From IMG/VR virus record IMGVR_UViG_3300014720_002669: a DNA stretch of 64,000 nt; one strand, given 5' to 3'. Both the position numbers and the translations under genes were made by a program. Positions within the stretch are counted from its first letter, which is position 1, and each line of letters opens with the position of its first letter. This document shows, piece by piece, positions 1 through 64,000 of this stretch. The notes beneath the pieces were generated by a model. The model worked only from the letters and a program-made list of their open reading frames with translations, did no database searches and had not been told where the DNA came from. Source of the DNA: a virus.

Positions 1-101
1 CTAAACCAGCACCAGCGGCACCTGCCACAGCTAAACCAGCACCAGCGGCACCTGCCACAGCTAAACCAGCACCAGCGGCACCTGCCACAGCTAAACCAGC
101 A
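1..101 (+). repeat. 30-bp coding tandem repeat (about 3.3 copies) encoding AKPAPAAPAT
   Basis: ctaaaccagcaccagcggcacctgccacag repeats at 1, 31 and 61, with a partial copy at 91; in frame with the ORF ending at 923. Confidence 0.95.
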
Positions 102-923
102 ACTCCCGGAATTGTGGTGCCAAATAATCCCAAAGGTATTGTCAGCAAAGCACAACTGGATCAATTTAGACAAGATTCTGGTAATCCCAATGCTACACTT
201 GGCCAGTTTATGAATCAACAACAAGGCAAGACGTTTCGCAAAGGCGGCGCCAATGATCCTGCTGTGATTGCAGCCAGACAAAAACAACCTGTCGGACCTC
301 CCGTGGACAGTCAAGCACAAACAGCAGGCGGTAAAAATGAATTGGCCAAAGTAGGAATCGCTGCTGGTAGTCCAGCACTACAACCTCAACAAGCGGCAGC
401 ACCAGCACCTGCTGCACCCGCTGCACCCGCTCTAAACAGCGGAAGTGCTTACACTGGCGGAGTAGGCGATGCACCTAATGACCCTGTAACAGCACCGGAA
501 GCACCAGCACCAGAAGCACCAGCACCAGAAGCACCAGCACCAAACAGCGGAAGTGCTTATACTGGCGGTGTTGGCAATGTTCCGGACTTTGGTGTAAGAG
601 GCACACCTATTCTTCCTTACGGTCAGGGATCACCAGTTGGTGGAACTACCAATGCAGTCACAAGAACTGACGCTGAGATTGGCGACACAAATCCAAGAAC
701 AGGTGTAGTGACTCCCGGCAGCTTTGACAAAAACAGAGCCCAAGGTGAGAAGAATTTACAAAGTCTTAAAAATTTCTTTGGCAGTAACAATCAACCAGCA
801 GCTCCTGCTGCCGCACCGCCGCCAGGCAATGCTGCTCCTCTAAGAGGACAATTTAAAGAATCAACTGGCATGCAGGATCCTGTGCTGGTCCGCATGCAGA
901 ATCTGGCCGGAATCCGCCGATGA
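1..923 (+). CDS. Pro/Ala-rich low-complexity protein, 5'-truncated by the window edge (probable virion-associated protein)
   Basis: Frame open from position 3; APEAP repeats; duplicated NSGSAYTGGVG; C-terminal RMQNLAGI motif. Confidence 0.7.
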   Translation, partial: KPAPAAPATAKPAPAAPATAKPAPAAPATAKPATPGIVVPNNPKGIVSKAQLDQFRQDSGNPNATLGQFMNQQQGKTFRKGGANDPAVIAARQKQPVGPPVDSQAQTAGGKNELAKVGIAAGSPALQPQQAAAPAPAAPAAPALNSGSAYTGGVGDAPNDPVTAPEAPAPEAPAPEAPAPNSGSAYTGGVGNVPDFGVRGTPILPYGQGSPVGGTTNAVTRTDAEIGDTNPRTGVVTPGSFDKNRAQGEKNLQSLKNFFGSNNQPAAPAAAPPPGNAAPLRGQFKESTGMQDPVLVRMQNLAGIRR

Positions 924-1249
924 AAATACGTGAAGTGGCCGAGGACGTTGACAGCAACCGGCTACTGGGCTTGGTTGATTTTTTGGCGCATCGTGCAGAA
1001 GATGAAAATGCTACCAAACAAATCAGCCAGGATGCCTTTATCAATGCTGCTCGCAGTCTGGGCATTCCCATAAACAAAAACAACATCGGTGATGCCATTT
1101 CCAGAGAGCCCTTGAGTAATTTGTTGGAACCCCTGGACCCAACAACCGGTCAAATCACCTTCAAAGGTGCAGGCATAGGACCAACTGCCATGCCAGTCAA
1201 TCAAGCTCAGGACATTGTGGCAGCCGCTGCCAAACGTGCAATGAAATAA
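920..1249 (+). CDS. hypothetical phage protein
   Basis: ATGA overlap with the upstream ORF; MKIREV start. Confidence 0.75.
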   Translation: MKIREVAEDVDSNRLLGLVDFLAHRAEDENATKQISQDAFINAARSLGIPINKNNIGDAISREPLSNLLEPLDPTTGQITFKGAGIGPTAMPVNQAQDIVAAAAKRAMK

Positions 1250-1255
1250 CACTGG

Positions 1256-1284
1256 TTGACAGCCAGTGCAGAAAAGTGTAAAAT
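1256..1284 (+). promoter_or_regulatory. sigma70-type promoter of iscU
   Basis: TTGACA-N17-TAAAAT. Confidence 0.7.
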
Positions 1285-1314
1285 TGTTGTCAAGCATGCC
1301 AAAGTGAGGTAAAA

Positions 1315-1686
1315 ATGGCCTATTCAGAAAAAGTAATTGATCACTATGAAAATCCACGCAATGTGGGCAAGTTTGAAATTGACGACACTGTTGGCACCGG
1401 CATGGTGGGAGCGCCAGCCTGTGGCGATGTGATGAAATTGCAAATCAAAGTACAAGATGGAATTATTACAGATGCCAGGTTCAAAACATACGGATGCGGA
1501 AGTGCGATTGCCTCATCCTCTCTTGTTACCGAGTGGGTTAAAGGACGAACGCTTGACGAGGCCGCAGCTCTTAAAAATTCAGAGATTGCTCAAGAACTCG
1601 CACTGCCACCAGTCAAGATTCATTGTTCTATTCTTGCTGAAGATGCTATAAAAGCCGCTGTAGAAGATTATAAGAAAAAACATTAA
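1315..1686 (+). CDS. iscU: Fe-S cluster scaffold IscU
   Basis: MAYSEKVIDHYENPRNVG, GAPACGDVM, KTYGCGSAIASSS, LPPVKIHCS. Confidence 0.97.
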   Translation: MAYSEKVIDHYENPRNVGKFEIDDTVGTGMVGAPACGDVMKLQIKVQDGIITDARFKTYGCGSAIASSSLVTEWVKGRTLDEAAALKNSEIAQELALPPVKIHCSILAEDAIKAAVEDYKKKH

Positions 1687-1687
1687 C

Positions 1688-3430
1688 ATGTTCACATCTG
1701 TGAAGACTCTCGACACAGTTGAATTTGATTTGTGTGTTGATGCTCCAAAAAACAAATGTAAAATACTATTCTATCACGCCGGCGGCACGTTTGCTGGCCA
1801 CACAGCCTGGCTGTATCCAGCTGTGCTGCAATTAAAAACATATATTGATTTGTTTTATAAAAATGTTGCTGATCAACTGGAATGGTTGGTTCCCGTACAA
1901 CAAGAAATGTCAGATGACGAATTAATTCGACATATTGAACAAACTGATGTAAATGTATTGTGTACCAGCCATTACCTTTGGAATCATGCGTTTTTAACAG
2001 CCCAACTATCTCGCATCAAAAACAAGCTAAAACACAATGTCAGGGTGGTAGCTGGAGGTCCTAGCATTGACGTCAACAATAATCACAATTTTTTTGAACA
2101 ATACCCTTACATTGACTATGCAGTGTACGGTGCTGGAGAACAAGCATTTGCAGACATAGTCAGTCACTTGGTATCTAATAGACCCTTGATTGCATTCAAC
2201 ACATCAAACTGCGCTTGGAAAAATCACAACACTGGAAAACCTATTGTTGCTGATTACAAGTTTGTAAAAATGATAGAGACCAGTCCTTTTGTACACAACA
2301 AAGAATTGTTTTCTGCCATGGTGACAGATGCCAAGAAAAAAAATATTTCAGTCTGGTTACCTTACACTATCACCAGAGGATGCCCGTATTCTTGTACGTT
2401 CTGTGATTGGAACAGCGGACTTGGCAACAAGGTATCAAGAAGAAAAAATACGTATCAACAAGAAATTAATTTATTTCAGCAACTTGGGACTACTAACATC
2501 TATCTGTCAGACGCCAATGTTGGGCAGTATGACGAAGATGTTGAAATGATAGAATATTTTGGACAGAAAAATTTACAAGAGAATGCTGGTTTTCATGTAG
2601 GCGGCAATTTTAGTAAGCTGAAAAAAGATAACAATTTAAAAATTTTTCATATCATGTCTCGCACTGGGTTAGCAAGCAAAACTTTGAATTTTTCCATACA
2701 AGACACCAACCACGAAGTATTAAAAAATATCAACCGGCCTGACGTTGGATGGGACGTACATTTGTCCATGGCCAATGAACTGCAAAAAACATATCCTCAT
2801 CAAGTTATAAAAGGTCAATTAATCTACGGATTGCCCGGACAGACTGTTGCCTCCTGGAGGCAGACTCTAGAACAAGTAACTCAAGCCAACATTTTACCAG
2901 TTATTTTTTTAAACGAGCCTTTGCCGGCTAGTCCAGCCATTTATGATCCTGAATATCAAAACAAATTTAAATTTGAATATTTACAAAGCAACAGAATACT
3001 CATTGACAAGATATATTCAAGCCTAATTCCAAAAAAAAGCAGTTCTTTTGATCAGTCTGATTTGGTGCATATGAATTTGTTGAATGCAGTGTACTTTGCA
3101 TTGGCAGTGATAAATCTTGCATTAACCGAATACAATTTCAAACGCATTGACATATCAACAGTAGTTGATGATTATGTGACTACATCTAATTATCAAAATC
3201 TCTATAACAATCTTTATCATAACTGGACTGTGAATAATAATTTTTACTACACAATAGATTACAGCGGCAATGAATGTTTGATAGAAATTCAACTGCTCTT
3301 ACACGACCAAGAATTCTTAAAGTATGTGTTGTCGGTGTTGCCTAAAAATCAAAAAAGTGAAGTTTCAAAATTAGTATTCAAAAATACATTTCCTAAATTT
3401 TTAGCAGAAATATCAAAAGACATTGATTAA
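1688..3430 (+). CDS. B12-binding-domain radical SAM protein
   Basis: N-terminal B12-binding-like region (VVAGGP, YGAGE); TRGCPYSCTFCDW CxxxCxxC motif; IYGLPGQT. Confidence 0.85.
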   Translation: MFTSVKTLDTVEFDLCVDAPKNKCKILFYHAGGTFAGHTAWLYPAVLQLKTYIDLFYKNVADQLEWLVPVQQEMSDDELIRHIEQTDVNVLCTSHYLWNHAFLTAQLSRIKNKLKHNVRVVAGGPSIDVNNNHNFFEQYPYIDYAVYGAGEQAFADIVSHLVSNRPLIAFNTSNCAWKNHNTGKPIVADYKFVKMIETSPFVHNKELFSAMVTDAKKKNISVWLPYTITRGCPYSCTFCDWNSGLGNKVSRRKNTYQQEINLFQQLGTTNIYLSDANVGQYDEDVEMIEYFGQKNLQENAGFHVGGNFSKLKKDNNLKIFHIMSRTGLASKTLNFSIQDTNHEVLKNINRPDVGWDVHLSMANELQKTYPHQVIKGQLIYGLPGQTVASWRQTLEQVTQANILPVIFLNEPLPASPAIYDPEYQNKFKFEYLQSNRILIDKIYSSLIPKKSSSFDQSDLVHMNLLNAVYFALAVINLALTEYNFKRIDISTVVDDYVTTSNYQNLYNNLYHNWTVNNNFYYTIDYSGNECLIEIQLLLHDQEFLKYVLSVLPKNQKSEVSKLVFKNTFPKFLAEISKDID

Positions 3431-3438
3431 ATAGTTGC

Positions 3439-3762
3439 ATGATAACCATAACTGAACAAGCGCAATCTAAAATACAAAAATTGGTAACAACCAAAGGCTA
3501 TGCTGGTATACGATTGGGTGTGAAAACCACAGGTTGCTCAGGGCTTGCTTATGTGTTGGAATATGTTAAAGAATATAAACCAGATGACAGCACTATAAAT
3601 TATGCTCAGAATGATTTCTGTGTGGTAGTCGACAAAAAACATGATGTGTACTTGAAAGGAACTCAAGTAGACTATGTACGCCAAGGCCTCAATGAAGGCT
3701 TTGAATTTACCAATCCCAATGAACGTGACCGCTGCGGTTGCGGAGAAAGTTTTAGAGTTTAA
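3439..3762 (+). CDS. iscA: A-type Fe-S carrier IscA
   Basis: GIRLGVKTTGCSGLAY; NPNERDRCGCGESF. Confidence 0.96.
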   Translation: MITITEQAQSKIQKLVTTKGYAGIRLGVKTTGCSGLAYVLEYVKEYKPDDSTINYAQNDFCVVVDKKHDVYLKGTQVDYVRQGLNEGFEFTNPNERDRCGCGESFRV

Positions 3763-3764
3763 CA

Positions 3765-4481
3765 TTGTACAATCCAAAATTTAACTATCAGCCCATTGCC
3801 CGGCAAAATGTCAACGGCCGTAGACTGTATGCCACACCCGATGGTAACAAATTGCCCAGTGTAACCACAATACTGGATGCCACAAAAAGTGAAGAGAGCA
3901 AACGTGCCTTGCAGAACTGGCGCAACAGTATTGGGTCAGAAAAAGCACAAGCTATTACAACAGAAGCAGCCAATCGTGGCACCCGCATGCACACTTATCT
4001 TGAACAGTATGTTCGAGATGGGGTGATCAAAGAGCGTGGCTCAAATCCGTTTTCATGGGCCAGCCATGCCATGGCACACACTGTGGTAGAACATGGCCTG
4101 AAGAACGTGAGTGAATTTTGGGGCATTGAAGTGCCGCTGTATTTTCCCAAGATCTACGCAGGCACCACAGATGGCGCGGGCATACATCAGAACGAAGAGG
4201 CCATCCTGGACTACAAACAAACCAACAAACCCAAACGACGAGAGTGGATTGATGATTACTTTGTGCAATTGTGTGCCTATGCAGAAGCCCACAACGAACT
4301 ACACGGTACACGGATACGAAAAGGCGTGGTCTTGATGTGCGTCAAGCCCACTGTAGACGAACAAATGAACATGGTCACACAGCCAGAATACCAAGAATTT
4401 GTGCTAGAAGGCAGCGAGTTTGATCGGTATCGGGACTTGTGGTGGAAAAAGGTCGAACAGTATTACTTGCTAAATATGTGA
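3765..4481 (+). CDS. PD-(D/E)XK exonuclease-like protein
   Basis: PSVTTIL, RGTRMH, EVPLY, YAGTTD, LDYKQ, QLCAYA. Confidence 0.85.
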   Translation: MYNPKFNYQPIARQNVNGRRLYATPDGNKLPSVTTILDATKSEESKRALQNWRNSIGSEKAQAITTEAANRGTRMHTYLEQYVRDGVIKERGSNPFSWASHAMAHTVVEHGLKNVSEFWGIEVPLYFPKIYAGTTDGAGIHQNEEAILDYKQTNKPKRREWIDDYFVQLCAYAEAHNELHGTRIRKGVVLMCVKPTVDEQMNMVTQPEYQEFVLEGSEFDRYRDLWWKKVEQYYLLNM

Positions 4482-4500
4482 TACCTCAAGGAATCACACT

Positions 4501-6252
4501 GTGGCAATTGTACAAATATCAAGAATCACCGCCCGCAAGGGTTTGACTGAAGACCTACCACAGCCCTTGGCTGGCGCTGAGCTGGGCTGGGCAACTGACG
4601 AACGCAGACTTTTCATCGGCAATGGTGAACTTGCAGATGGCGCACCCATTGTGGGCAACACTGAAGTATTGACTGAATTCTCAGACATTTTGAGTTTTGC
4701 CGGACAGTACATCTATCAAGGGCAAGCCGCTGGATACACTGTGCAGACCGGAGCCACCACCGGATCGCCAGTGTCGCAAAGTATTCAAAGTAGACTAGAC
4801 AGCTATGCCATAGTCACAGATTTTGGTGCCACGGGCGACGGACAAACAGATGACACTGCTGCTATAAATCGAGCGTTGTTTCAACTGTATTGTGTACAAA
4901 ACAATACTCAGGTTCGACGAAGCTTGTTTTTTCCTGCAGGACGTTACATTATAACTGACACCATTTTGGTTCCTGCCTTTGCCAAACTGTATGGTGAAGG
5001 CGGCGCCAGTTCAATCATTGATTTCAATGTGCAGAATTGGGCGGCCAACACTGCTTATGTGGCAGGAGTGCTGGTGTACGATGTTGCAAATGCTGTGTAT
5101 AGACGCAGCTTGGTACCAGTGCCGGCCACTGGTATTTTGACCACTGACCCAGTGTACTGGGCTACAGAATCATTGCCCAGTTATATGATGCGCACAGCTG
5201 ACAGCTTGCAACAAACAGGGGTCAACATTGCTACCAATGGTGCCACACCACCAGAAAACATACAGGTCAGCGAAATGGGAATCACCAGCAATCAAGTGTT
5301 GAATGGTATCCTGATTGAAACTGCCAGCAATTGTGATTTTGACAGTGTCAACATAACAGGACCATTGACCACCAATGAGCTCAATGCAGCTGGCGACGAC
5401 ACTGCTGCCATACGCTGGGCCAGCACAGTCAGTTTGACCTGCGAGCATGTGAATTGGAACAATTGTGTGTTTTCTGGATTCACGTTTGGTACCAAAACAG
5501 ATCAACAGATCAAGGGTGTGGTATTTGCCAACTGTGTGTTTGACACACTGTATCAAGGTGTGGTCTTGGGAGACACTGTAGTGGTATCAGGTGGTGCCAC
5601 CGGAGTCAAGCTCATGCACTGCATATTTGACAACATCTACGTGGAAGGATTCATATGCAACAATGTGAGCTTGAATGCATCTGCCTACAATATTTTTTAT
5701 GATGTAGGCAACCATTTCAATGGAGCTTCACTGCCTGCCAGTCCGGTTATTTTGATCAATGCTGACAACAACGTCAGCATTGGCGACATGTTTCAACGAA
5801 ACACCGCACAATCAATAGTATATCCCAGAATCAAACTGTTCAATTCTACCACCAGCACTGTGCCTGCCAGTATCGGCGTAGACAGTGCTGTGAGATCACA
5901 ACTGGGCAGTTATGTTAGAAACACTGGTGTGCAAGCCACCTTGGCTCAAAGCGCCAGCAATGCTACCTTGTTTACTATAAGTTCAACATACATCAAAGCC
6001 TTCAAAATGGATTACACAATCACTCGAGACACATCAGTGCGCACTGGTACATTGACTGTGGCCAATGATGCTGATGATTCAGCAGGAGATGGACTGAGTT
6101 ACAGTGACGATTTTGTACAAAACTCAGATCCAGATGTAACATTGGCAGTGACAGATGTGGGTACTAACATGACTGTGACGTACTCAACCGACAGTGTACG
6201 TCCTGCTGGATTGATATACTATAGTGTGGTCTACCTTGGACTCAGCAGCTGA
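4501..6252 (+). CDS. tailspike/tail fibre with N-terminal trimerisation region and pectate-lyase-like beta-helix
   Basis: LAGAELGWATDERRLFIGNG N-terminus; VTDFGATGDGQTDDTAAINRA..FFPAGRY; repeated NCVF turns. Confidence 0.8.
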   Translation: MAIVQISRITARKGLTEDLPQPLAGAELGWATDERRLFIGNGELADGAPIVGNTEVLTEFSDILSFAGQYIYQGQAAGYTVQTGATTGSPVSQSIQSRLDSYAIVTDFGATGDGQTDDTAAINRALFQLYCVQNNTQVRRSLFFPAGRYIITDTILVPAFAKLYGEGGASSIIDFNVQNWAANTAYVAGVLVYDVANAVYRRSLVPVPATGILTTDPVYWATESLPSYMMRTADSLQQTGVNIATNGATPPENIQVSEMGITSNQVLNGILIETASNCDFDSVNITGPLTTNELNAAGDDTAAIRWASTVSLTCEHVNWNNCVFSGFTFGTKTDQQIKGVVFANCVFDTLYQGVVLGDTVVVSGGATGVKLMHCIFDNIYVEGFICNNVSLNASAYNIFYDVGNHFNGASLPASPVILINADNNVSIGDMFQRNTAQSIVYPRIKLFNSTTSTVPASIGVDSAVRSQLGSYVRNTGVQATLAQSASNATLFTISSTYIKAFKMDYTITRDTSVRTGTLTVANDADDSAGDGLSYSDDFVQNSDPDVTLAVTDVGTNMTVTYSTDSVRPAGLIYYSVVYLGLSS

Positions 6253-6258
6253 TACAAC

Positions 6259-6684
6259 ATGTGGCCTAGAGATTTCAGTGAGCGGCTGGAGAGGTGGGCA
6301 CAGTTAAGACAGCAATGTCAGACACTGCACTCGGAGCCTGCTTTGATCAAAATCAATACCTGGTGGTTCCAGACTCCTTGGACTGCTTATCATTTGCACT
6401 GGGACGACCAAGCGGATTGGCCAGATCCCTGGCAGTTGTTGAGTGACAACCAGTATTGTCCGGTTGCAAGAGGCTTGGGAATCATGTATACTATAGCTAT
6501 GCTAGACCGTGAAGACCTGCAAGATGCTTGCATGATTGAGTATCAAAGCGACAATTTAGTCCTGGTCAACAAAGAGAAATATATACTGAATTGGGATCCT
6601 GATCAAGTCGTAAATATCAGCCTGGGGCGGTCAAAACCCCGGCGGCGTGTCAGTCAAGAACAAGTAAAACAAAAAATTCGTTAG
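6259..6684 (+). CDS. hypothetical phage protein
   Basis: Fills the gap between the tailspike gene and nrdA; WPDPWQLL motif. Confidence 0.7.
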   Translation: MWPRDFSERLERWAQLRQQCQTLHSEPALIKINTWWFQTPWTAYHLHWDDQADWPDPWQLLSDNQYCPVARGLGIMYTIAMLDREDLQDACMIEYQSDNLVLVNKEKYILNWDPDQVVNISLGRSKPRRRVSQEQVKQKIR

Positions 6685-6690
6685 GATAAA

Positions 6691-9012
6691 ATGAAAAGCA
6701 TCACAGTTGTCAAGCGCAGTGGGCGCAGAGAATCGCTCGCCTTGGAAAAATGGCAAACCCAAATTGCCAAAGTATGTGCAGGCATAGCAGACGTTAGCCA
6801 AAGCATGGTAGAGATCAAAGCACAGTTGCACTTTTATGATGGTATTACCACCAAGGAAATTGACGGTATTACCCTACGTGCCATTGTGGATCTAATTGAC
6901 GTGGAATCAAACCCTGATGTGGGGCACACCAACTATCAGTATGTGGCAGGCAAACAACGACTCAGCATGCTACGCAAAGACGTATACGGGTCATACGATC
7001 CTCCTCACTTGTATGACATTGTGAAAACCAACGTGGCCTCTGGCCTGTACACTCCTGAACTCCTAGAGTGGTACTCAGAGGACGACTGGAATCGTATGCA
7101 TGACATGATTGATCATGCCAAGGATGAATCATACAGTTATGCCGCAGTAGAGCAGTTGATTGAAAAATATCTAGTAAAGAATCGTAGCACAGGGCAAACA
7201 TATGAAACTCCGCAAGTTAGATACATGGTGGCCGCTGCCACTGTATTCCATAAAGAAGAACCTAACACAGCTCGCATGCGCTATATCAAAGAATACTACA
7301 CAGCAGCCAGCGACGGACTCTTCACTCTGGCCACACCTGTGTTGGCTGGGCTTGGTACTCCTACTAAGCAGTTTAGCAGTTGTGTTCTTATTAGATCAGA
7401 CGATGATCTCGATAGCATATTTGCCAGCGGTGAGATGATGGCTAAATATGCCAGCAAACGTGCTGGTATTGGTTTGGAGATTGGACGCTTACGACCACTA
7501 GGCTCACCCATTCGCGGTGGCGAGATCATGCACACTGGTATGATTCCTTTCCTTAAGAAATGGTTTGGCGATCTACGCTCATGTTCACAAGGAGGTATTA
7601 GAAATGCTTCGGCTACGGTTTTTTATCCCATATGGCATCTGCAGTTTGATGACCTCATTGTTCTCAAGAACAACCAAGGTACAGAAGAGACCCGGGTACG
7701 ACACATGGATTATGGTGTCGTGTTATCTGCATTCTTCTGGCGTCGCTTTAAGAACAAGGAGAACATTACGTTCTTCGACCCCAATCAAGTACCTGACCTT
7801 TATGAAGCCTTCTATAAAGACACTGCCCTTTTTGAAACACTATACGTAAAATACGAAAAAGACAGCAGCCTCCGTAAGAAAACGATGGCTGCGGAGGAAG
7901 TTTTCAAAAGTGGTATTCTCAAGGAACGAACCGATACTGGACGTATCTATCTAGTGTTCATTGACAATGTGATGGACCAAGGACCATTTGATCCTGAATA
8001 TCACACCATTTACCAAAGCAATCTCTGCTGTGAAATCCTGTTGCCCACCCGACCTTTCCGGCGTCTTGACGATGAGGAAGGTCGTATTGCATTGTGTACA
8101 TTGGGGTCAATCAACTGGGGTGCGTTCCGTCACCCCGAAGACATGCGCAGAGCCTGTCGCATCCTGCAACGCAGCTTGTGTAACATTCTTGACTATCAGG
8201 ACTTCTTGAGCATTCAAAGTCAACTCAGCAACGATGAAATCCAACCACTTGGTATTGGCATTACCAACTTGGCCTACTGGCACGCCAAGCGCGGACTAGA
8301 GTATGGCGAAACGGATGCCCTGTCAGAAGTCAAGTCTTGGATGGAGCACCAGGCATACTACCTGACCGAAGCCACAGTGGAACTGGCCCGAGAACGTGGT
8401 CGTTGTAAGGACAGCGACAAGACACGTTACGGCAAAGGTATCTTCCCGTGGGAACTACGTGCCAAGGGTGTCAACGAGTTAACAGACTTCACATCTGATC
8501 CTGCACTGGATTGGAACACCTTGCGTGGCAACATGCGAGCATACGGTGTGCGCAATGCCACCTTGATGGCAGTGGCACCGGTGGAGAGTAGTTCAGTTGT
8601 GATCAACTCAACCAACGGCATTGAAATGCCCATGAGCTTGATCTCAGTCAAAGAATCAAAAGCAGGCAGTCTCACACAAGTGGTGCCTGAATATCACAAG
8701 TTGAAAAACCGATATCAATTAATGTGGGCGCAGAAGGATTGTGTTGGCTATTTGAAAACAGCCGCGGTGTTGGCAGCATACATTGATCAGTCAATATCAA
8801 CCAACACATTCTACAATCCTGCACACTTTGCAGATCGTAAAGTGCCCACTACGTTGATTGCTAAGAATTTAATGCAAGCACACCACTGGGGCATCAAGAC
8901 ATTTTACTACAGCCTGATCAACAAGCAAGGCTCCAAAGCAGCCAAAGAAGAAGCACCATTAGAAGTCATAGACTTTGATGATGCGGAAGACTGCGAATCT
9001 TGTAAACTGTAA
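6691..9012 (+). CDS. nrdA: class Ia ribonucleotide reductase alpha subunit with ATP cone
   Basis: VVKRSG ATP cone, QFSSCVL, SNLCCEI, LCTLGSIN, C-terminal CESC. Confidence 0.98.
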   Translation: MKSITVVKRSGRRESLALEKWQTQIAKVCAGIADVSQSMVEIKAQLHFYDGITTKEIDGITLRAIVDLIDVESNPDVGHTNYQYVAGKQRLSMLRKDVYGSYDPPHLYDIVKTNVASGLYTPELLEWYSEDDWNRMHDMIDHAKDESYSYAAVEQLIEKYLVKNRSTGQTYETPQVRYMVAAATVFHKEEPNTARMRYIKEYYTAASDGLFTLATPVLAGLGTPTKQFSSCVLIRSDDDLDSIFASGEMMAKYASKRAGIGLEIGRLRPLGSPIRGGEIMHTGMIPFLKKWFGDLRSCSQGGIRNASATVFYPIWHLQFDDLIVLKNNQGTEETRVRHMDYGVVLSAFFWRRFKNKENITFFDPNQVPDLYEAFYKDTALFETLYVKYEKDSSLRKKTMAAEEVFKSGILKERTDTGRIYLVFIDNVMDQGPFDPEYHTIYQSNLCCEILLPTRPFRRLDDEEGRIALCTLGSINWGAFRHPEDMRRACRILQRSLCNILDYQDFLSIQSQLSNDEIQPLGIGITNLAYWHAKRGLEYGETDALSEVKSWMEHQAYYLTEATVELARERGRCKDSDKTRYGKGIFPWELRAKGVNELTDFTSDPALDWNTLRGNMRAYGVRNATLMAVAPVESSSVVINSTNGIEMPMSLISVKESKAGSLTQVVPEYHKLKNRYQLMWAQKDCVGYLKTAAVLAAYIDQSISTNTFYNPAHFADRKVPTTLIAKNLMQAHHWGIKTFYYSLINKQGSKAAKEEAPLEVIDFDDAEDCESCKL

Positions 9013-9014
9013 TC

Positions 9015-9929
9015 ATGGAATTCTTAGATCGCGTTGATTTTGAAAATCACAATGGGGTATATCTCTCCATGCTAAATGATGTTGCCCGTAATCAGTTCTA
9101 CGATCAAGTATTAACCCAAGTTCGTGATCATGATTGTGTAGAGATTGGCTTTGGTACAGGCTTGTTGAGCATGCTGGCCTTGAAGCACGGTGCTCGTAGC
9201 ATTGTGGCCTACGAGTCAGACCCTGATCGTTATCGCCTGGGCTGTGAAGTAATCAGGGTACTAAGCCTGCAAGATCGCATCACCTTGATCAATCAACGCT
9301 ATGATCATACCTGTAAACATGACCAAACAGTGGTGTTCACAGAAACGGTGGATGACAACATCTGGGGAGAAGGGCTCTACGACAGTTTGCCTAGACAGCC
9401 AGGCCAGCAATTTTTGCCTGGACAGTATTTTTTTGAAATACACGCTGTGCCGATATCCGCAGACATTGCTAACAGTTTGATTCAAGCACATGAAGAACAT
9501 CATTTCTCTCCAGGAGTGGACATTGATTCTCGGTTTGTGTCATATGTTAATTTGTTGCTGTCAAAGAAATACAATAAATCAATCAAACCAAAAGCAAGTT
9601 TGCCCGATGGTGTCACAGAACTAGCACCCATGCCAACCTACATAGACTGGGTCACCAACAACACCTATGCTGGTCGATATGTGGTTGATGCCAATGGGGC
9701 ATTTGTAGACAATCCCGTTAAAGAACTTCAAGTAGAAACATTCAATCAACCAGTGTTGATCGTGCCCAGAGCAGGCATGCAACACAGCAGTGATAGACTT
9801 TACTTGGATACCGGGCATTGGAAACCATCAGCAAACCCTGCTGTGATAAACTCTCCCAACAGCCGAGTATTAGTGGAACACGATCTCCGCACAGGAAAAA
9901 TCTCATATAAAATAAAGGAAAAAACATGA
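9015..9929 (+). CDS. SAM-dependent methyltransferase, PRMT-like
   Basis: SMLNDVARN; VEIGFGTGLLS; IVAYE; double-E-like TETVDDNIWGEG; THW-like GHWK. Confidence 0.75.
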   Translation: MEFLDRVDFENHNGVYLSMLNDVARNQFYDQVLTQVRDHDCVEIGFGTGLLSMLALKHGARSIVAYESDPDRYRLGCEVIRVLSLQDRITLINQRYDHTCKHDQTVVFTETVDDNIWGEGLYDSLPRQPGQQFLPGQYFFEIHAVPISADIANSLIQAHEEHHFSPGVDIDSRFVSYVNLLLSKKYNKSIKPKASLPDGVTELAPMPTYIDWVTNNTYAGRYVVDANGAFVDNPVKELQVETFNQPVLIVPRAGMQHSSDRLYLDTGHWKPSANPAVINSPNSRVLVEHDLRTGKISYKIKEKT

Positions 9930-11029
9930 GCCGAGCTCAATACAACCTAGCCACCAAAACAGATTACTTACATCGCAAGATGTTTCTTGACCCAGCAGGG
10001 CCTGTGACTATCCAACGCTTTGAAGAAGTCAAGTACAACAAACTTGTTAAGTTTGAACAAGAAGCACGTGGCTTCTTTTGGATTCCTGAAGAAGTGTCCT
10101 TGACCAAAGATGCCAACGACTTCAAAGAAGCCAGTGACACTGTGAAACATATCTTTACATCAAACTTGTTGCGTCAAACAGCACTAGACAGTTTGCAAGG
10201 TCGAGGACCAGCACAGGTGTTTACTCCTGTGGTAGGCATTCCTGAACTAGAAGCTCTAATGTATAACTGGAGTTTCTTTGAAACCAACATTCACAGTCGG
10301 TCATACAGTCATATCATTCGCAATATCTACAACGTGCCCAAGGATGTGTTCAACACCATTCATGATACCAAAGAGATAGTGGACATGGCATCAAGTGTGG
10401 GCAACTATTATGACAAATTACATCAGATCAATTGCTATAAAGAGATTGATAGACAAATGGCAGGAGAAGAAGCACACATCAAAGCCATTTGGTTGGCACT
10501 GAATGCGTCATACGCATTGGAAGCATTCCGCTTCATGGTCAGCTTTGCTACTAGTCTGGCCATGGTAGAGAATCGTATCTTTATTGGCAACGGCAACATC
10601 ATCAGCCTGATCCTGCAAGACGAGATCTTGCACCGTGACTGGACTGCTTGGATGATCAATCAAGTTGTAAAAGAAGATTCACGTTTTGCCGCTGCCAAGG
10701 CCGAATGTGAAGCCGAAGTGTACCAAATGTACCTGGATGTGATCCGTGAAGAAAAAGCCTGGGCCGACTACTTGTTCAAACTAGGTCCAGTGATTGGGCT
10801 CAATGCACAGATTTTGAAAGACTTTGTGGACTACACAGCAGTGGGAGCACTCAAAGAAATTGGTATCAAGTACCTGGAACCTGCACCACGCAGCACACCA
10901 ATCCCTTGGTTCATGAAGCATGTGGACACATCAAAAAAACAATCGGCCTTACAGGAAACAGAGAGTACCAATTATGTGATTGGGGTCATGGGCGACAGCC
11001 TTGACTACGACGAATTACCAGATTTATAA
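9926..11029 (+). CDS. nrdB: class Ia ribonucleotide reductase beta subunit
   Basis: FFWIPEEV, ETNIHSRSY, LEAFRFMVSF, DEILH, QETESTNY. Confidence 0.97.
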   Translation: MSRAQYNLATKTDYLHRKMFLDPAGPVTIQRFEEVKYNKLVKFEQEARGFFWIPEEVSLTKDANDFKEASDTVKHIFTSNLLRQTALDSLQGRGPAQVFTPVVGIPELEALMYNWSFFETNIHSRSYSHIIRNIYNVPKDVFNTIHDTKEIVDMASSVGNYYDKLHQINCYKEIDRQMAGEEAHIKAIWLALNASYALEAFRFMVSFATSLAMVENRIFIGNGNIISLILQDEILHRDWTAWMINQVVKEDSRFAAAKAECEAEVYQMYLDVIREEKAWADYLFKLGPVIGLNAQILKDFVDYTAVGALKEIGIKYLEPAPRSTPIPWFMKHVDTSKKQSALQETESTNYVIGVMGDSLDYDELPDL

Positions 11030-11039
11030 AAGGAAAAAT

Positions 11040-11267
11040 ATGTATAAACCCAATCCTGCAATACGAGATTCTGAAGACTTCCAGAATATTCGCAACGTGA
11101 TGAGCAAGTTTGAAAAGATCGAAGAAAAGAATCGCTGTCTGCGAGTGCAATTTTTAGACTGGTTGACAGTGAAAATGCATGCCTGGGCTGACAGTGTCAA
11201 AGCCATGTCGGATCGCATTGATGCGCCATGTGTTATTAAAATAGAACCTAGAAAGAAAACAAAATGA
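11040..11267 (+). CDS. hypothetical protein
   Basis: AAGGA RBS before the ATG at 11040; ATGA overlap with the glutaredoxin gene. Confidence 0.65.
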   Translation: MYKPNPAIRDSEDFQNIRNVMSKFEKIEEKNRCLRVQFLDWLTVKMHAWADSVKAMSDRIDAPCVIKIEPRKKTK

Positions 11268-11485
11268 AAGCAATAGTATGGTCCCGGGACCAATGCACCT
11301 TCTGCGAACAGGCCAAAGGCCTGTTGGAAATGAAAGGCATTGAATATGAAGTACGCAATATCAGTCAAGATTGGACACGTGAACAATTATTAGAAGCAGT
11401 GCCCACTGCTAGAACAGTGCCACAGATATTCTTGGACGAAAAATACGTGGGCGGATTCAATGAACTACGCAAAAGGCTGCAGTAA
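11264..11485 (+). CDS. glutaredoxin
   Basis: CTFC, RTVPQIF, VGGF. Confidence 0.93.
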   Translation: MKAIVWSRDQCTFCEQAKGLLEMKGIEYEVRNISQDWTREQLLEAVPTARTVPQIFLDEKYVGGFNELRKRLQ

Positions 11486-12090
11486 TGCCGCAGTTTTCAT
11501 CAGACTGGTTTAGCAATGCCCTGGTCAACTTTGATTACATCACCAACTACTTACAAAAACAAAAAACAGTTGACAGCATATTAGAAATAGGCAGCCACGA
11601 AGGTCGGAGCACCTGCTGGATGTTGACGAACATGCTGGCAGATACAGGTACCATTACCTGTGTGGATCCCTTTGCAGACCGTCCGGTCACAGCATTCAGT
11701 TATGATAGCATACCCCAAGATCGCAGTATTGAACAGGTCTTTCGTGCCAACACAGCCGAAGTCAAAAAGCCTGGACAAACCGTAGAAGTGCATGCCAACA
11801 TGAGTTTTCCTGCACTGGCACAACTGATTGTGGATCAACGACAGTATGACTTCATCTACGTGGATGGCAGTCACAATGCAGACGATGCACTGGCAGATGC
11901 TGTGATGTGTTTTGGATTGTTGCGTCCAGGTGGTGTCATGCTGTTTGACGACTACCTGTGGGAAGATGACCAGCACTACCTGGGTCGTTGCAAACAAAGC
12001 ATCGACGCATTTGTAAACATGTTTTATCACAGGCTCAAACTGGGCCTGGTAAATTATCAGTTGGCAATAGTTAAAAAGGAACTAGAATGA
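11485..12090 (+). CDS. class I SAM-dependent methyltransferase (Methyltransf_24-like)
   Basis: LEIGSHEGRST, DFIYVDGSH, GGVMLFDDY. Confidence 0.88.
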   Translation: MPQFSSDWFSNALVNFDYITNYLQKQKTVDSILEIGSHEGRSTCWMLTNMLADTGTITCVDPFADRPVTAFSYDSIPQDRSIEQVFRANTAEVKKPGQTVEVHANMSFPALAQLIVDQRQYDFIYVDGSHNADDALADAVMCFGLLRPGGVMLFDDYLWEDDQHYLGRCKQSIDAFVNMFYHRLKLGLVNYQLAIVKKELE

Positions 12091-12386
12091 GTATTGAAGC
12101 AGGAAACACATACACCATGCGCATGGGCTATGGTGAAGAGATTGTGGCAAAAATCACAGCAGTTGGTAGCACTACTTACACGCTCAGCAAGCCCGTGGCA
12201 GTGGTGCCTGGACAGCAAGGTATACAATTGATGAATTCATTGTTTACTGCAGATCCTGAGGCAGAAGTCACGGTAAATATATCCAGCGTGGCCATGATTG
12301 CCCCTGTGCGTGAAGACGTTGGGGACAGTTATTTAGAAGCCACAACAGGTATCAAACCTGTGCGTAGTAAAATCTTAATGGGATAA
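12087..12386 (+). CDS. conserved phage protein, possible Sm-like fold
   Basis: GEEIVAK..LSKPVAV beta-rich pattern. Confidence 0.55.
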   Translation: MSIEAGNTYTMRMGYGEEIVAKITAVGSTTYTLSKPVAVVPGQQGIQLMNSLFTADPEAEVTVNISSVAMIAPVREDVGDSYLEATTGIKPVRSKILMG

Positions 12387-12387
12387 C

Positions 12388-12672
12388 ATGCCACCAGTAC
12401 AACGACAAGGCGATCCAAACAGCTCAGGAGGCGTAAACACTTCTGGTGTGGCTTCTGTGCGAGTAAACGGTCGTCCCATTGTTGTACCAGGCATTAGTGT
12501 GTCACCGCACCCTTGCTGTGGGCAACCTGGTTGCGGTATTCATTGTTCAGCAGTAACTTCGGGAGGGTCAGGATCAGTCCGTGCTGGCAGCAAACCAGTG
12601 ATACGCAATGGAGATGCTGACACCTGCGGACACGCTCGTGTGGCCGGCAGTGGTGACGTAAGGGCAGGATAA
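12388..12672 (+). CDS. PAAR-domain tail spike tip protein
   Basis: VQRQGD, SVRVNGRPIV, KPVIRNGDADTCGH. Confidence 0.9.
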   Translation: MPPVQRQGDPNSSGGVNTSGVASVRVNGRPIVVPGISVSPHPCCGQPGCGIHCSAVTSGGSGSVRAGSKPVIRNGDADTCGHARVAGSGDVRAG

Positions 12673-13916
12673 TGGCAGAATCAATAGTAACATCACTACA
12701 ACTCACAGCAGGCGTGGGATTTTATTCAGGCAATGCAATCACTGCCAACACTCAGCTGGCCAATACCATTGCTGCTTATTCGGCTGTGCTTACAGGTAAT
12801 TTATTAACAGTCATAGCTGCCGCAGCCGGCAACGTTAGTCTGGGCATATCAGCAGGCACACTGGCCAATCTCAAAACGCTGGGTGCAAATGTGTCAGGCA
12901 ATTATTGCCCAGCCTTGGGGGATAGTGTGCCCAGCAACGTGGCAATTACTGTGGGCAATTCAGGATACACTGGTTCTATCACCAGTTCGGCCAACACGTA
13001 TCTCGGCTCAGGCGATTTTGGTAAATTTGCACAGGCATTTGGTGCAGCTCAAGGATACATCAGCTTGACCAACCAAGTTATTTTGAGTGCTGTAAATGCC
13101 AACGGCAACAACTGGGTGGGGCAAACATTCACCAACATGAATGATCTGATCACTGCTGGACTAACTAGAGTGACCACTAATCTGGCAGCCTTTGGCGCAG
13201 ATCTAGCAGCCACTGGTGAGCTTATTGATTTTTCCGCAGTGGAAAATTTTGGCACCCCAGCTTCTGTGTTGCAACAACTGGCTCGAGCCGGCAACATGAC
13301 CAATGGAACATTGCCATGTGTGCAGACAAAACTGCGTGAAACAGGACTGTCAGATCAAAACATTGCTGACCTAGTCAACAATAACCGACCCAGTTTGTAC
13401 AATCAAGTTGCACCAAATGCTCAGCCTTTGCAGGTGATCAGTCGGTTGAGAAACGCCAACTTGCCGCGTGGCGCAGTGTCATTCACAGAAAGTAGACCGG
13501 GAGCATTGACCGAAAACGAATTTGACAGCTTGCAACGTCTGGCGTATCAAGGCATGTGCAACGTGGCTGGTGCATGTTTACAAGAAGTGTTGGATATCAT
13601 GAACATCACCACTCCCAACATAACCACCATGTGTGAGCTGTTGGATCCGGTCAAAATTTTCCCAAATAGTTTTAACACATTGACTTTGCCCACACCCAAC
13701 AGTCTAGAGCTGATATATGACAGTCAAGGCGATGTTAATTCAATCATTGAGCCCACTTTGAATTCAGGCACGGTGGTGGTTGTGGGCTGTGATCAGATGG
13801 CCAAGATCATGCCATCCGCACAGGCTGTTGCCAATCGTGCTTTGCAAATTGCACTGCAACAGATAAATGGGCTTCGTAACACCACACCGGCTGCGCTGGC
13901 AGTAATATTACAATGA
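12672..13916 (+). CDS. putative virion structural protein
   Basis: Ala/Gly/Asn/Thr-rich; coupled to the PAAR gene. Confidence 0.6.
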   Translation: MAESIVTSLQLTAGVGFYSGNAITANTQLANTIAAYSAVLTGNLLTVIAAAAGNVSLGISAGTLANLKTLGANVSGNYCPALGDSVPSNVAITVGNSGYTGSITSSANTYLGSGDFGKFAQAFGAAQGYISLTNQVILSAVNANGNNWVGQTFTNMNDLITAGLTRVTTNLAAFGADLAATGELIDFSAVENFGTPASVLQQLARAGNMTNGTLPCVQTKLRETGLSDQNIADLVNNNRPSLYNQVAPNAQPLQVISRLRNANLPRGAVSFTESRPGALTENEFDSLQRLAYQGMCNVAGACLQEVLDIMNITTPNITTMCELLDPVKIFPNSFNTLTLPTPNSLELIYDSQGDVNSIIEPTLNSGTVVVVGCDQMAKIMPSAQAVANRALQIALQQINGLRNTTPAALAVILQ

Positions 13917-14728
13917 CCATATCACAAACAGCAGCCGCCAATGCGGCATATGGAAACAAACTTACTACATTGGGCAATTTGCCGTTGGCAGCAAATACCC
14001 CCACGCCAGTGCCAGCTGATGTGGCCACTTACTATGCCACAAACATTGCATTGGGTTCTGGGCCCAGTGGTACATTTTTGCTCACAGACTTTTTTGGATC
14101 AGCAGCTGGCGTTCCTTACAACGCTGATCTTGCCACAGTGACTTCAACTATGTCGGCACAACTTGCTGCCGGCACACTGACTGCACTCAGCACCATATAC
14201 TCACAAATGATCACATTGATCTCTGATGGTTATGGGTTGCCAGGTGCAATAAATCTTCCAGCACCTTACACCGCAGGGAATCCCTATGCCAGTTATAATT
14301 CAGCATTGGCAGTGTTGGTCACAGCCGCAGATGCTGCCATTGGCACAGCCATCACTGCCATGGGCACTGCTACCACAACACTGAACAACACTTGGTATGA
14401 TATGATATCAAATTCGGCAAATGAGTCTGTCAATCAAGCCAGGGCCAGTATTGACTACAGCACACTCACCGCTGGAGCACAGTTGCCCATCACGGCGTTT
14501 ATTCCCAGTCTGGGCGACCTTGGCAAACAAACACAGGAAGGCATGGCTGCACAGTTTTTGGAAAGCATTGCCAACACTGCCAACCAGTATGGGCAGGCCA
14601 TGGTAGGTGCGTTGAGAGAAGGCCGCAACACCTCAGGACTAAATTCCATAGGGCTCACTCCCACCAATGGTGTGCCCAGTCAAAGTGCCAATGCATTGCC
14701 GCAGGCCACCCTAATTTCCAGCACGTAA
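13913..14728 (+). CDS. putative virion structural protein
   Basis: Ala/Thr-rich; ATGA overlap; GALREGRN motif. Confidence 0.6.
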   Translation: MTISQTAAANAAYGNKLTTLGNLPLAANTPTPVPADVATYYATNIALGSGPSGTFLLTDFFGSAAGVPYNADLATVTSTMSAQLAAGTLTALSTIYSQMITLISDGYGLPGAINLPAPYTAGNPYASYNSALAVLVTAADAAIGTAITAMGTATTTLNNTWYDMISNSANESVNQARASIDYSTLTAGAQLPITAFIPSLGDLGKQTQEGMAAQFLESIANTANQYGQAMVGALREGRNTSGLNSIGLTPTNGVPSQSANALPQATLISST

Positions 14729-14731
14729 AAA

Positions 14732-14778
14732 GTAATACTTAGGTAGTACTTGACCGGAAATTTCTTTTTTGCTATAAT
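14732..14778 (+). promoter_or_regulatory. operator-like palindrome plus sigma70-type early promoter
   Basis: GTAATAC-N4-GTAGTAC, then TTGACC-N17-TATAAT. Confidence 0.85.
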
Positions 14779-14807
14779 AATGGCATACAAAGCAAAAAGG
14801 AGCCAAC

Positions 14808-15083
14808 ATGTATTACATTGTTTCTAGAGGTACCGGACTTATTGTAACAGATGGTCCCAACAGAACCCGTGCTTACAAAACTTTCGGTGCCGCACGTGCC
14901 ACTCGTACCAGACTGTGCCGCAAAGCCGGTTGGTCGGTAAGCGAACTCAATATCATTGACACCCGGTTCTACCAATCACACATGGTAACTCGTACCAATC
15001 TCATGACTGGGCAAGAGTACCAAGAGGATGTCAACACCCCCCGCTTCTGCTCACCCAGCTCAGAATCATTCTGGAGCATGTAA
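14808..15083 (+). CDS. hypothetical early protein
   Basis: AAGGAG RBS; C-terminal TPRFCSPSSESFWSM. Confidence 0.8.
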   Translation: MYYIVSRGTGLIVTDGPNRTRAYKTFGAARATRTRLCRKAGWSVSELNIIDTRFYQSHMVTRTNLMTGQEYQEDVNTPRFCSPSSESFWSM

Positions 15084-15137
15084 TACTCAAATATTACCTT
15101 TTTGGTGGTTGACCAATAATTGCCAAAACGCTATAAT
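15080..15137 (+). promoter_or_regulatory. operator-like palindrome plus sigma70-type early promoter
   Basis: GTAATAC-N4-ATATTAC; TTGACC (15109)-N17-TATAAT. Confidence 0.85.
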
Positions 15138-15167
15138 ATGAACATATTGTAACAAAAGGAGCCCGAG

Positions 15168-15449
15168 ATGACCTACGCAACAATCCAAGAAGTCAACACT
15201 TCTATCATGTTCAGCAATTTTACAAACGAACAGCTCAACAGCATCAATGATGCGGTGAACTTTGCTCGTGCCCAGCTTCGTGCAGTAAAGATCCGCACAT
15301 TCACCAAAGGTGACACAGTGAAGTTTCACAGCACCAAACGTGGTGTCACTGTGACAGGTACTGTGACCAAGGTTGCCATCAAGTATGTCACAGTCAAAGA
15401 CGGTGCTATGCTGTGGCGGGTGCCAGCCAACATGCTGGAGGCCGCATGA
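15168..15449 (+). CDS. hypothetical protein (SH3-like C-terminus)
   Basis: AAGGAG RBS; GDTVKF..GTVTKV..WRVPANML. Confidence 0.75.
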   Translation: MTYATIQEVNTSIMFSNFTNEQLNSINDAVNFARAQLRAVKIRTFTKGDTVKFHSTKRGVTVTGTVTKVAIKYVTVKDGAMLWRVPANMLEAA

Positions 15450-15610
15450 CATTTCGACGCTGGTGCCAACTAATGTGGCAAGAGCATTGTGATGAAGTGT
15501 CGGCCTGGACAGGCAACAACCCCCGGTACCTGTCAGCAGAATATTTTGAAAAGTACAAATGGTGGCTCCGCAGAGAGTACCGAGCAAGAGGAGTAACAAA
15601 TGGGTCTTGA
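15446..15610 (+). CDS. hypothetical protein
   Basis: ATGA-coupled; YKWWLRREY. Confidence 0.6.
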   Translation: MTFRRWCQLMWQEHCDEVSAWTGNNPRYLSAEYFEKYKWWLRREYRARGVTNGS

Positions 15611-16025
15611 TATGTATGCATACTGTGCCGCCCAAGCAGGCCAGCAAGCAGAATTTTACGAAGACGCTGAATACGACGAGGACACTGGTCAAATGGTCAA
15701 TCCCAACGTCAACAAGCCACGGCAAATTGCTTACTGGCGCAAACATCCCAACTTGCATGGCTGGATGGCGCATCGCTGGCTGGCACGTGAAGGCAATGCA
15801 CTACGTGAAACAGACAACTTCAATGGCATTGAACTTGAACTCACGTATGATGACTTGGACGAATTAGAGTATGCAGTACAAAACAATCGACTGCCCGCAA
15901 CCACAGGATTCTTCTTTGGCGAAGGTGCTGACGATGTCTACAAAGAGAGTGATTTGAAATTCATCCAAGAAGCCCGAGCAGAAATGTTCTTGGGTTTGAA
16001 AGTATTCTATAATTCTTCATGGTAA
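15600..16025 (+). CDS. conserved hypothetical phage protein
   Basis: MGLDMY..YWRKHPNLHGW..GFFFG..YNSSW. Confidence 0.8.
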   Translation: MGLDMYAYCAAQAGQQAEFYEDAEYDEDTGQMVNPNVNKPRQIAYWRKHPNLHGWMAHRWLAREGNALRETDNFNGIELELTYDDLDELEYAVQNNRLPATTGFFFGEGADDVYKESDLKFIQEARAEMFLGLKVFYNSSW

Positions 16026-16037
16026 TCACGTAAATAT

Positions 16038-17411
16038 ATGAATGGCATTGATTTCTCACACAAACAATTCAACGGTATCACTGTGGCGGCTGATTGGATA
16101 AGGGACTTAGAAGCATCAGATAGTCGCTTGCACAAAGAACGTGTGATTGAAAAAGCACTAATGGCTGCAAAGTTGGGCAGTGCCAATGCGCAGTGTTTCT
16201 TGTTCAACTGCTATCAAGCCTACAATCCCTACTACACATTTCATGTTCGACAAGTGCCCGAAAGCGAAGGCATTGAACATGCGGAAAATCCTTGGCCTGT
16301 GTTTTGGGGACTGTTGGAAGGTCTGCGCACACGGTCATTCTCAGGACATCGTGCCCGAGATGCCATCTTGGAAACAATGAAACGCTTTGACAGTCTAGAG
16401 TGGAACAATCTCTGCAGACGTGTGTTGATCAAAGACTTGCGATGCGGCATCAGTGAGAAAACCTTGAACAAAGTGCTAGGCCGAACAGAATGGAAAATTC
16501 CTGTGTTTACCTGTCAGTTGGCACAAGACTCAACTGACCAGCCCAAAAAGCTCCGAGGTATCAAGCGCCTGGAATGCAAACTGGATGGTGTACGTGTGTT
16601 GGCGGTGGTACAAGGCTCAGATGTCACATTGTACAGCCGCAATGGCAAACAGTTTGAAAACTTTCCGCAGATTGTGCAAGCCATAGAAGACAATCGCAAA
16701 ACATTTTTAAATATTCCCCATGGTGGTCGTTTTGTACTCGACGGCGAGATTGTGGGCGAGAGTTTTCAGAAGTTAATGAAACAAGCACATCGCAAATCAG
16801 ATGCTGTTACTGATGGCATGGTGTATCATGTGTTTGACATCATACCGCTGGACAGTTTTGTTGAAGGTCACTACAACGCACAACAACACAAACGCATTGA
16901 GATGTTGGAACGTGTACGTGCGTTATTGCCTGAAGATGGACCTATCCAAATTATGAACGGCCTGGACGTGAACTTGGACACCGCCGAAGGACATGACATC
17001 ATGCAACGCTATGCCGAAGCCGCTGTGGAAGGTGGATTCGAAGGCATCATGATCAAGAGCATGGACGCACCGTACCTGTGCAAACGCACTGACTCGTGGA
17101 TGAAATGGAAACCCACCATCACAGTTGATTTGAGAATTGTGGGTTTCGAACAAGGTACTGGTCGCAATGCTGACCGGTTGGGTGCTATAATCTGTGAAGG
17201 AGATGACAATGGAAGACATATCTGTGTTAATGTTGGCAGTGGCCTGTCTGATGGCGATAGGGATGAGTATTGGCGTAGCCGGGATCTTCTTCTTGGCCAC
17301 TTGGTTGAAATTCAAGCTGATGCAGTCACACAAAACCAAGACGGATCATACAGCCTGAGATTCCCAAGATTTTTACGCTTTAGGGACTTTGAAGCTGGAG
17401 AAAAAATTTGA
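16038..17411 (+). CDS. ATP-dependent DNA ligase
   Basis: KLDGVR, LDGEI, EGIMIK, WMKWK, SLRFPRF. Confidence 0.95.
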   Translation: MNGIDFSHKQFNGITVAADWIRDLEASDSRLHKERVIEKALMAAKLGSANAQCFLFNCYQAYNPYYTFHVRQVPESEGIEHAENPWPVFWGLLEGLRTRSFSGHRARDAILETMKRFDSLEWNNLCRRVLIKDLRCGISEKTLNKVLGRTEWKIPVFTCQLAQDSTDQPKKLRGIKRLECKLDGVRVLAVVQGSDVTLYSRNGKQFENFPQIVQAIEDNRKTFLNIPHGGRFVLDGEIVGESFQKLMKQAHRKSDAVTDGMVYHVFDIIPLDSFVEGHYNAQQHKRIEMLERVRALLPEDGPIQIMNGLDVNLDTAEGHDIMQRYAEAAVEGGFEGIMIKSMDAPYLCKRTDSWMKWKPTITVDLRIVGFEQGTGRNADRLGAIICEGDDNGRHICVNVGSGLSDGDRDEYWRSRDLLLGHLVEIQADAVTQNQDGSYSLRFPRFLRFRDFEAGEKI

Positions 17412-18301
17412 AGGCATGGGCGAGATTTTATGAAAATATTCGGAACATGAACTTGCCCGAGGCCCATGACTGGCCTCATTGTTTAAATTCTGAAGATGTA
17501 AAACATTTACCAGTTGCAATTCAATTAAAAATTTTACATACTCATTTGTATCTTTCGTTTCCTACAGAAGAAACATCGTCGTTGATAATACAATTAGCAC
17601 AATCTCCACAAGAAATCGCTCAATTGTGTCAATCCACAGGTGTTGATTATTTTTTTGATAACCCAATGTTATCTTTGTCTCACGAAACTGAATGTCAAGG
17701 TATAAAAATAAAGTATCATCCCAGCATGGAGGGTGGGGGAATATATAGATCGCCAATGTTTATAGAAGTATTGTCTTTGATTGCACCCAATAGGATTTTT
17801 AATCACTGTTTAGAATGGTGTTCTGGTCCTGGATTTATTGGATTTAGTTTGGCAGGTAAGGGATTATGTAAGCAACTAGATTTGGCTGATATTTGGCAAC
17901 CTTCTCTAACTGCTGCCAAAGCTGTAAAGGCTCCTTGCAATGTTGATACCTGGCACATTAGAAATCTGTGCGATATACAACCACCTAGAATGTATGATTT
18001 GATAGTGGCAAATCCTCCTTGGTGGCCGGGCAATCTACTACAAAACCAGCACAATCGATTGGGCTCTGATCCTGAGCTGACAATTTTAAAAAAGTTCTTG
18101 AAAGATGCCAAAAACTATTTGACTCCTGATGGAATAATTGTTTTGATCGAAGGACAAACTTACACTGGACCTAAAGACATTTTAAATGCATTGGTTGATA
18201 CTGGACTTGAACTGACACAGGTTTTAGAACGTTTTGACCAATGGCATTGGTTTGTGGTGATTGAACACAAAAGTAATTTTGAAACTGGAGACAAAGTTTG
18301 A
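17408..18301 (+). CDS. class I methyltransferase with NPPW amino-methylation motif
   Basis: LEWCSGPGFIG; YDLIVANPPW. Confidence 0.8.
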   Translation: MKAWARFYENIRNMNLPEAHDWPHCLNSEDVKHLPVAIQLKILHTHLYLSFPTEETSSLIIQLAQSPQEIAQLCQSTGVDYFFDNPMLSLSHETECQGIKIKYHPSMEGGGIYRSPMFIEVLSLIAPNRIFNHCLEWCSGPGFIGFSLAGKGLCKQLDLADIWQPSLTAAKAVKAPCNVDTWHIRNLCDIQPPRMYDLIVANPPWWPGNLLQNQHNRLGSDPELTILKKFLKDAKNYLTPDGIIVLIEGQTYTGPKDILNALVDTGLELTQVLERFDQWHWFVVIEHKSNFETGDKV

Positions 18302-18705
18302 AATATTTTGCATATGGTATGAACACTAACTTGGGCCAAATGGCTCGACGCTGTCCATCGGCTCGGAGCCTGGGACCAGCACGGCTGATCAACTATAGAT
18401 TGGTGTTTCGTGGCGTGGCCGATGTTGAACCCTCACCGGACACTTGGTGTGATGGTGTGCTGTGGGAGATAACTGAATCAGATCTAGACGCACTGGACCT
18501 ATTGGAAGGCTATCCCTATCACTACATTCGTTTCACGGCCTTGGTAGAAACTGACACAGATGTGTGCACAGCCTTGGTGTATCAAATGGTGGAGCAGGAT
18601 ACAGAATCACCACCCAGCGACTTTTATTTTCAAATGATCTTTGATGGCTATGAATCCAATTCAGTGCCCTTGGATCAGTTGATGGAATACCGGGTGTTGT
18701 CATGA
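18298..18705 (+). CDS. gamma-glutamylcyclotransferase (AIG2-like) family protein
   Basis: YFAYGMN, GVLWEI, LDLLEGYP. Confidence 0.85.
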   Translation: MKYFAYGMNTNLGQMARRCPSARSLGPARLINYRLVFRGVADVEPSPDTWCDGVLWEITESDLDALDLLEGYPYHYIRFTALVETDTDVCTALVYQMVEQDTESPPSDFYFQMIFDGYESNSVPLDQLMEYRVLS

Positions 18706-19166
18706 AGAAACTATTTTATGAAAAAGTTGGCCGCAGGTACAGGCCAGTGTCAGAATACGACAGTGAATTAATGGATGGCTTGCCCTATGGCGATCACATG
18801 ATCATGGTCTATCCCGGAGGACAGAGCACCCGCTACCGAATCACACCGGCCCTGGCACCTATGATTGCCGCAGGACGTGTGGCCCAAGATCGGATGACGG
18901 AGGCGGTCCGCCGGGCCAGCGAGATGCGTCCACGCCGTAACCCACTGACTGACAAGCAACAACGAGCCTGGAAGAGTTTGAACCGTGCCTTGGGCGATGA
19001 CGTCTATACCTTGGAAATAGCCAGTGCCAGAGAAATAGCCGATGCCGGACTTGAAGCCATGCAAGCGGAAGCAGAAAAGTTAATGTCCAATCCCGCAGTA
19101 CGATTGGCCTATGAGCAGTTTCTCCTAGTGTGTGAATTGACCAAACAAAACGTTGACAACGCTTGA
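18702..19166 (+). CDS. hypothetical phage protein
   Basis: ATGA-coupled ORF. Confidence 0.75.
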   Translation: MKKLFYEKVGRRYRPVSEYDSELMDGLPYGDHMIMVYPGGQSTRYRITPALAPMIAAGRVAQDRMTEAVRRASEMRPRRNPLTDKQQRAWKSLNRALGDDVYTLEIASAREIADAGLEAMQAEAEKLMSNPAVRLAYEQFLLVCELTKQNVDNA

Positions 19167-19181
19167 ACATCGCAGTATAAT
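19153..19181 (+). promoter_or_regulatory. consensus sigma70 promoter
   Basis: TTGACA-N17-TATAAT. Confidence 0.85.
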
Positions 19182-19189
19182 CGCTGTGC

Positions 19190-19355
19190 ATGATCAAGGA
19201 GATTGGGTTGTCTTCTGGGCATAACAGGAGAGATCTGTAAACCGGCCCTGTTGTGTGCCGTGGCATCGAAGACGGAAATCCCGTAGGATGAGACACTGCC
19301 TAGACCTGGCAACAGGTCAAAACCCAGGCTGGTACCCTGGGGAGTATGCCCATTT
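19190..19355 (+). ncRNA. candidate structured RNA 1
   Basis: Closing stem TGGGCATA/TATGCCCA; GACCTG-GCAA-CAGGTC; CCCAGG/CCTGGG; AACAGG/CCTGTT; directly downstream of a consensus promoter. Confidence 0.55.
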
Positions 19356-19382
19356 AGTACAAAAACAGTGTAAAGGATAGCA

Positions 19383-19703
19383 ATGTCTGTTGAAATTGAA
19401 ACCTCTGCGCGGAGTATGTTTGAATCCCTCGACTCTCTTAGAGCAACGCCCTTGGTCATGCACCGTATTCAAGTGGAACTGCGTGATGTCCGAACCTGGT
19501 ATGCGGTGATCCGCGAACTGAACCAGACCTTTGGTACGGGCAAATGGCGAGGCCAAAGCCATGTCAAACGCCGATTAGAAAACATAATATGGACTGGACC
19601 TGATCAGACTATTCAAGTTTGGTTTGATGTACCTGATCCTGCCATGGCCACTTGGTTGGCCGTTAAACTAGCAGTCCAAGTCAAACTGGTACCCAATAAA
19701 TAA
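19383..19703 (+). CDS. hypothetical protein
   Basis: AAGGA RBS. Confidence 0.7.
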   Translation: MSVEIETSARSMFESLDSLRATPLVMHRIQVELRDVRTWYAVIRELNQTFGTGKWRGQSHVKRRLENIIWTGPDQTIQVWFDVPDPAMATWLAVKLAVQVKLVPNK

Positions 19704-19707
19704 ATCT

Positions 19708-21240
19708 ATGTTCCTCAGCTATTTCACATTATTCACCGCATTGTCATTGAGCGTGGTTGCGGCCTGGTACAGTATCTTGGGTCTTACTGCTATTTTTGCT
19801 TCAGCCGTCATACCCATTATCATCATGGGTGGTATACTAGAAGTGGCCAAGGTCACTGTCACAGTATGGTTGCATGAATACTGGCACCGTTGTAGACTGC
19901 TGATGAAGTGTTATTTGGTGCCAGCAGTGTTCATGCTCATGGTGATAACATCAATGGGTATTTTTGGTTTTCTATCCAAAGCACACACAGATCAAAGCCT
20001 GGTGTCAGGCGATGTGCAGGCCAAGATCGCAATATATGACGAAAAGATTAAGATAGCAAAGGACAACATAGATGCCAACCGTCGAGCTCTTAAACAAATG
20101 GATGAGGCTGTGGACCAAGTTATGGGTCGAAGCACAGATGAAAAAGGTGCTGACAAAGCAGTTAAGCTACGCAGAGCACAGGCCAAAGAACGCAATCGAC
20201 TGCTTGCCGAAATTGCAGCCGAGCAGAAAAAGATTGCTGTCATTAGTGAAGAACGAGCCCCTATTGCTGCCGAGGTACGCAAGGTGGAGGCCGAAGTCGG
20301 TCCGATCAAATACATAGCGGCTTTTATCTACGGCGACAATCCCGACGCCAATGTGCTGGAACGTGCTGTGCGTTGGGTAATAATCATCTTGGTTGTGGTG
20401 TTTGATCCACTAGCCATCATGATGGTGCTGGCAGCCACAGAAAGCATGAAATGGGAACGTGAAAGAAGATTGCAACCTGCTTATGACCCAGATGATGGAC
20501 CGCTGACTGATCAACAGTTAGATCAAATACGTGCCACAGCAGAACCAGAACTGCCCAAGGGTGAGGTAGTTGCAGCCAGCAACTTGTTCAACGACCCCGG
20601 CGAACATCCTGCAGACACATTTGATCACGAACTTGAAACAAAAGAAGCAGTTGATCCACATCCTCCAGGTTGGATGTACGGTGATTTACAATCAAATTCT
20701 CTCAATGAACCACAGGTAGAAGAAGTTATTGCTGAGTTTGAACAACTTCGAGCACAGTCAGTAGAGTTCAATCAAGATTATTTGGATACATTAGCACAAG
20801 AAATTGAACCGGAAGAACACGATAATCCAGATGTCAAGGCAGCAGTCAAACAATGGAAATCAGAAAACCCTGACAAGACAATAAAAGAAGAACGTGCCAA
20901 ATTGTCTAGAGGCCAAATTCAAGAATTACCTTGGATGGGTTTAGTAGCAGACAATGACCTGGGTAGAGAACCTACATCAGGGTTTGGTATCACTTTCCCT
21001 GTGAATCCTGTCAAAGGTGATACATTCATGCGTGTGGATCAAATGCCCAATGTGTTGTACAAGTTCAATGGTGTTCACTGGATTATTGTAGACAAGACTT
21101 TGACCCACAACTACACATACGATGATGCATACATTGAGCACCTGATTGCCAAACTCACCAGTGGCGAATACGACCCAGACCTGCTGAGTGACGCAGAAGC
21201 TGATGCTATTGCTCGTCGTGTACGACCCATCAACACATGA
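19708..21240 (+). CDS. membrane-anchored coiled-coil protein with acidic C-terminal region
   Basis: N-terminal TM segments, coiled coil, EVGPIKYIA and VFDPLAI motifs. Confidence 0.7.
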   Translation: MFLSYFTLFTALSLSVVAAWYSILGLTAIFASAVIPIIIMGGILEVAKVTVTVWLHEYWHRCRLLMKCYLVPAVFMLMVITSMGIFGFLSKAHTDQSLVSGDVQAKIAIYDEKIKIAKDNIDANRRALKQMDEAVDQVMGRSTDEKGADKAVKLRRAQAKERNRLLAEIAAEQKKIAVISEERAPIAAEVRKVEAEVGPIKYIAAFIYGDNPDANVLERAVRWVIIILVVVFDPLAIMMVLAATESMKWERERRLQPAYDPDDGPLTDQQLDQIRATAEPELPKGEVVAASNLFNDPGEHPADTFDHELETKEAVDPHPPGWMYGDLQSNSLNEPQVEEVIAEFEQLRAQSVEFNQDYLDTLAQEIEPEEHDNPDVKAAVKQWKSENPDKTIKEERAKLSRGQIQELPWMGLVADNDLGREPTSGFGITFPVNPVKGDTFMRVDQMPNVLYKFNGVHWIIVDKTLTHNYTYDDAYIEHLIAKLTSGEYDPDLLSDAEADAIARRVRPINT

Positions 21241-22094
21241 TCTTAGTCACCGGCGATCGCGGCTTTATCGGCAGCGAACTCAAACAATATCTTACGGCAC
21301 AAGGCCACGATGTACACGGCCTTGACTGGGACACACGTGGCAATACCTACACAACACGAACACCTGTAGAATGGATATTCCACATGGGCGCCATCAGCCA
21401 AACCAATGCTGACAACTGGGCGGATATTGTACGTAAGAACATCCAAGACACACAGGATTGGATAAACACTGCACAGCAGTGGGGCTGTGGCATCACCTAT
21501 GCTTCTAGTGCCAGCGTGTATGGTCCTTGGTCAAACAGTCCCGAATGGGGACCAGTGCAGCCACAGCACTATTATGCTGTCAGCAAGCTCACCATTGACA
21601 ACTGGTGTGCAACGCAAAACTTCACTGTACCTGTGCAGGGCATGAGGTTCTTCAATGTGTACGGACGCAACGAAGGGCACAAAGCACAGCCCAGTCCCAT
21701 ACGTAGATACATGCAACAGGCCATCGCAGGCGAACCACTCACAGTATGGCATCACAACGGCCGCTTGGGCACAAGAGATTTTGTCAGTGTGGATGATTGT
21801 ATCTCAGCAATGATGCAGTTAAAAGCAACTGAGACCAGCGGCGTGTACAACATTGGCACAGGAGTGCAACGCACATTTGAAGACATTGCTCACAGCCTAC
21901 ACCACAGATTTGACAATGCACAAGTGTTGATGAAACCCATGCCTGAGCACATGGTTGAGAAATATCAGTGGGAAAGCCGTGCTGATTTAAATAAACTGCA
22001 ATCCACAATATCCTGGACACCACAGTCGGTGGATCACTGGCTAGACAAAAACTTCGACACCCTTTACAATAAGATCATAAATGAAAACACCTGA
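21237..22094 (+). CDS. NAD-dependent epimerase, ADP-heptose 6-epimerase (HldD)-like
   Basis: TGDRGFIG, YASSASVYG, YAVSK, RFFNVYG. Confidence 0.85.
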   Translation: MILVTGDRGFIGSELKQYLTAQGHDVHGLDWDTRGNTYTTRTPVEWIFHMGAISQTNADNWADIVRKNIQDTQDWINTAQQWGCGITYASSASVYGPWSNSPEWGPVQPQHYYAVSKLTIDNWCATQNFTVPVQGMRFFNVYGRNEGHKAQPSPIRRYMQQAIAGEPLTVWHHNGRLGTRDFVSVDDCISAMMQLKATETSGVYNIGTGVQRTFEDIAHSLHHRFDNAQVLMKPMPEHMVEKYQWESRADLNKLQSTISWTPQSVDHWLDKNFDTLYNKIINENT

Positions 22095-23292
22095 AACATT
22101 AGACAACTGTAGTTTCTGCGGCAAGCACAAAGATAGTGTGGCCAAGCTGATTGTGGGCAGTGAAGTAAGCATTTGCAATGAGTGTGTGGACCTGTGCCAG
22201 ACCTTGCTCAAAGAAGAACTTCCTGAAAAATCAAAAGAGATAACAGATGACACACTGGATCCCAGAACCATTAAAGAACACCTGGATCAGTATGTGATTG
22301 GCCAGAACTATGCTAAAATGGTATTGAGTGTGGCCATTGCCAATCACTACAAACGCATTGCCAATGCTGACCCCAACACCGAAATTCAAAAAGCCAATAT
22401 TCTCATGCTTGGTCCCACAGGATCGGGCAAAACCTTGCTGGCCCGTACAGTGGCACGGTATTTGGATGTGCCATTTGTGATTGCTGATGCCACAAGTTTG
22501 ACCGAAGCAGGCTATGTAGGCGATGATGTTGAAAGTTTGATAACCAGACTGTTCACAGCCGCAGGTGGAGATGTGGGTCGAACACAACGTGGTATTGTGT
22601 TTGTGGATGAGATTGACAAAATCAGCCGCCGCAGCGAAAGTGCCAGTATCACCCGAGACGTGTCGGGAGAAGGTGTGCAACAGGCCCTGCTCAAATTGGT
22701 AGAAGGCACAAAGTGTAGAATCACTCCACAAGGTGGCCGCAAGCATCCAGCAGGCGAAACTGTGGAGATTGACACAACCAATATCTTGTTCATTGCTGGC
22801 GGTGCATTTGTGGGCCTAGACAACATTGTCAAAAGCCGTGTGAAAGGCACCAGTATTGGATTCTCAGCACAGGTTGTGGCAGACGGCACCAGTGTGACCT
22901 TGGACAAAACCACACCGGAAGACCTGATCAAGTTTGGTATGATTCCAGAGTTTGTGGGACGTTTCCCCAGCTGGGTTGCCCTGGCAGAACTCACCAAAGA
23001 AGATCTAGTGCGTATATTGCAAGACATCAAACACAGTTATGTCAGCCAGTATCAGTGGTTGTTCCAGCGTGATCAAATTGAACTCAAGTTCAGTGCCGAC
23101 AGCCTGGACTTGATTGCAGAACGCACCATGGCCAATAAAACTGGTGCCCGTGGACTGCACAGTGAACTTGAGCGTGTGTTGTTGCCGCACATGTACAATT
23201 TGACACGTTATCGCACACATGGTATTCGCACCGTTTCTATTGACAGCCAGCAGGTAAATATTCCCAAGGAGCTCAAAGAGATAAATGAATAA
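22081..23292 (+). CDS. clpX: ATP-dependent Clp protease ATPase ClpX
   Basis: CSFCGK zinc-binding domain, GPTGSGKT, DEIDK, IGF loop, GARGL. Confidence 0.97.
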   Translation: MKTPETLDNCSFCGKHKDSVAKLIVGSEVSICNECVDLCQTLLKEELPEKSKEITDDTLDPRTIKEHLDQYVIGQNYAKMVLSVAIANHYKRIANADPNTEIQKANILMLGPTGSGKTLLARTVARYLDVPFVIADATSLTEAGYVGDDVESLITRLFTAAGGDVGRTQRGIVFVDEIDKISRRSESASITRDVSGEGVQQALLKLVEGTKCRITPQGGRKHPAGETVEIDTTNILFIAGGAFVGLDNIVKSRVKGTSIGFSAQVVADGTSVTLDKTTPEDLIKFGMIPEFVGRFPSWVALAELTKEDLVRILQDIKHSYVSQYQWLFQRDQIELKFSADSLDLIAERTMANKTGARGLHSELERVLLPHMYNLTRYRTHGIRTVSIDSQQVNIPKELKEINE

Positions 23293-23509
23293 ATCACGTG
23301 CAAGATCAGTATTGGTGCAAGATGACAACATTGAAAAGGCCCTGCGCAAGTTTAAGAAAAAAGTTCAAAATTCCGGCATACTAAATGATCTTCGAGAATG
23401 TGAATTCTATATCAAACCTACCACTGCTAGAAAACTCAAACGCAGTGCAGCCAAAAATCGTTGGCGCAAACAAGTAGAAGCCCAACAACTGCCTCCCCGA
23501 ACACATTGA
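23285..23509 (+). CDS. rpsU: ribosomal protein bS21
   Basis: NIEKALRKFKKKV..GIL..EFYIKPT. Confidence 0.92.
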   Translation: MNKSRARSVLVQDDNIEKALRKFKKKVQNSGILNDLRECEFYIKPTTARKLKRSAAKNRWRKQVEAQQLPPRTH

Positions 23510-23563
23510 TTTTTTATCAAAATCTAATAATTTTATTCAGATTTGTGTTATAATAAATACTGC

Positions 23564-23622
23564 TGTAGTGCCTATTGTGGGGCTACAAAACTTAATCTTG
23601 CTTAACAAAGGAGAACATTATG
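23564..23622 (+). promoter_or_regulatory. ROSE-like RNA thermometer leader of dnaK
   Basis: Hairpin with bulged G, then CTTGCTT able to pair with the AAGGAG SD. Confidence 0.6.
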
Positions 23623-25509
23623 AGCAAAGTCATTGGTATTGATCTGGGTACCACAAATTCATGCGTAGCCGTTATTGAAAACGGAATCCCCCGAGTAATT
23701 GAAAATTCAGAAGGTGCTAGAACAACACCCTCGATTGTTGCTTATGCCAACGAAATTCTTGTGGGTGCCAGCGCCAAGCGCCAAGCAATTACCAACCCAA
23801 AAAACACAGTGTATGCAGCCAAGCGCCTGATTGGCCGCAAGTTTGCAGAACCAGCTGTGCAAAAAGACATCAACTTGATGCCATACAAAATCATTGCCAA
23901 CGACAACGGCGATGCCTGGGTTCAAGTCAACGAAGACAAACTGGCACCACCACAGATCTCAGCAGAAGTCTTGCGCAAGATGAAAAAGACTGCAGAAGAC
24001 TATCTGGGCCATGAAGTCACACAAGCAGTGATCACTGTGCCTGCATACTTCAATGACAGTCAACGTCAGGCCACCAAAGACGCTGGTCGCATTGCTGGCC
24101 TGGAAGTGTTGCGCATCATCAATGAACCCACAGCAGCCGCACTGGCCTATGGTGTAGACAAAACAGACAAACGTGACCGCAAGGTTGCTGTGTATGACTT
24201 GGGCGGTGGTACCTTTGATGTGAGCATCATTGAACTGGCCGACGTTGACGGAGACAAACAAATCGAAGTACTCAGCACCAATGGTGACACATTCCTAGGC
24301 GGTGAAGACTTTGATCAACGCATCATGGACTTCTTGGTAGAAGAATTCAAGAAAGACACTGGCGTGGACTTGACTCGAGATGTGTTGGCCCTGCAACGTC
24401 TCAAAGAAGCCGCAGAAAAAGCCAAGATTGAATTGTCAAGTTTAGCACAAACAGATGTGAACCTGCCGTATATCACAGCAGATGCTTCGGGTCCCAAACA
24501 CTTGAATGTCAAGTTGTCACGTAGCAAGCTGGAGCAATTGGTTGAAGAACTGATCAAGCGCAGTATCGAGCCTTGCAAAACAGCCATGAAAGATGCTGGT
24601 GTGAGTGCTGGTGACATTGACGAAGTTATTCTTGTTGGTGGTATGACACGCATGCCCAAGGTGCAAGAAGAAGTCGAACGACTGTTTGGCCGAGCACCTC
24701 GACGCGATGTCAATCCTGACGAAGCAGTGGCTGTGGGTGCGGCAGTACAAGGTGCTGTGTTGAGTGGCGAACGCAAAGACGTGCTCTTGTTAGACGTGAC
24801 ACCGCTGTCATTGGGCATTGAAACCATGGGCGGTGTGTTTACCAAGTTGATTCAAAAGAACACCACCATCCCAACCAAGGCCAGTCAGACATTCAGCACT
24901 GCCGAAGACAATCAGCCTGCTGTGACAATCAAGGTGGCACAAGGCGAGCGAGAGTTGTTCAAGTTCAACAAAACTCTGGGCGAGTTCAATCTTGACGGCA
25001 TTGCACCAGCCGCACGTGGAACACCACAAATTGAAGTGACATTTGACATTGATGCCAATGGTATCATGAAAATCAGTGCCCGGGACAAAGGCACAGGCAA
25101 AGAAAACAAAATCACCATCAAATCCAATTCAGGTTTGAGTGAAGCTGAAATTCAACAAATGATTCAAGATGCCGAAGACAATGCTGAATCAGATAAAAAA
25201 GCACGTGAGTTGATTGAAGTACGTAACAGTGCAGAGTCAGCACTGAACACACTGCAAACTGATTTTGACAAATACAAAGATCAAATCACAGAAGAAGAAC
25301 GTGCTCAAGTAGAAACAGCATTGAAAGCAGTTGAAGATGCCATTGCCGGAGACGACGTCACGGCAATACAAGAAAGCATACCCAAACTGTACGAAGCAAT
25401 TGGCCCAATCACCAAGGCCAAACAACAGGCCCAAGAGGCCCAAACACAACAATCACAAGACCCAAATGTGGTTGATGCCGAAGTTAAAGAGTCTGCAGAG
25501 GCTGTTTAA
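23620..25509 (+). CDS. dnaK: Hsp70 chaperone DnaK
   Basis: [17 protein letters not shown], full-length NBD plus SBD. Confidence 0.99.
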
Positions 25510-25516
25510 CTCATTT

Positions 25517-25580
25517 ATCGGGTGCCATGCTGCATGGGCCCGATGTGTCATAACTTGCTTGATAAAGGAGAAAACAAATG
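25517..25580 (+). promoter_or_regulatory. ROSE-like RNA thermometer leader of hsp20
   Basis: ATCGGGT-G-CCATG/CATGG-GCCCGAT hairpin; CTTGCTT versus AAGGAG. Confidence 0.7.
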
Positions 25581-26036
25581 ACAAAAACACTGACCCTTCG
25601 CAGTTTCGATATTCCTGCGATTCACAAATTTGGTATCGGCTTCGACAACCTGTTTGATGATCTCATGCGGGTGAACGCCCAACAAGGCAACACCAACTAT
25701 CCGCCTTATGACATTGTGCAAATCAGCGATGACGAGTACACGATTGCATTGGCTGTGGCTGGCTTTGGGCACGACAACTTGACTGTGACCAAGAACAAAA
25801 ATACCTTGATGATTGAAGGTCAACACTGTCGTGACGCTGTGGACAACGAAGATGCCACTGCAAAATACCTGCACAAAGGCATCAGCGAACGCAGTTTCCG
25901 CAGGGAATTTCAACTGGCCGATCACGTGGAAATCAGCAATGCACATCTTGAACTGGGTATCCTCAGCATTTACTTGAAACGTGAAGTGCCCGAAGAAGCC
26001 CGACCAAAGACAATTGCAATTACCTATAAAGAGTGA
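25578..26036 (+). CDS. small heat-shock protein (IbpA/Hsp20)
   Basis: IGFD, NYPPYDI, AVAGF, YLHKGIS.RSF. Confidence 0.95.
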   Translation: MTKTLTLRSFDIPAIHKFGIGFDNLFDDLMRVNAQQGNTNYPPYDIVQISDDEYTIALAVAGFGHDNLTVTKNKNTLMIEGQHCRDAVDNEDATAKYLHKGISERSFRREFQLADHVEISNAHLELGILSIYLKREVPEEARPKTIAITYKE

Positions 26037-26089
26037 TATAATGTAAATACAGTGACGGCACCGGCCGTCACTGCTAACAAGGAAAAAAC

Positions 26090-26401
26090 ATGTCACAATC
26101 AGACACACGCACTCGTATTAAACCTAATCTTGCAGTGAAAGAACCCACACTGTTCAAGGTAATTTACATAAACGATAACAAGACTACTATGGAATTTGTA
26201 GTAGACAGTCTGGTTGAATATTTTGATTACACAGCAGATTCGGCTGAACAAATCACCATAGATATTCACGAAGCAGGACAGGCCACTGTGGCTGTGTTGC
26301 CTTTTGAAATTGCCGAACAAAAAGGCATTGAAGTCACGCTGTCTGCTAGATCGTTAAATTATCCATTGCAGATAAAACTTGAACCAGAAACAGTGGTCTA
26401 A
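26090..26401 (+). CDS. clpS: ClpS N-degron adaptor
   Basis: KVIYINDNKTTMEFVV..IHEAG..EIAEQK..YPL. Confidence 0.9.
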   Translation: MSQSDTRTRIKPNLAVKEPTLFKVIYINDNKTTMEFVVDSLVEYFDYTADSAEQITIDIHEAGQATVAVLPFEIAEQKGIEVTLSARSLNYPLQIKLEPETVV

Positions 26402-27186
26402 ACATCCACAGTGATGCGCAAGGGATGGTACACATACTGTGACCAACGCGATCTTCCTCGACCACGACAGTTGTTGACAAAACGCACACCTTGATGTATT
26501 TGATCCACACTTCCGTGATAGTGTCCAAAACACCAGGTATGTATTTTTTTTTGTATGTCAGCACTCAAGGCCTGCATCATGAAACTGTTGCCCATGGTAT
26601 TGAATTTTAGATGTCCTGTTAGATCAATGTCATGCGATATCAAATCACCGCAAGGCACAGTGTGTGTGACACAAACAATTTTTTTCACATCATCATGATA
26701 CTGAAGTCGTTTGACACTGGAAACCATGTAAGTGGCATCTGTAGTGGCCATGCGTCCCACAGCCTTGGCACAGGTAGGGGTAGTAGTGGTTTTATTTTGA
26801 AACCACTCGCTGACTGCTTGCTGATCAATGCTAGGGTCAAGATCGTAAGTCCACCAACCATTGGTACCTAAAATGGCCACATCGTCGATGACCACCACAT
26901 TGTCTTGCAAGAATATCACATTGGGCAGGCGTTTTATTTTTTTAATTAGTTCTCTGTAACTGTGGCCGAGATTTTCATACTGATGCACATGCTCATCGTT
27001 GCCATCAACATAAAACACTGCCTGATAACACTGTCCAAGATGGCGCAGGGTATCAATTACTGTTTTTGTATCACGTGCAACATCACCAGCCACAACACAG
27101 TAGGCACTGGTGGGTTTTTGAGTCCAATCAAATTGTGGCCAGGTATCAATATGCAAGTCAGAAATTAAGTCAAATGTAAATGCCAT
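26398..27186 (-). CDS. calcineurin-like metallophosphoesterase
   Basis: SDLH, AGD, GNDEH, THTVP, FGHYH. Confidence 0.88.
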   Translation of the reverse strand: MAFTFDLISDLHIDTWPQFDWTQKPTSAYCVVAGDVARDTKTVIDTLRHLGQCYQAVFYVDGNDEHVHQYENLGHSYRELIKKIKRLPNVIFLQDNVVVIDDVAILGTNGWWTYDLDPSIDQQAVSEWFQNKTTTTPTCAKAVGRMATTDATYMVSSVKRLQYHDDVKKIVCVTHTVPCGDLISHDIDLTGHLKFNTMGNSFMMQALSADIQKKIHTWCFGHYHGSVDQIHQGVRFVNNCRGRGRSRWSQYVYHPLRITVDV

Positions 27187-27210
27187 GATACATATTTAAA
27201 AGGAAATTTT

Positions 27211-27564
27211 ATGAACATTATTTTTGGAGAAGCTTTGGGTGCAATACCTGAAAATTACACAGTGTTGGAATTGGACACTTTTGTAATTCCACCGTCCACT
27301 GAACCAGTGACATCGTACTGTGTGTTGGAAAAATTACCTTTGATTGAATTTACCACGCTGGACGCATACCAAAAGGTGCATGCTGATCTCATGCAGGCCT
27401 ACAGAGATCAAAATTGGGAGTATTGTGTTGAAGCCTTGAGCGGGCTGACTGGACATTGGGGTGGCGAGTTGGATACATTCTATGCAAATCTAGCACAACG
27501 AGTACTTGAATATCAAGCCACTCCACCAGTTCAGCCCTGGACTGGATTCATAATCAAGAGCTGA
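27211..27564 (+). CDS. hypothetical protein resembling the C-terminal helical tail of class III cyclases
   Basis: LELDT..EPV..YRDQNW..PPVQPWTG. Confidence 0.55.
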   Translation: MNIIFGEALGAIPENYTVLELDTFVIPPSTEPVTSYCVLEKLPLIEFTTLDAYQKVHADLMQAYRDQNWEYCVEALSGLTGHWGGELDTFYANLAQRVLEYQATPPVQPWTGFIIKS

Positions 27565-28706
27565 AGTCCAGTTTTCAAAGTCTGAAAATAGTGCTGATCA
27601 GCAGTGAGTGGCGCAAACACTTTGACTGCTGAGCCGCACCAGAGACCTGCTGAAAACTTGGCCACTGATCCAAGCTCTTCAAAGGTGACATCACGACCAA
27701 GGTCAAATGCCATGTAGGTGCTGCCGCCGCGCCAGTTGAGATCTAGATCTTTGGCAATTGATAGCAATTCCTGATGTATGCCTGTTGCACGAGGCAACAA
27801 TTGTTGTATCTGTTGTGTGGCACTCAAGGCAGCCACCACACCCGACATGTTGGGCTGCCAGGTGTGCCCGTGTGCCCAATTTTGAATATCCAACTGTTCA
27901 TACACCTTGCTGTTGCAACATGCTGCACCCAAGGGCGAATAACCGTTGGTCAATGACTTGCCAATGGTGCATATATCTGGTTGTATGCCATAGGGTTCAT
28001 AACCAAACATGGTGCCGTTGGTGCCCCAGCAAAATGCCACATCATCCACTATCATCAACACATCATGTTCTGTGCAAATGTCTCGCAGGCTCTGCCAGTA
28101 TTCTGTGCTGTGTGGCGCCATGGTCATTGCCCAGCTCACTGTTTCCATGATCAAACAACCAATGTCTGGATTCTCTTTCAAGGCTTTCCGCACCCGAGTC
28201 AATGTGAGTTTTTCTTGCCCGTATTGTTGGTATTGATACTGCCAGTCTGGACTGGGAACCAGCACTGCTCGATTGAGATAACTGTATTGTCCGCGTAGAT
28301 GTTTGGCCAGCATGGTGGTTCCATGATAGCTGCCGGCAAAGCTGAGTATCTTGTGTTTGTTGAGTCCACAAGTTTGCCAGTAAGTGTCGTTCATGGCCAT
28401 GGCAGCTTCCACAGCATCTGACCCACTCACAGCCCAGGTCAATGCTGACCAATTGCCCAGTTCACAAATCCATTGTACCAACTTGCTGTTGTCCACAGAT
28501 GTTTCGCCGGTGTTGCCACGTACAAAGTTTACTGGATTGTTGGCCACAGCATTGACAATTTCTGGATTGTTGTAGCCCAAAATATATGCCATGTTGCCGC
28601 ACTGTATGTCAAGATACTGGTTATCATTGGCATAAGTTACCCAGGAACCCTGGGTGCTGGTTACGATTTTTTCCTGTTCGCCAGGGCTGAATGCTTTTAG
28701 TTCCAT
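27531..28706 (-). CDS. class III PLP-dependent aminotransferase
   Basis: SGSDAVEAAM, SYHGTT, IVDDV, IGKSLTNGYSPLG, HGHTW. Confidence 0.9.
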   Translation of the reverse strand: MELKAFSPGEQEKIVTSTQGSWVTYANDNQYLDIQCGNMAYILGYNNPEIVNAVANNPVNFVRGNTGETSVDNSKLVQWICELGNWSALTWAVSGSDAVEAAMAMNDTYWQTCGLNKHKILSFAGSYHGTTMLAKHLRGQYSYLNRAVLVPSPDWQYQYQQYGQEKLTLTRVRKALKENPDIGCLIMETVSWAMTMAPHSTEYWQSLRDICTEHDVLMIVDDVAFCWGTNGTMFGYEPYGIQPDICTIGKSLTNGYSPLGAACCNSKVYEQLDIQNWAHGHTWQPNMSGVVAALSATQQIQQLLPRATGIHQELLSIAKDLDLNWRGGSTYMAFDLGRDVTFEELGSVAKFSAGLWCGSAVKVFAPLTADQHYFQTLKTGLQLLIMNPVQG

Positions 28707-28736
28707 GCAGATATATAGCAGGGAAAACTGGGCAGT

Positions 28737-29033
28737 TTAAATTTCAAGACTGCTGCTGGTTTTTTCTTCGCCCGCTCCCAACACACAGGCAATTTTACTA
28801 TCATACTCAATCATGGTCCATGATCGTGTTTCCTTATTTGCCAACAACGTAATGTGTGTGTTGTGAACAGTTTTGCCCACCCAAACTGGAGATTCTTTGT
28901 GATTGTTTTTAAAATAATTCATCACATGCTGTGCATCTGAACACTTCATCTGTTTGGTTAACTCCATAATTTCTTGGGCGTCGGCTATAGGGCTTAATAA
29001 GCAGAATAGGAACGCCATTGCTATCTTACGCAT
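28737..29033 (-). CDS. secreted hypothetical protein
   Basis: Signal peptide; two Cys; AAGGAG RBS. Confidence 0.75.
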   Translation of the reverse strand: MRKIAMAFLFCLLSPIADAQEIMELTKQMKCSDAQHVMNYFKNNHKESPVWVGKTVHNTHITLLANKETRSWTMIEYDSKIACVLGAGEEKTSSSLEI

Positions 29034-29060
29034 AATGGCTCCTTAAATTGATATTTATAA

Positions 29061-29396
29061 TTAGGGCGCAAATGTATCACTCATAATATATACAGTCACA
29101 CCGACCCGTTGCCGTTCGTTAAAGATATCTCGCCAAGCCGGCATTTTGCGGAACCCATTGGTGACGCGGTCGTAGACAAAATCCGGTTTATAACTGGAAG
29201 ATTTGAGTTTGGGTGCCTTGCCAGGATAAGCACTGTTGCCGTGACAGTGGCGACACTGACTATCCCATACTTGTTGACCCAACGCAATCAAAGAACTATC
29301 CTTCATCACAGCATCTGTAAATGCTGGTGCCGAATCCTGGGCGTTGGCTATGGTGCTGATTAGGCAGAATAGGAACGCCACCGCTGACTTTTGCAT
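29061..29396 (-). CDS. periplasmic monoheme c-type cytochrome
   Basis: Signal peptide ending ANA-Q; CRHCH heme motif; G..KMPAW distal Met; start re-assigned to the ATG at 29396 (AGGAG RBS). Confidence 0.85.
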   Translation of the reverse strand: MQKSAVAFLFCLISTIANAQDSAPAFTDAVMKDSSLIALGQQVWDSQCRHCHGNSAYPGKAPKLKSSSYKPDFVYDRVTNGFRKMPAWRDIFNERQRVGVTVYIMSDTFAP

Positions 29397-29418
29397 AATG
29401 GCTTCTCCTGTGCGATAT

Positions 29419-30420
29419 TTAGCGCACAGGTACCAAATTGTTTCTGAATATTTCCCAGGCTCGACCCCATGACCAACGCTGACTGCCTTGCAGCACAAGA
29501 TGTCTGGGCAAAAACAAAGCATCAGTCACAGCCTGTTTTAGGTCTGTGTTCAAGCAGCCTGTGATGCCTTCATCAACTACATCCACGGGACCTTGCACAG
29601 GAAATGCTGCTACAGGTGTGCCACAGGCCATGGCCTCAATCATCACAATGCCAAAGGTCTCCCACTGACTGGGAAATACAAATACTTCAGCATTGGCATA
29701 GTATTCGGCCAATTCTTCTCCGGTCCGGTATCCAGTGAACAGTACGTCAGGATACTGTTGACGATAAGTTGGCAACATTGGGCCATCACCTACCATGATT
29801 TTCAAAAAGCCCGGAGTTGACATTTCAAAGAATGCTTCCAGATTTTTTTCTTTGCTGACTCTACTCACACACAGCAAGTACCTGCGATTTTTACACTCTA
29901 GTCTATAGCCAGGGTGGAATATGTCTCGATCCACACCTCTAGTCCAGGAAATGATATCACCATCAAATCCATGTGACCGGAGTTCTTGTACCATAGAATC
30001 TGTGGTGGTCAAGACCCGGCCTGAATGTTTGTGAAACCAACGCACTAGAGGCCAAGTAAGACTCTCAGGTATACCAAACAGTTTTCTAAGTCCTTCTGGA
30101 AACTTAGTATGATAAGCAGTGTTGTAGCGATAATGGTGTTTGTCAAGATATTGTCTAACACGCAAACCAATAGGACCCTCTGTGGCGATGTGGATATGAT
30201 CCGGACGGATCTCCTCAAGTATCGCGCCCACCTTCCGGGGAAAGGCAATCTTGACTTCGTTGTAGCCAGGGCAATCAACATAGCGGAACCGCCGGGGATC
30301 AAGATATACAACACGATAGTTGTCCCGAATCGCCATCGCCTCAATATTTTTGTAAGTTGTGACCACGCCATTGATCTGATCCGGTAAGTTGTCTGTGACT
30401 ATTAAGATTGTTTTTGACAT
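29419..30420 (-). CDS. agt: GT4 glycosyltransferase, Agt-like (glucosyl/glucuronosyl-diacylglycerol synthase)
   Basis: VTD...QINGVV, HIATEGPIG, YHTKFPE, VRWFH, WTRGVD..F.P, SRVSKEKN, ETFGIVMIEAMACG. Confidence 0.8.
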   Translation of the reverse strand: MSKTILIVTDNLPDQINGVVTTYKNIEAMAIRDNYRVVYLDPRRFRYVDCPGYNEVKIAFPRKVGAILEEIRPDHIHIATEGPIGLRVRQYLDKHHYRYNTAYHTKFPEGLRKLFGIPESLTWPLVRWFHKHSGRVLTTTDSMVQELRSHGFDGDIISWTRGVDRDIFHPGYRLECKNRRYLLCVSRVSKEKNLEAFFEMSTPGFLKIMVGDGPMLPTYRQQYPDVLFTGYRTGEELAEYYANAEVFVFPSQWETFGIVMIEAMACGTPVAAFPVQGPVDVVDEGITGCLNTDLKQAVTDALFLPRHLVLQGSQRWSWGRAWEIFRNNLVPVR

Positions 30421-30575
30421 TGCCCCGTTACCTTGAAACTTTTAAACTTCAAATCATATCGCATGGTCGCCAACACCTGTTCGCAACTGAGTTGATTTGG
30501 GAAAACTAATTCTATTCTTCCGGGTTGATCTTGCGGATTCGTTGTGTGTACTGCTATCAATATCATCAACCACAT
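30402..30575 (-). CDS. 57-aa small protein (not in ORF track)
   Basis: GGAG RBS; MWLMILIAVHTTNPQDQPGRIELVFPNQLSCEQV...GQCQKQS; overlaps both neighbours. Confidence 0.6.
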   Translation of the reverse strand: MWLMILIAVHTTNPQDQPGRIELVFPNQLSCEQVLATMRYDLKFKSFKVTGQCQKQS

Positions 30576-31326
30576 TGTCGTTCTCCCTGGTCCAGGTTAC
30601 AATTTCCCAAGATCCGTTGTGATGTTCTACTAGTGCTGTGCATGACTCAACCCAGTCACCGTCATTCATGTACATTATGCCATCTATTTCTTTAATTTCT
30701 GCATGATGTATGTGTCCACAGATAACTCCATCAAAGCCACGTTTCCGGCAGTAGTCAACAAGATTACGTTCAAAGTGAAAAATAAAGTCTACTGCTTTTT
30801 TGACCCGGTGTTTAAGGAACAGGCTAAGGCTAAAGTACCCAAAACCAAAACGATGACGAATCCAATTAATCCTAGTATTGAGTCCAAGAATGAAATCATA
30901 TGCTTTGTCTCCCAACATTGCCAACCATGGCGCCAGTCTAGTGATGCCATCAAATAAATCGCCATGAACCACAAGATAATGCCGATTGTCAACACCAATG
31001 TGCTCAACTTGATTTACAACTTCGATTAAGCCTAAGCCAATGCCATATTGCATAAACGGTCTCAAAAACTCGTCGTGATTACCAGCCACATATACAACCC
31101 TAGTACCGCGTTTGCTATGACCCAACACACGACGAATGACGTTGGTGTGACTTTGTTTCCATCGCCACTTGTTTTGTTTGATTTTCCAGGCATCAATTAT
31201 GTCTCCTACCAAGTAAAGAGTTTCGCAGGTGTTGTGTTTGAGGAAGTTGTTGAGTTTGTCAGCCTGGCAGTCTTTAGTGCCAAGGTGTACATCGCTGATA
31301 AAAATTGAGCGATAGGTTTTTTGCAT
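30454..31326 (-). CDS. plcP: PlcP-like phospholipase C (LpxH-family metallophosphoesterase)
   Basis: FISDVHLG, LVGDIID.W, GNHDE (His rather than the LpxH Arg), HGDLFD, GD.AYD, GVICGHIH, GDWVESCTA. Confidence 0.82.
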   Translation of the reverse strand: MQKTYRSIFISDVHLGTKDCQADKLNNFLKHNTCETLYLVGDIIDAWKIKQNKWRWKQSHTNVIRRVLGHSKRGTRVVYVAGNHDEFLRPFMQYGIGLGLIEVVNQVEHIGVDNRHYLVVHGDLFDGITRLAPWLAMLGDKAYDFILGLNTRINWIRHRFGFGYFSLSLFLKHRVKKAVDFIFHFERNLVDYCRKRGFDGVICGHIHHAEIKEIDGIMYMNDGDWVESCTALVEHHNGSWEIVTWTRENDNVVDDIDSSTHNESARSTRKNRISFPKSTQLRTGVGDHAI

Positions 31327-31330
31327 CTAG

Positions 31331-31365
31331 TATTTACAGCCAGATGTGTTACAATAGCATTACAG
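31331..31365 (-). promoter_or_regulatory. Pho box plus TAAATA element upstream of plcP
   Basis: Minus strand CTGTAAT-GCTA-TTGTAAC, 11 nt, TAAATA, 4 nt, ATG. Confidence 0.72.
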
Positions 31366-31674
31366 TTTGTCTTGCCTAGATGCCTGTAGTTCTTGACGTA
31401 AAATTTTGTAATCTTCCAGCGTGGCAATTGATGGCACAGTAGACTTCATGTATGCAGGGGGCACAGATTGCCATTCTGATTCACTCACACCGGCCACAAT
31501 CATGGCAGTGTATTCGTGTCCATCACTGGTATGCAGTTGCACTCGTTCAAATCCTTGTGGAGTCTTGGCTGCGTTCATACAGGCTTGTGCCAAGGCTCTG
31601 AGAGCTGGGGGGTCGGCTATGATGTGTAAATCTTGTCGGGGTTCACTGTGTGGGTATATGTGTAGTCTAGACAT
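31360..31674 (-). CDS. hypothetical protein
   Basis: Coupled to the dnaE-like stop codon. Confidence 0.7.
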   Translation of the reverse strand: MSRLHIYPHSEPRQDLHIIADPPALRALAQACMNAAKTPQGFERVQLHTSDGHEYTAMIVAGVSESEWQSVPPAYMKSTVPSIATLEDYKILRQELQASRQDKL

Positions 31675-33350
31675 TATGTTATGTGCTCGATTTCTTTCAA
31701 TTTCATGCGCTTGCTTTTGTACACTTTAACACATTCACTGCTGTTTGTATAGTCCAAACGGCCTTTGCCCCACAAGATTGGTTGATCAGCAAAGGACATG
31801 GCGTGTGGAACTATCACATCTAGATAACGGCCGTTGCCAGTGCCCAAGGTAGCAAAGGTTATGTAGTCTTTGGCTCCGCTTTTGAACACACGGTAGTTGG
31901 CCACCAGTCCCAGAAATTCCACTTCGCCGGGTCGTCTTATTTCAGTGCAAGCAGGAATAAAATTACTGCTACTCCAACGACCAGTTCGTGCCAATTCAGC
32001 ACATTCGCCGCCTTGCATGGGCGCAGGCACAGCTCCGGCCAATTTGGCTTCTTGATAATATACCCAACTGCTGTAACTGCCTTCGCAGTGTTTCAAACAG
32101 GCTCGCCAGAACGCCTCAGGATTGTGTGCCTTTTGATAGGCCAAGGCCCAGATCAATCTTCCTAGATTGGTAGCATGTGCTCGACACAGTCCAAAATGAC
32201 TGAGTTCGCGCAGTGACGCCAACACAGTATCACGCTTGGGGTGATCACCAATCAACTGCATAAACTCATAGATCTTTTCTTCATTGCGTTTGGCAAACGC
32301 TCTGCGCCACATGTCAGCGGTGTACATGTCACAGTCCAAGATGTCGGCAATCATGGTGATGGCATCATCTTCAAACACCACTGTGTCTTGTTGTATAGTG
32401 TCGGCACTCCAGTCTTGAAATGCACTGGCTTTACGTCGACCCTGTGTGGCCACTGGACGGATCAGTGCAGTGGCCAGGGTACAGTCGCTCCGGCTCTTGA
32501 CTTTGAGAGCTCTAAACAGTCTTTTCATGGCTGGACTTTCGCCCTGAGTCACACCCAACACATCACCACGACCCAGCAGGTCACTGGTTTTTTCATCATG
32601 CTCGGGATAGTCTGTGAGTGGGCGTTGATCAATCTCCCACAGTTGACTCAGTCCACGATTGGCCAGGATATCTATTTTGAAGTGTTCAAGATCTTCAGTT
32701 TCGTATTTGTCCAACAGGATTTGATTGTTGCCATTGATCAGGCTTGGAGGCACAGCACGATCAAAAATCAAAATGCCACCACAGTGTTTTGATATACAGC
32801 GTTTTTTGCCCATGAGCTTGGCTGTGACTCGTTTGGCCTCCTCTATTTCTTCTGGAGGCAACACTTGGCTGAATTCAAATCCACGTTTGAGTGTGCCTTT
32901 GGCTCCCAGCCGTTTGGCTGCTTCACGTTTGGCTGACTTTTCTTTGTACATCACATAGTTGCTGACTCTGGCACTTTGCCCCGGCCAGCGACGAAATATG
33001 CGATTCATCACAGTGGCCTGTTGCCAGTGTGGGAAATCCAGATCAATATCAGGAAGGTCGTCACGTTTGGGATTCATAAAACGTGCTATGGGGATGTTTT
33101 CTGCCACAGGATCTAGATCACTGATGCCCATGAGCCAGCACACCAGACTTGAGCCTGCTGATCCTCGGGTGATGTGTGGTATGTCTGTGGTGAGATCCAG
33201 TATTTCTCGCACACGCAAGAAGTGTCGAGAAAAGTTTTGATCTCTAATTAGTTCTAGTTCTTCTGCCAGTCTGTGTGCGTATTTGGGATCTTGTGGTAAT
33301 TCTCTTCTAAATTGTTTTACTAGTTGTTCAAGTTCTTTATATCTATCCAT
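31674..33350 (-). CDS. compact family-C DNA polymerase (DnaE-like, PHP domain absent)
   Basis: RGSAGSSLV, PDIDLDF, SKHCGG, KIDIL, C-terminal OB-like region. Confidence 0.88.
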   Translation of the reverse strand: MDRYKELEQLVKQFRRELPQDPKYAHRLAEELELIRDQNFSRHFLRVREILDLTTDIPHITRGSAGSSLVCWLMGISDLDPVAENIPIARFMNPKRDDLPDIDLDFPHWQQATVMNRIFRRWPGQSARVSNYVMYKEKSAKREAAKRLGAKGTLKRGFEFSQVLPPEEIEEAKRVTAKLMGKKRCISKHCGGILIFDRAVPPSLINGNNQILLDKYETEDLEHFKIDILANRGLSQLWEIDQRPLTDYPEHDEKTSDLLGRGDVLGVTQGESPAMKRLFRALKVKSRSDCTLATALIRPVATQGRRKASAFQDWSADTIQQDTVVFEDDAITMIADILDCDMYTADMWRRAFAKRNEEKIYEFMQLIGDHPKRDTVLASLRELSHFGLCRAHATNLGRLIWALAYQKAHNPEAFWRACLKHCEGSYSSWVYYQEAKLAGAVPAPMQGGECAELARTGRWSSSNFIPACTEIRRPGEVEFLGLVANYRVFKSGAKDYITFATLGTGNGRYLDVIVPHAMSFADQPILWGKGRLDYTNSSECVKVYKSKRMKLKEIEHIT

Positions 33351-33433
33351 TAAATGCTGCCTTGGTTGTTTTAGGAAAATATTTATGGTGTGATATTTTA
33401 TCATTCAAAGATTTTGGCACCGCTAAATATTCT

Positions 33434-34075
33434 GTGAAATCCACCATAGCCCTATTCATACATGATCCCAAGTGCTCTGTACAGAGTGGCAACGGAATTA
33501 TGCAGGCCCTGGGCAACAACTACAATTTTAAACTATTCAGCAAAAACGAAGTGGAAGATGTGTTCCTTGATGGGGTAGACATGGTTGCAGTACCAGGCGG
33601 ATTTGGTGATGCCGACAGTTATGATACTTTGTTTAAAAACAACTCAAAATCTGTGCGGCAATTCGTGCGGCAAGGCGGAAGATACTTGGGCATCTGTATG
33701 GGCGCATACTGGGCAGGCAAGCATTATCTCAACATCCTGGATTCAGTGGATGCTGTGCAATATATTCGTCGTCCAGGCACAGACACACGTAGACCGCATG
33801 CCAAATACATGCCAGTGACCTGGCGCGGCCAACCTAACAACATGTACTGGTACGATGGATGTGCCTTGGTGGGTGATCGCACCCGATTTGAAACTGTGGC
33901 AACTTACAGCAATGGTGATGCCATGGCCATCATACAGAACAGAATTGGCCTGATAGGATGTCATCCTGAAGCTGAACAGTTTTGGTACGACGATTACTCA
34001 TGGATGCGCCGGCACTGGTCTGGTGGGCATCATCGTTTACTTCAAGAGTTTGCGGACCAACTCATGCAGTCGTAA
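33434..34075 (+). CDS. BPL_N / class I glutamine-amidotransferase-like protein
   Basis: VPGG, YLGICMGAY, GCHPE; probable GTG start after TAAATA. Confidence 0.8.
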   Translation: MKSTIALFIHDPKCSVQSGNGIMQALGNNYNFKLFSKNEVEDVFLDGVDMVAVPGGFGDADSYDTLFKNNSKSVRQFVRQGGRYLGICMGAYWAGKHYLNILDSVDAVQYIRRPGTDTRRPHAKYMPVTWRGQPNNMYWYDGCALVGDRTRFETVATYSNGDAMAIIQNRIGLIGCHPEAEQFWYDDYSWMRRHWSGGHHRLLQEFADQLMQS

Positions 34076-34149
34076 AAAAAGGCCCTGTTAGGCCTTTAGT
34101 GCTGGTTACAAGTTCCAGCGCCGCTCTATCTTTGCGGCTGGTTTTTGTA

Positions 34150-35532
34150 TTAGAAGTTGATTTGTGTGCGAATGCTAACAACATCTTCCCTGCTGGTGGT
34201 GCCCATGTCAGTGGTATCCAATGGAGCAATTGCTGAGCCAAACTTGGTATAGGCATAGTTGGCCATGATTCTGGCATTGTTGTTGAGAATCCAGTTCACA
34301 CCATATGTCACTGTCTGAGCAGAATTGGCATTCTGTGTACGGTTGCCTGTCACAGCACCGTCAACACTGTTGCTGCCTGCTGCTGTGTATTCAGAAACAC
34401 GAACTCCCACTTGCCATGCACCTGTGCCATTGCCTACAACACCGCCATAGTCTTTCATAAACACTGATGATGGGGTGATACCGCCAAAGGTGCCACCTTT
34501 ATAACTTTTAGCAAAGTCTTCACCTGTGATATTGTACATGACTTCCACATACTTGGCCTGCACTCGTACGTCTTGTGTGGCCACACAAGCAGAGGTCACA
34601 CAACTGGCAGCACCTGTGACATAGTTATAGGTGTTGGCTGATGCTGAGTATTTGCTGTCAAAGTTTTCTGCTTGAATTTTGAATGGACCATGAGCCAAGG
34701 CCAATTCAATACCGTTCATGGTACGATTCACACTGGCAGCATTGTTGGCAGTGGCTCCATAGGCTGCTGTGTCAACTTTGTCACCGCCGATTTGAGCACG
34801 ATACACATTGCTCATGCCACGTGCTTCTGAGCGTAGTGCTACAATTGTACCACGTGTGGTTGTGCTGGGCGCATCAACTGTGTTGCCCGAAGTTGTTGGC
34901 ACCATCTGTGCCCGTCCACCAGTCTGTGCCACACCTACATGTAATACAGTGTTGGGATTGGATGCCAGTTGACCAAAATTCACAGCCACACGTGCCGCAT
35001 ACTGTGCGCCCAGAGTGTTGTCACTGGAACTTTCTGCGAAGTCACCTTGAAATGCTGATAATCCATAAACAAATCCTGCACTGGGTTCACCGTGCAGCAT
35101 CACACCCAGACGTTTGCCTGGAACCAATTGATTGCCATATGAACGTTCCATGAAGCCGATGTTGTTTGAACTGGTGAGTTCTTCCAGGCTAAACGGCTGC
35201 TTGAATCGACCTGTACGGAATTGTGCTGATTGATTGAAGCCATAGTTCACAAAGGCAGTGTCAATGAAGTTGGTGTTGCTGCCTACAGCATTGCCCACCA
35301 ACTCATAGTTGATCTGCTTGTTGATACTGCCATTGATACCAATTCTGGCTCTACGCAGTTCAAAGTTGTCGCCCACGCTGGCGCTGTCACGGTCTGTGGA
35401 TTTGGTCAGGTCCGAATCAAATGTTCGTGTGTCAAAATGCACACGGCCTGTGACCTTGGAATCCACCTGTGCCATTGCTGGCGCTGTCAGGGCCACAAAT
35501 GCAGCGGCCAAGATTAATTTAGTAAATTTCAT
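34150..35532 (-). CDS. phosphate-selective porin, OprO/OprP family
   Basis: Signal peptide; FELRRARIG arginine ladder; GRFKQPFSLEELTSSN; GVNW; C-terminal Phe. Confidence 0.9.
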   Translation of the reverse strand: MKFTKLILAAAFVALTAPAMAQVDSKVTGRVHFDTRTFDSDLTKSTDRDSASVGDNFELRRARIGINGSINKQINYELVGNAVGSNTNFIDTAFVNYGFNQSAQFRTGRFKQPFSLEELTSSNNIGFMERSYGNQLVPGKRLGVMLHGEPSAGFVYGLSAFQGDFAESSSDNTLGAQYAARVAVNFGQLASNPNTVLHVGVAQTGGRAQMVPTTSGNTVDAPSTTTRGTIVALRSEARGMSNVYRAQIGGDKVDTAAYGATANNAASVNRTMNGIELALAHGPFKIQAENFDSKYSASANTYNYVTGAASCVTSACVATQDVRVQAKYVEVMYNITGEDFAKSYKGGTFGGITPSSVFMKDYGGVVGNGTGAWQVGVRVSEYTAAGSNSVDGAVTGNRTQNANSAQTVTYGVNWILNNNARIMANYAYTKFGSAIAPLDTTDMGTTSREDVVSIRTQINF

Positions 35533-35596
35533 ATTTCTCCTTTAGATTTACTTTTGCGATATAACATAATATGTAGTGCAGTCAACACCACAGTGA

Positions 35597-36616
35597 TTAT
35601 TTCTTGATCTGGGACCAAACACGGTCACGAATCTGTTGAGTCAAGGTGTCTGGCAGTGGTACGTAATCCAAATCCAATGCTGCCTTTCGTCCATTTTTAA
35701 ATGCCCAATCAAAGAATTTCAATACCTCTGCACTTTGGCGAAGGTCGGTGGGATCCTTGTACATGAGAATAAAACTGGCAGTGGTCACTGGCCATACACT
35801 GTCGCCTTTTTGATCCACAATGCTCAGGGCCATGCCTGGTACTGAGAACCAATCTGCCCCAGCAGCCGCGGCAGCAAAGGTGGTGTCATCTGGTGATACC
35901 CAGCGACCATTGCGGTTCTGCATCTGCATGAACACCAATCGGTTTTTCTTTACATAGGCATATTCAACATAGCCAATGCTACCTCGGATTCGTGCCACGT
36001 TGGCTGCTACACCTTCATTGCCTTTACCGCCCACAGATGTTGCGGCAGGCCACTTCACAGCAGCACCACGACCCACACGTTCCAACCAAGCAGGACTCAC
36101 TGTGCTGAGATAATCGGTCCAGTTGAAGGTGGTGCCGGAACCATCAGCACGATGTACCACAGTGATGACTTGATCGGGCAAGGCTTTGCCGGGATTGAGA
36201 GCCATAAGCCGAGCATCGTTCCATTTGGAGATTTCGCCTAGAAAAATCTCTGCCAGCACTGGTCCAGTGACTCGGAGTTCACCTGGTCGGAATCCTGGTA
36301 AATTCACAGTAGGTACAGTACCGCCTATGACGGCAGGAAATTGCACCAGGCCTTCTTTTTCCAATTCTGCACCTGACATGGGTGCATCACTGGCGCCAAA
36401 TGTCACTGTCTTGGCCTTGATCTGTCGCAGGCCACCTGAACTGCCAATGCTTTGATAGTTTAACTGAGTGTCGTGTTTTTCACTGTAGATTTCGGCCCAC
36501 TTGCTGTAAATGGGAAAGGGGAAAGTTGCGCCTGCCCCAGTGATGATGTTTTGAGCATTTGCTGATGGACTCAACAAATACAGTGTTGCGGCCAACAAGG
36601 CCAAGATTTTTTTCAT
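35597..36616 (-). CDS. pstS: phosphate ABC transporter substrate-binding protein
   Basis: TGAGATFPFPIY, YQSIGSSGG, FGASD, HRADGSGTT, GKGNEGV, IGYVE. Confidence 0.97.
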   Translation of the reverse strand: MKKILALLAATLYLLSPSANAQNIITGAGATFPFPIYSKWAEIYSEKHDTQLNYQSIGSSGGLRQIKAKTVTFGASDAPMSGAELEKEGLVQFPAVIGGTVPTVNLPGFRPGELRVTGPVLAEIFLGEISKWNDARLMALNPGKALPDQVITVVHRADGSGTTFNWTDYLSTVSPAWLERVGRGAAVKWPAATSVGGKGNEGVAANVARIRGSIGYVEYAYVKKNRLVFMQMQNRNGRWVSPDDTTFAAAAAGADWFSVPGMALSIVDQKGDSVWPVTTASFILMYKDPTDLRQSAEVLKFFDWAFKNGRKAALDLDYVPLPDTLTQQIRDRVWSQIKK

Positions 36617-36653
36617 GTGTTTTCCTTTGTGAATATGTGCGATTGCACATGAA

Positions 36654-36688
36654 TATTTAAACACAAAGATGTTACAGTAATGTTACAG
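36654..36688 (-). promoter_or_regulatory. Pho box plus TAAATA element upstream of pstS
   Basis: Minus strand CTGTAAC-ATTA-CTGTAAC (11-bp period), 11 nt, TAAATA. Confidence 0.82.
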
Positions 36689-36835
36689 TGGCTGGGTTTT
36701 TTTGTTCTTTTTGTCTGGACCAAGAGCTTTGGCTTCTTCCAGCCGGCGCTGTGTGGCAGGGGTTGTTTGGGGAGGACGATACACGTGGTGTTTCTGGGAT
36801 TCGTGTCGTCGCGGTGCTCGTTTAAACCAACTCAT
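36683..36835 (-). CDS. 50-aa basic small protein (not in ORF track)
   Basis: AAGGAA RBS; MSWFKRAPRRHESQK... Confidence 0.5.
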   Translation of the reverse strand: MSWFKRAPRRHESQKHHVYRPPQTTPATQRRLEEAKALGPDKKNKKTQPL

Positions 36836-36894
36836 AGACAGTTCCTTTGCAGGTCTAAATACTTATTGTGTGTGTTTGAAATATAAACTCCAGT

Positions 36895-38106
36895 TTAATT
36901 TTGTTGTAGCAGTTGGCCAATTACAACACGATGTTGACCTGTGCAATGCTGTTGCATAATGACCATGGCTTGATCTAAATTGGTCTGGTATTCTTCTATC
37001 ACTTGATCAAACAGTCCGTTGAAAAATCGTTGTTTGTTGCGTTGGGCAATCTCATGCAATTTTGTGTACAGTGCTTGTTTAGCCGCAGCATCAAGTGCAG
37101 CAATTCTTTTCATCTCTTGGATGATGGCATCTAATCTGGCTGCACCATCAGCAATGGTGTCATAAGTTTCGTCAATCACATTTGCAAACGTTTCAAAACC
37201 GTAGTTTCTCAGGTATTGCAAACTGCCTGGTGTAGCCGCCAACAAGAAAGGTTTGCCACAAGCAATGGGCCTCAGTGTTTTTTCTGTGAGATGCCAACGA
37301 TCATCATCAAACAATGTTTCCAGCACAATTTCAATGCCACAAGCAGCGTAGTCTGCGCCACAGTAATCTGCACTGCTGCCTGAATCAGCAGTGTTGGGCG
37401 GATAAAGTTGTTCCAAATTGTGTAGATGAATTTGGAATTTTTTGTTGGCAAACACATGATCTACATAATGTGTGTCATTATCCACAGCGGCAAATGCAGT
37501 TTGAGTGTGTGATGTAAGATCATGCGTTGCCAGTTGTTGGGCAAAATACAGTCGATATTCTCGTGTGCCGCTCCAGGCTCGGTTGTATACCAAAAATGTT
37601 TTTTGTATTCGGGCAACATTATAAGTCAATGCAGGATCATGTTTGGCATATCGAAACCAATCCAACGCAATCATGGCATGACTCCAGATGTATACAGGTA
37701 CAAAATTTGCTTTTACAAAATATTTTAATTGACGACTGTGCAGTTCAGAGTGTACCAACACTGTTAGATCAAACTGATTGCTGCATACCTGTGGTGGTCG
37801 TAGATGCATGCCAGCCACATAATTCAAAACAGAATGCTCAAGCATAAAAAAACTGTCTGATATTTTGGAAAAAAATGACTTTGCATTATTGTATAGTTGC
37901 TCTTTGGTGTAAAATAAAAAATCCAATGGTTCTTGGTCATGAAAAACAACCAATGGATTCTTTTCAAGTTGATATTCTGGGTAGTTGGTCAACTGTGTTA
38001 GGTCTTCCAGTTTTCTTGAGCCATGTGGCAACCAACGATAAATTACTAGATCATGGTTGACACAGTCACACAAATAGTGATATAATCTGTCTAAAGGAAC
38101 ACTCAT
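36895..38106 (-). CDS. hypothetical protein, possibly glycosyltransferase-like
   Basis: HDQEPL, YNRAW, VLETLF..LTEKTLRPIACGKPF, GFETF. Confidence 0.6.
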   Translation of the reverse strand: MSVPLDRLYHYLCDCVNHDLVIYRWLPHGSRKLEDLTQLTNYPEYQLEKNPLVVFHDQEPLDFLFYTKEQLYNNAKSFFSKISDSFFMLEHSVLNYVAGMHLRPPQVCSNQFDLTVLVHSELHSRQLKYFVKANFVPVYIWSHAMIALDWFRYAKHDPALTYNVARIQKTFLVYNRAWSGTREYRLYFAQQLATHDLTSHTQTAFAAVDNDTHYVDHVFANKKFQIHLHNLEQLYPPNTADSGSSADYCGADYAACGIEIVLETLFDDDRWHLTEKTLRPIACGKPFLLAATPGSLQYLRNYGFETFANVIDETYDTIADGAARLDAIIQEMKRIAALDAAAKQALYTKLHEIAQRNKQRFFNGLFDQVIEEYQTNLDQAMVIMQQHCTGQHRVVIGQLLQQN

Positions 38107-39348
38107 ATGAAAAAAATTGGTTTTATTGGGATCGGCAAACTGGGTCTTGATTGTGCAGAAGTCATGGCTGAACGGCATGAAGTGCGCGGTTACGATATTT
38201 ACCCACGTGAGAGCGACTCAGTAAAAATCTGTGACATTGACGAGTTGGTGAACGAAAGCGAATGGATTTTTATTGCTGTGCCTACACCACATGCTGAAGG
38301 TTATGATGGATCAGTGCCCAGCAGCCACATGGAGCCACGAGACTTTGGACATGCGGCTGTGATTGATGCAATCAAGAACGTGAACCGGTATGCAACCACA
38401 CCCAAGAAGGTTGTGTTGATCTCAACAGTGTTGCCCGGTACCACACGCCGACACTTTTATCCATTGCTGGATTGCAAGCATCAATTCCTGTACAACCCTT
38501 ACTTGATTGCCATGGGCAGTGTAAAGTGGGACATGGTCAATCCTGAAATGGTCATGATTGGCACAGAAGATGGCAACCCCAATGCACTAGCAGGTGAACT
38601 GATTGACCTGTACAAAACCATCATGGTCAACAATCCACGCTATGAAATTGGCACCTGGGACGAATGCGAAGCCATCAAGATCTTCTACAACACCTTCATC
38701 AGTGCAAAAGTTGGCCTAGTAAACATGATTCAAGACTTTGCCCTACGCATTGGCAACATCAATGTGGACGTGGTGACAGATGCACTGGCACGTAGCACCA
38801 TGCGTATCATGGGACCCAAATACATGACAGCCGGCATGGGCGATGCAGGTGCTTGCCACCCAAGAGACAACATTGCACTGCGTTGGTTGGCCAAAGAATA
38901 CAACATTGGCTATGACTTGTTTGACACAGTGATGCATGCTAGAGAAGTGCAGGCCAAGAACCTGGCCATGTACCTGTTGGACCTGAGTGTGATGAACAAC
39001 AACTTGCCCATTGTGATTCACGGCAAAGCCTACAAGCCTGACGTGGAGTATTGTATTGGCTCATACAGCACCCTGGTGGGACACTACATCGAACAAGAAG
39101 GACGTCAAGTGGTGTATGTTGATCCACTAGCAGATGATCCTACAAATGTTGTGGCCACAGTGGACACACCTGCAATCTTTTTGTGGGCACACAATCGCAA
39201 GATCACGTATGAATACACAGGTGATCAACTGGATACACTGCCCTACTGCGACATCAAGCCTGGTAGTATTATTGTTGATCCATGGCGCAAACTTGCATCA
39301 ACTCCTGAGGTTGAAGTTGTTCACTACGGTAACACCAGATCTCATTAA
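38107..39348 (+). CDS. ugd: UDP-glucose/GDP-mannose dehydrogenase family protein
   Basis: GIGKLG, FIAVPTP, STVLPGT, EAIKIFYNTF, GACHPRD, AYKP. Confidence 0.88.
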   Translation: MKKIGFIGIGKLGLDCAEVMAERHEVRGYDIYPRESDSVKICDIDELVNESEWIFIAVPTPHAEGYDGSVPSSHMEPRDFGHAAVIDAIKNVNRYATTPKKVVLISTVLPGTTRRHFYPLLDCKHQFLYNPYLIAMGSVKWDMVNPEMVMIGTEDGNPNALAGELIDLYKTIMVNNPRYEIGTWDECEAIKIFYNTFISAKVGLVNMIQDFALRIGNINVDVVTDALARSTMRIMGPKYMTAGMGDAGACHPRDNIALRWLAKEYNIGYDLFDTVMHAREVQAKNLAMYLLDLSVMNNNLPIVIHGKAYKPDVEYCIGSYSTLVGHYIEQEGRQVVYVDPLADDPTNVVATVDTPAIFLWAHNRKITYEYTGDQLDTLPYCDIKPGSIIVDPWRKLASTPEVEVVHYGNTRSH

Positions 39349-39844
39349 ATATCACGTCCCGGCATTCTGGGATGATGAATACAAACGGCTAGACTATGTC
39401 AACGAGTCGTTCAACGATTCAGTCAGTGTGAATCTTTGGACCAGTCAAGGCTATGCCAACCAGTTCACTGGCGACATGTGTGACATGCGCAGTCCACAAC
39501 CCAGTTGGAATCAAACATTTGTGGACATCTACACAGAGATGGGCTGGAAAGACATAGGAACCAGTTACTATAGAATGACCACTGGCACTATATTACCTGT
39601 ACATCGTGACTTGTATATTCGTTATATTCAATTGTTCAATTTACAAGGCCAAGAACATCGCATACGCAGAGTCATTGTGTTTTTGGAAGACTGGAAAAGT
39701 GGCCATTACTTTGAAGGTGCAGGAAAACCAATGACTCAATGGCATGCAGGCGATGCCATTGAATGGGTTTATGACACACCACACATGGCAGCCAACTTGG
39801 GTCTGGAGCCTAGATATACACTACAAATTACAGGATGGGTATGA
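39317..39844 (+). CDS. 2OG-Fe(II) oxygenase-like protein (start uncertain)
   Basis: PVHRD (HxD)..PHMAAN..RYTLQITG. Confidence 0.75.
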   Translation: MFTTVTPDLIKYHVPAFWDDEYKRLDYVNESFNDSVSVNLWTSQGYANQFTGDMCDMRSPQPSWNQTFVDIYTEMGWKDIGTSYYRMTTGTILPVHRDLYIRYIQLFNLQGQEHRIRRVIVFLEDWKSGHYFEGAGKPMTQWHAGDAIEWVYDTPHMAANLGLEPRYTLQITGWV

Positions 39845-48240: not shown

Positions 48241-48834
48241 ATGCCAAATCTAGTGCCCATAGTTTTAGAACAAACTGCCAAAGGCGAACGCAGTTACGAC
48301 ATCTACAGCCGACTGCTCAAAGATCGTGTGATCATGCTGGATACCGAAGTAAGCGAACATTCGGCCAGTTTGATTGTGGCACAGATGCTGTTTTTGGAAA
48401 GTGAAAATCCTGACAAAGACATCAGCCTATACATCAACTCACCCGGCGGATCAGTCACAGCCGGCATGGCCATCTACGACACCATGCAGTTCATAAAGCC
48501 GGGTGTGCATACCATTGTCATGGGGCAGGCCTGCTCCATGGGATCATTGCTGGCACAAGCAGGTGCTCCGGGCCGGCGTTTCATATTGCCCAATGCCAGA
48601 CACATGATACACCAACCATCGGGTGGCGCAAGAGGACAGGCCACTGACATGCTGATTCAAGTGGAAGAGATTTTGGCCATGAAGCGTAATTTGACAGGTA
48701 TATACGTTAAGCACAATTCAGCAGGCCGGACATTTGAACAACTCACAGCCGACATGGAACGTGACAACTTCATGAGCGCACAGGAAGCAGTTGACTATGG
48801 TCTTGCTGACAAAATTGTAGAAAACCGTACATGA
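48241..48834 (+). CDS. clpP: ATP-dependent Clp protease proteolytic subunit
   Basis: [34 protein letters not shown]. Confidence 0.97.
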
Positions 48835-50099
48835 CATTAAAAGACTCATTTTGCCCCAGCCCTTGGTTTCACATGCGAATCAACAACAGTGGGCACTATG
48901 AGTATTGTCGTTGGGCCGATAAAGCCCACAGAACCACTGGCTCTAACATAAGTGATACAACTCCTGCTGAATTTTTTAATCAGAATCTGATTCCTATTCG
49001 CCAACAGTTATTAAATGGCGAACGCCCAACTGGATGTGCTGAATGCTATCAAATGGAAGCACACGACAAGATAAGCGGTCGACAAAAACAACTGCTGAAA
49101 ATAGGTGTGCAGTTATGGGAGTTTGACAAGATGTTGGCCAGTTCTCCCTGGATGCCTGTGTTTGTCAATCACATGCCGCAGATGCCACAAGACTGGCAAA
49201 TTGATCTAGGCAACTATTGCAATTCGGCCTGTGTGTTTTGCCATCCAAGTTTTAGTTCACGACTGGCCACAGAATGGAAACAACTTGGTTTCATTGACAA
49301 AACACCACCGGCAAATTGGTGTAATGACCCTGTATATCTACAAATTTTTATTGATACACTGGTCAAAAGTCCGCATATACAGTATCTACATTTCATTGGC
49401 GGAGAAACTTTGATCACTCCGGCATTTAAAAAAATACTTAAAGCATTGATTGATGCAGGCTTGAACAAAACTGCTACCATTGGATTTACCACAAATCTTA
49501 TTAGTTGGGACAATGACACAATATCACTGTTGACACAATTTGTTGGAGTAAATCTTGGTGTTAGTATAGAAGCATTTGATTCTATTAACGAATACGTAAG
49601 ATGGCCAGCAAAACAACAGCAAGTTATTAGCATACTATCACAGTGGGTTGCGCTTAGTCAACAACACAATTGGTTGATGCAAATTAGAACCACTCCTACT
49701 ATACTTACAATTCACAAATTACTCACAGTTTATGACTATGCCTGGGAACATGGTATTGTGGTGGAAAGTTGCAATTTTTTAACCGAACCGTCTTATCTGC
49801 GACTAGCAGTGTTGCCACAAAAATATCGTCAACCTATAATAGATCAGATGCAGGCTTGGATTGATCAACGGCCTAACAATACAAAAACTGTGGTAAACAT
49901 TAGACACCCAGATTTTGTATACGCACAAATTGCACAAGATTTGCAAAGTTATGTGAATTATTTAAAAACTGAAACAGATCAAAGCGATCAGTTGCCGGTG
50001 TTGATACAGTTTTTAAAACGCCTTGAACTCAATAGAAAAAACAATATCTTAGACCATGTACCACAATATGAAGAACTTTTTAGATCTGCTGGCTACTGA
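48831..50099 (+). CDS. radical SAM protein with N-terminal twitch/SPASM-like Cys motif
   Basis: FCPSPW..YC..CAEC; [11 protein letters not shown]; GGET. Confidence 0.87.
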
Positions 50100-50340
50100 T
50101 TTAAAATTGCATGTGGTTGTAAACGGCAACCAGTATGAGAGTGACTTGCACACTCCGTTGACATTCAATGCCGACGATTTGGTGTCAGTCGATGGTATTG
50201 AAGTGTTGCCTAGATATCGATGTCTAACTGGCGGCAGTACACTGCAAATTTCTGAACCATTTTATCAATGGTACCATAAAGCATCTGACCAAGGATGGTT
50301 GTTGAAGCCGCGGATCAGTAATAAAAGCGTTGAGCGTTGA
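50068..50340 (+). CDS. hypothetical protein
   Basis: Overlaps the 3' end of the radical SAM gene. Confidence 0.6.
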   Translation: MKNFLDLLATDLKLHVVVNGNQYESDLHTPLTFNADDLVSVDGIEVLPRYRCLTGGSTLQISEPFYQWYHKASDQGWLLKPRISNKSVER

Positions 50341-50403
50341 TGTAAGCGCGAGTCTGACGCTCGCGATTGGCAATGAATGCCTGGTAGAGTGCTTTCAAAT
50401 ATT

Positions 50404-50565
50404 TCATACTATACCTCTTTGTTGATCTTGATAGTACTGACGTTCCATCATTTCAACGTCGGCGGTATTTTGGGGATGGCGGGCGGCAATGTATTGTTCC
50501 AGCTTGCTTTGATAATTGTTGCTGGGGAACATTTCCGCCAGGCGTTTTAGTAGTTTTTCCAACAT
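50404..50565 (-). CDS. 53-aa small protein (not in ORF track)
   Basis: GAGGA RBS and upstream TAAATA; MLEKLLKRLAEMF..LEQYIAARHPQNTADVE. Confidence 0.6.
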   Translation of the reverse strand: MLEKLLKRLAEMFPSNNYQSKLEQYIAARHPQNTADVEMMERQYYQDQQRGIV

Positions 50566-50613
50566 GTTTTTCCTCTGTATTTGCCATGATATTTATGTCA
50601 TGGTTTCTACTGA

Positions 50614-50670
50614 GTACTACTTTGGTACTACTTTTGGGTGGTTGACCAATAATTCACACCATGCTACAAT
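50614..50670 (+). promoter_or_regulatory. operator-like element plus sigma70 promoter
   Basis: GTACTAC-N4-GTACTAC; TTGACC-N17-TACAAT. Confidence 0.75.
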
Positions 50671-50694
50671 TAGAACATGCAAAAAGGAGTTATC

Positions 50695-50919
50695 ATGCAG
50701 AATTTGAAAGTCAAAGCCCTGGCCCTGTTGGCTGGTTGGATGGGTGCGGTGTTTGCTGGTATTGCCGTTGTGCAATTGGCGGCAAACTATTTTGGCAGCG
50801 AAACAGTACTCAATATCTTTGTTGGTGCCGTACTGGCATGGTTGATGTATCAGGTGTATAACTTGATTCTAGCCAAACTAGAATGGGACGCCCGAGTTGA
50901 CGAACTAAACAAAAAGTAA
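50695..50919 (+). CDS. small two-TM membrane protein
   Basis: AAGGAG RBS; two hydrophobic helices. Confidence 0.7.
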   Translation: MQNLKVKALALLAGWMGAVFAGIAVVQLAANYFGSETVLNIFVGAVLAWLMYQVYNLILAKLEWDARVDELNKK

Positions 50920-51045
50920 TACAAGAGGACTTGGTATGAATTACAGCATTCGTTGGACACAACCTTTGACCAGTTGGGAACCCTTGGAATTTGAAATAAC
51001 CGACTTTACCGAGGCCCGTGCGGTTTTACAAAGGATCATGGCACT

Positions 51046-51399
51046 ATGAAATGGTTTGCTGAAACCACGGACTACCGGGACTCGGTGCCCAATGGTGTGT
51101 ACCTCTTGGATGATTCCAAGAGCAAGATGTACGCATTCCGTCCAGGCCATAAAGGCAGTGAGGTCAAAGTGTTTGCCAATCCCATTCGCATTGACATTCG
51201 CGGTCGTAAATTCAAGTTGAACTCTGTGCAGTTCAAGACCGCACTGAAAGAAGAAGAACCCGAAGGTCGTACAATCGAAGTAACCGGCAGTCGAGGTGAC
51301 ATCTACCGGGTCACAGAGTTGAATGGTAACTGGAGTTGTACCTGCAGTGGCTTTAAATTTAGATCTAAATGCCGTCATATTGAGCAGTTATCAAAATGA
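51046..51399 (+). CDS. SWIM zinc-finger protein
   Basis: WSCTCSGFKFRSKCRHI. Confidence 0.85.
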   Translation: MKWFAETTDYRDSVPNGVYLLDDSKSKMYAFRPGHKGSEVKVFANPIRIDIRGRKFKLNSVQFKTALKEEEPEGRTIEVTGSRGDIYRVTELNGNWSCTCSGFKFRSKCRHIEQLSK

Positions 51400-51977
51400 T
51401 ATCTATTCATGTTGCCTGGATTTGTACTTTGTTTATTACAATGAGGACATGTAATGACAGGTCTTTCTTTATTTTGTAATCTTCTAAGTTCGGCCTGTGC
51501 AAGTTTGCGTTCAGGAGTCCATGCTTTACGCATTTTGTTTTTTGAATCTTCATTACGTTTTGATCCTAACATGAATGCTCGAACCTTTTCACCAAAACCA
51601 TTTGGTTTTTTGCGACCTTTGTTTTTTAAAGATGATAGCAGAGCATTTCTTGTTTTCCCTTCGGGAGTACGAACATCTCCACAACCACGAGGACGTCCTT
51701 TACCTCCGCCATCGCCCTCTTCGATGCGTAAGTTTGCCCAGCCATCATTAGATACAACATTCCAAAGTTGGCTGTAAAAAATGCCTGTTTCTTTTATCTT
51801 ATCTTTGTCAGTCGTTTCAAATAATATTTCCGTATGAACTTGATTACCGTGTTTCTTCAAATGAAGTCTCCAATATTTTCCCGATCCTCGATAAATCAAT
51901 GGGTCTTGTTTTGTATAACCAAGATATTTCAATCCTGTGAGTTGATGCGTTTTAACGTAGAGTTTGTAAGTGTCCAT
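51375..51977 (-). mobile_element. free-standing GIY-YIG homing endonuclease (Seg-like)
   Basis: KLYVKTH..LKYLGYT..YRGSG..WANL; NUMOD-like basic repeats; CPHC..YHFDNC; AT-rich; own TAAATA. Confidence 0.88.
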
Positions 51978-51998
51978 GCATTTATTTATGCAGACCTT

Positions 51999-52046
51999 GG
52001 ATTCAAGTTTCGTGGCGACTGCCGACATATTAAGAGCGTAAAATGA
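51999..52046 (+). pseudogene. displaced original 3' end of the SWIM gene
   Basis: Encodes GFKFRGDCRHIKSVK*, paralleling GFKFRSKCRHIEQLSK* at 51349-51399. Confidence 0.8.
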
Positions 52047-52384
52047 TTGATTGGCAAACCAAAGATCTGCGAAACATGGGCATGGAATTGAGCCTGGGCA
52101 CACAAGAAAGCATTGAAAACTATCTTGTGCTTGGATGGGCTCCAGGCGGATATTTGGAAGACATGTTTGCACACGATTACGAACGTGCGTTTGCCTGTGC
52201 AGACACTGCCAATCGACAAACCATCTGGTTACTATGGCATTGGATAAGAGAATCGGCACCACCACTGTGCCAGGGCAGTTACAAAGCCATTAAGATGTGG
52301 CGTGATGATCTTGGTGGCTGCAGAACGGATTACGTAAAAGGTTTGGAACAGAAAGCAATTTGGCAAAAGTTGAGCACTGGGTAA
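52043..52384 (+). CDS. hypothetical phage protein
   Basis: PGGYL..AD..N..P..CQGS pattern. Confidence 0.75.
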   Translation: MIDWQTKDLRNMGMELSLGTQESIENYLVLGWAPGGYLEDMFAHDYERAFACADTANRQTIWLLWHWIRESAPPLCQGSYKAIKMWRDDLGGCRTDYVKGLEQKAIWQKLSTG

Positions 52385-52387
52385 CAA

Positions 52388-52416
52388 GAAAGTCCCTTTC
52401 GGGACTTTCATTTTTT
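52388..52416. terminator. terminator between convergent genes
   Basis: GAAAGTCCC-TTTC-GGGACTTTC followed by a T-run. Confidence 0.8.
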
Positions 52417-52642
52417 ACGCGGCGTCTACAAACTTTTTAAGTTCTTCGGCCTTGGCCACTATATCCGTACTTGACGGAAAATCAGGCAAGGTTGGGAACG
52501 GATGACTTTCCCGGTTGGCATCAGTTAACTTGGAATGGTATTCCTGTAATTTGGCTTCACGGGTTTGGTAAATTGGCGTTTGAAGAATTTCTTTGGCCAG
52601 GTTCAGAAGTTCGAGACGGATCTCGTAAGGTGTTTTGCTCAT
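52415..52642 (-). CDS. conserved hypothetical phage protein
   Basis: TPYEIRLELL..AKE; AAGGAG RBS. Confidence 0.8.
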   Translation of the reverse strand: MSKTPYEIRLELLNLAKEILQTPIYQTREAKLQEYHSKLTDANRESHPFPTLPDFPSSTDIVAKAEELKKFVDAA

Positions 52643-52810
52643 ATTTTTCTCCTTTGTGTGTATGTGTGTCTAAACGAGCTGTGACTTTCATCACGCAAAT
52701 ATTTAGTTTGGCAAAACTGATACTCAAAATTTCTTGCATTGTAATACAGACCCATGTATACTTGTGGAATGCTGTTGTTTATGACAGCTATTTTTAAAAG
52801 GAACTTTTTT

Positions 52811-53077
52811 ATGACTATCAATCCAGGAACTAAAACCTACAAACTGTTTTCCGCTCTCAGCAACGGCGAACGTGTCAGTGCCAGCCAAGCCCACAAGCGT
52901 TTTGGCATCAAGAACATTTCGGCTGAAGTCAGCCGTGTTCGTCAAGCAGGTTTTGCTGTGTATGCCAACACACGCCGGGCTGGCAATGGTGTTCAAGTGA
53001 CCGAGTATCGCATTGGTGCTCCAAGCCGCAAATTGGTTGCCGCTGGTTATCGAGCCATGGCACTTGGTTTGGTCTAA
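52811..53077 (+). CDS. small winged-HTH-like protein
   Basis: RFGIKNISAEVSRVRQAG..YRIGAPSR. Confidence 0.7.
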   Translation: MTINPGTKTYKLFSALSNGERVSASQAHKRFGIKNISAEVSRVRQAGFAVYANTRRAGNGVQVTEYRIGAPSRKLVAAGYRAMALGLV

Positions 53078-53119
53078 ACCAACTCGCTGTCCAATTCACA
53101 CTGGACACACATGACAAAA

Positions 53120-53173
53120 GCCCTGCAACTTGCAGGGTTTTTTCTTGACCATTAATTCCGTTTCGTGTATAAT
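53120..53173 (+). promoter_or_regulatory. cassette: CCCTGC/GCAGGG hairpin plus promoter (leaderless)
   Basis: GCCCTGCAA-C-TTGCAGGGT-TTTTT; TTGACC-N17-TATAAT-N6-ATG. Confidence 0.8.
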
Positions 53174-53179
53174 AAACGC

Positions 53180-53638
53180 ATGATTAAAGAACTCTTTCAA
53201 CGTTGGCATCGGCACCGTGTGATCATGGACAGACTAAACGGCGAACCGTACCTGGAACGCTACTATGTGTTCTTGAAAGACCGGAACCGATTCCCATTCA
53301 ACATCTTTGTGCATAAGTTTTTGAAGTCTGATCCAGATGATGTGCATGATCATCCCTGGCCCTACTTTACCATTATATTGAAGGGTGGCTACTATGAGTG
53401 GACGCCGCAGTTCAACGCACAAGGTCAAAAGATCAACGAAGTTGCTCGTTGGTGCAGTGCCGGATCGTTTCGCTGGGCTGGTGCCCGCACCTATCACAGA
53501 ATTGAACTGGATCCTGAAGTGGAATGTTGGACCCTGTTCGTGCCCGGCATCAAACAACGTGACTGGGGATTCCTGGTCCGAGATCAATGGGTGCAGTGGC
53601 AAGAATACTTGAACATGCGTAAAAGTCAACAAACTTGA
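53180..53638 (+). CDS. cupin-like protein
   Basis: HDHPW..ILKGGYYE..YHRI. Confidence 0.8.
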   Translation: MIKELFQRWHRHRVIMDRLNGEPYLERYYVFLKDRNRFPFNIFVHKFLKSDPDDVHDHPWPYFTIILKGGYYEWTPQFNAQGQKINEVARWCSAGSFRWAGARTYHRIELDPEVECWTLFVPGIKQRDWGFLVRDQWVQWQEYLNMRKSQQT

Positions 53639-53648
53639 AAGTAAATAA

Positions 53649-54056
53649 ATGGAAAACATAGGACAGTTCATGATGGAATTTGGCGACTTCTTGATTTACT
53701 TTGGCATTGGTTGGTTGATCTTCAGCATTGTGTTGAGTGTGTCGGAATTCCTATTGCGTCGACACATTGAACAGTCAATGGAATCAGAGCTCACAGGAGT
53801 GGGCCAGGCCTTGGATGAGGAGCGGTTGATTGCACTTACTGTGGAAGTTGACCAAGATCAGTATTTTTGTTATAATAGCATCACAAAAGATTTTGTGTGT
53901 CAGGGTTCGGACTTGAAAGAAATACGTGACCGGTTTCGTGCTAGGTATCCCGACAAGGATGCGGCCATTTATGATGGTGACAAGACAGCAGTGGCCGTGT
54001 TGAAATCACAAATCAAAGAATTAAAGAAACAAAATGAAAATAGCATTGGTATCTGA
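53649..54056 (+). CDS. membrane-anchored hypothetical protein
   Basis: N-terminal TM; FVCQG motif. Confidence 0.7.
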   Translation: MENIGQFMMEFGDFLIYFGIGWLIFSIVLSVSEFLLRRHIEQSMESELTGVGQALDEERLIALTVEVDQDQYFCYNSITKDFVCQGSDLKEIRDRFRARYPDKDAAIYDGDKTAVAVLKSQIKELKKQNENSIGI

Positions 54057-54867
54057 CGTACACCTAGAATTTGGTGACCTAGACTTTGAAAACGACAGCG
54101 GCGCTGACGTGCTGATCCTGGGTGGTGACATTTGCATTGCCAACGATATGGCACAACGTGATCCTTACAACACCATGGGCGAACAATATCGTAGCAACCG
54201 ATTCCATGACTTCTTTCAACGGTGCTGTGCCCGTTTCCCACATGTGATTTTCATTGTGGGCAATCACGAACACTATCATGGTGACTTTGCCAAGACTGTG
54301 CCGCACTTTCGAGATGTCTTGGGCTACTTGCCCAACCTGCACATCCTGGACAAAGAAACCTGGGTGCTGGATGACATCACGTTCATTGGTGGCACGTTGT
54401 GGACTAACATGAACCGGCGAGATAACCGTACCTTGCATGACATCTCACGCATGATGAACGATTTCCGTTGTGTGGACAACAGTGCCAAAACTGAAGATCA
54501 TCGCGGCTGGCCAGGGCGTTTTACCACTACAGATGCGGCTGACGATCATGATGCCATGGTGGCATTCATTGACCAAACCATTGCAGCCAATCCTGCTGGA
54601 CGCTATGTTGTGGTGGGGCACCACTCACCAAGTCGCCGGAGCACTCATCCCAGGTACAAGGATCAGTTTGTCATGAATGGTGGCTACAGCAGTGAACTGG
54701 ATGACTTTATCCTTGATCATCCACAGATCCGGTTGTGGACACATGGTCACACACATGAAGATTTTGATTACCAGATTGGGTCATGCCGAATCTTGTGCAA
54801 CCCACGTGGCTATATCAACTATGAAGAAAGGGCAGACTCATGGCGCCTGAAAACAGTGGAAGTATAA
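54034..54867 (+). CDS. calcineurin-like metallophosphoesterase
   Basis: SDVHLE, GGD, GNHEHY, HHSP, HGHTH, NPRGY. Confidence 0.9.
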   Translation: MKIALVSDVHLEFGDLDFENDSGADVLILGGDICIANDMAQRDPYNTMGEQYRSNRFHDFFQRCCARFPHVIFIVGNHEHYHGDFAKTVPHFRDVLGYLPNLHILDKETWVLDDITFIGGTLWTNMNRRDNRTLHDISRMMNDFRCVDNSAKTEDHRGWPGRFTTTDAADDHDAMVAFIDQTIAANPAGRYVVVGHHSPSRRSTHPRYKDQFVMNGGYSSELDDFILDHPQIRLWTHGHTHEDFDYQIGSCRILCNPRGYINYEERADSWRLKTVEV

Positions 54868-55029
54868 AAAACTGGTTGCGTTATTCGGGATTCAGTGTTA
54901 TAATAGTAGGAAATCCTTGTCATTGGAGTCCCTTGCCCTGGGCTCGACAGGAACCCAATGATGGATGGCCCAGTCCCAACGAACGCACATACAGTGTGGG
55001 TTGGATTTTTTTAACAGTTAGAATATGGA

Positions 55030-55242
55030 TTGATGATGGAACCTGGTAATTCTAAAACCCGTTTTGATCTTGAACAAGAGATCATGTCAGCATGGCAAGT
55101 GCTGGAGGATATCAAGATGCTGAAAACTCGCCAAGGCGTCACCGCCGAAGATTGGGATGCTGTGATTCGATTGTATCAACACAGATTTGAAACCCTGTTT
55201 GAAACTTTTGAACACTGCATTCGAACCGGCAACGTACTGTGA
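55030..55242 (+). CDS. hypothetical protein
   Basis: RFDLEQEIM..W..FE motif. Confidence 0.65.
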   Translation: MMMEPGNSKTRFDLEQEIMSAWQVLEDIKMLKTRQGVTAEDWDAVIRLYQHRFETLFETFEHCIRTGNVL

Positions 55243-55436
55243 GTCTACAAATTACCCTGTCACGTGATCAAGTATCAAAAGTGGCCACATGGCTGGCTTT
55301 GAACGATCACGTCACACAGGTCCGAATTGTTGAAAAAAGCACCACAGGCATTGGCTGGGATCACATAGTGTATTTCATGGACAAAAACAATCGAACATGG
55401 AATGAAATGGACATAACTGATGTGTCAACTTGGTAA
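55239..55436 (+). CDS. hypothetical protein
   Basis: TGIG..DITDVSTW. Confidence 0.65.
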   Translation: MSLQITLSRDQVSKVATWLALNDHVTQVRIVEKSTTGIGWDHIVYFMDKNNRTWNEMDITDVSTW

Positions 55437-55531
55437 GGAGCAATCATGATTGAAGTAATTGTGATTACAGTGATATTGGTGGCAGTGATGTGGTTTATAA
55501 TAAAAACCATAGAAAACATGAGAGACGATGA

Positions 55532-56218
55532 ATGAAAATTTATAAATCTAATTATCGCAACCATTGGGTGTCACCCTACACCATCTTGGAACGGGTGTGT
55601 TTTTGGGAACGGGATCGAGACCGCATTTACAATCTTGACGATGATCCAAAAAATCCCTACGAACGTTGGGTTCGCTGGCTCACTCCGGTGTGTGGTGCTT
55701 GGAACTGGTTCTTGGATCGAGTGCATCCACAGATCAACTATGTTCGAATCGATCGCTATGATACCTGGAGCATGGATTCGACCTTGGCAGACATTGTGTT
55801 GCCCATGTTGCGACAACTGCAAGCCACCAAGCATGGTGCACCATTTGTGGACGATGAAGATGTGCCTGATGACCTTAAAAGCACTGCCGCACCACCAAAA
55901 GAAAATGAATGGGATACTGATGAAAATCATCACAAACGCTGGGACTGGGTCCTGGACGAAATGATCTTTGCTTTTGAGTGCAAAGTGCAAGACAACTGGA
56001 CCGAACAGTATTACTCAGGTGAGGCAGACTATCAGTTCAAAAAGTTGGACAAAACTCACTTCAATCCCATTACACAAAAACACGAAGGTCTCAGTGAAAT
56101 GGTGGAAGGGCCCAACCACACACAGACTGTGGACTGGGATGGTATGAAAGCCCAACAAGCCCGCATCACCAATGGTTTCCGTTTGTTTGGCCTGTACTAT
56201 GAGGCACTGTGGGACTGA
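55532..56218 (+). CDS. conserved hypothetical phage protein
   Basis: DTWSMD..KHGAP..WDWVLDEMIFAF..LWD. Confidence 0.8.
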   Translation: MKIYKSNYRNHWVSPYTILERVCFWERDRDRIYNLDDDPKNPYERWVRWLTPVCGAWNWFLDRVHPQINYVRIDRYDTWSMDSTLADIVLPMLRQLQATKHGAPFVDDEDVPDDLKSTAAPPKENEWDTDENHHKRWDWVLDEMIFAFECKVQDNWTEQYYSGEADYQFKKLDKTHFNPITQKHEGLSEMVEGPNHTQTVDWDGMKAQQARITNGFRLFGLYYEALWD

Positions 56219-56493
56219 TGTTTGGCACAGGATACAATGATCATCGAGCCCAACTGGGCTATTCTGTAAGAACTCAGGCCGAAGTGGATCAAGCATTTTA
56301 TGGTCGTGCTCAATGGCGTGAACAGTTTGCATGGTGGCCACATCGATGTGCGATCTCAGGTCGTTGGTGCTGGATGAACTTTCACTATCAAGGTCAGGCA
56401 GTGTGGACTGGACCCGGTGACGATGCGGTAGAAGTTCGTTGGCATGATTGCCATGAGCATTTGATTTGGACACTAAAGGGTCCACACGGATGA
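56209..56493 (+). CDS. hypothetical protein
   Basis: FAWWPHRC motif; coupled ORF. Confidence 0.65.
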   Translation: MGLMFGTGYNDHRAQLGYSVRTQAEVDQAFYGRAQWREQFAWWPHRCAISGRWCWMNFHYQGQAVWTGPGDDAVEVRWHDCHEHLIWTLKGPHG

Positions 56494-57107
56494 AAATAAT
56501 TCGGGTCGAACCCATTACCCCCATGATCTCCTTGAGCTGGATGTTGGGCACCAGGTGCAACTATGATTGCATGTATTGTCCTAGTACATTACATGACACA
56601 ACCAGTAAACATCCAGATCTGAATAAGTTAATTCAAACATGGGATAATTTTTATCAACGCACCAAGGATCGACAAATACCTTACAAAATATCGTTCACTG
56701 GTGGGGAAGTTACTGCCAATCGTAGTTTTTTACCGTTACTAAAATACATCCGTAATAACAATTTTAATATTGGACAAATCCTAGTGACAACCAACGGCAG
56801 TGCAAGTAAAAATTATTATGCAAAATTAGCAGCATTGGTTGATGCCATCAGCTTTAGTACGCACAGTGAATTTTTCAACGAACAAGAATTTTTTAACAAA
56901 GTAAGTATCATACATCAAATCATGATTCGGCCAGAAAAAAGTGTGCATGTCAACATCATGGACGAATCATGGAATCAAAAAAGAATTCCTGTATATCAAT
57001 CTTGGCTAGATCAACGTGGTATCAGTTACTCTGTAAATGCAATTGATTATTCCCAACAAATTCGCAATGTAGCTGTTCAACAAGGGGTAACAAATCTTGT
57101 GGCCTAA
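56490..57107 (+). CDS. radical SAM core domain protein
   Basis: GTRCNYDCMYC, FTGGEVT, TTNGS. Confidence 0.85.
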   Translation: MKIIRVEPITPMISLSWMLGTRCNYDCMYCPSTLHDTTSKHPDLNKLIQTWDNFYQRTKDRQIPYKISFTGGEVTANRSFLPLLKYIRNNNFNIGQILVTTNGSASKNYYAKLAALVDAISFSTHSEFFNEQEFFNKVSIIHQIMIRPEKSVHVNIMDESWNQKRIPVYQSWLDQRGISYSVNAIDYSQQIRNVAVQQGVTNLVA

Positions 57108-57405
57108 CAAAGATCATGACAATCATAATTGCACAGTGACCGAAATATCGGGTCAACAACGCCGTGTATATGCCAACTGGCTACACAACAACAAATTAGA
57201 CCACTGGCGTGGATGGCGCTGCGACGCAGGAGCCACACGATTTTATATTGACGCTAATTTTGATGTTTGGAGTGGAGAATGCAAAAATGATTTCTTAGGC
57301 AACATATTTACAGAATGGCAAATAAAAAACAACACAATTTGCCATCGTCAGACCTGTACTGGCGGCACGGATGATTTAATGATAAAAAAATACCAACCGG
57401 AATAA
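57097..57405 (+). CDS. SPASM/twitch-like Cys-rich partner of the upstream radical SAM
   Basis: GWRCDAG..GECKNDFLGNI..IC...C...D. Confidence 0.65.
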   Translation: MWPNKDHDNHNCTVTEISGQQRRVYANWLHNNKLDHWRGWRCDAGATRFYIDANFDVWSGECKNDFLGNIFTEWQIKNNTICHRQTCTGGTDDLMIKKYQPE

Positions 57406-57408
57406 TCC

Positions 57409-57663
57409 ATGGGTGATAATGCATTTGAAAACATGACTGCAGACTTACTGGCCATTGATGCCAGAGTAGAACGCCGAAACAGCATCCCACCGGCAGAGTA
57501 TGAAGCCTGGAAACGAGAGTTTACATTTGAAGGCATCCGGGGCACAAGATACGGACAGAGTTTTTGCAATCATTTTGGCATCACAGACTATGTGCTGTTT
57601 TACAAAGTGGATTGGGCCAGTGCTGACCAACACATAAGGATGCAGTATCTTGTACAGCCCTGA
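57409..57663 (+). CDS. hypothetical protein
   Basis: RYGQSFCNHF. Confidence 0.65.
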   Translation: MGDNAFENMTADLLAIDARVERRNSIPPAEYEAWKREFTFEGIRGTRYGQSFCNHFGITDYVLFYKVDWASADQHIRMQYLVQP

Positions 57664-57877
57664 ACACACACATGGCCTGACCCTGCACTGGGCTCGGGAC
57701 GACTACATGGAATTGTGGAACATGCGCATGGCTCGAGTAGTAGAACTGTTTGGCCTGCCGGGTGACAGATACATCACAGAAATCACACAAGATTACATGA
57801 CCTTTTGGTTCCGCGACCCTAACGATGCACTGCTGTTTAGATTATGCCATGGACACAGTGAACTACGTACGGCTTGA
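57650..57877 (+). CDS. hypothetical protein (FxFxD..A..F.L family)
   Basis: FGLPGDRY..FWFRDPNDALLFRL. Confidence 0.65.
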   Translation: MYSPEHTHGLTLHWARDDYMELWNMRMARVVELFGLPGDRYITEITQDYMTFWFRDPNDALLFRLCHGHSELRTA

Positions 57878-58073
57878 TTGCGGTGCCCAACAGGCCTTGG
57901 CCCTCAAGCATCAGTTGGATCTTGATGGGCTCATAGTGAACCAAGACTACACCTGGCGCTACGAAAAGCCAGTGTATGACAACTTTGCCTGGACAGAAAG
58001 TGAAGTCAACCATGTGACATTTACTTTTCGTAATCCTGCACTGGCCACGTTCTATAAACTCAAATGGTCATAA
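57849..58073 (+). CDS. hypothetical protein (same C-terminal family)
   Basis: [17 protein letters not shown]. Confidence 0.65.
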
Positions 58074-58081
58074 CTAATAAT

Positions 58082-59014
58082 ATGACAATCACAAGCCAAG
58101 ACAATTTTAAACACAAAATCCACAACAATAAAATGATTGAGCCTAGAGACTGGATGCCCGATCAGTATCGGCGTACTCTAATTAGACAAATAAGTCAACA
58201 TGCACACAGTGAGGTTGTGGGCATGTTGCCCGAAGGAGACTGGATAGCACGGGCACCCAGTCTAAAACGCAAAGAAGTGTTGTTGGCCAAGGTACAGGAT
58301 GAAGGCGGACACGGTCTGTATCTTTATTCAGCCGCAGAAACTCTGGGTGCCAGCAGAGATAGTTTGATTCAAGATCTTCATGCAGGCCTGGCCAAGTACT
58401 CAAGTATATTCAACTATCCTACCCTTACCTGGGCAGACGTGGGTGTGATAGGTTGGTTGGTGGATGGTGCTGCCATCATGAATCAAATACCCTTGTGCCG
58501 TTGCAGTTATGGACCTTATGCTAGAGCCATGATTCGCATTTGCAAGGAAGAAAGTTTTCATCAACGTCAAGGCTATGACTTGTTGCTGACCATGATGACA
58601 GGCACTGACGAACAACGTGACATGGTACAAGATGCTGTGGACCGTTGGTGGTGGAAAACTCTAACCATGTTTGGTCCACCTGATGCAGAGAGCACCAACA
58701 GTGAACAAGGCATGGCCTGGGGCATCAAACGTCATACCAACGATGACTTACGACAAAAGTTTGTAGATGCCACTGTGCCGCAGGCTGATTATCTTGGTGT
58801 CAAATTACCAGATCCAGATCTCAAATGGAATGACACTCGTAATCACTATGATTTTGGTGAAATAGACTGGGCAGAATTTTGGCAAAATGTCAACGGCAAC
58901 GGCCCTTGCAATGTTGAACGCCTTGAGGCTCGCAGCCAAGCCTATGAATCAGGTGCATGGGTGCGTGACGCAGCCATGGCCTATGCTGAAAAACAAAAAG
59001 AAAAACAACAATAA
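58082..59014 (+). CDS. paaA: phenylacetyl-CoA 1,2-epoxidase catalytic subunit
   Basis: [55 protein letters not shown]. Confidence 0.95.
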
Positions 59015-59805
59015 TGAAATATCTAGCATTGATTTTTTTATTTGTGGCCACCACAGTGTTGGCTAGAGAACCCAGTGTTTACGTGTACAACGAAACCACG
59101 GACCGGATTGAACACCAACGCAACTCAACAGAGTTTCGCAGCATTGCCAGCATCACCAAGCTGATGACTGCCATGGTGGCCCTGGATCACAGCAAGGACC
59201 TGTTTCGTCGACTGCCACTCAACACCACTGTCCGAAGCAATCTGCCACGTGGTCAATACACACGTCAAGAACTTTTTGATGCCATGCTGGTACGATCGGA
59301 CAACGCAGCCGCAGAAACTCTAGCCGCGGACTACCCTGGTGGTAGGAAAGAGTTCATATGGAAGATGAACCAACAGGCCCGAGAGTGGGGTATCAATGCT
59401 GTGTTTCGTGATCCCACTGGCCTGCATCCGGGCAACATGGCCACTGCTGGCGATGTGGGCCACCTGGCTGTGTATGCCGCTGGCTACTGGGTCATACGTG
59501 ATGCCAGTGTGAAAAAGACCGTGGCCTTTGAACGCAAATTCAAAAAGAAACTACGCAAAATACAACTCAACAACACCAACCGACCGCTGTTGATGGAGTT
59601 TGATGAGATCATTGCGTCAAAAACTGGATTTACCAACTCAGCCAGATATTGTGTCGCACTTGTGGTAGAGCATGAAAAACAACGGCGAGTGATTGTGGTG
59701 TTGGGAGAGCGCAACAAAAGCCGTAGAATGGACACAGTGCAAGACATCATGTACAATCATGTGCTGGATCAAAATTTGCAGGACCCTGGGTACATCAATA
59801 ACTAA
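59014..59805 (+). CDS. peptidase S11 D-Ala-D-Ala endo/carboxypeptidase (PBP7-like)
   Basis: Signal peptide; SITK (SxxK), SDN (SxN), KTG. Confidence 0.92.
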   Translation: MKYLALIFLFVATTVLAREPSVYVYNETTDRIEHQRNSTEFRSIASITKLMTAMVALDHSKDLFRRLPLNTTVRSNLPRGQYTRQELFDAMLVRSDNAAAETLAADYPGGRKEFIWKMNQQAREWGINAVFRDPTGLHPGNMATAGDVGHLAVYAAGYWVIRDASVKKTVAFERKFKKKLRKIQLNNTNRPLLMEFDEIIASKTGFTNSARYCVALVVEHEKQRRVIVVLGERNKSRRMDTVQDIMYNHVLDQNLQDPGYINN

Positions 59806-59807
59806 AG

Positions 59808-60047
59808 TTGATGCAACTGCAACAACCCCATGACACCATACGTCTCGGCGAAAGTTTCAACCACGCACGGGAGATTGCCAGACCTTTTGGTCAAATTGAT
59901 CGAATCATAGAGTGGTGCAAAACTGAACTTGTGGGCGACTGGCGTTGGCAGGTGATTACTACCAGCAGTGACCGCGCCCCGGGACGCTATATTTTCTACT
60001 TTGACTCAGACCGAGACGCTGCCGCGTTTGCACTGTTCTGGTCCTAA
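59808..60047 (+). CDS. hypothetical protein (same C-terminal family)
   Basis: IEWC..FYFDSDRDAAAFALFWS. Confidence 0.65.
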   Translation: MMQLQQPHDTIRLGESFNHAREIARPFGQIDRIIEWCKTELVGDWRWQVITTSSDRAPGRYIFYFDSDRDAAAFALFWS

Positions 60048-60060
60048 TACTTTTTACTAC

Positions 60061-60089
60061 TTGACGTGATATTCCTGATCTGCTATACT
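60061..60089 (+). promoter_or_regulatory. sigma70 promoter
   Basis: TTGACG-N17-TATACT. Confidence 0.7.
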
Positions 60090-60116
60090 ACGGGTATTGT
60101 ATTGCAAAGGATTGAC

Positions 60117-60353
60117 ATGAATGACTGGGATCGTAGCAACCTGCATTTTATTCTGGATAGTGATGAGGCCACGTTAGAGGACTTTTATTCCTGGGCCACC
60201 GAAGATGACTTGGCCTATGCATTGAGTCTGGTGCGGCAAGCCAAGACAGAATTGCTGTTACAAGAAGCAGGAATCTTGGATGAACTGTTGACCGCGGCCA
60301 CAGCGGATGATGTATCAGAAGCCAACACCATGCTAAAACAATTTCAACTATGA
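60117..60353 (+). CDS. hypothetical protein
   Basis: AAGGA RBS. Confidence 0.7.
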   Translation: MNDWDRSNLHFILDSDEATLEDFYSWATEDDLAYALSLVRQAKTELLLQEAGILDELLTAATADDVSEANTMLKQFQL

Positions 60354-60355
60354 AT

Positions 60356-60580
60356 CATCGGGTGTTGATCACCTAAAAGAACCCGCTGGGGTAACGCCTG
60401 GCTAGTATGACCCGTACGAAGGAGAAGTGAGTTCGTGACTCAAGGGTGGTACCACTCCTACCGAAGTGGCGCTGGCAATGCGAGAACGGACCCTGTCGTG
60501 AAGCGGGTGGAAGGTGTGTGAGATTTGCGGGGCAACCCAAGAGATGATACACTAAATTACCGCCGGGGGTCGCAGAGCAT
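60356..60580 (+). ncRNA. candidate structured RNA 3
   Basis: About 225-nt G-rich intergenic stretch; TGAGT/ACTCA, GGAG/CTCC, GGG-GCAA-CCC, GACCC/GGGTC, long-range ACCCGCT/AGCGGGT. Confidence 0.55.
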
Positions 60581-60585
60581 CATGG

Positions 60586-60614
60586 TTGACAATTAAGTTT
60601 GTTGGCTATATACT
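60586..60614 (+). promoter_or_regulatory. sigma70 promoter
   Basis: TTGACA-N17-TATACT. Confidence 0.75.
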
Positions 60615-60667
60615 GCAAGTGTTCATTAACCAATCTGGCATTGTGTCCAGTAAAGAAGGAGAAAGAA

Positions 60668-61717
60668 ATGGCTGCAAAACGCCTGGTTCGTAAATTCACA
60701 GAAGTGGTTGCCGAAGTTGAACGCCAACTCAAAGCTCACTACAATGTAACTCAAAAAGAACTTGATGCATGGCGTGCCCGTGCTCAAGCATCTGAACATC
60801 TATTTCCCCACAGCACCATGATTGCCATTGAGGACTTGTGGATTGATTATGAGGTGCAACGCGATGTTATACATAAGCACGTGATCAATATCATGCGCAA
60901 ATGGGATGCTCGTATCTGCTCACCAGGCAGTGCATGCCGCATCAATGGCTCCAACATCTATTTGTATGATGCACAACACCGTACCTTGGCCGCAGCCTTG
61001 TTGGGATTTACAGAAATTCCCTGCGCAGTGGTCGAAACAGATGATCCCAACTTTGCCAGCTATGCATTTGAAATGCTCAATGACACTGGTGTCAAACGTC
61101 TGACACCCGGGGACCTGCACCGCAACGCCTTGGTGCGTTACAAAAATGGCAGCCGTGACATCAAGGTGGTTCGTGCCAAAACCATGCAAGATCAATTTGA
61201 TTCAGCAGGCATTGACTTGCAAGACAAAGGATCACGTGCGTCTGACAATCTGCGTGGTGACAATGACTACTACTTCAGTCACTTCAAATATGCACAAAAG
61301 GGCATTGAAATAGATGACTCGGGTAAAATCTTGTTGAACATACTGTCAGCTATCAAAGATACATTTCCCATGCAAGAAGAAATTGATCAAGGTGTGTACA
61401 TTGGATTGTACGAACTGCATCGTATTTCTGGAACCAGCGCCAACACTAAGCTACCCGCAGGTTGGATGAAGTTTGTGCTGGAAGCCATAAAGCCTACATT
61501 CAAGAGTTCTAGTTTGATACATGCCAAAGGCAAAGTGCAATGGGAACATGTTAACCCAGGTTCCACTTGGAGTGCGCCCAGTGCCATGGCTAACTTTTTA
61601 CGTGAGTTATATCTGCGCAACGGTGGCACAATAAACTTGCCTTATCACGGTGAAGGTGCTAAAATGGGCATTGAAGCTGGAAATATTGCCCCTGGTCTTT
61701 TCCCCGAGGAGAAATAG
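60668..61717 (+). CDS. ParB/Srx-like domain protein
   Basis: IDYEVQRD..YLYDAQHR..IPCAV; AAGGAG RBS. Confidence 0.7.
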   Translation: MAAKRLVRKFTEVVAEVERQLKAHYNVTQKELDAWRARAQASEHLFPHSTMIAIEDLWIDYEVQRDVIHKHVINIMRKWDARICSPGSACRINGSNIYLYDAQHRTLAAALLGFTEIPCAVVETDDPNFASYAFEMLNDTGVKRLTPGDLHRNALVRYKNGSRDIKVVRAKTMQDQFDSAGIDLQDKGSRASDNLRGDNDYYFSHFKYAQKGIEIDDSGKILLNILSAIKDTFPMQEEIDQGVYIGLYELHRISGTSANTKLPAGWMKFVLEAIKPTFKSSSLIHAKGKVQWEHVNPGSTWSAPSAMANFLRELYLRNGGTINLPYHGEGAKMGIEAGNIAPGLFPEEK

Positions 61718-61718
61718 C

Positions 61719-62183
61719 ATGAATAATGCATTGACCCATACAATTTTTGGCAATGAGCTTTCAAAAATGATGTCTCTTGACAATGCTATTAATCTCTTGC
61801 TTTCTATGAATTTAATAAATGTAGGAGAATTAGCTGAGCAGGCAATCAGTAAAAAATCAGGTGTTGCAATGTGCGGTAAAAATACTGCCAATATTGATTT
61901 GGTGTCGGGGGTACAGATCAAATATTCTACTGTAAAAATGCCTGCAAGTTCAGACAGGTATTTGGCATACATCTCTATCAACACCACAGCCCCTATACTG
62001 TGCGTGATCAATAATCCTGTGCTCAATACGCAGTATTTCCTTCATATTCCTTATCGTGCCTTTGGGCATCTCAGTGGAAATTGCATTGCTATTTCTTTTG
62101 GGGTAGATGGACATCCAGGATCAAGCCAATGGTGGAATTACCAAGTAGATACTTTTGAAGAATTGTGTGAGCTGGCAAAATGA
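61719..62183 (+). CDS. hypothetical protein, possible PD-(D/E)XK nuclease
   Basis: GELAE..IDLVSGVQIKY. Confidence 0.5.
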   Translation: MNNALTHTIFGNELSKMMSLDNAINLLLSMNLINVGELAEQAISKKSGVAMCGKNTANIDLVSGVQIKYSTVKMPASSDRYLAYISINTTAPILCVINNPVLNTQYFLHIPYRAFGHLSGNCIAISFGVDGHPGSSQWWNYQVDTFEELCELAK

Positions 62184-62758
62184 ATTTACAAGAAGCACTT
62201 GAACAATTCACTGCACCTGTGTATGGTAAGACCCGACGCACCGCGGAAACATACCAAACTGTGGCTAGCTACTGTACCCGCAACTTGACTCGTCTTGTGG
62301 CAGAATACAACGCTATTCAAAATGATCAACAACTCATGCGTGAAATACGCAATGACATTGACACTTATCTGCGCCGCTATCACGAATACTGTATCAAACA
62401 ACGTGATGGCATGCTGGCACACTATCACGAAATTGGTGCGGACGAGGAGTGTGACTTTGAACATTTGATTCCAGCGGCAAGAATCCGAGATTTGTTGTTG
62501 TCCAGAACTATCACAGTTGAGCAGGCATTGAATGCACCCACAGTGAGATTGAGCAGAATCAAACACGAATTGCTCAAGGATGCTGGTTGGGCAGCCACCA
62601 CACCCAACATGTGGTTGCCGTTCCTGAGATACACTCAGGTGTTTGTCACTGAATTTGAAACGCACGATGGCACTGCAATTGATCCTGAGAATTGGACTTT
62701 GCAAAATCATTACAACTATTTTGATCATTTGGTTATTGACCTAAAGGAATCCGCATGA
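62180..62758 (+). CDS. hypothetical protein with HNH-like EHxxP motif
   Basis: CDFEHLIP..PFLRY. Confidence 0.5.
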   Translation: MNLQEALEQFTAPVYGKTRRTAETYQTVASYCTRNLTRLVAEYNAIQNDQQLMREIRNDIDTYLRRYHEYCIKQRDGMLAHYHEIGADEECDFEHLIPAARIRDLLLSRTITVEQALNAPTVRLSRIKHELLKDAGWAATTPNMWLPFLRYTQVFVTEFETHDGTAIDPENWTLQNHYNYFDHLVIDLKESA

Positions 62759-63009
62759 CAATGTTGCATCTCAATGCCAGGCCCTGGACTATGTTTGACC
62801 CCAATAACTCAGACCATAGACGCTACTACTATGATTTTGTTGCAACAGGTACTTGGGGTCGATGCCCGGTGCGGTTTGTAGTGCCAGATGCACAAGGTGA
62901 TTTGATTTCCATGATTCAACGCAGTCTGATCCGATGGTATGTGACACATGAGTTTGCCCCACGAAAAAAACGACGACGTAACGGTGACGAGCATGAGGTA
63001 ACACTCTAG
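62755..63009 (+). CDS. hypothetical protein
   Basis: FDP.N.DHR..WG.CP.RF. Confidence 0.7.
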   Translation: MTMLHLNARPWTMFDPNNSDHRRYYYDFVATGTWGRCPVRFVVPDAQGDLISMIQRSLIRWYVTHEFAPRKKRRRNGDEHEVTL

Positions 63010-63077
63010 CATTACTTTTTTAAGCCCTGCCCTGCGCAGGGTTATTCTAGACCAATAAAGGTCAAAAATGCTATAAT
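62998..63077 (+). promoter_or_regulatory. cassette: palindrome, CCCTGC/GCAGGG hairpin and promoter
   Basis: GTAACAC-N4-GCATTAC; GCCCTGC-N5-GCAGGGT; TAGACC-N18-TATAAT. Confidence 0.75.
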
Positions 63078-63107
63078 ATAGACATATTGTAACAAAAGGA
63101 GTGAGAA

Positions 63108-63581
63108 ATGGGAACACGCAGTCGAATTGGTGTCATGCATGGTGACAAAGTCAAATCAGTGTATTGCCACTGGGACGGGTATCTTTCGCACAATGGTCGC
63201 ATCCTGCAAGAGTACTATGACTCAGCCCGGGCTAACGAGCTGGTAGCTTTAGGCGATCTTTCCAGCCTAGCACCTTCAATTGGTGAAAAACATGCATTCA
63301 GTCAGCATGATGTGCCTGCAGAAGAAGTAGAAGAATACAAGGCCAAAACTCAAGACTGGTGCACATTCTACGGACGCGACCGTGGCGAAACCGGCACTGA
63401 GTTTAAGGTGGCGCAGACCTTTGCGGATTTCTTGGCACAGAGCGAAGGTTGTGGTGCTGAGTTCTACTATATCATGCGGGATGGTGTGTGGTATTGTGGC
63501 GACACTTACGATCACAGCCCCATAAGCAAAAAGTTAACAGTTTTGGCCGACGCATTGGCCGCAGAATCGGTTGACCAATAA
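63108..63581 (+). CDS. conserved hypothetical phage early protein
   Basis: MGTRSRI..VYCHWDGY..GDLSSL..YGRDRGE. Confidence 0.85.
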   Translation: MGTRSRIGVMHGDKVKSVYCHWDGYLSHNGRILQEYYDSARANELVALGDLSSLAPSIGEKHAFSQHDVPAEEVEEYKAKTQDWCTFYGRDRGETGTEFKVAQTFADFLAQSEGCGAEFYYIMRDGVWYCGDTYDHSPISKKLTVLADALAAESVDQ

Positions 63582-63599
63582 TTCGCCAAATGCTATAAT
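63571..63599 (+). promoter_or_regulatory. sigma70 promoter
   Basis: TTGACC-N17-TATAAT. Confidence 0.85.
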
Positions 63600-63630
63600 A
63601 ATCACATACAAAGCAAAAAGGAGTTCGCAA

Positions 63631-63840
63631 ATGGGTTTTGAACAAGTGGTATTGGACAAGGTTGCAAAAGTGCTGAAAGATAGCAATGCCGCCTGTTTCT
63701 TCTACGGTACGCTGAGTGTGACTTGCACAGAAGCAGAAGCTCGCCGAGTTTTCCACAAGTTATCCAAGGACTACGGCGTGGGCAAAGTCCAGATCAGCAA
63801 GGACGGATCCTACGGTTATAACTTTGATTTTGTTGCATAA
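63631..63840 (+). CDS. hypothetical early protein
   Basis: AAGGAG RBS. Confidence 0.75.
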   Translation: MGFEQVVLDKVAKVLKDSNAACFFYGTLSVTCTEAEARRVFHKLSKDYGVGKVQISKDGSYGYNFDFVA

Positions 63841-63845
63841 AACAG

Positions 63846-63874
63846 TTGACCATTTTTCCCATTTCGGGTATAAT
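63846..63874 (+). promoter_or_regulatory. sigma70 promoter
   Basis: TTGACC-N17-TATAAT. Confidence 0.85.
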
Positions 63875-63904
63875 AGTGGCATAGCGAAACAAAAGGAGCC
63901 TGCA

Positions 63905-64000
63905 ATGAACGACACACAAGAGATCTATTACGGCATGTTTACAGATGCAGGCAATCAGGCTGTGCATGAGATTGTGAAACATGCCCGTGAAAATCAACTG
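63905..64000 (+). CDS. hypothetical protein, 3'-truncated by the window edge
   Basis: AAGGAG RBS; YGMFTDAGNQAV. Confidence 0.65.
   Translation, partial: MNDTQEIYYGMFTDAGNQAVHEIVKHARENQL

Follow-up and report, generated by a model that had tools for sequence, protein, structure and literature searches.

A phage gene for a predicted PRMT-family methyltransferase is optional cargo at the nrdA–nrdB junction

A gene lying between nrdA and nrdB in a 64,000-nt stretch of viral DNA (the window) encodes, by sequence and fold, a two-domain methyltransferase of the PRMT family, whose activity is predicted. This gene is an optional, swappable cargo cassette at a hotspot and no part of RNR function. Our main explanation is that the product is probably a guanidino-N methyltransferase, with protein arginine as its most likely substrate, which phages carry as exchangeable cargo. 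Protein arginine methylation is regarded as a eukaryotic regulatory system and is barely documented in bacteria, and full-text literature searches of limited coverage returned no paper on a phage-encoded PRMT.

The gene and its motifs

The initial annotation had placed a PRMT-like gene between nrdA and nrdB, and this was borne out, the flanking genes being identified by Pfam and the homology by matches in the PDB (Table 1). All five motifs that it had named are present in the translation, in the order in which they were given. The core of motif I is VEIGFGTG (residues 42-49; PRMT consensus (V/I)(L/E)(D/E)(V/I)GxGxG), and the late GHWK comprises residues 267-270. The two glutamates, for which PRMT7-type spacing had been claimed, are E110 and E119; they are 9 residues apart and were aligned by HMMER to the glutamates of PRMT7 and PRMT9. 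The mark of type I PRMTs (PRMT1/3/6/8, CARM1) is YFxxY in the N-terminal helix; this motif is absent from the translation, in which MLNDVARN has just 18 residues before it.

Table 1. Features of the nrdA–nrdB region and of the amidinotransferase gene, in window coordinates
Feature	Residues	Position	Strand	Basis or remark
nrdA, class I RNR large subunit, with all-alpha and ATP-cone domains		6691..9012	+	Pfam RNR barrel E 1.5e-106
Upstream junction: nrdA TAA (9010-9012), 2 nt, ATG of PRMT-like gene		9010..9017	+	
PRMT-like gene (PRMT-family methyltransferase)		9015..9929	+	ATG-started intact ORF, 304 aa
SMLNDVARN, N-terminal helix motif MLxDxxRN	18-26	9066..9092	+	
VEIGFGTGLLSM, SAM-binding motif I	42-53	9138..9173	+	
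IVAYE, post-I strand with terminal acidic residue (ribose-binding position)	63-67	9201..9215	+	
TETVDDNIWGEG, double-E loop	109-120	9339..9374	+	
Helical insertion, early barrel, place of PRMT dimerisation arm	148-186	9456..9572	+	Predicted model
Hypervariable beta-barrel part	187-246	9573..9752	+	Identity, information content, indels
DTGHW, candidate THW-loop equivalent	265-269	9807..9821	+	Position and pattern only
Downstream junction: ATGA, PRMT-like TGA overlapping nrdB ATG		9926..9929	+	
nrdB, RNR small subunit		9926..11029	+	Pfam E 4.4e-41
StrB1/AGAT-type amidinotransferase		39835-40755		StrB1 (1bwd) E 1.9e-63, AGAT ~1e-26, plus SxtG, HsvA

Sequence homology to PRMTs

When the single protein was compared with the PDB by phmmer, 59 of the 60 matches listed were PRMTs, the best having an E-value of 1.5e-12, which goes well past what chance would give. 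Among these matches, PRMT9 (E 1.5e-12 to 5e-12) and PRMT7 (1e-9) were followed by PRMT3, Hmt1, PRMT1, CARM1, PRMT6, PRMT8 and PRMT2, and the alignment covers residues 17 to 126, with TETVDDNIWGEG opposite TETVDAGLFGEG of PRMT9. A profile of 47 full-length relatives with 20-85% identity to the window protein (A1) matched nothing but PRMTs among the 60 matches listed, with E-values of 1.7e-26 for mouse PRMT7 (4c4a), 1.6e-24 for PRMT9 and 7.3e-21 for T. brucei PRMT7. The double-E loop was paired residue for residue with TETVDAGLFGEG of PRMT9, TELFDTELIGEG of mouse PRMT7 and SEIFGTMMLGES of T. brucei PRMT7; MLNDVARN (residues 19-26) was paired with MLHDKDRN and MLNDTKRN of PRMT7/9, to whose motif I that of the phage protein was also aligned. 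Sequence scores against the PDB put PRMT7/9 ahead of the type I enzymes, and the PRMT7/9-like 'GEG' double-E loop suggests that methylation may be of the mono- or symmetric kind.

For the C-terminal half, a separate profile (A2, 29 sequences) matched no PRMT in the PDB, its sole match being an unrelated chain with an E-value of 1.3. The barrel half has no similarity to PRMTs that is detectable from sequence, and its assignment, including the THW-like loop, comes from the predicted structure described below.

Curated family databases gave little. Pfam yielded sub-threshold generic matches only, the best of them to PrmA (E 0.0074, 16.3 bits with a cut-off of 22), besides weak ones to Cons_hypoth95 and FtsJ; the score for NCBIfam TIGR00406 was 16.7 with a cut-off of 183; PHROGs contained one family of unknown function, and PADLOC a weak generic methyltransferase match only (mad2, E 8.7e-4). 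A PrmA would be expected to score above the curated cut-offs and to have the N-terminal substrate domain of that family; we rejected this identity, the score of 16.3 bits being below the cut-off.

These weak Pfam matches, together with the label 'predicted RNA methylase' that JGI gives to some members, are what one would cite for a PRMT-fold enzyme that methylates nucleic acid, lysine, a peptide terminus or some other target without a guanidino group. Nevertheless, both glutamates of the double-E loop and the tryptophan of the THW-like loop are conserved, and (D/N/S)PP(Y/F/W), which is motif IV of nucleic-acid amino-methyltransferases, was not found in the translation. We therefore consider a target of this kind very improbable.

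Predicted fold

An AlphaFold2 model built with A1 as input had a pLDDT of 94.7 and a pTM of 0.89. The initial annotation had proposed a comparison by AlphaFold and Foldseek, and in the search of the PDB with this model PRMTs, not PrmA, occupied every row listed to rank 50. The top match was T. brucei PRMT7 (4m38, E 7.5e-17, TM 0.61), with PRMT3, CARM1, PRMT1, PRMT6, PRMT9 and PRMT8 among the others listed, and the alignments span residues 1-304, i.e. the whole chain. Since the matches extend across the full chain, the Rossmann domain and the C-terminal beta-barrel are both PRMT-like in the predicted model. The annotation had allowed for a model that matches PrmA and lacks the double-E pocket; what we found is a double-E protein matched by PRMTs. 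Hence its proposal of PRMT family membership is supported, for family and fold, by the PDB profile matches and by Foldseek.

Helices 149-157 and 172-185 of the model lie within the insertion at residues 148-186. Single-module PRMTs need homodimerisation. Fused or tandem forms were not found among proteins of 533-2000 aa, which is weak evidence.

Family distribution, phage and host

The family is large. At E <=1e-3 it comprises 438 clusters at 90% identity, all metagenomic, with many members of exactly 304 aa and contigs of up to 365 kb. An exhaustive search of representatives at 50% identity gave 629 at E <=1e-3, 153 at <=1e-10 and 64 at <=1e-30. The names carried by family members are 'hypothetical protein' or 'predicted RNA methylase' only, and no database annotation of the family as PRMT was found. 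In a pattern scan of IMG/VR, 98 of 99 matches were relatives, i.e. 98 loci, while the same kind of scan over 185,579 prokaryote species (one genome each) gave one 44-residue partial match only. The nearest ESM-Atlas clusters are 86-100% viral, and BFVD holds one full-length look-alike, annotated only as 'AdoMet_MTases domain'. Among cultured phages, nothing was found by tblastn with the window protein and the two distant members P0259 and P0176 against 50,697 GenBank phage records, nor by DNA megablast. The PRMT-like family looks almost exclusively viral.

The 103.6-kb IMG/VR record to which the window belongs is estimated to be ~30% complete. Relatives of 343-364 kb are 97-100% complete, from which we conclude that the window phage is an uncultured jumbo phage of ~350 kb. 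Its DnaK is nearest to those of Burkholderiales (Limnohabitans, Rhodoferax, Polynucleobacter and Comamonadaceae MAGs; 66-80% identity), and near-identical DNA recurs in metagenomes from lakes, rivers and estuaries; we infer a freshwater betaproteobacterium as host. Five Burkholderiales genomes gave generic SAM-motif matches only. Of 301 Burkholderiales genomes sampled, 8 have distant stand-alone PRMT-like ORFs, whose gene contexts are unrelated; the best of these ORFs scores 78 bits over positions 19-157 of the family profile.

Junctions with nrdA and nrdB

Both junctions of the PRMT-like gene are close (Table 1), and no promoter-like or terminator-like site was found on the + strand between nrdA and nrdB. 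Thus, we read nrdA, the PRMT-like gene and nrdB as a translationally coupled operon. Of two RNA libraries, X22 has contigs over positions 9223-9922 (8-30 mismatches per piece) and X23 over 9614-9841 (2 mismatches), both within the ORF; since DNA can occur in libraries of this kind, such coverage is no proof of transcription.

A separate observation concerns one X22 contig that joins position 9006 to 9956, skipping 949 nt, with a shorter side of 21 letters only; this hints at a variant that lacks the PRMT-like gene.

The nrdA–nrdB junction is a cargo hotspot

The word 'inserted' in the initial annotation turned out to be literally true. In seven PRMT-less relatives inspected, nrdA ends in ...AAA TTA TGA, its stop codon overlapping the ATG of nrdB; the sequence of empty sites is ...TGC AAA TTA TGA GCC.... 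Compared with these, the window has exactly one additional ORF, with the ATGA coupling to nrdB kept, so that the difference is a single-ORF indel. Moreover, three contigs without the PRMT-like gene follow the gene order of the window, with 65-89% nucleotide identity, and break cleanly at 9006|9926; from one of these, DnaK, an aminotransferase and two further methyltransferase genes are missing as well. Absence of whole genes from collinear contigs indicates that gene-sized cargo indels are common in this phage group.

Seen from the family, the position is nearly constant. In 79 of 80 fetched family loci the PRMT-like gene adjoins nrdA and/or nrdB in the gene order of the window, the exception (L080) having it next to genes for a peroxiredoxin and a radical SAM protein; in G021, a family member lies ~20 kb from nrdB. 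Seen from the nrd genes, the PRMT-like gene is rare. We took the best 80 of at least 604 NrdA relatives (83-98% identity), which included 72 loci with both nrd genes, and the PRMT-like gene lies between them in 6 of the 72. The distance between nrdA and nrdB in those loci is -1 nt (ATGA overlap) in 12, 11-17 nt in 7 and at most 3,185 nt in the rest.

The 27 gap-filling ORFs of other loci were classified by Pfam. They include three class II aldolases, two each of Fe/Mn superoxide dismutase, isocitrate lyase and NifU/IscU, and single cases of an FAD oxidoreductase (DAO), a Tim44-like protein, a DUF6071 protein, a fatty-acid desaturase and an Asp/Arg beta-hydroxylase-like protein, the last of which is encoded directly 3′ of the PRMT-like gene in L087. 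Two further ORFs have sub-threshold matches (HNH, Methyltransf_16), and 11 have no Pfam match. The nrdA|nrdB junction is thus a well-defined cargo hotspot, useful for finding more accessory genes.

The location might suggest that RNR is the target, with NrdA or NrdB being methylated or the reductase being tuned. This would explain the translational coupling between nrdA and nrdB and the nrd site of 79 of 80 family loci in viral contigs. However, 66 of the 72 loci, whose NrdA is 83-98% identical, do without the gene, 12 of these with nrdA and nrdB overlapping; unrelated cargo occupies the same site; some members lie away from the nrd genes, i.e. beside the peroxiredoxin gene or ~20 kb from nrdB; and the conservation of NrdA and NrdB is the same whether or not the PRMT-like gene is present. 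The hotspot behaviour therefore makes a role on RNR very improbable.

Selection and exchange of alleles

Residues R25, N26, G45, G47, G49, L51, A55, A60, E67, E110 and P135 are invariant in all 47 members of A1, at least 90% of which share M19, D22, W117, E119 and W269. All of 29 phage sequences have D265, G267 and W269, while H268 varies. The catalytic residues are invariant across members that are merely 20-45% identical overall. By the Nei-Gojobori method, over 61 unsaturated pairs, the PRMT-like gene has a dN/dS of 0.145, compared with 0.051 (nrdA) and 0.074 (nrdB), which indicates that the PRMT-like gene is under purifying selection that is looser than on its nrdA and nrdB neighbours.

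These values also bear on whether the gene is mere filler DNA of a recombination hotspot, in decay or without function. It is true that the gene is optional and evolves faster than its neighbours. Yet the window and 79 of 80 fetched loci have an unbroken frame (the tblastn match in L028 is split), and translational coupling with nrdB is preserved. With the low dN/dS and the invariant catalytic residues at such overall identity, we regard decay as extremely unlikely.

Divergence of the gene does not follow that of its surroundings. In loci whose NrdA identity is 92-97%, PRMT identity spans 46% to 91%, and in locus L035 the dN of the PRMT-like gene is 0.40 when that of nrdA is 0.044. As the divergence is decoupled from the flanks, different alleles occupy one slot of near-identical backbones. 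The alleles at this slot fall into size types of 304 aa, 324-327 aa and others. Identity to the window protein averages 51% over residues 1-131, 38% over 132-186, 21% over 187-246 and 36% over 247-304. Insertions occur mostly after residues 160/161, 212 and 231, those after 160/161 being large in relatives, and residues 187-246 have the lowest information content and the most indels. Differences between alleles are concentrated on one face of the beta-barrel. Relaxed constraint could account for the fast evolution of the barrel as an alternative to changing targets.

Substrate and proposed mechanism

We lean towards protein arginine, on host or phage proteins, as the target. The closest relatives act on proteins, and the varying part is the barrel surface and not the catalytic pocket, which favours a protein; variation and exchange of this surface would be easier to reconcile with macromolecular targets that change than with a fixed metabolite. 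Conserved genes that might act together with the PRMT-like gene were searched for, and none was found. No RGG- or RG-rich candidate substrate was present among the 158 ORFs of the 103.6-kb record. A HemK/MTS-type methyltransferase (17408-18301) was considered as partner and rejected, since none of 23 related records has it, among them all eight PRMT-positive ones searched.

SznE/StzE has a PRMT-like fold. Since this PRMT-like enzyme acts on free L-arginine, the fold alone is no proof of a protein substrate. The substrate could thus be small and carry a guanidino group: free L-arginine, from which SznE/StzE makes N-omega-methyl-L-arginine, or a guanidino product of the StrB1-like amidinotransferase of the phage. 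For this reading speak the description of SznE/StzE as an arginine-guanidino methyltransferase on free arginine (PMC11705231), and the metabolic enzymes that the nrdA|nrdB hotspot otherwise carries. The initial annotation had raised the amidinotransferase as a supplier of the substrate, and in this respect the enzyme is real (Table 1), and it is encoded in 5 of 5 large PRMT-positive records searched and in 0 of 5 PRMT-negative fragments.

The specific link between the two, however, found no support. In IMG/VR the amidinotransferase has 195 relatives; it was present in 21 records, 19 of which hold nrdB too, and 13 of these 19, one of them a complete (100%) 374-kb genome, are without the PRMT-like gene. 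The two genes are ~30 kb apart in the window phage and do not belong to one operon. We therefore rejected the amidinotransferase as a specific partner, since it is a widespread, independent gene of the phage group. Moreover, an enzyme for a fixed metabolite would not be expected to have a hypervariable, indel-rich barrel or swapped alleles. A small guanidino substrate is the main alternative but rather unlikely.

Returning to guanidino methylation with protein arginine as the preferred substrate, the following course can be proposed by homology. SAM would be held by motif I (G45/G47/G49), R25 and E67, with R25 on the SAM carboxylate. The guanidinium would be clamped between E110 and E119, the DxGHW loop (W269) would close the pocket, and the methyl group would be moved to a terminal guanidino nitrogen. 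Through the coupling to RNR, the enzyme would be made in the infected cell in the phase of nucleotide synthesis, and phages exchange widely different alleles of the cassette at the hotspot. As a tentative extension, freshwater jumbo phages may carry out protein arginine methylation of their own in the course of infection, in which a phage-only PRMT clade would methylate host or phage proteins, e.g. of translation, transcription or defence, with the hypervariable barrel retargeting the enzyme in an arms race.

Comparison with known systems

PRMT7 exists in a single-module form (T. brucei 4m36/4m38/5eku) and in tandem forms (mouse and C. elegans 4c4a/6ogn/3wst), and gave the best profile match (4c4a) and the best Foldseek match (4m38). 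Common to PRMT7 and the phage protein are the MLxDxxRN helix, motif I, a double-E loop of the 'GEG/GES' type, and the domain order, Rossmann first and beta-barrel second, as predicted by the model; like the phage protein, T. brucei PRMT7 is a single module. The differences are that identity is merely 15-20% in structural alignments, that the barrel half is invisible to sequence search, and that the phage-encoded protein, which begins with a very short N-terminus, has a lesser length of 304 aa. PRMT9 (6pdm, 7rbq, 8rbk) is built of two tandem modules and TPR repeats, whereas the phage protein has one module. The substrate of PRMT9 is a splicing factor, which has no bacterial counterpart.

Among prokaryotic proteins, PrmA, the ribosomal protein L11 methyltransferase, has the SAM-binding Rossmann core in common with the phage protein. 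The PRMT-like peptide methylases of bacterial secondary-metabolite operons, described by Aravind and colleagues, belong to the same superfamily and are thought to be the origin of eukaryotic PRMTs (PMC3417536); their gene contexts differ from that of the phage gene. The PRMT-like ORFs of Burkholderiales reach at most 78 bits on the profile, against ~390 bits between phage members. SznE/StzE, in streptozotocin biosynthesis, shares with the proposed reaction the SAM-dependent methyl transfer to a guanidino nitrogen (PMC11705231), but it acts on free L-arginine and belongs to a biosynthetic cluster; we liken it to the phage protein by description only.

For phages, a term search of a jumbo-phage survey (PMC7824862) gave no mention of PRMT, protein methylation or amidinotransferase, and a 2026 paper on the host-dependent methylation of a mycobacteriophage tail protein states that phage protein methylation is barely explored (PMC13445384). 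What is new here is the exact one-ORF insertion at the ATGA-coupled nrdA|nrdB junction, as optional cargo, with divergent alleles whose variation lies in residues 187-246. If phage protein arginine methylation holds true, it would be the first such system described for viruses of bacteria. If proteins are indeed methylated, this would amount to a novel chemistry of host take-over or counter-defence, and the 304-residue protein would offer a compact PRMT for structural and engineering work.

The nrdA–nrdB junction as a cargo site

In the group of the window phage, the junction between nrdA and nrdB (window 9006-9926) is a cargo hotspot, as observed across loci L083-L162, which hold the best 80 of at least 604 NrdA relatives. 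At these loci the spacing of the two genes varies from an ATGA overlap up to 3.2 kb, and the inserts other than the PRMT-like gene include class II aldolase, Fe/Mn SOD, isocitrate lyase, IscU/NifU, a DAO-type oxidoreductase, a Tim44-like protein and fatty-acid desaturase. Moreover, in one relative (L087, on the same contig as L021) the gene of a 2OG oxygenase is directly flanked by the PRMT-like gene and nrdB. This Asp/Arg beta-hydroxylase-like oxygenase is possibly a second protein-modifying enzyme.

Coordinates of the cargo gene and of other features (window positions unless a contig or locus is named)
Feature	Position	Strand	Match or remark
Asp/Arg beta-hydroxylase-like 2OG oxygenase	L087:7241-8038		Pfam, E 1.8e-14
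Radical SAM, B12-binding KedN5-like C-methyltransferase type	1688-3430	+	
HemK/PrmC-like methyltransferase	17408-18301	+	MTS domain
Ribosomal protein bS21	23285-23509	+	Pfam, E 4.6e-18
StrB1/AGAT-type amidinotransferase	39835-40755	+	PDB 1bwd, E 1.9e-63
Radical SAM, twitch-domain type	48831-50099	+	NF033640, E 4.9e-74
Small radical SAM gene	56466-57107	+	weak matches: viperin, MoaA, QueE
PaaA/PaaC-like oxygenase subunit	within 58064-59805	+	E 8.8e-96
D-Ala-D-Ala carboxypeptidase	within 58064-59805, after the PaaA/PaaC-like gene	+	E 6.4e-35
IF1-like ORF, 72 aa	G000 (same phage) 72840-73058, outside the window		translation judged by eye alone
Divergent PRMT-like ORF, 279 aa	G021:C1:54387-54875	-	profile, E 2e-27

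Other genes of the window phage

Three radical SAM genes are carried in the window. The StrB1/AGAT-type amidinotransferase is a common gene among the jumbo-phage group of the window phage, and 195 relatives of it were found in IMG/VR. The HemK/PrmC-like gene was found in none of the 23 related records searched, and is thus a rare accessory gene of the window phage. The PaaA/PaaC-like oxygenase subunit and the D-Ala-D-Ala carboxypeptidase form a host-like pair, which is unusual for a phage.

Besides bS21 and the IF1-like ORF, chaperone and protease genes are located at window 22081-25509 and 46091-48834, encoding a ClpX-like ATPase, DnaK (Hsp70, E 1e-256) and two ClpP-like proteins. DnaK is absent from G336, a contig that lacks the PRMT-like gene and is otherwise collinear with the window.

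PRMT-like genes away from the nrd junction

In G021, a record from another phage lineage, the nrdB is of a different type (42% identity) and the PRMT-like ORF lies ∼20 kb from it, hence the PRMT-like family is also found outside the nrd junction.

Follow-up and report, generated by a model that had tools for sequence, protein, structure and literature searches.

The window, the 64,000-nucleotide stretch of virus DNA analysed here, carries what is best explained as a phosphate-stress island of two arms, one for uptake (pstS and an OprP-type porin gene) and one for lipids (plcP followed by an agt-like GT4 glycosyltransferase gene), each arm behind its own 18-bp Pho-box-like repeat. Since the PlcP–Agt genes stand near phosphate-uptake genes and behind starvation-type sites, the phage probably draws phosphorus from the host membrane. 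This reading, a swap of membrane lipids included, builds on the gene families, operon layout, conserved box, viral setting and purifying selection that we observed. All genes named in a preliminary description of this DNA were found, and at the positions given there (Table 1).

Table 1. Features of the phosphate-stress region and its surroundings, in window coordinates
Feature	Position	Strand	Remarks
Second metallophosphoesterase (no detailed relationship to PlcP)	26398..27186	(-)	phrog_1649, 94 bits
Class-III PLP-dependent aminotransferase-family enzyme	27531..28706	(-)	PF00202, 176 bits
Small secreted protein, function not assigned	28737..29033	(-)	Signal peptide about the same as that of cytochrome c
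Small secreted monohaem cytochrome c, next after agt	29061..29395	(-)	PF13442, 51 bits
agt-like GT4, 333 aa, predicted glycosyl-diacylglycerol synthase	29419..30420	(-)	Both GT4 Pfam halves
plcP, PlcP-family (LpxH-like) metallophosphoesterase, 290 aa	30454..31326	(-)	Predicted diacylglycerol-releasing phospholipase C
Second Pho-box-like repeat, CTGTAAT-N4-TTGTAAC	31348..31365	(-)	21 nt before plcP ATG
DnaE-type polymerase fragment, between porin and plcP	31674..33404	(-)	PF07733, 130 bits, and finger domain
OprO/OprP-family outer-membrane porin precursor	34150..35532	(-)	PF07396 Porin_O_P
pstS, periplasmic phosphate-binding protein	35597..36616	(-)	ATG 36616, AAGGAAA ribosome site
Pho-box-like direct repeat, CTGTAAC-N4-CTGTAAC	36671..36688	(-)	About 55 nt upstream of pstS ATG
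427-aa protein upstream of pstS	36895..38178	(-)	No family match
Nucleotide-sugar dehydrogenase-like gene ('Ugd')	38107..39348	(+)	phrog_9148, 293 bits

The phosphoesterase belongs to the PlcP family

The window phosphoesterase is of the calcineurin type, with the motifs SDVHLG, AGNHDE and NDGDWVESCTA and the full set of metal-ligand motifs (DxH, GD, GNHD/E, H, GH and GHxH), and its ligands (D12, H14, D42, N83, H84, H121, H205 and H207) are invariant among 35 family members, itself included. Its AF2 model (pLDDT 86) has LpxH as the nearest solved fold, LpxH accounting for all 24 of the 24 top-ranked solved chains, and the C-terminal tail of about 45 residues is disordered. Against the LpxH models, it scored 43.4 bits with NF003743 (cut-off 134) and 35.6 bits with TIGR01854 (cut-off 190), the match being confined to the N-terminal 120 residues. 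Here, we noticed that four bacteria each have a true LpxH (282–334 bits) together with a separate PlcP paralog (36–54 bits with the LpxH model), and that the window protein scores in the same range as these paralogs. Moreover, in trees from a quick search without bootstraps, the window PlcP clusters with 20 phage relatives in a single clade (SH-aLRT 99) nested in bacterial PlcP, while LpxH is a distant outgroup on a long branch (support 100). The model scores, the tree and the paralog comparison together set this protein apart from LpxH. Judged by its sequence, it is a member of the PlcP family, a paralog and not an ortholog of LpxH, just as the preliminary description had it, and it would act as a phospholipase C.

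The identity to Pseudomonadota PlcP is 44–58%, and reaches 50–58% for homologs from bacterial plcP–agt operons, these being operons of related species and not SMc00171, MED193_17359, PB7211_983, PA3219 or Atu2297 themselves. For validated members, PA3219 is reported to be 46–47% identical to the MED193 and Sinorhizobium meliloti PlcPs, and Agt1 41% identical to the MED193 Agt. By these figures and those given below for the glycosyltransferase, the identities of the window PlcP and Agt-like protein to their bacterial counterparts equal or exceed those among validated members.

The glycosyltransferase is an Agt-like GT4

On the same strand, 33 nt after plcP, lies the GT4 gene, whose product has the motifs HIATEGP, YHTKFPE and RWFH. 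It is the counterpart of the gene next to bacterial plcP: in five of five bacterial genomes its best match was the plcP-adjacent gene (240–280 bits, the next best reaching at most 115), with 41–46% identity over the full length, and a GT4 homolog lies directly downstream of plcP in 48 of the 80 nearest bacterial plcP loci. His104, which is catalytic in the Agt/GTcp clade, is kept within AYHTKFPE, and the YHT+FP motif also occurs in GT4s adjoining bacterial plcP.

The Agt/GTcp clade has been described as GT-B fold GT4 enzymes of about 334 aa, less than 25% identical to other GT4 families, in which Asp replaces the usual GT4 Glu within FPSxTDTFG. Two departures from the clade were seen in the window enzyme. 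In its SRVSKEKN, as compared with the UDP-sugar motif GRVAxEKN of the clade, Gly and Ala have both become Ser, while the two residues mutated in GTcp, Arg and Lys, are retained. Likewise, FPSQWETFG stands in place of FPSxTDTFG, with Glu for the signature Asp in a canonical EX7E. This Glu form was found in 28 phage GT4s and three bacterial plcP neighbours, and the Asp form in 11 phage GT4s. Given the departure from the clade signature, we call the window GT4 a member of an Agt-like phage subclade and not a plain Agt. Among validated enzymes, donor use differs, as Agt1 makes only MGDG and Agt2 only GADG, while GTcp is broad; the window GT4 is predicted to glycosylate diacylglycerol, and the sugar it takes from its UDP-sugar donor may be Glc, GlcA or Gal.

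Phosphate-uptake genes and Pho-box-like sites

PstS scored 408.9 bits with NF008171 (cut-off 339), 369 bits with TIGR00975 and 219 bits with phrog_5385, and is 70–71% identical to PstS in two Burkholderiales genomes. While the mechanical ORF call (35597–36664) starts at GTG 36664, the ATG at 36616 is the likelier start. The porin matched PF07396 with 133 bits (cut-off 20.9) over profile positions 2–370 and has both export signals, a signal peptide at the N terminus with AMA|Q as its end and ...QINF at the C terminus; from its OprO/OprP family, selectivity for phosphate or anions is predicted. In many related phage contigs, a porin gene adjoins pstS and plcP.

Both box-like repeats are 18 bp long with an 11-bp period and sit at the position of a -35 element, the pstS box followed after 10 nt by TTAAATA and the plcP box lying 11 nt before TAAATA. 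In the 64 kb, the pstS box is the sole perfect match, and matches with up to two mismatches to the pattern derived from it number two, against 0.39 expected; these two best matches immediately precede pstS and plcP. The same box was found upstream of pstS in five related loci (L011, L012 and L015–L017), in each of which the 427-aa protein also adjoins pstS. When 59 distinct regions upstream of plcP were compared among related phages, 63% had the box with at least 10 of 14 positions matching, whereas random 60-nt windows taken from these loci had it in 1.1% of cases, and the plcP box is kept in diverged relatives.

Pho boxes have been reported on bacterial plcP–agt operons. The bacterial plcP and pstS genes have CTGTCAT-type boxes, and the phage half-site reads TGTAAC against their TGTCAT. 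The TAAATA downstream of the box also forms the core of the late-promoter consensus of T4, which makes the promoter class ambiguous, and at plcP a mere 4 nt separate it from the ATG, so that the transcript would be nearly leaderless. A search of five phage records, of which two are 96–98% complete, found no PhoB-type regulator. We suggest from the pattern and placement of the two putative boxes that PhoB may control pstS and plcP.

Neighbouring genes

A DnaE fragment between porin and plcP is confined to the window, L012 and L017; in the other relatives the porin directly adjoins plcP, and in L064 such a fragment lies downstream of the GT2 gene. This fragment does not belong to the module. After agt, the sequence of the cytochrome c reveals a ribosome-binding site, a signal peptide and the haem motif CRHCH, and the small secreted protein that follows is kept after agt in many relatives. 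The class-III PLP enzyme, for which PDB matches were generic transaminases only, comes after agt in five related loci (L011, L014, L015, L017 and L035), and one may speculate that it processes head groups. Similarly speculative is a role as phosphatase or diesterase for the second metallophosphoesterase, which scored 43 bits with TIGR03729, under the cut-off, and whose position is kept in close relatives.

The preliminary description had also tied a UDP-glucose dehydrogenase to the lipid module, and this link found no support. The gene has a GxGxxG Rossmann motif and a catalytic-Cys-type GACHPRD motif, but scored only 128 bits with TIGR03026 (cut-off 189.8), and a domain search for its C-terminal domain gave no match. 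Moreover, it lies on the opposite strand with its own promoter (38057–38086), a sigma70-like consensus TTGACA-18-TATAAT with no Pho box. It was seen only in close relatives and was not found in three of five other PlcP phage records, two of these three being nearly complete.

Viral setting, distribution and selection

That the contig is viral, a point the preliminary description had left for confirmation, is borne out by its standing as an IMG/VR virus record (CheckV completeness 30%) and by the T4 gp23 capsid gene present in its closest relative, G406. The window also encodes RNR, ligase, DnaK, a clamp loader and a tail fibre, G+C content is even across the module region, and gp23 and plcP share one contig in the relatives G406, G408 and G409. 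The window most plausibly comes from a very large T4-like freshwater phage with an estimated genome of about 345 kb, which probably infects a betaproteobacterium of the Burkholderiales.

A survey of viral contigs for plcP–agt synteny, as the preliminary description had proposed, found close PlcP relatives on 343 IMG/VR contigs, with a GT4 or GT2 downstream. In most of 80 phage loci, plcP is followed by a glycosyltransferase gene, either this GT4 or a small GT2, and in many relatives pstS, porin, plcP and glycosyltransferase genes are contiguous. Both plcP and the GT4 gene are under purifying selection (dN/dS 0.04–0.24 overall; 0.04–0.11 for plcP and 0.10–0.24 for the agt-like gene).

Proposed mechanism and alternative explanations

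In a phosphate-starved host, active host PhoB would switch on both promoters. PlcP would then remove the phospho-head groups of host glycerophospholipids to give diacylglycerol, which the GT4 would glycosylate to a phosphorus-free glycolipid, and through this replacement the membrane is proposed to stay intact. The released head groups, once dephosphorylated, and the imported phosphate could together supply phage nucleotide synthesis and so benefit the phage. Counting against this phosphorus reading are the departures of the GT4 from the Agt signature, the differing box half-site and the ambiguous promoter class; nor was a phosphatase dedicated to the released head groups identified. In a wider version, large aquatic phages would have a self-contained, PhoB-wired phosphorus island that joins uptake, by PstS and a porin of their own, to the conversion of host phospholipid into phosphate usable by the phage, with interchangeable GT4 or GT2 membrane repair; in this lineage, the class-III PLP enzyme and the second phosphoesterase might process the head groups. 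This version is tentative and, to our minds, less likely than not.

Alternatively, the module might remodel the envelope for protection, by blocking superinfecting phages, reducing grazing or stabilising the envelope until lysis, with any phosphorus gain incidental. Surface properties would change once glycolipids took the place of phospholipids. Published work connects lipid renovation in bacteria with phage attachment and predator–prey trade-offs (PMC9938194, PMC9457565, PMC9804370), and the switching of the downstream partner between GT4 and GT2 suggests that the glycolipid product matters. However, the tight linkage to pstS and the phosphate porin and the box in common with pstS follow a phosphate-stress logic, and PlcP–Agt products are inner-membrane lipids and not obvious receptors; we thus regard protection as unlikely. 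Somewhat harder still to credit is that the pair makes diacylglycerol or glycolipid for some phage-specific need other than phosphorus economy, such as an internal membrane or compartment, lysis timing or a disturbance of host signalling. While the enzymes, conserved and under selection, and the neighbouring genes for secreted proteins, the cytochrome c among them, would suit such a need, it leaves the conserved Pho-box-like site and the pstS/porin linkage unexplained, and no genes for a membrane-containing virion were seen.

A lipid A pathway, with the phosphoesterase as LpxH and the glycosyltransferase modifying LPS, is what the JGI and GenBank names, the lpxH listing in virus surveys and the nearest solved fold would suggest. 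It is nevertheless very improbable, as the LpxH score is far below the cut-off and covers the N-terminal part alone, the PDB LpxH matches have E-values of about 1e-4 at best with 17–20% identity, the phage protein groups with the non-LpxH paralog of bacteria that have both, and there are no other lipid A genes nearby. We give next to no credence to misassembled host DNA or a recently captured, functionless passenger: the genes are of bacterial origin, as the identity of about 70% between pstS and its Burkholderiales counterparts illustrates, but this layout is found again and again, in hundreds of independent viral contigs drawn from many samples, and the phage copies fall in single clades, with dN/dS well below 1 and uniform G+C. 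The two-arm phosphate-stress island remains our preferred explanation, and we consider it likely.

Significance

To our knowledge, the known phage phosphate genes (pstS, phoA and phoH) act on uptake or sensing, and a phage PlcP–Agt pair would add a new route by which host membrane phosphorus becomes a viral resource with the cell kept intact. If the wider phosphorus-island reading is true, viral infection would directly drive the shift from phospholipid to glycolipid seen in phosphorus-limited waters. With the module on 343 contigs, lipid-based proxies of phosphorus stress could be affected in lakes and oceans. The phage enzymes also offer naturally diverged variants for enzymology, among them the Asp/Glu switch and the alternative GT2. 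As to whether a phage plcP–agt pair had been described before, no account of a phage PlcP came up in our literature searches, though homologs are already present in the isolated phages Mosig and S-SRM01, where they are annotated LpxH, the name that JGI and GenBank give these phage proteins. Since virus surveys count phage plcP as lpxH and place it under LPS biosynthesis, there is a systematic mis-annotation to correct.

Comparison with known systems

The window PlcP has the metallophosphoesterase fold with helical insertion in common with LpxH, but differs from it as a paralog on a separate branch, far below the cut-off and outside a lipid A context. Freshwater amoC-phages have been found to encode oprP, lipid genes not being mentioned (bioRxiv 10.64898/2026.06.18.733297). 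They resemble the window phage as large lake phages with a host-like phosphate-selective porin gene, though AmoC was looked for and not found in the window record and four relatives.

Cyanophages and pelagiphages likewise carry phosphate-stress genes, namely the Pho-regulon auxiliary genes pstS, phoA and phoH, and in cyanophages pstS is under the control of host PhoBR. The window module goes beyond these with its lipid-remodelling arm and its outer-membrane porin. In the Pelagibacter phage Mosig, pstS adjoins the PlcP homolog as well; unlike in the window, neither this homolog nor that of S-SRM01 has an adjacent glycosyltransferase gene.

The closest parallel in layout is the bacterial 'type 2' plcP–agt arrangement (Sebastian et al., 2016; PMC4796936), with the same order and plcP immediately upstream of the GT4 gene, and the same order and families also occur in Pseudomonas aeruginosa PA3219–PA3218 and Burkholderia cenocepacia BCAL2364–2365. 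As with these bacterial operons, a Pho-box-like site lies upstream in the phage module. In contrast to them, the module is virus-encoded and lacks dagK, its GT4 has Glu for the signature Asp of the Agt clade and an altered first UDP motif, its box has the half-site TGTAAC followed by TAAATA, and its PlcP ends in the disordered tail.

Gene layout of the island

All the open reading frames named in the preliminary description, namely plcP, the adjoining GT4 gene, pstS, the porin gene and a nucleotide-sugar dehydrogenase-like gene, were found where it had placed them. Between the porin gene and plcP lies a DnaE-type fragment that has the catalytic core and finger domains only, lacks the PHP and C-terminal parts, and resembles a single part of a split polymerase. 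The gene of a GATase/BPL_N-like protein lies between the porin gene and this fragment, and a similar gene occurs ~2.7 kb downstream of agt in L005, a locus with a PlcP relative. A possible, very basic ORF sits between a 427-aa gene (no family match) and pstS, its stop codon falling within the first Pho-box repeat.

Directly after the GT4 gene comes that of a small secreted monohaem cytochrome c (signal peptide, CRHCH motif), an odd cargo for a phage, followed by another small secreted protein with an almost identical signal peptide. A class-III PLP enzyme and a second metallophosphoesterase, which also follow agt in the closest relatives, could process released phospho-head groups. Here, PDB searches gave generic transaminases only for the PLP enzyme, leaving its reading as a phosphoethanolamine phospho-lyase unsupported, and found no solved relative of the second metallophosphoesterase.

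Features of the phosphate and lipid island, in window positions
Feature	Position	Strand	Remarks
Second metallophosphoesterase	26398-27186	-	
Class-III PLP enzyme	27531-28706	-	
Small secreted protein	28737-29033	-	
Cytochrome c	29061-29395	-	
GT4	29419-30420	-	333 aa; 33 nt downstream of plcP; motifs HIATEGP, YHTKFPE, RWFH
plcP	30454-31326	-	290-aa calcineurin-type metallophosphoesterase; motifs SDVHLG, AGNHDE, NDGDWVESCTA
Pho-box-like site of plcP	31365-31348	-	CTGTAATGCTATTGTAAC; TAAATA 11 nt later, then ATG 4 nt on
DnaE-type fragment	31674-33404	-	576 aa
GATase/BPL_N-like protein	33362-34075	+	
Porin_O_P protein		-	Upstream of plcP; full-length; 133 bits; signal peptide and C-terminal Phe
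pstS		-	Upstream of plcP; NF008171 409 bits vs cut-off 339
Pho-box-like site of pstS	36688-36671	-	CTGTAACATTACTGTAAC; two 7-bp direct repeats, 11-bp period; TTAAATA 10 nt later
Possible ORF	36686-36834	-	~49 aa
Dehydrogenase-like gene ('Ugd')	38107-39348	+	Nucleotide-sugar dehydrogenase-like

Viral origin and host lineage

The window record is a single 103.6-kb IMG/VR contig with a CheckV completeness of 30%, which implies a genome of ~345 kb, and its genes include those for ribonucleotide reductase, DNA ligase, DnaK, clamp loaders and a collagen-like tail fibre. In G406, its closest relative, PlcP is 96% identical to the window protein, the genes nearby stand in the same order, and the contig also bears a T4 gp23 gene for the major capsid protein; gp23 likewise shares a contig with plcP in two further phage records, G408 and G409 (161 kb, 96% complete). 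Moreover, close PlcP relatives occur on 343 IMG/VR contigs, and further on JGI and ENA assemblies of up to 359 kb with phage-like gene content. Given the viral record, its gene content, the gp23-bearing relatives and this recurrence, the alternative that host DNA had been misassembled into the contig is untenable, and the contig can be taken as viral. Matches in phage records came from protein-level searches only, the nucleotide search with the window plcP and GT4 giving none. As a check for an amoC-phage, an AmoC query had no match in the window record or four relatives, but the control genomes were likewise unmatched, so that this negative carries no weight.

In a sample of 401 Pseudomonadota genomes, the phage PstS is 70-71% identical to the PstS of two genomes and at most 58% to that of the rest. 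The PlcP loci of these two resemble those of Comamonadaceae- and Sphaerotilaceae-type Burkholderiales, and this similarity to named loci, by which both genomes were placed, gives no more than a hint of Burkholderiales as the donor or host lineage. A query with the phage porin found no match in the two genomes. Near DnaK, related phage contigs encode a heme oxygenase and a ferredoxin-dependent bilin reductase (L005, 4579-5764); this is a cyanophage-style pair, in a lineage for which PstS indicates Burkholderiales.

The phosphoesterase is PlcP-like rather than LpxH

The reading of the phosphoesterase as PlcP was weighed against LpxH. On the LpxH equivalog model, the window protein scored 43 bits against a cut-off of 134 and aligned over its first 120 residues only, and solved LpxH chains matched it with an E-value of ~1e-4 at best. 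Among bacteria reached through named loci, a true LpxH (282-334 bits) is found in all four of Burkholderia latens, Pseudomonas pseudonitroreducens, a Cupriavidus and Chromobacterium haemolyticum, three of which also show a separate paralog whose 36-54 bits bracket the score of the phage protein; in Azospirillum brasilense only the low-scoring paralog is seen. The nearest cellular homologs are Pseudomonadota proteins (44-58% identity). In a maximum-likelihood tree of 108 sequences (SH-aLRT supports), the window protein and 20 phage relatives form one clade (99), its sister being Pelagibacter phage Mosig together with a Pseudomonadota MAG (97). All of these are nested within the radiation of bacterial PlcP, to which the Pseudomonas and Burkholderia groups also belong, and LpxH is a long-branch outgroup (100). 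The 348-kb MAG contig was considered as a mis-binned phage, and this was rejected because its neighbouring genes are ordinary bacterial housekeeping genes, making it genuinely bacterial.

The metal ligands are all invariant, and the solved folds nearest to the AlphaFold model (pLDDT 86) are LpxH-lipid X structures at 17-20% identity, which would agree with a lipid-directed paralog without a solved structure of its own. As comparators for PlcP and Agt, we took homologs encoded in the plcP-agt operons of related, named species, in place of SMc00171, MED193_17359, PB7211_983, PA3219 and Atu2297. In published work, which sets the scale for the identities above, the validated PlcPs of Phaeobacter MED193 and S. 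meliloti share 46-47% identity with PA3219 of P. aeruginosa, and Burkholderia species have a conserved plcP-agt-dagK operon. With its place inside bacterial PlcP, the phosphoesterase is thus retained as PlcP, its catalysis being predicted from sequence. In the phage lineage, both genes are under purifying selection (dN/dS of 0.04-0.11 for plcP and 0.10-0.24 for GT4).

The GT4 glycosyltransferase and its alternatives

Of the 80 nearest bacterial plcP loci, 48 have immediately downstream of plcP a gene homologous to the window GT4 (near full length, 37-45% identity), and in several more such a gene overlaps the plcP stop. In each of five whole bacterial genomes, the top match of the window GT4 was the plcP-adjacent gene (240-280 bits, 41-46% identity), with the next best match at no more than 115 bits and ordinary GT4s at no more than 53. 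In the GTcp paper, the clade is defined by two motifs, GRVAxEKN and FPSxTDTFG, together with a His104-Asp256 dyad; the bacterial plcP neighbours have exactly these motifs. The window GT4 keeps His104 and has SRVSKEKN and FPSQWETFG in their place, the latter with the ordinary GT4 Glu (EX7E) where the clade has Asp. This Glu form is seen in 28 phage GT4s and the Asp form in 11, and the two make up two subclades of the GT4 tree, where all phage GT4s fall on one side of a branch (support 100). Since this one clade signature is absent, the window GT4 is by its motifs and tree position a member of an Agt-like phage subclade, rather than plain Agt as first described; homology to the plcP-adjacent gene stands, and its predicted function is most likely like that of Agt. 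The SAR11 agt homolog made MGDG and GADG in E. coli (Sebastian et al., 2016; PMC4796936). As validated members differ in donor use, the sugar donor of the window GT4 cannot be inferred.

Among 80 related phage loci surveyed for plcP-agt synteny, about half have a GT4 directly after plcP, and pstS and a porin gene directly flank plcP in many. Most remaining loci (~40% of the related phages) have a 239-aa GT2 there, as at 8907-9626 of L002 and in ~33 other IMG/VR loci. This GT2 matches PF00535 and, weakly, GT21, a family that holds processive glycolipid synthases. None of the 80 nearest bacterial loci showed it adjoining plcP, and it could be a glycolipid synthase that serves as an alternative and is paired with plcP by phages only. 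In L011, another locus with a PlcP relative, PlcP is 96% identical to the window's and the adjacent GT4 only 79%, which suggests recombination within the module.

The dehydrogenase-like gene had been tied to this module as Ugd via UDP-GlcA. Its product has a Rossmann motif and a catalytic-Cys-type motif, fails to reach the cut-off of its family and lacks a recognisable C-terminal domain. The gene lies on the opposite strand behind a perfect TTGACA-18-TATAAT promoter with no Pho-box-like repeat, and is followed by genes of no assigned function and a UvdE nuclease. It is present in the closest relatives, but four other phage records gave no match, namely G408, G410 and two near-complete GT2 phages, G409 and G411. 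Where plcP and the glycosyltransferase gene are separated, the genes in the gap encode a RimK-like ATP-grasp protein and a glycine-rich protein, never Ugd. We do not count the dehydrogenase-like gene as an established part of the lipid module; it may or may not feed the GT4.

Pho-box-like sites

In the 64 kb, a pattern taken from the pstS site itself matched with up to two mismatches only at the pstS and plcP sites (0.39 expected; two reached in 4 of 100 shuffles). The box recurs (at least 10/14, within 60 nt) in 63% of 59 distinct related-phage plcP upstream regions, against 1.1% of random windows from the same loci, with its geometry kept (box, ~11 nt, TAAATA) and the spacer sequences varying. 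None was found upstream of the porin gene. In proteobacterial Pho promoters (E. coli), an 18-bp box replaces the -35 element, and the phage sites have this layout. The T4 late-promoter consensus has TAAATA as its core too, and at the plcP site the closeness of this element to the ATG leaves almost no leader.

Bacterial plcP and Burkholderiales pstS have CTGTCAT-type boxes, and Pho boxes on plcP-agt operons are known from the literature (PMC4796936 among the sources). As five phage records, two of them 96-98% complete, yielded no OmpR/PhoB-type regulator, the reader of the box would be host PhoB. In Mosig, a phage with a known host, the divergent pstS-plcP intergenic region (L001, 5895-5990) has TTAACA repeats at 11-bp spacing, possibly a Pho box with half-sites of another type.

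Proposed mechanism and comparison with known systems

From the gene identities, layout, conservation and selection observed, we infer the following biochemical and physiological steps. Under phosphate limitation, host PhoB would switch on both phage promoters, and PstS and the porin would increase phosphate capture. PlcP would strip the phospho-head groups off PE, PG or PC to leave diacylglycerol, which the GT4 would turn into glycolipid. The released phosphorus, dephosphorylated by a phosphatase, would support phage genome synthesis, where the demand is ~0.7 million phosphates per genome copy (two per bp, estimated 345 kb).

Full-text literature searches on PlcP with phage or virus, and on lipid remodelling with auxiliary metabolic genes, gave no description of a virus-encoded PlcP, and a survey of phage phosphorus-acquisition genes leaves phospholipases, lipids and porins unmentioned; a 2026 preprint reports phage oprP (bioRxiv 10.64898/2026.06.18.733297). 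The plcP-agt pair accordingly appears new to the literature as first proposed, but PlcP homologs are already present, annotated as LpxH, in the isolated phages Mosig (beside pstS) and S-SRM01. The Mosig genome announcement does not discuss this gene, and virus surveys place lpxH under LPS biosynthesis. In its order of plcP followed by GT4, the window shares with the bacterial loci the 'type 2' layout of Sebastian et al. (2016; PMC4796936).

What the first reader, a model, noticed from the sequence alone, without database searches (positions are those of the whole stretch)
31331..36688. Two Pho boxes with identical geometry, each 11 nt upstream of a TAAATA late-promoter-like motif
Seen on the minus strand: CTGTAAC-ATTA-CTGTAAC (36688-36671) before pstS and CTGTAAT-GCTA-TTGTAAC (31365-31348) before plcP. 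Both are followed after exactly 11 nt by TAAATA, the motif found before many genes in this window. Established: Pho boxes are 7-bp direct repeats with an 11-bp period, and T4-type late promoters are TATAAATA. Inference: the two operons form one regulon, possibly with hybrid promoters integrating host PhoB~P and a phage late sigma factor.
Basis: partly seen in the sequence, partly recalled or inferred. Interest (0 to 1): 0.75.

Follow-up and report, generated by a model that had tools for sequence, protein, structure and literature searches.

The report
Pho boxes on phage late promoters
A giant T4-like lake phage has placed binding sites for its host's phosphate-starvation regulator (PhoB) at a fixed distance in front of its own late-type promoter core, ahead of a captured phosphate-uptake operon and a membrane-lipid-remodelling operon, so host nutrient status probably gates these phage genes; no binding or expression has been measured.

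Summary
Observation confirmed. Two 18-bp Pho boxes (7-bp direct repeats, 11-bp period) each lie exactly 11 nt upstream of TAAATA, before pstS-porin and before plcP-glycosyltransferase. Shuffled sequence gives 0.00 such composites. They are the only Pho boxes in the 103.6-kb record.

The design is conserved. TAAATA sits at exactly 11 nt in 70 of 80 box-bearing related phage loci. A complete 360-kb relative has only two boxes, before the same two genes, 173 kb apart.

Host-clade (Burkholderiales) pstS promoters differ: box + 10 nt + TAnnnT in 69 of 70, never TAAATA. The extra base matches the register shift between a sigma-70 -10 hexamer (-12..-7) and the T4 late core (-11..-6). PhoB therefore ends at -23 in both.

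TAAATA is the phage's own -35-less promoter core. It is strongly enriched and strand-specific upstream of genes. It precedes late-gene homologues and not early ones. Relatives encode a gp55-like sigma.

The hybrid-promoter reading is the best-supported one, but it is unproven. Which polymerase form answers to PhoB is unknown.

This scan has already reported the same design on at least 28 other genomes. I found no paper describing it. plcP appears leaderless.

The parts
36671..36688 (-). Pho box 1 (CTGTAAC-ATTA-CTGTAAC), predicted PhoB dimer site, about -40..-23
   Evidence: Read. The pattern is unique in the record. Homologous boxes occur in 46 of 65 unique related pstS upstream regions.
36654..36659 (-). 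TAAATA late-type promoter core, 11 nt after box 1
   Evidence: TAAATA sits at exactly 11 nt in 39 of 46 box-bearing pstS loci.
36635..36650 (-). Palindrome ATGTGC-AATC-GCACAT. The GUGC/GCAC stem starts at the predicted +1 (G36648), giving a 5'-terminal hairpin on the pstS leader.
   Evidence: Folds at -5.3 kcal/mol against about -1.5 for shuffles. Kept in L003, L004 and L064 with changed loops. The start site is inferred, not mapped.
35597..36616 (-). pstS, periplasmic phosphate-binding protein (339 aa, with signal peptide)
   Evidence: NCBIfam PstS equivalog NF008171 at 408 bits (cut-off 339). Pfam PBP_like_2. 70-77% identical to Comamonadaceae PstS.
34150..35532 (-). Phosphate-selective porin O/P homologue, downstream of pstS on the same strand (probable operon)
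   Evidence: Pfam Porin_O_P, E 1.8e-38. A hairpin at 35592-35572 lies between the two genes.
31348..31365 (-). Pho box 2 (CTGTAAT-GCTA-TTGTAAC). The stop codon of the upstream ORF 31360-31674 lies inside its first half-site.
   Evidence: Boxes occur in 34 of 72 unique related plcP upstream regions.
31331..31336 (-). TAAATA late-type promoter core, 11 nt after box 2 and 4 nt before the plcP ATG (leaderless arrangement)
   Evidence: TAAATA at 11 nt in 31 of 34 loci. The ATG lies 4-8 nt after TAAATA in 26 of 30.
30454..31326 (-). PlcP-like metallophosphoesterase (290 aa)
   Evidence: Pfam Metallophos, E 1e-10. The LpxH models hit only the N-terminus and stay far below cut-off. Homologues at 47-54% identity in 39 of 61 genomes sampled from the family of Limnohabitans sp. 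WS1.
29419..30420 (-). GT4 glycosyltransferase (Agt-like) directly downstream of plcP
   Evidence: Pfam Glyco_trans_1_4 and Glycos_transf_1. Weak hits to diacylglycerol glucosyltransferase models. The gene order matches the bacterial plcP-agt operon (PMC4796936).

Best explanation
These are two composite promoters of a T4-like jumbo phage of freshwater Burkholderiales. In each, a host-type PhoB binding site (Pho box) occupies the place of a -35 element, about -40 to -23. The -10 position holds not a host sigma-70 hexamer but the phage's own late-type core TAAATA (-11 to -6), which a gp55-like phage sigma reads. In a phosphate-starved host, phosphorylated PhoB binds the box and helps the phage-modified polymerase start transcription. 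One start lies about 6 nt after TAAATA and gives a pstS-porin mRNA with a 5' hairpin. The other lies at or next to the A of the plcP start codon and gives a leaderless plcP-glycosyltransferase mRNA. The phage thereby raises phosphate uptake and releases phosphorus from host membrane lipids only when the host signals phosphate shortage. Shown by sequence: the anatomy, its conservation, its contrast with host promoters, the class of the TAAATA element, and a gp55-like sigma in relatives. Inferred: PhoB binding, phosphate dependence, the start sites, and above all that the gp55-type polymerase, not the sigma-70 form, is the one that PhoB assists.
For: (1) Anatomy and chance. (2) Conservation: TAAATA lies exactly 11 nt after the box in 39 of 46 pstS and 31 of 34 plcP unique related loci, although the spacer sequences differ. 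(3) In the complete relative G001 (359,563 b) the only two Pho boxes in the genome are 11 nt before TAAATA, before pstS and plcP, 173 kb apart. (4) Host contrast: 70 of 80 Burkholderiales pstS upstream regions have a phased half-site pair. Of these, 69 are followed by TAnnnT at exactly 10 nt and none by TAAATA at 11. (5) Register: the T4 late box spans -13..-6 (PMC2988020), so TAAATA spans -11..-6. An 11-nt spacer then puts the box's 3' end at -23, the same as a 10-nt spacer before a -12..-7 hexamer. (6) TAAATA is the clade's own promoter core. In G001 it occurs 102 times in the 60 nt upstream of genes, against 13.4 expected and 17 antisense. Only 2 of 107 and 0 of 28 sites have a -35-like hexamer. 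TTGACA-type promoters in G001 pair with TATAAT (36 times), not TAAATA. TAAATA precedes 5 of 8 T4-late homologues (gp10, 17, 18, 20, 25) and 0 of 7 early ones (one-sided hypergeometric p = 0.019, my arithmetic). (7) The distance from TAAATA to the start codon is bimodal: 4-7 nt (31 genes) and 16-21 nt (32 genes). This fits a start about 6 nt after TAAATA. (8) A gp55-like sigma occurs in G001, G002 and G006 (phrog_12791 E 5e-76; PDB 7d7c gp55 E 3.7e-7), together with a T4-type capsid protein and portal. (10) Precedent: PhoB is required at promoters of an alternative (ECF) sigma in Pseudomonas aeruginosa (PMC4971064).
Against: No experiment bears on it: no PhoB binding, no phosphate response, no mapped 5' end. 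PhoB's known activation route is through sigma-70 region 4 on the beta flap (established knowledge). gp55 has no region 4, and in T4 gp33 occupies the flap while the gp45 clamp sits just upstream (PMC7892883). PhoB at -40..-23 could therefore clash with that machinery instead of helping it. Seven related pstS loci keep a host-type TAnnnT at 10 nt and carry TAAATA as a separate element 5 nt further on, which suggests that PhoB works with sigma-70 there. The window's own record is about 30% complete and does not contain the sigma gene. G001 shares only 62 of 146 ORFs with it, at about 51% identity. No gp33 homologue was found, and only a marginal gp45 hit. The phage half-sites are mostly TGTAAY, whereas the host pstS boxes are TGTCAY.
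Confidence: 0.5

Rival explanations
1. Dual-use overlapping promoters. The same TAAATA serves two polymerases at different times. Early in a phosphate-starved cell, host sigma-70 polymerase recruited by PhoB uses it as a weak -10. Late, the gp55-type polymerase uses it without PhoB. The box and the late core are merged for economy, not because PhoB talks to the phage sigma.
For: Seven related pstS loci carry both signals unmerged: box + 10 nt + TAnnnT (host geometry), then TAAATA 5 nt downstream. This shows that both inputs are wanted. PhoB's known partner is sigma-70 region 4. Activator-dependent promoters tolerate poor -10 hexamers (established knowledge).
Against: Read by sigma-70, TAAATA lacks the near-invariant T at -7 and would sit 1 nt off the host spacing, which is 10 nt in 69 of 70 host promoters. 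In the phage, TTGACA-type promoters pair with TATAAT and not with TAAATA. If PhoB did not act on the polymerase bound at TAAATA, the exact 11-nt spacing need not be kept in 70 of 80 loci.
Confidence: 0.2
2. Ordinary Pho-regulon promoters. Sigma-70 polymerase plus PhoB is the only user, and TAAATA is a degenerate host-type -10 that merely resembles the phage late motif.
For: The box position (replacing -35, about 10 nt before a TA-rich hexamer) is the canonical PhoB architecture. One earlier scan note (e1-5390166) reached this reading on another genome.
Against: The hexamer is the exact string TAAATA in 70 of 80 loci instead of a TAnnnT family. None of the 70 host promoters has it. The plcP arrangement (ATG 4-8 nt after TAAATA, no ribosome-binding site) is the same as at about 30 box-less phage genes, including portal and terminase. 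Those genes must be started from TAAATA without any -35 or activator.
Confidence: 0.15
3. PhoB acts negatively or as a timing gate. Bound at -40..-23, it blocks the sliding clamp and co-activator from reaching the late polymerase, so the box modulates a constitutive late promoter downward or delays it.
For: In the T4 activation complex, gp33 and gp45 occupy the DNA immediately upstream of the polymerase (PMC7892883), which is where the box lies.
Against: Repressing phosphate uptake and phosphorus-sparing genes precisely under phosphate starvation makes little biological sense. Host and cyanophage pstS are induced by PhoB (PMC10976474).
Confidence: 0.06
4. The direct repeats bind some other protein (phage-encoded or another host OmpR-family regulator), or the match is a chance resemblance to a Pho box.
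For: The phage half-sites (TGTAAY) differ at one position from the host pstS half-sites (TGTCAY). No binding data exist.
Against: The 7-bp repeat, 11-bp phasing, orientation and position are those of the host pstS boxes. The boxes occur only before phosphate-related genes. No OmpR/PhoB-type DNA-binding domain was found in the phage genomes. Chance expectation is 0.00.
Confidence: 0.05

Closest known systems
Proteobacterial PhoB-dependent (Pho regulon) promoters, e.g. E. coli pstS/phoA and the Burkholderiales pstS promoters retrieved here
   Same: Two 7-bp direct repeats with an 11-bp period replace the -35 element. The box's 3' end lies at about -23. They stand upstream of phosphate-acquisition genes.
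   Different: Host promoters have TAnnnT at exactly 10 nt (69 of 70). The phage has TAAATA at exactly 11 nt. The phage half-sites are mostly TGTAAY, the host's TGTCAY. The -10-position element belongs to the phage's own -35-less promoter class.
T4-type late promoters (TATAAATA read by gp55, with gp33 and the gp45 clamp; PMC2988020, PMC7892883)
   Same: An A/T core ending in TAAATA at the -10 position. No -35 element in the class as a whole. It precedes structural and packaging genes. Relatives encode a gp55-like sigma.
   Different: T4 late promoters have no sequence-specific upstream activator site. Here a host regulator's site is fixed 11 nt upstream. Only the 6-bp core is conserved. The sigma carries an insertion of about 145 residues relative to T4 gp55. 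No gp33 was detected.
Host PhoBR control of cyanophage genes (P-SSM2 pstS, as cited in PMC10976474; S-PM2d genes, PMC10976474)
   Same: A phage carries pstS or other genes behind host Pho boxes, so that host phosphate status controls phage gene expression.
   Different: Those use cyanobacterial-type boxes (PyTTAAPyPyT/A repeats) at variable positions. No fixed coupling to a late-type core is described. That paper finds box prediction unreliable without binding assays.
PhoB-dependent promoters of the ECF sigma VreI in Pseudomonas aeruginosa (PMC4971064)
   Same: PhoB is needed for an alternative sigma factor to engage promoters that carry a Pho box.
   Different: That is a cellular ECF sigma with its own -35 and -10 elements and a region 4. 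It is not a phage gp55-type factor.
Bacterial plcP-agt lipid-remodelling operon (PMC4796936)
   Same: A metallophosphoesterase-type phospholipase C gene is followed by a glycosyltransferase gene, with a Pho box upstream.
   Different: Here it is carried by a phage, behind a phage-type promoter core, and probably on a leaderless mRNA. Enzyme activities are untested. I found no paper on a phage-borne plcP.

Membership tests
PhoB-dependent (Pho regulon) promoter | Two 7-bp direct repeats (CTGTCAT-like) separated by 4 bp, giving an 11-bp period | tested here: met
   CTGTAAC-ATTA-CTGTAAC and CTGTAAT-GCTA-TTGTAAC. The same phasing occurs in 70 of 80 host pstS promoters.
PhoB-dependent (Pho regulon) promoter | The box replaces the -35 element and lies 10 bp upstream of a sigma-70 -10 hexamer (TAnnnT) | tested here: not met
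   The spacing is 11 nt and the hexamer is TAAATA (A at the last position). Host promoters have 10 nt + TAnnnT in 69 of 70. The box position relative to the inferred start (-23) is nevertheless the same.
PhoB-dependent (Pho regulon) promoter | Located before phosphate-acquisition or phosphorus-sparing genes | tested here: met
   pstS + porin O/P, and PlcP-like + GT4. The only boxes in G000 and G001 lie before these genes.
PhoB-dependent (Pho regulon) promoter | Bound by PhoB~P and induced by phosphate limitation | not testable with these tools
   No binding or expression data. The two RNA-labelled runs gave only fragmentary contigs.
T4-type late promoter | TATAAATA box at -13..-6 | tested here: inconclusive
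   The sites read TTTAAATA and TGTAAATA (7 of 8 each). Only TAAATA is conserved across the clade. T4 relatives also vary at -13/-12 (PMC2988020).
T4-type late promoter | No conserved -35 element in the promoter class | tested here: met
   No information content upstream of 107 (G001) and 28 (G000) gene-proximal TAAATA sites. TTGACA-like hexamers occur at 2 of 107 and 0 of 28.
T4-type late promoter | The phage encodes a gp55-family sigma | tested here: inconclusive
   Present in relatives G001, G002 and G006. Not present in the 30%-complete record that holds the window, nor in its closest fragmentary relatives G003-G005.
T4-type late promoter | Precedes late (virion and packaging) genes and not early genes | tested here: met
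   In G001, 5 of 8 late homologues against 0 of 7 early homologues. In G000, it lies before a tail-fibre-like gene.
T4-type late promoter | gp33 co-activator and gp45 clamp present | tested here: inconclusive
   No gp33 hit with the T4 protein. One marginal gp45-family hit in G002, E 0.005. Both proteins are small and divergent, so these are weak tests.
PlcP-Agt lipid-remodelling operon | Metallophosphoesterase-type PlcP followed by a glycolipid glycosyltransferase, with a Pho box upstream | tested here: met
   Pfam Metallophos + GT4 on adjacent genes. Box 2 lies upstream. The arrangement matches 'type 2' in PMC4796936. The enzymatic function is not testable here.

The most novel reading that the evidence does not exclude
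Host PhoB~P directly activates a gp55-type phage holoenzyme, which lacks sigma region 4. It would do so by standing where the sliding-clamp/co-activator assembly normally acts. A site-specific host regulator would thus substitute for, or add to, replication-coupled activation, making a subset of 'late-type' promoters fire on a nutrient signal. The one-base longer spacer would be an adaptation that keeps PhoB at -23 relative to the late-promoter register.
Probability: 0.35. Interest if true: 0.8.

Novelty: new variant of a known kind. Interest (0 to 1): 0.6.

Why it matters
Phage use of host phosphate signalling is known from marine cyanophages, but only as host-type boxes on host-type promoters. 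Here a host regulator's site is grafted at single-base precision onto the phage's own promoter class. This holds across hundreds of uncultured freshwater jumbo phages and covers a phospholipid-cleaving enzyme and a glycolipid synthase as well as phosphate uptake. If PhoB really assists a gp55-type polymerase, that would be a new activation route for a sigma factor without region 4. It would also be the first site-specific activator of T4-type late promoters. Even under the more conservative readings, it gives a clean and testable case of how a virus wires an environmental signal into its gene programme. It also suggests that phages remodel host membranes to free phosphorus in phosphorus-poor lakes.

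Tried and rejected
- blastn of 30000-37000 against isolated phages found no match. A tblastn that I hoped would name relatives hit only DnaK homologues.
- RNA evidence: no listed holder is on record as RNA. Two lake-water runs labelled RNA-Seq (possibly DNA) held 5-7% of the words. Laid on the stretch, they gave only short contigs 90-99% alike from relatives, with no start-site information.
- An AlphaFold model of the gp55-like sigma, from 16 sequences about 80% alike, reached mean pLDDT 40.8. It was unusable, so I ran no fold search.
- T4 gp33 found nothing in four phage records. The gp45 family gave one marginal hit. The AsiA family found nothing, and its control was also empty. The Phage_sheath_1 family found nothing. 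All are weak negatives.
- Host homologues of the PlcP-like protein have N-terminal extensions, so their immediate upstream DNA is coding. It could not serve as a second host-promoter comparison.
- The generic sigma-70 promoter scan found nothing at the two sites and no excess in the region: 22 found against 16.5 expected.
- A 5'-terminal hairpin is not a general feature of pstS leaders: mean MFE -1.48 against -1.08 for shuffles. It is confined to this clade and a few others.
- Rfam has no family for the two-hairpin element seen before plcP in other loci.
- I considered and rejected an extended -10 (TGn) reading for sigma-70. Neither site has TG one base before the hexamer.


Full report
**Observation.** On the minus strand, CTGTAAC-ATTA-CTGTAAC (36688-36671) is followed by 11 nt and TAAATA (36659-36654). 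The pstS start codon is at 36616. CTGTAAT-GCTA-TTGTAAC (31365-31348) is followed by 11 nt and TAAATA (31336-31331), which lies 4 nt before the ATG at 31326. The composite pattern, even with one mismatch allowed, matches only these two places in the window; 100 dinucleotide-preserving shuffles gave 0.00. The box alone occurs nowhere else in the 103,583-base virus record that holds the window.

**Genes.**
- The first unit is pstS (NCBIfam equivalog at 408 bits, cut-off 339) followed by a phosphate-selective porin O/P homologue.
- The second unit is a 290-aa metallophosphoesterase whose N-terminus resembles LpxH but scores far below that family's cut-off. A GT4 glycosyltransferase follows it. This is the gene order of the bacterial plcP-agt lipid-remodelling operon, which also carries Pho boxes (PMC4796936).
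- Between the two units lie a DNA polymerase III alpha fragment, a small ORF and an opposite-strand gene. They are therefore separate transcription units.

**What the replicon is.** The record is an IMG/VR virus contig estimated at 30% complete.
- Relatives reached through PstS and PlcP include near-complete genomes of 359,563 b (G001) and 341,990 b (G002).
- These encode a T4-type major capsid protein (Pfam Gp23, E 1e-99) and portal (E 1e-105).
- They also encode a 301-aa protein that matches PHROG 'sigma factor for late transcription' (E 5e-76). As a profile it matches T4 gp55 in PDB 7d7c (E 3.7e-7, sigma region-2 part). It sits next to a gp47/SbcD homologue, as in T4.
- G001 shares 62 of 146 ORFs with this record at about 51% identity, so inference from it is at family level.
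- The window's own record, and its closest but fragmentary relatives, do not contain the sigma gene in the parts assembled.

**Conservation.** I collected 80 viral loci for each gene, out of about 345 confirmed relatives each.
- Among unique upstream regions that carry an 11-bp-phased half-site pair, TAAATA lies exactly 11 nt after the box in 39 of 46 pstS loci and 31 of 34 plcP loci. The spacer sequences differ freely.
- In G001 the whole 360-kb genome has two Pho boxes (0.3 expected). Both lie 11 nt before TAAATA, before pstS and plcP, which are 173 kb apart there.
- The module therefore travels with the genes, not with a genomic neighbourhood.

**Host comparison.** The closest cellular PstS proteins (70-77% identity) are from Comamonadaceae and other Burkholderiales: Acidovorax, Limnohabitans, Hydrogenophaga and Polaromonas.
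- In 70 of 80 of their pstS upstream regions there is a phased half-site pair (TTGTCAY type). In 69 of those 70 it is followed at exactly 10 nt by TAnnnT (TAAAGT, TAGAGT, TACAGT). None has TAAATA at 11 nt.
- The phage design thus differs from the host design in two linked ways: one more spacer base, and a hexamer ending in A instead of T.
- The T4 late box occupies -13..-6 (PMC2988020 speaks of 'A(-13) in place of T'), so TAAATA occupies -11..-6. An 11-nt spacer then puts the box's 3' end at -23. That is exactly where a 10-nt spacer puts it before a sigma-70 hexamer at -12..-7.
- The extra base is what one expects if PhoB must keep its place relative to the polymerase while the -10 element is read in the late-promoter register. 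This is inference, but it explains both differences at once.

**TAAATA as the phage's own promoter core.**
- In G001, TAAATA is the most enriched non-ribosome-site hexamer in the 60 nt upstream of genes: 102 observed, 13.4 expected, 17 on the antisense strand.
- Gene-proximal sites carry no information upstream of the hexamer. A TTGACA-like -35 occurs at 2 of 107 sites in G001 and 0 of 28 in this record.
- Sigma-70-type promoters do exist in G001, and there TTGACA pairs with TATAAT (36 times), not with TAAATA.
- TAAATA lies within 70 nt upstream of 5 of 8 homologues of T4 late genes (gp10, terminase gp17, sheath gp18, portal gp20, gp25). It lies upstream of 0 of 7 homologues of early genes (gp44, gp46, gp47, gp55, frd, uvsW, gp1). 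The one-sided hypergeometric p is 0.019 by my arithmetic.
- In this record it precedes a tail-fibre-like gene.

**Start site and leaderless messages.** The distance from TAAATA to the start codon is bimodal in G001. One class, at 4-7 nt (31 genes), has no room for a ribosome-binding site. The other, at 16-21 nt (32 genes), has one. Control hexamers show no such peaks.
- The mode of 5 nt places the A of ATG at +1 in the T4 register.
- plcP belongs to the first class: its ATG lies 4-8 nt after TAAATA in 26 of 30 box-bearing loci. So do portal and terminase.
- This argues that TAAATA at plcP is used as at those box-less genes, that is, without a -35 element.
- In pstS leaders the sixth base after TAAATA is a purine in 25 of 33 loci, usually preceded by T. 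In this clade a GUGC/GCAC hairpin starts exactly there.

**Who reads the box.** No OmpR/PhoB-type DNA-binding domain was found in four phage records, two of them near complete, while the control genomes rang.

**Mechanism and its rivals.** The best-supported reading is a composite promoter: host PhoB at -40..-23, and the phage late-type core at -11..-6.
- The open question is which polymerase form PhoB assists. PhoB is known to work through sigma-70 region 4, which gp55 lacks. In T4, gp33 sits on the flap and the clamp sits just upstream (PMC7892883).
- A precedent for PhoB acting with an alternative sigma exists in Pseudomonas aeruginosa (sigma VreI; PMC4971064).
- Seven related pstS loci keep host geometry (box + 10 nt + TAnnnT) with a separate TAAATA 5 nt further on. 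This shows that both inputs are selected for, and it keeps a dual-use reading alive.
- My weights: hybrid 0.5, dual use 0.2, sigma-70 only 0.15, negative gate 0.06, other regulator or chance 0.05.

**Novelty.** Host PhoBR control of cyanophage genes is published (PMC10976474). In four full-text searches I found no paper on a Pho box fixed to a T4-type late core, and none on a phage-borne plcP. This scan has already reported the same design on other genomes: 36 findings in at least 28 genomes. Most of them agree with the reading given here; one favours an ordinary host-type -10, which my host comparison does not support. I class the finding as a new variant of a known kind.

Noticed in passing
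G001 genome-wide (L249-L266); window 3428, 19697, 27198, 31336; further G000 sites beyond the window's end (window-offset 73672, 98268, in L247 and L248): The distance from TAAATA to the start codon is bimodal. One class sits at 4-7 nt with no ribosome-binding site (31 genes in G001, 8 in this record). It includes portal, terminase and plcP. This suggests that leaderless late mRNAs are common in this jumbo-phage clade.
   Followed up: partly
window 36635-36650 (-): The palindrome ATGTGC-AATC-GCACAT begins at the predicted +1 of the pstS mRNA. Close relatives keep it with changed loop bases. It is either a 5'-terminal stabilising hairpin or an operator for another regulator.
   Followed up: partly
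L109, L121, L134, L160, L148, L010, L079 (between pstS stop and plcP start, or just before plcP): In relatives without a Pho box before plcP, a conserved element of about 40 nt with two hairpins (consensus near CGGTCAC..GGTGAC / CTGGA..CCAG) sits directly upstream of plcP. It matches no Rfam family and is not present in this record.
   Followed up: partly
L008, L009, L011, L013, L016, L017, L057: A subgroup of phage pstS promoters has a tandem design: Pho box + 10 nt + TAnnnT (host geometry), then TAAATA 5 nt downstream. It is a natural 'unmerged' version of the promoter.
   Followed up: partly
L015, L045, L050, L055, L062, L078 and others (pstS); L095, L111, L113, L127, L131 (plcP): Another phage lineage carries a different phased repeat (TTGTGAC-AGTT-TTGTTTC type) followed by a TAGATAA-like element instead of TAAATA. 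It may be a Pho-type box for another host or another promoter class.
   Followed up: no
window 31360-31365 (-): The stop codon of the 104-aa ORF 31360-31674 lies inside the first half-site of Pho box 2, so the regulatory site overlaps coding sequence.
   Followed up: no
Phage boxes against host boxes: Phage half-sites are mostly TGTAAY, whereas Burkholderiales pstS half-sites are almost always TGTCAY. This could reflect AT bias, tuned affinity, or a true host outside the genomes retrieved.
   Followed up: no
L244:934-1839 (G002) and homologues P0001-P0120: The gp55-like sigma is about 300 aa and about 80% conserved across the 120 best-scoring homologues listed (at least 8000 environmental proteins hit). 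It has an insertion of about 145 residues between the N-terminal segment and the region-2-like part relative to T4 gp55. No Pfam domain matches it.
   Followed up: partly
G001, minus strand, about 12,600 bases from the 3' end of the + strand (one search reports a reverse-complement index): A box-like repeat TTGTGAC-GGTT-TTGTGAT lies only 4 nt before a TAAATA that is 4 nt before an ATG. The spacing differs from that of the Pho modules.
   Followed up: no
L010 1509-2090; L079 1-157: Related phage contigs carry tmRNA genes close to pstS. One is a permuted type; the other is a fragment that hits the betaproteobacterial tmRNA model at 37.4 bits, below its 84-bit gathering score. The latter is only a weak hint of a betaproteobacterial host.
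   Followed up: no
window 29421 and 29057 (-): The two small genes downstream of the glycosyltransferase each have their own TAAATA 17-18 nt before a ribosome-binding-site-led start. One is a cytochrome c; the other, a 98-aa ORF, has no family match. Cytochrome c is unusual phage cargo next to the phosphate module.
   Followed up: no
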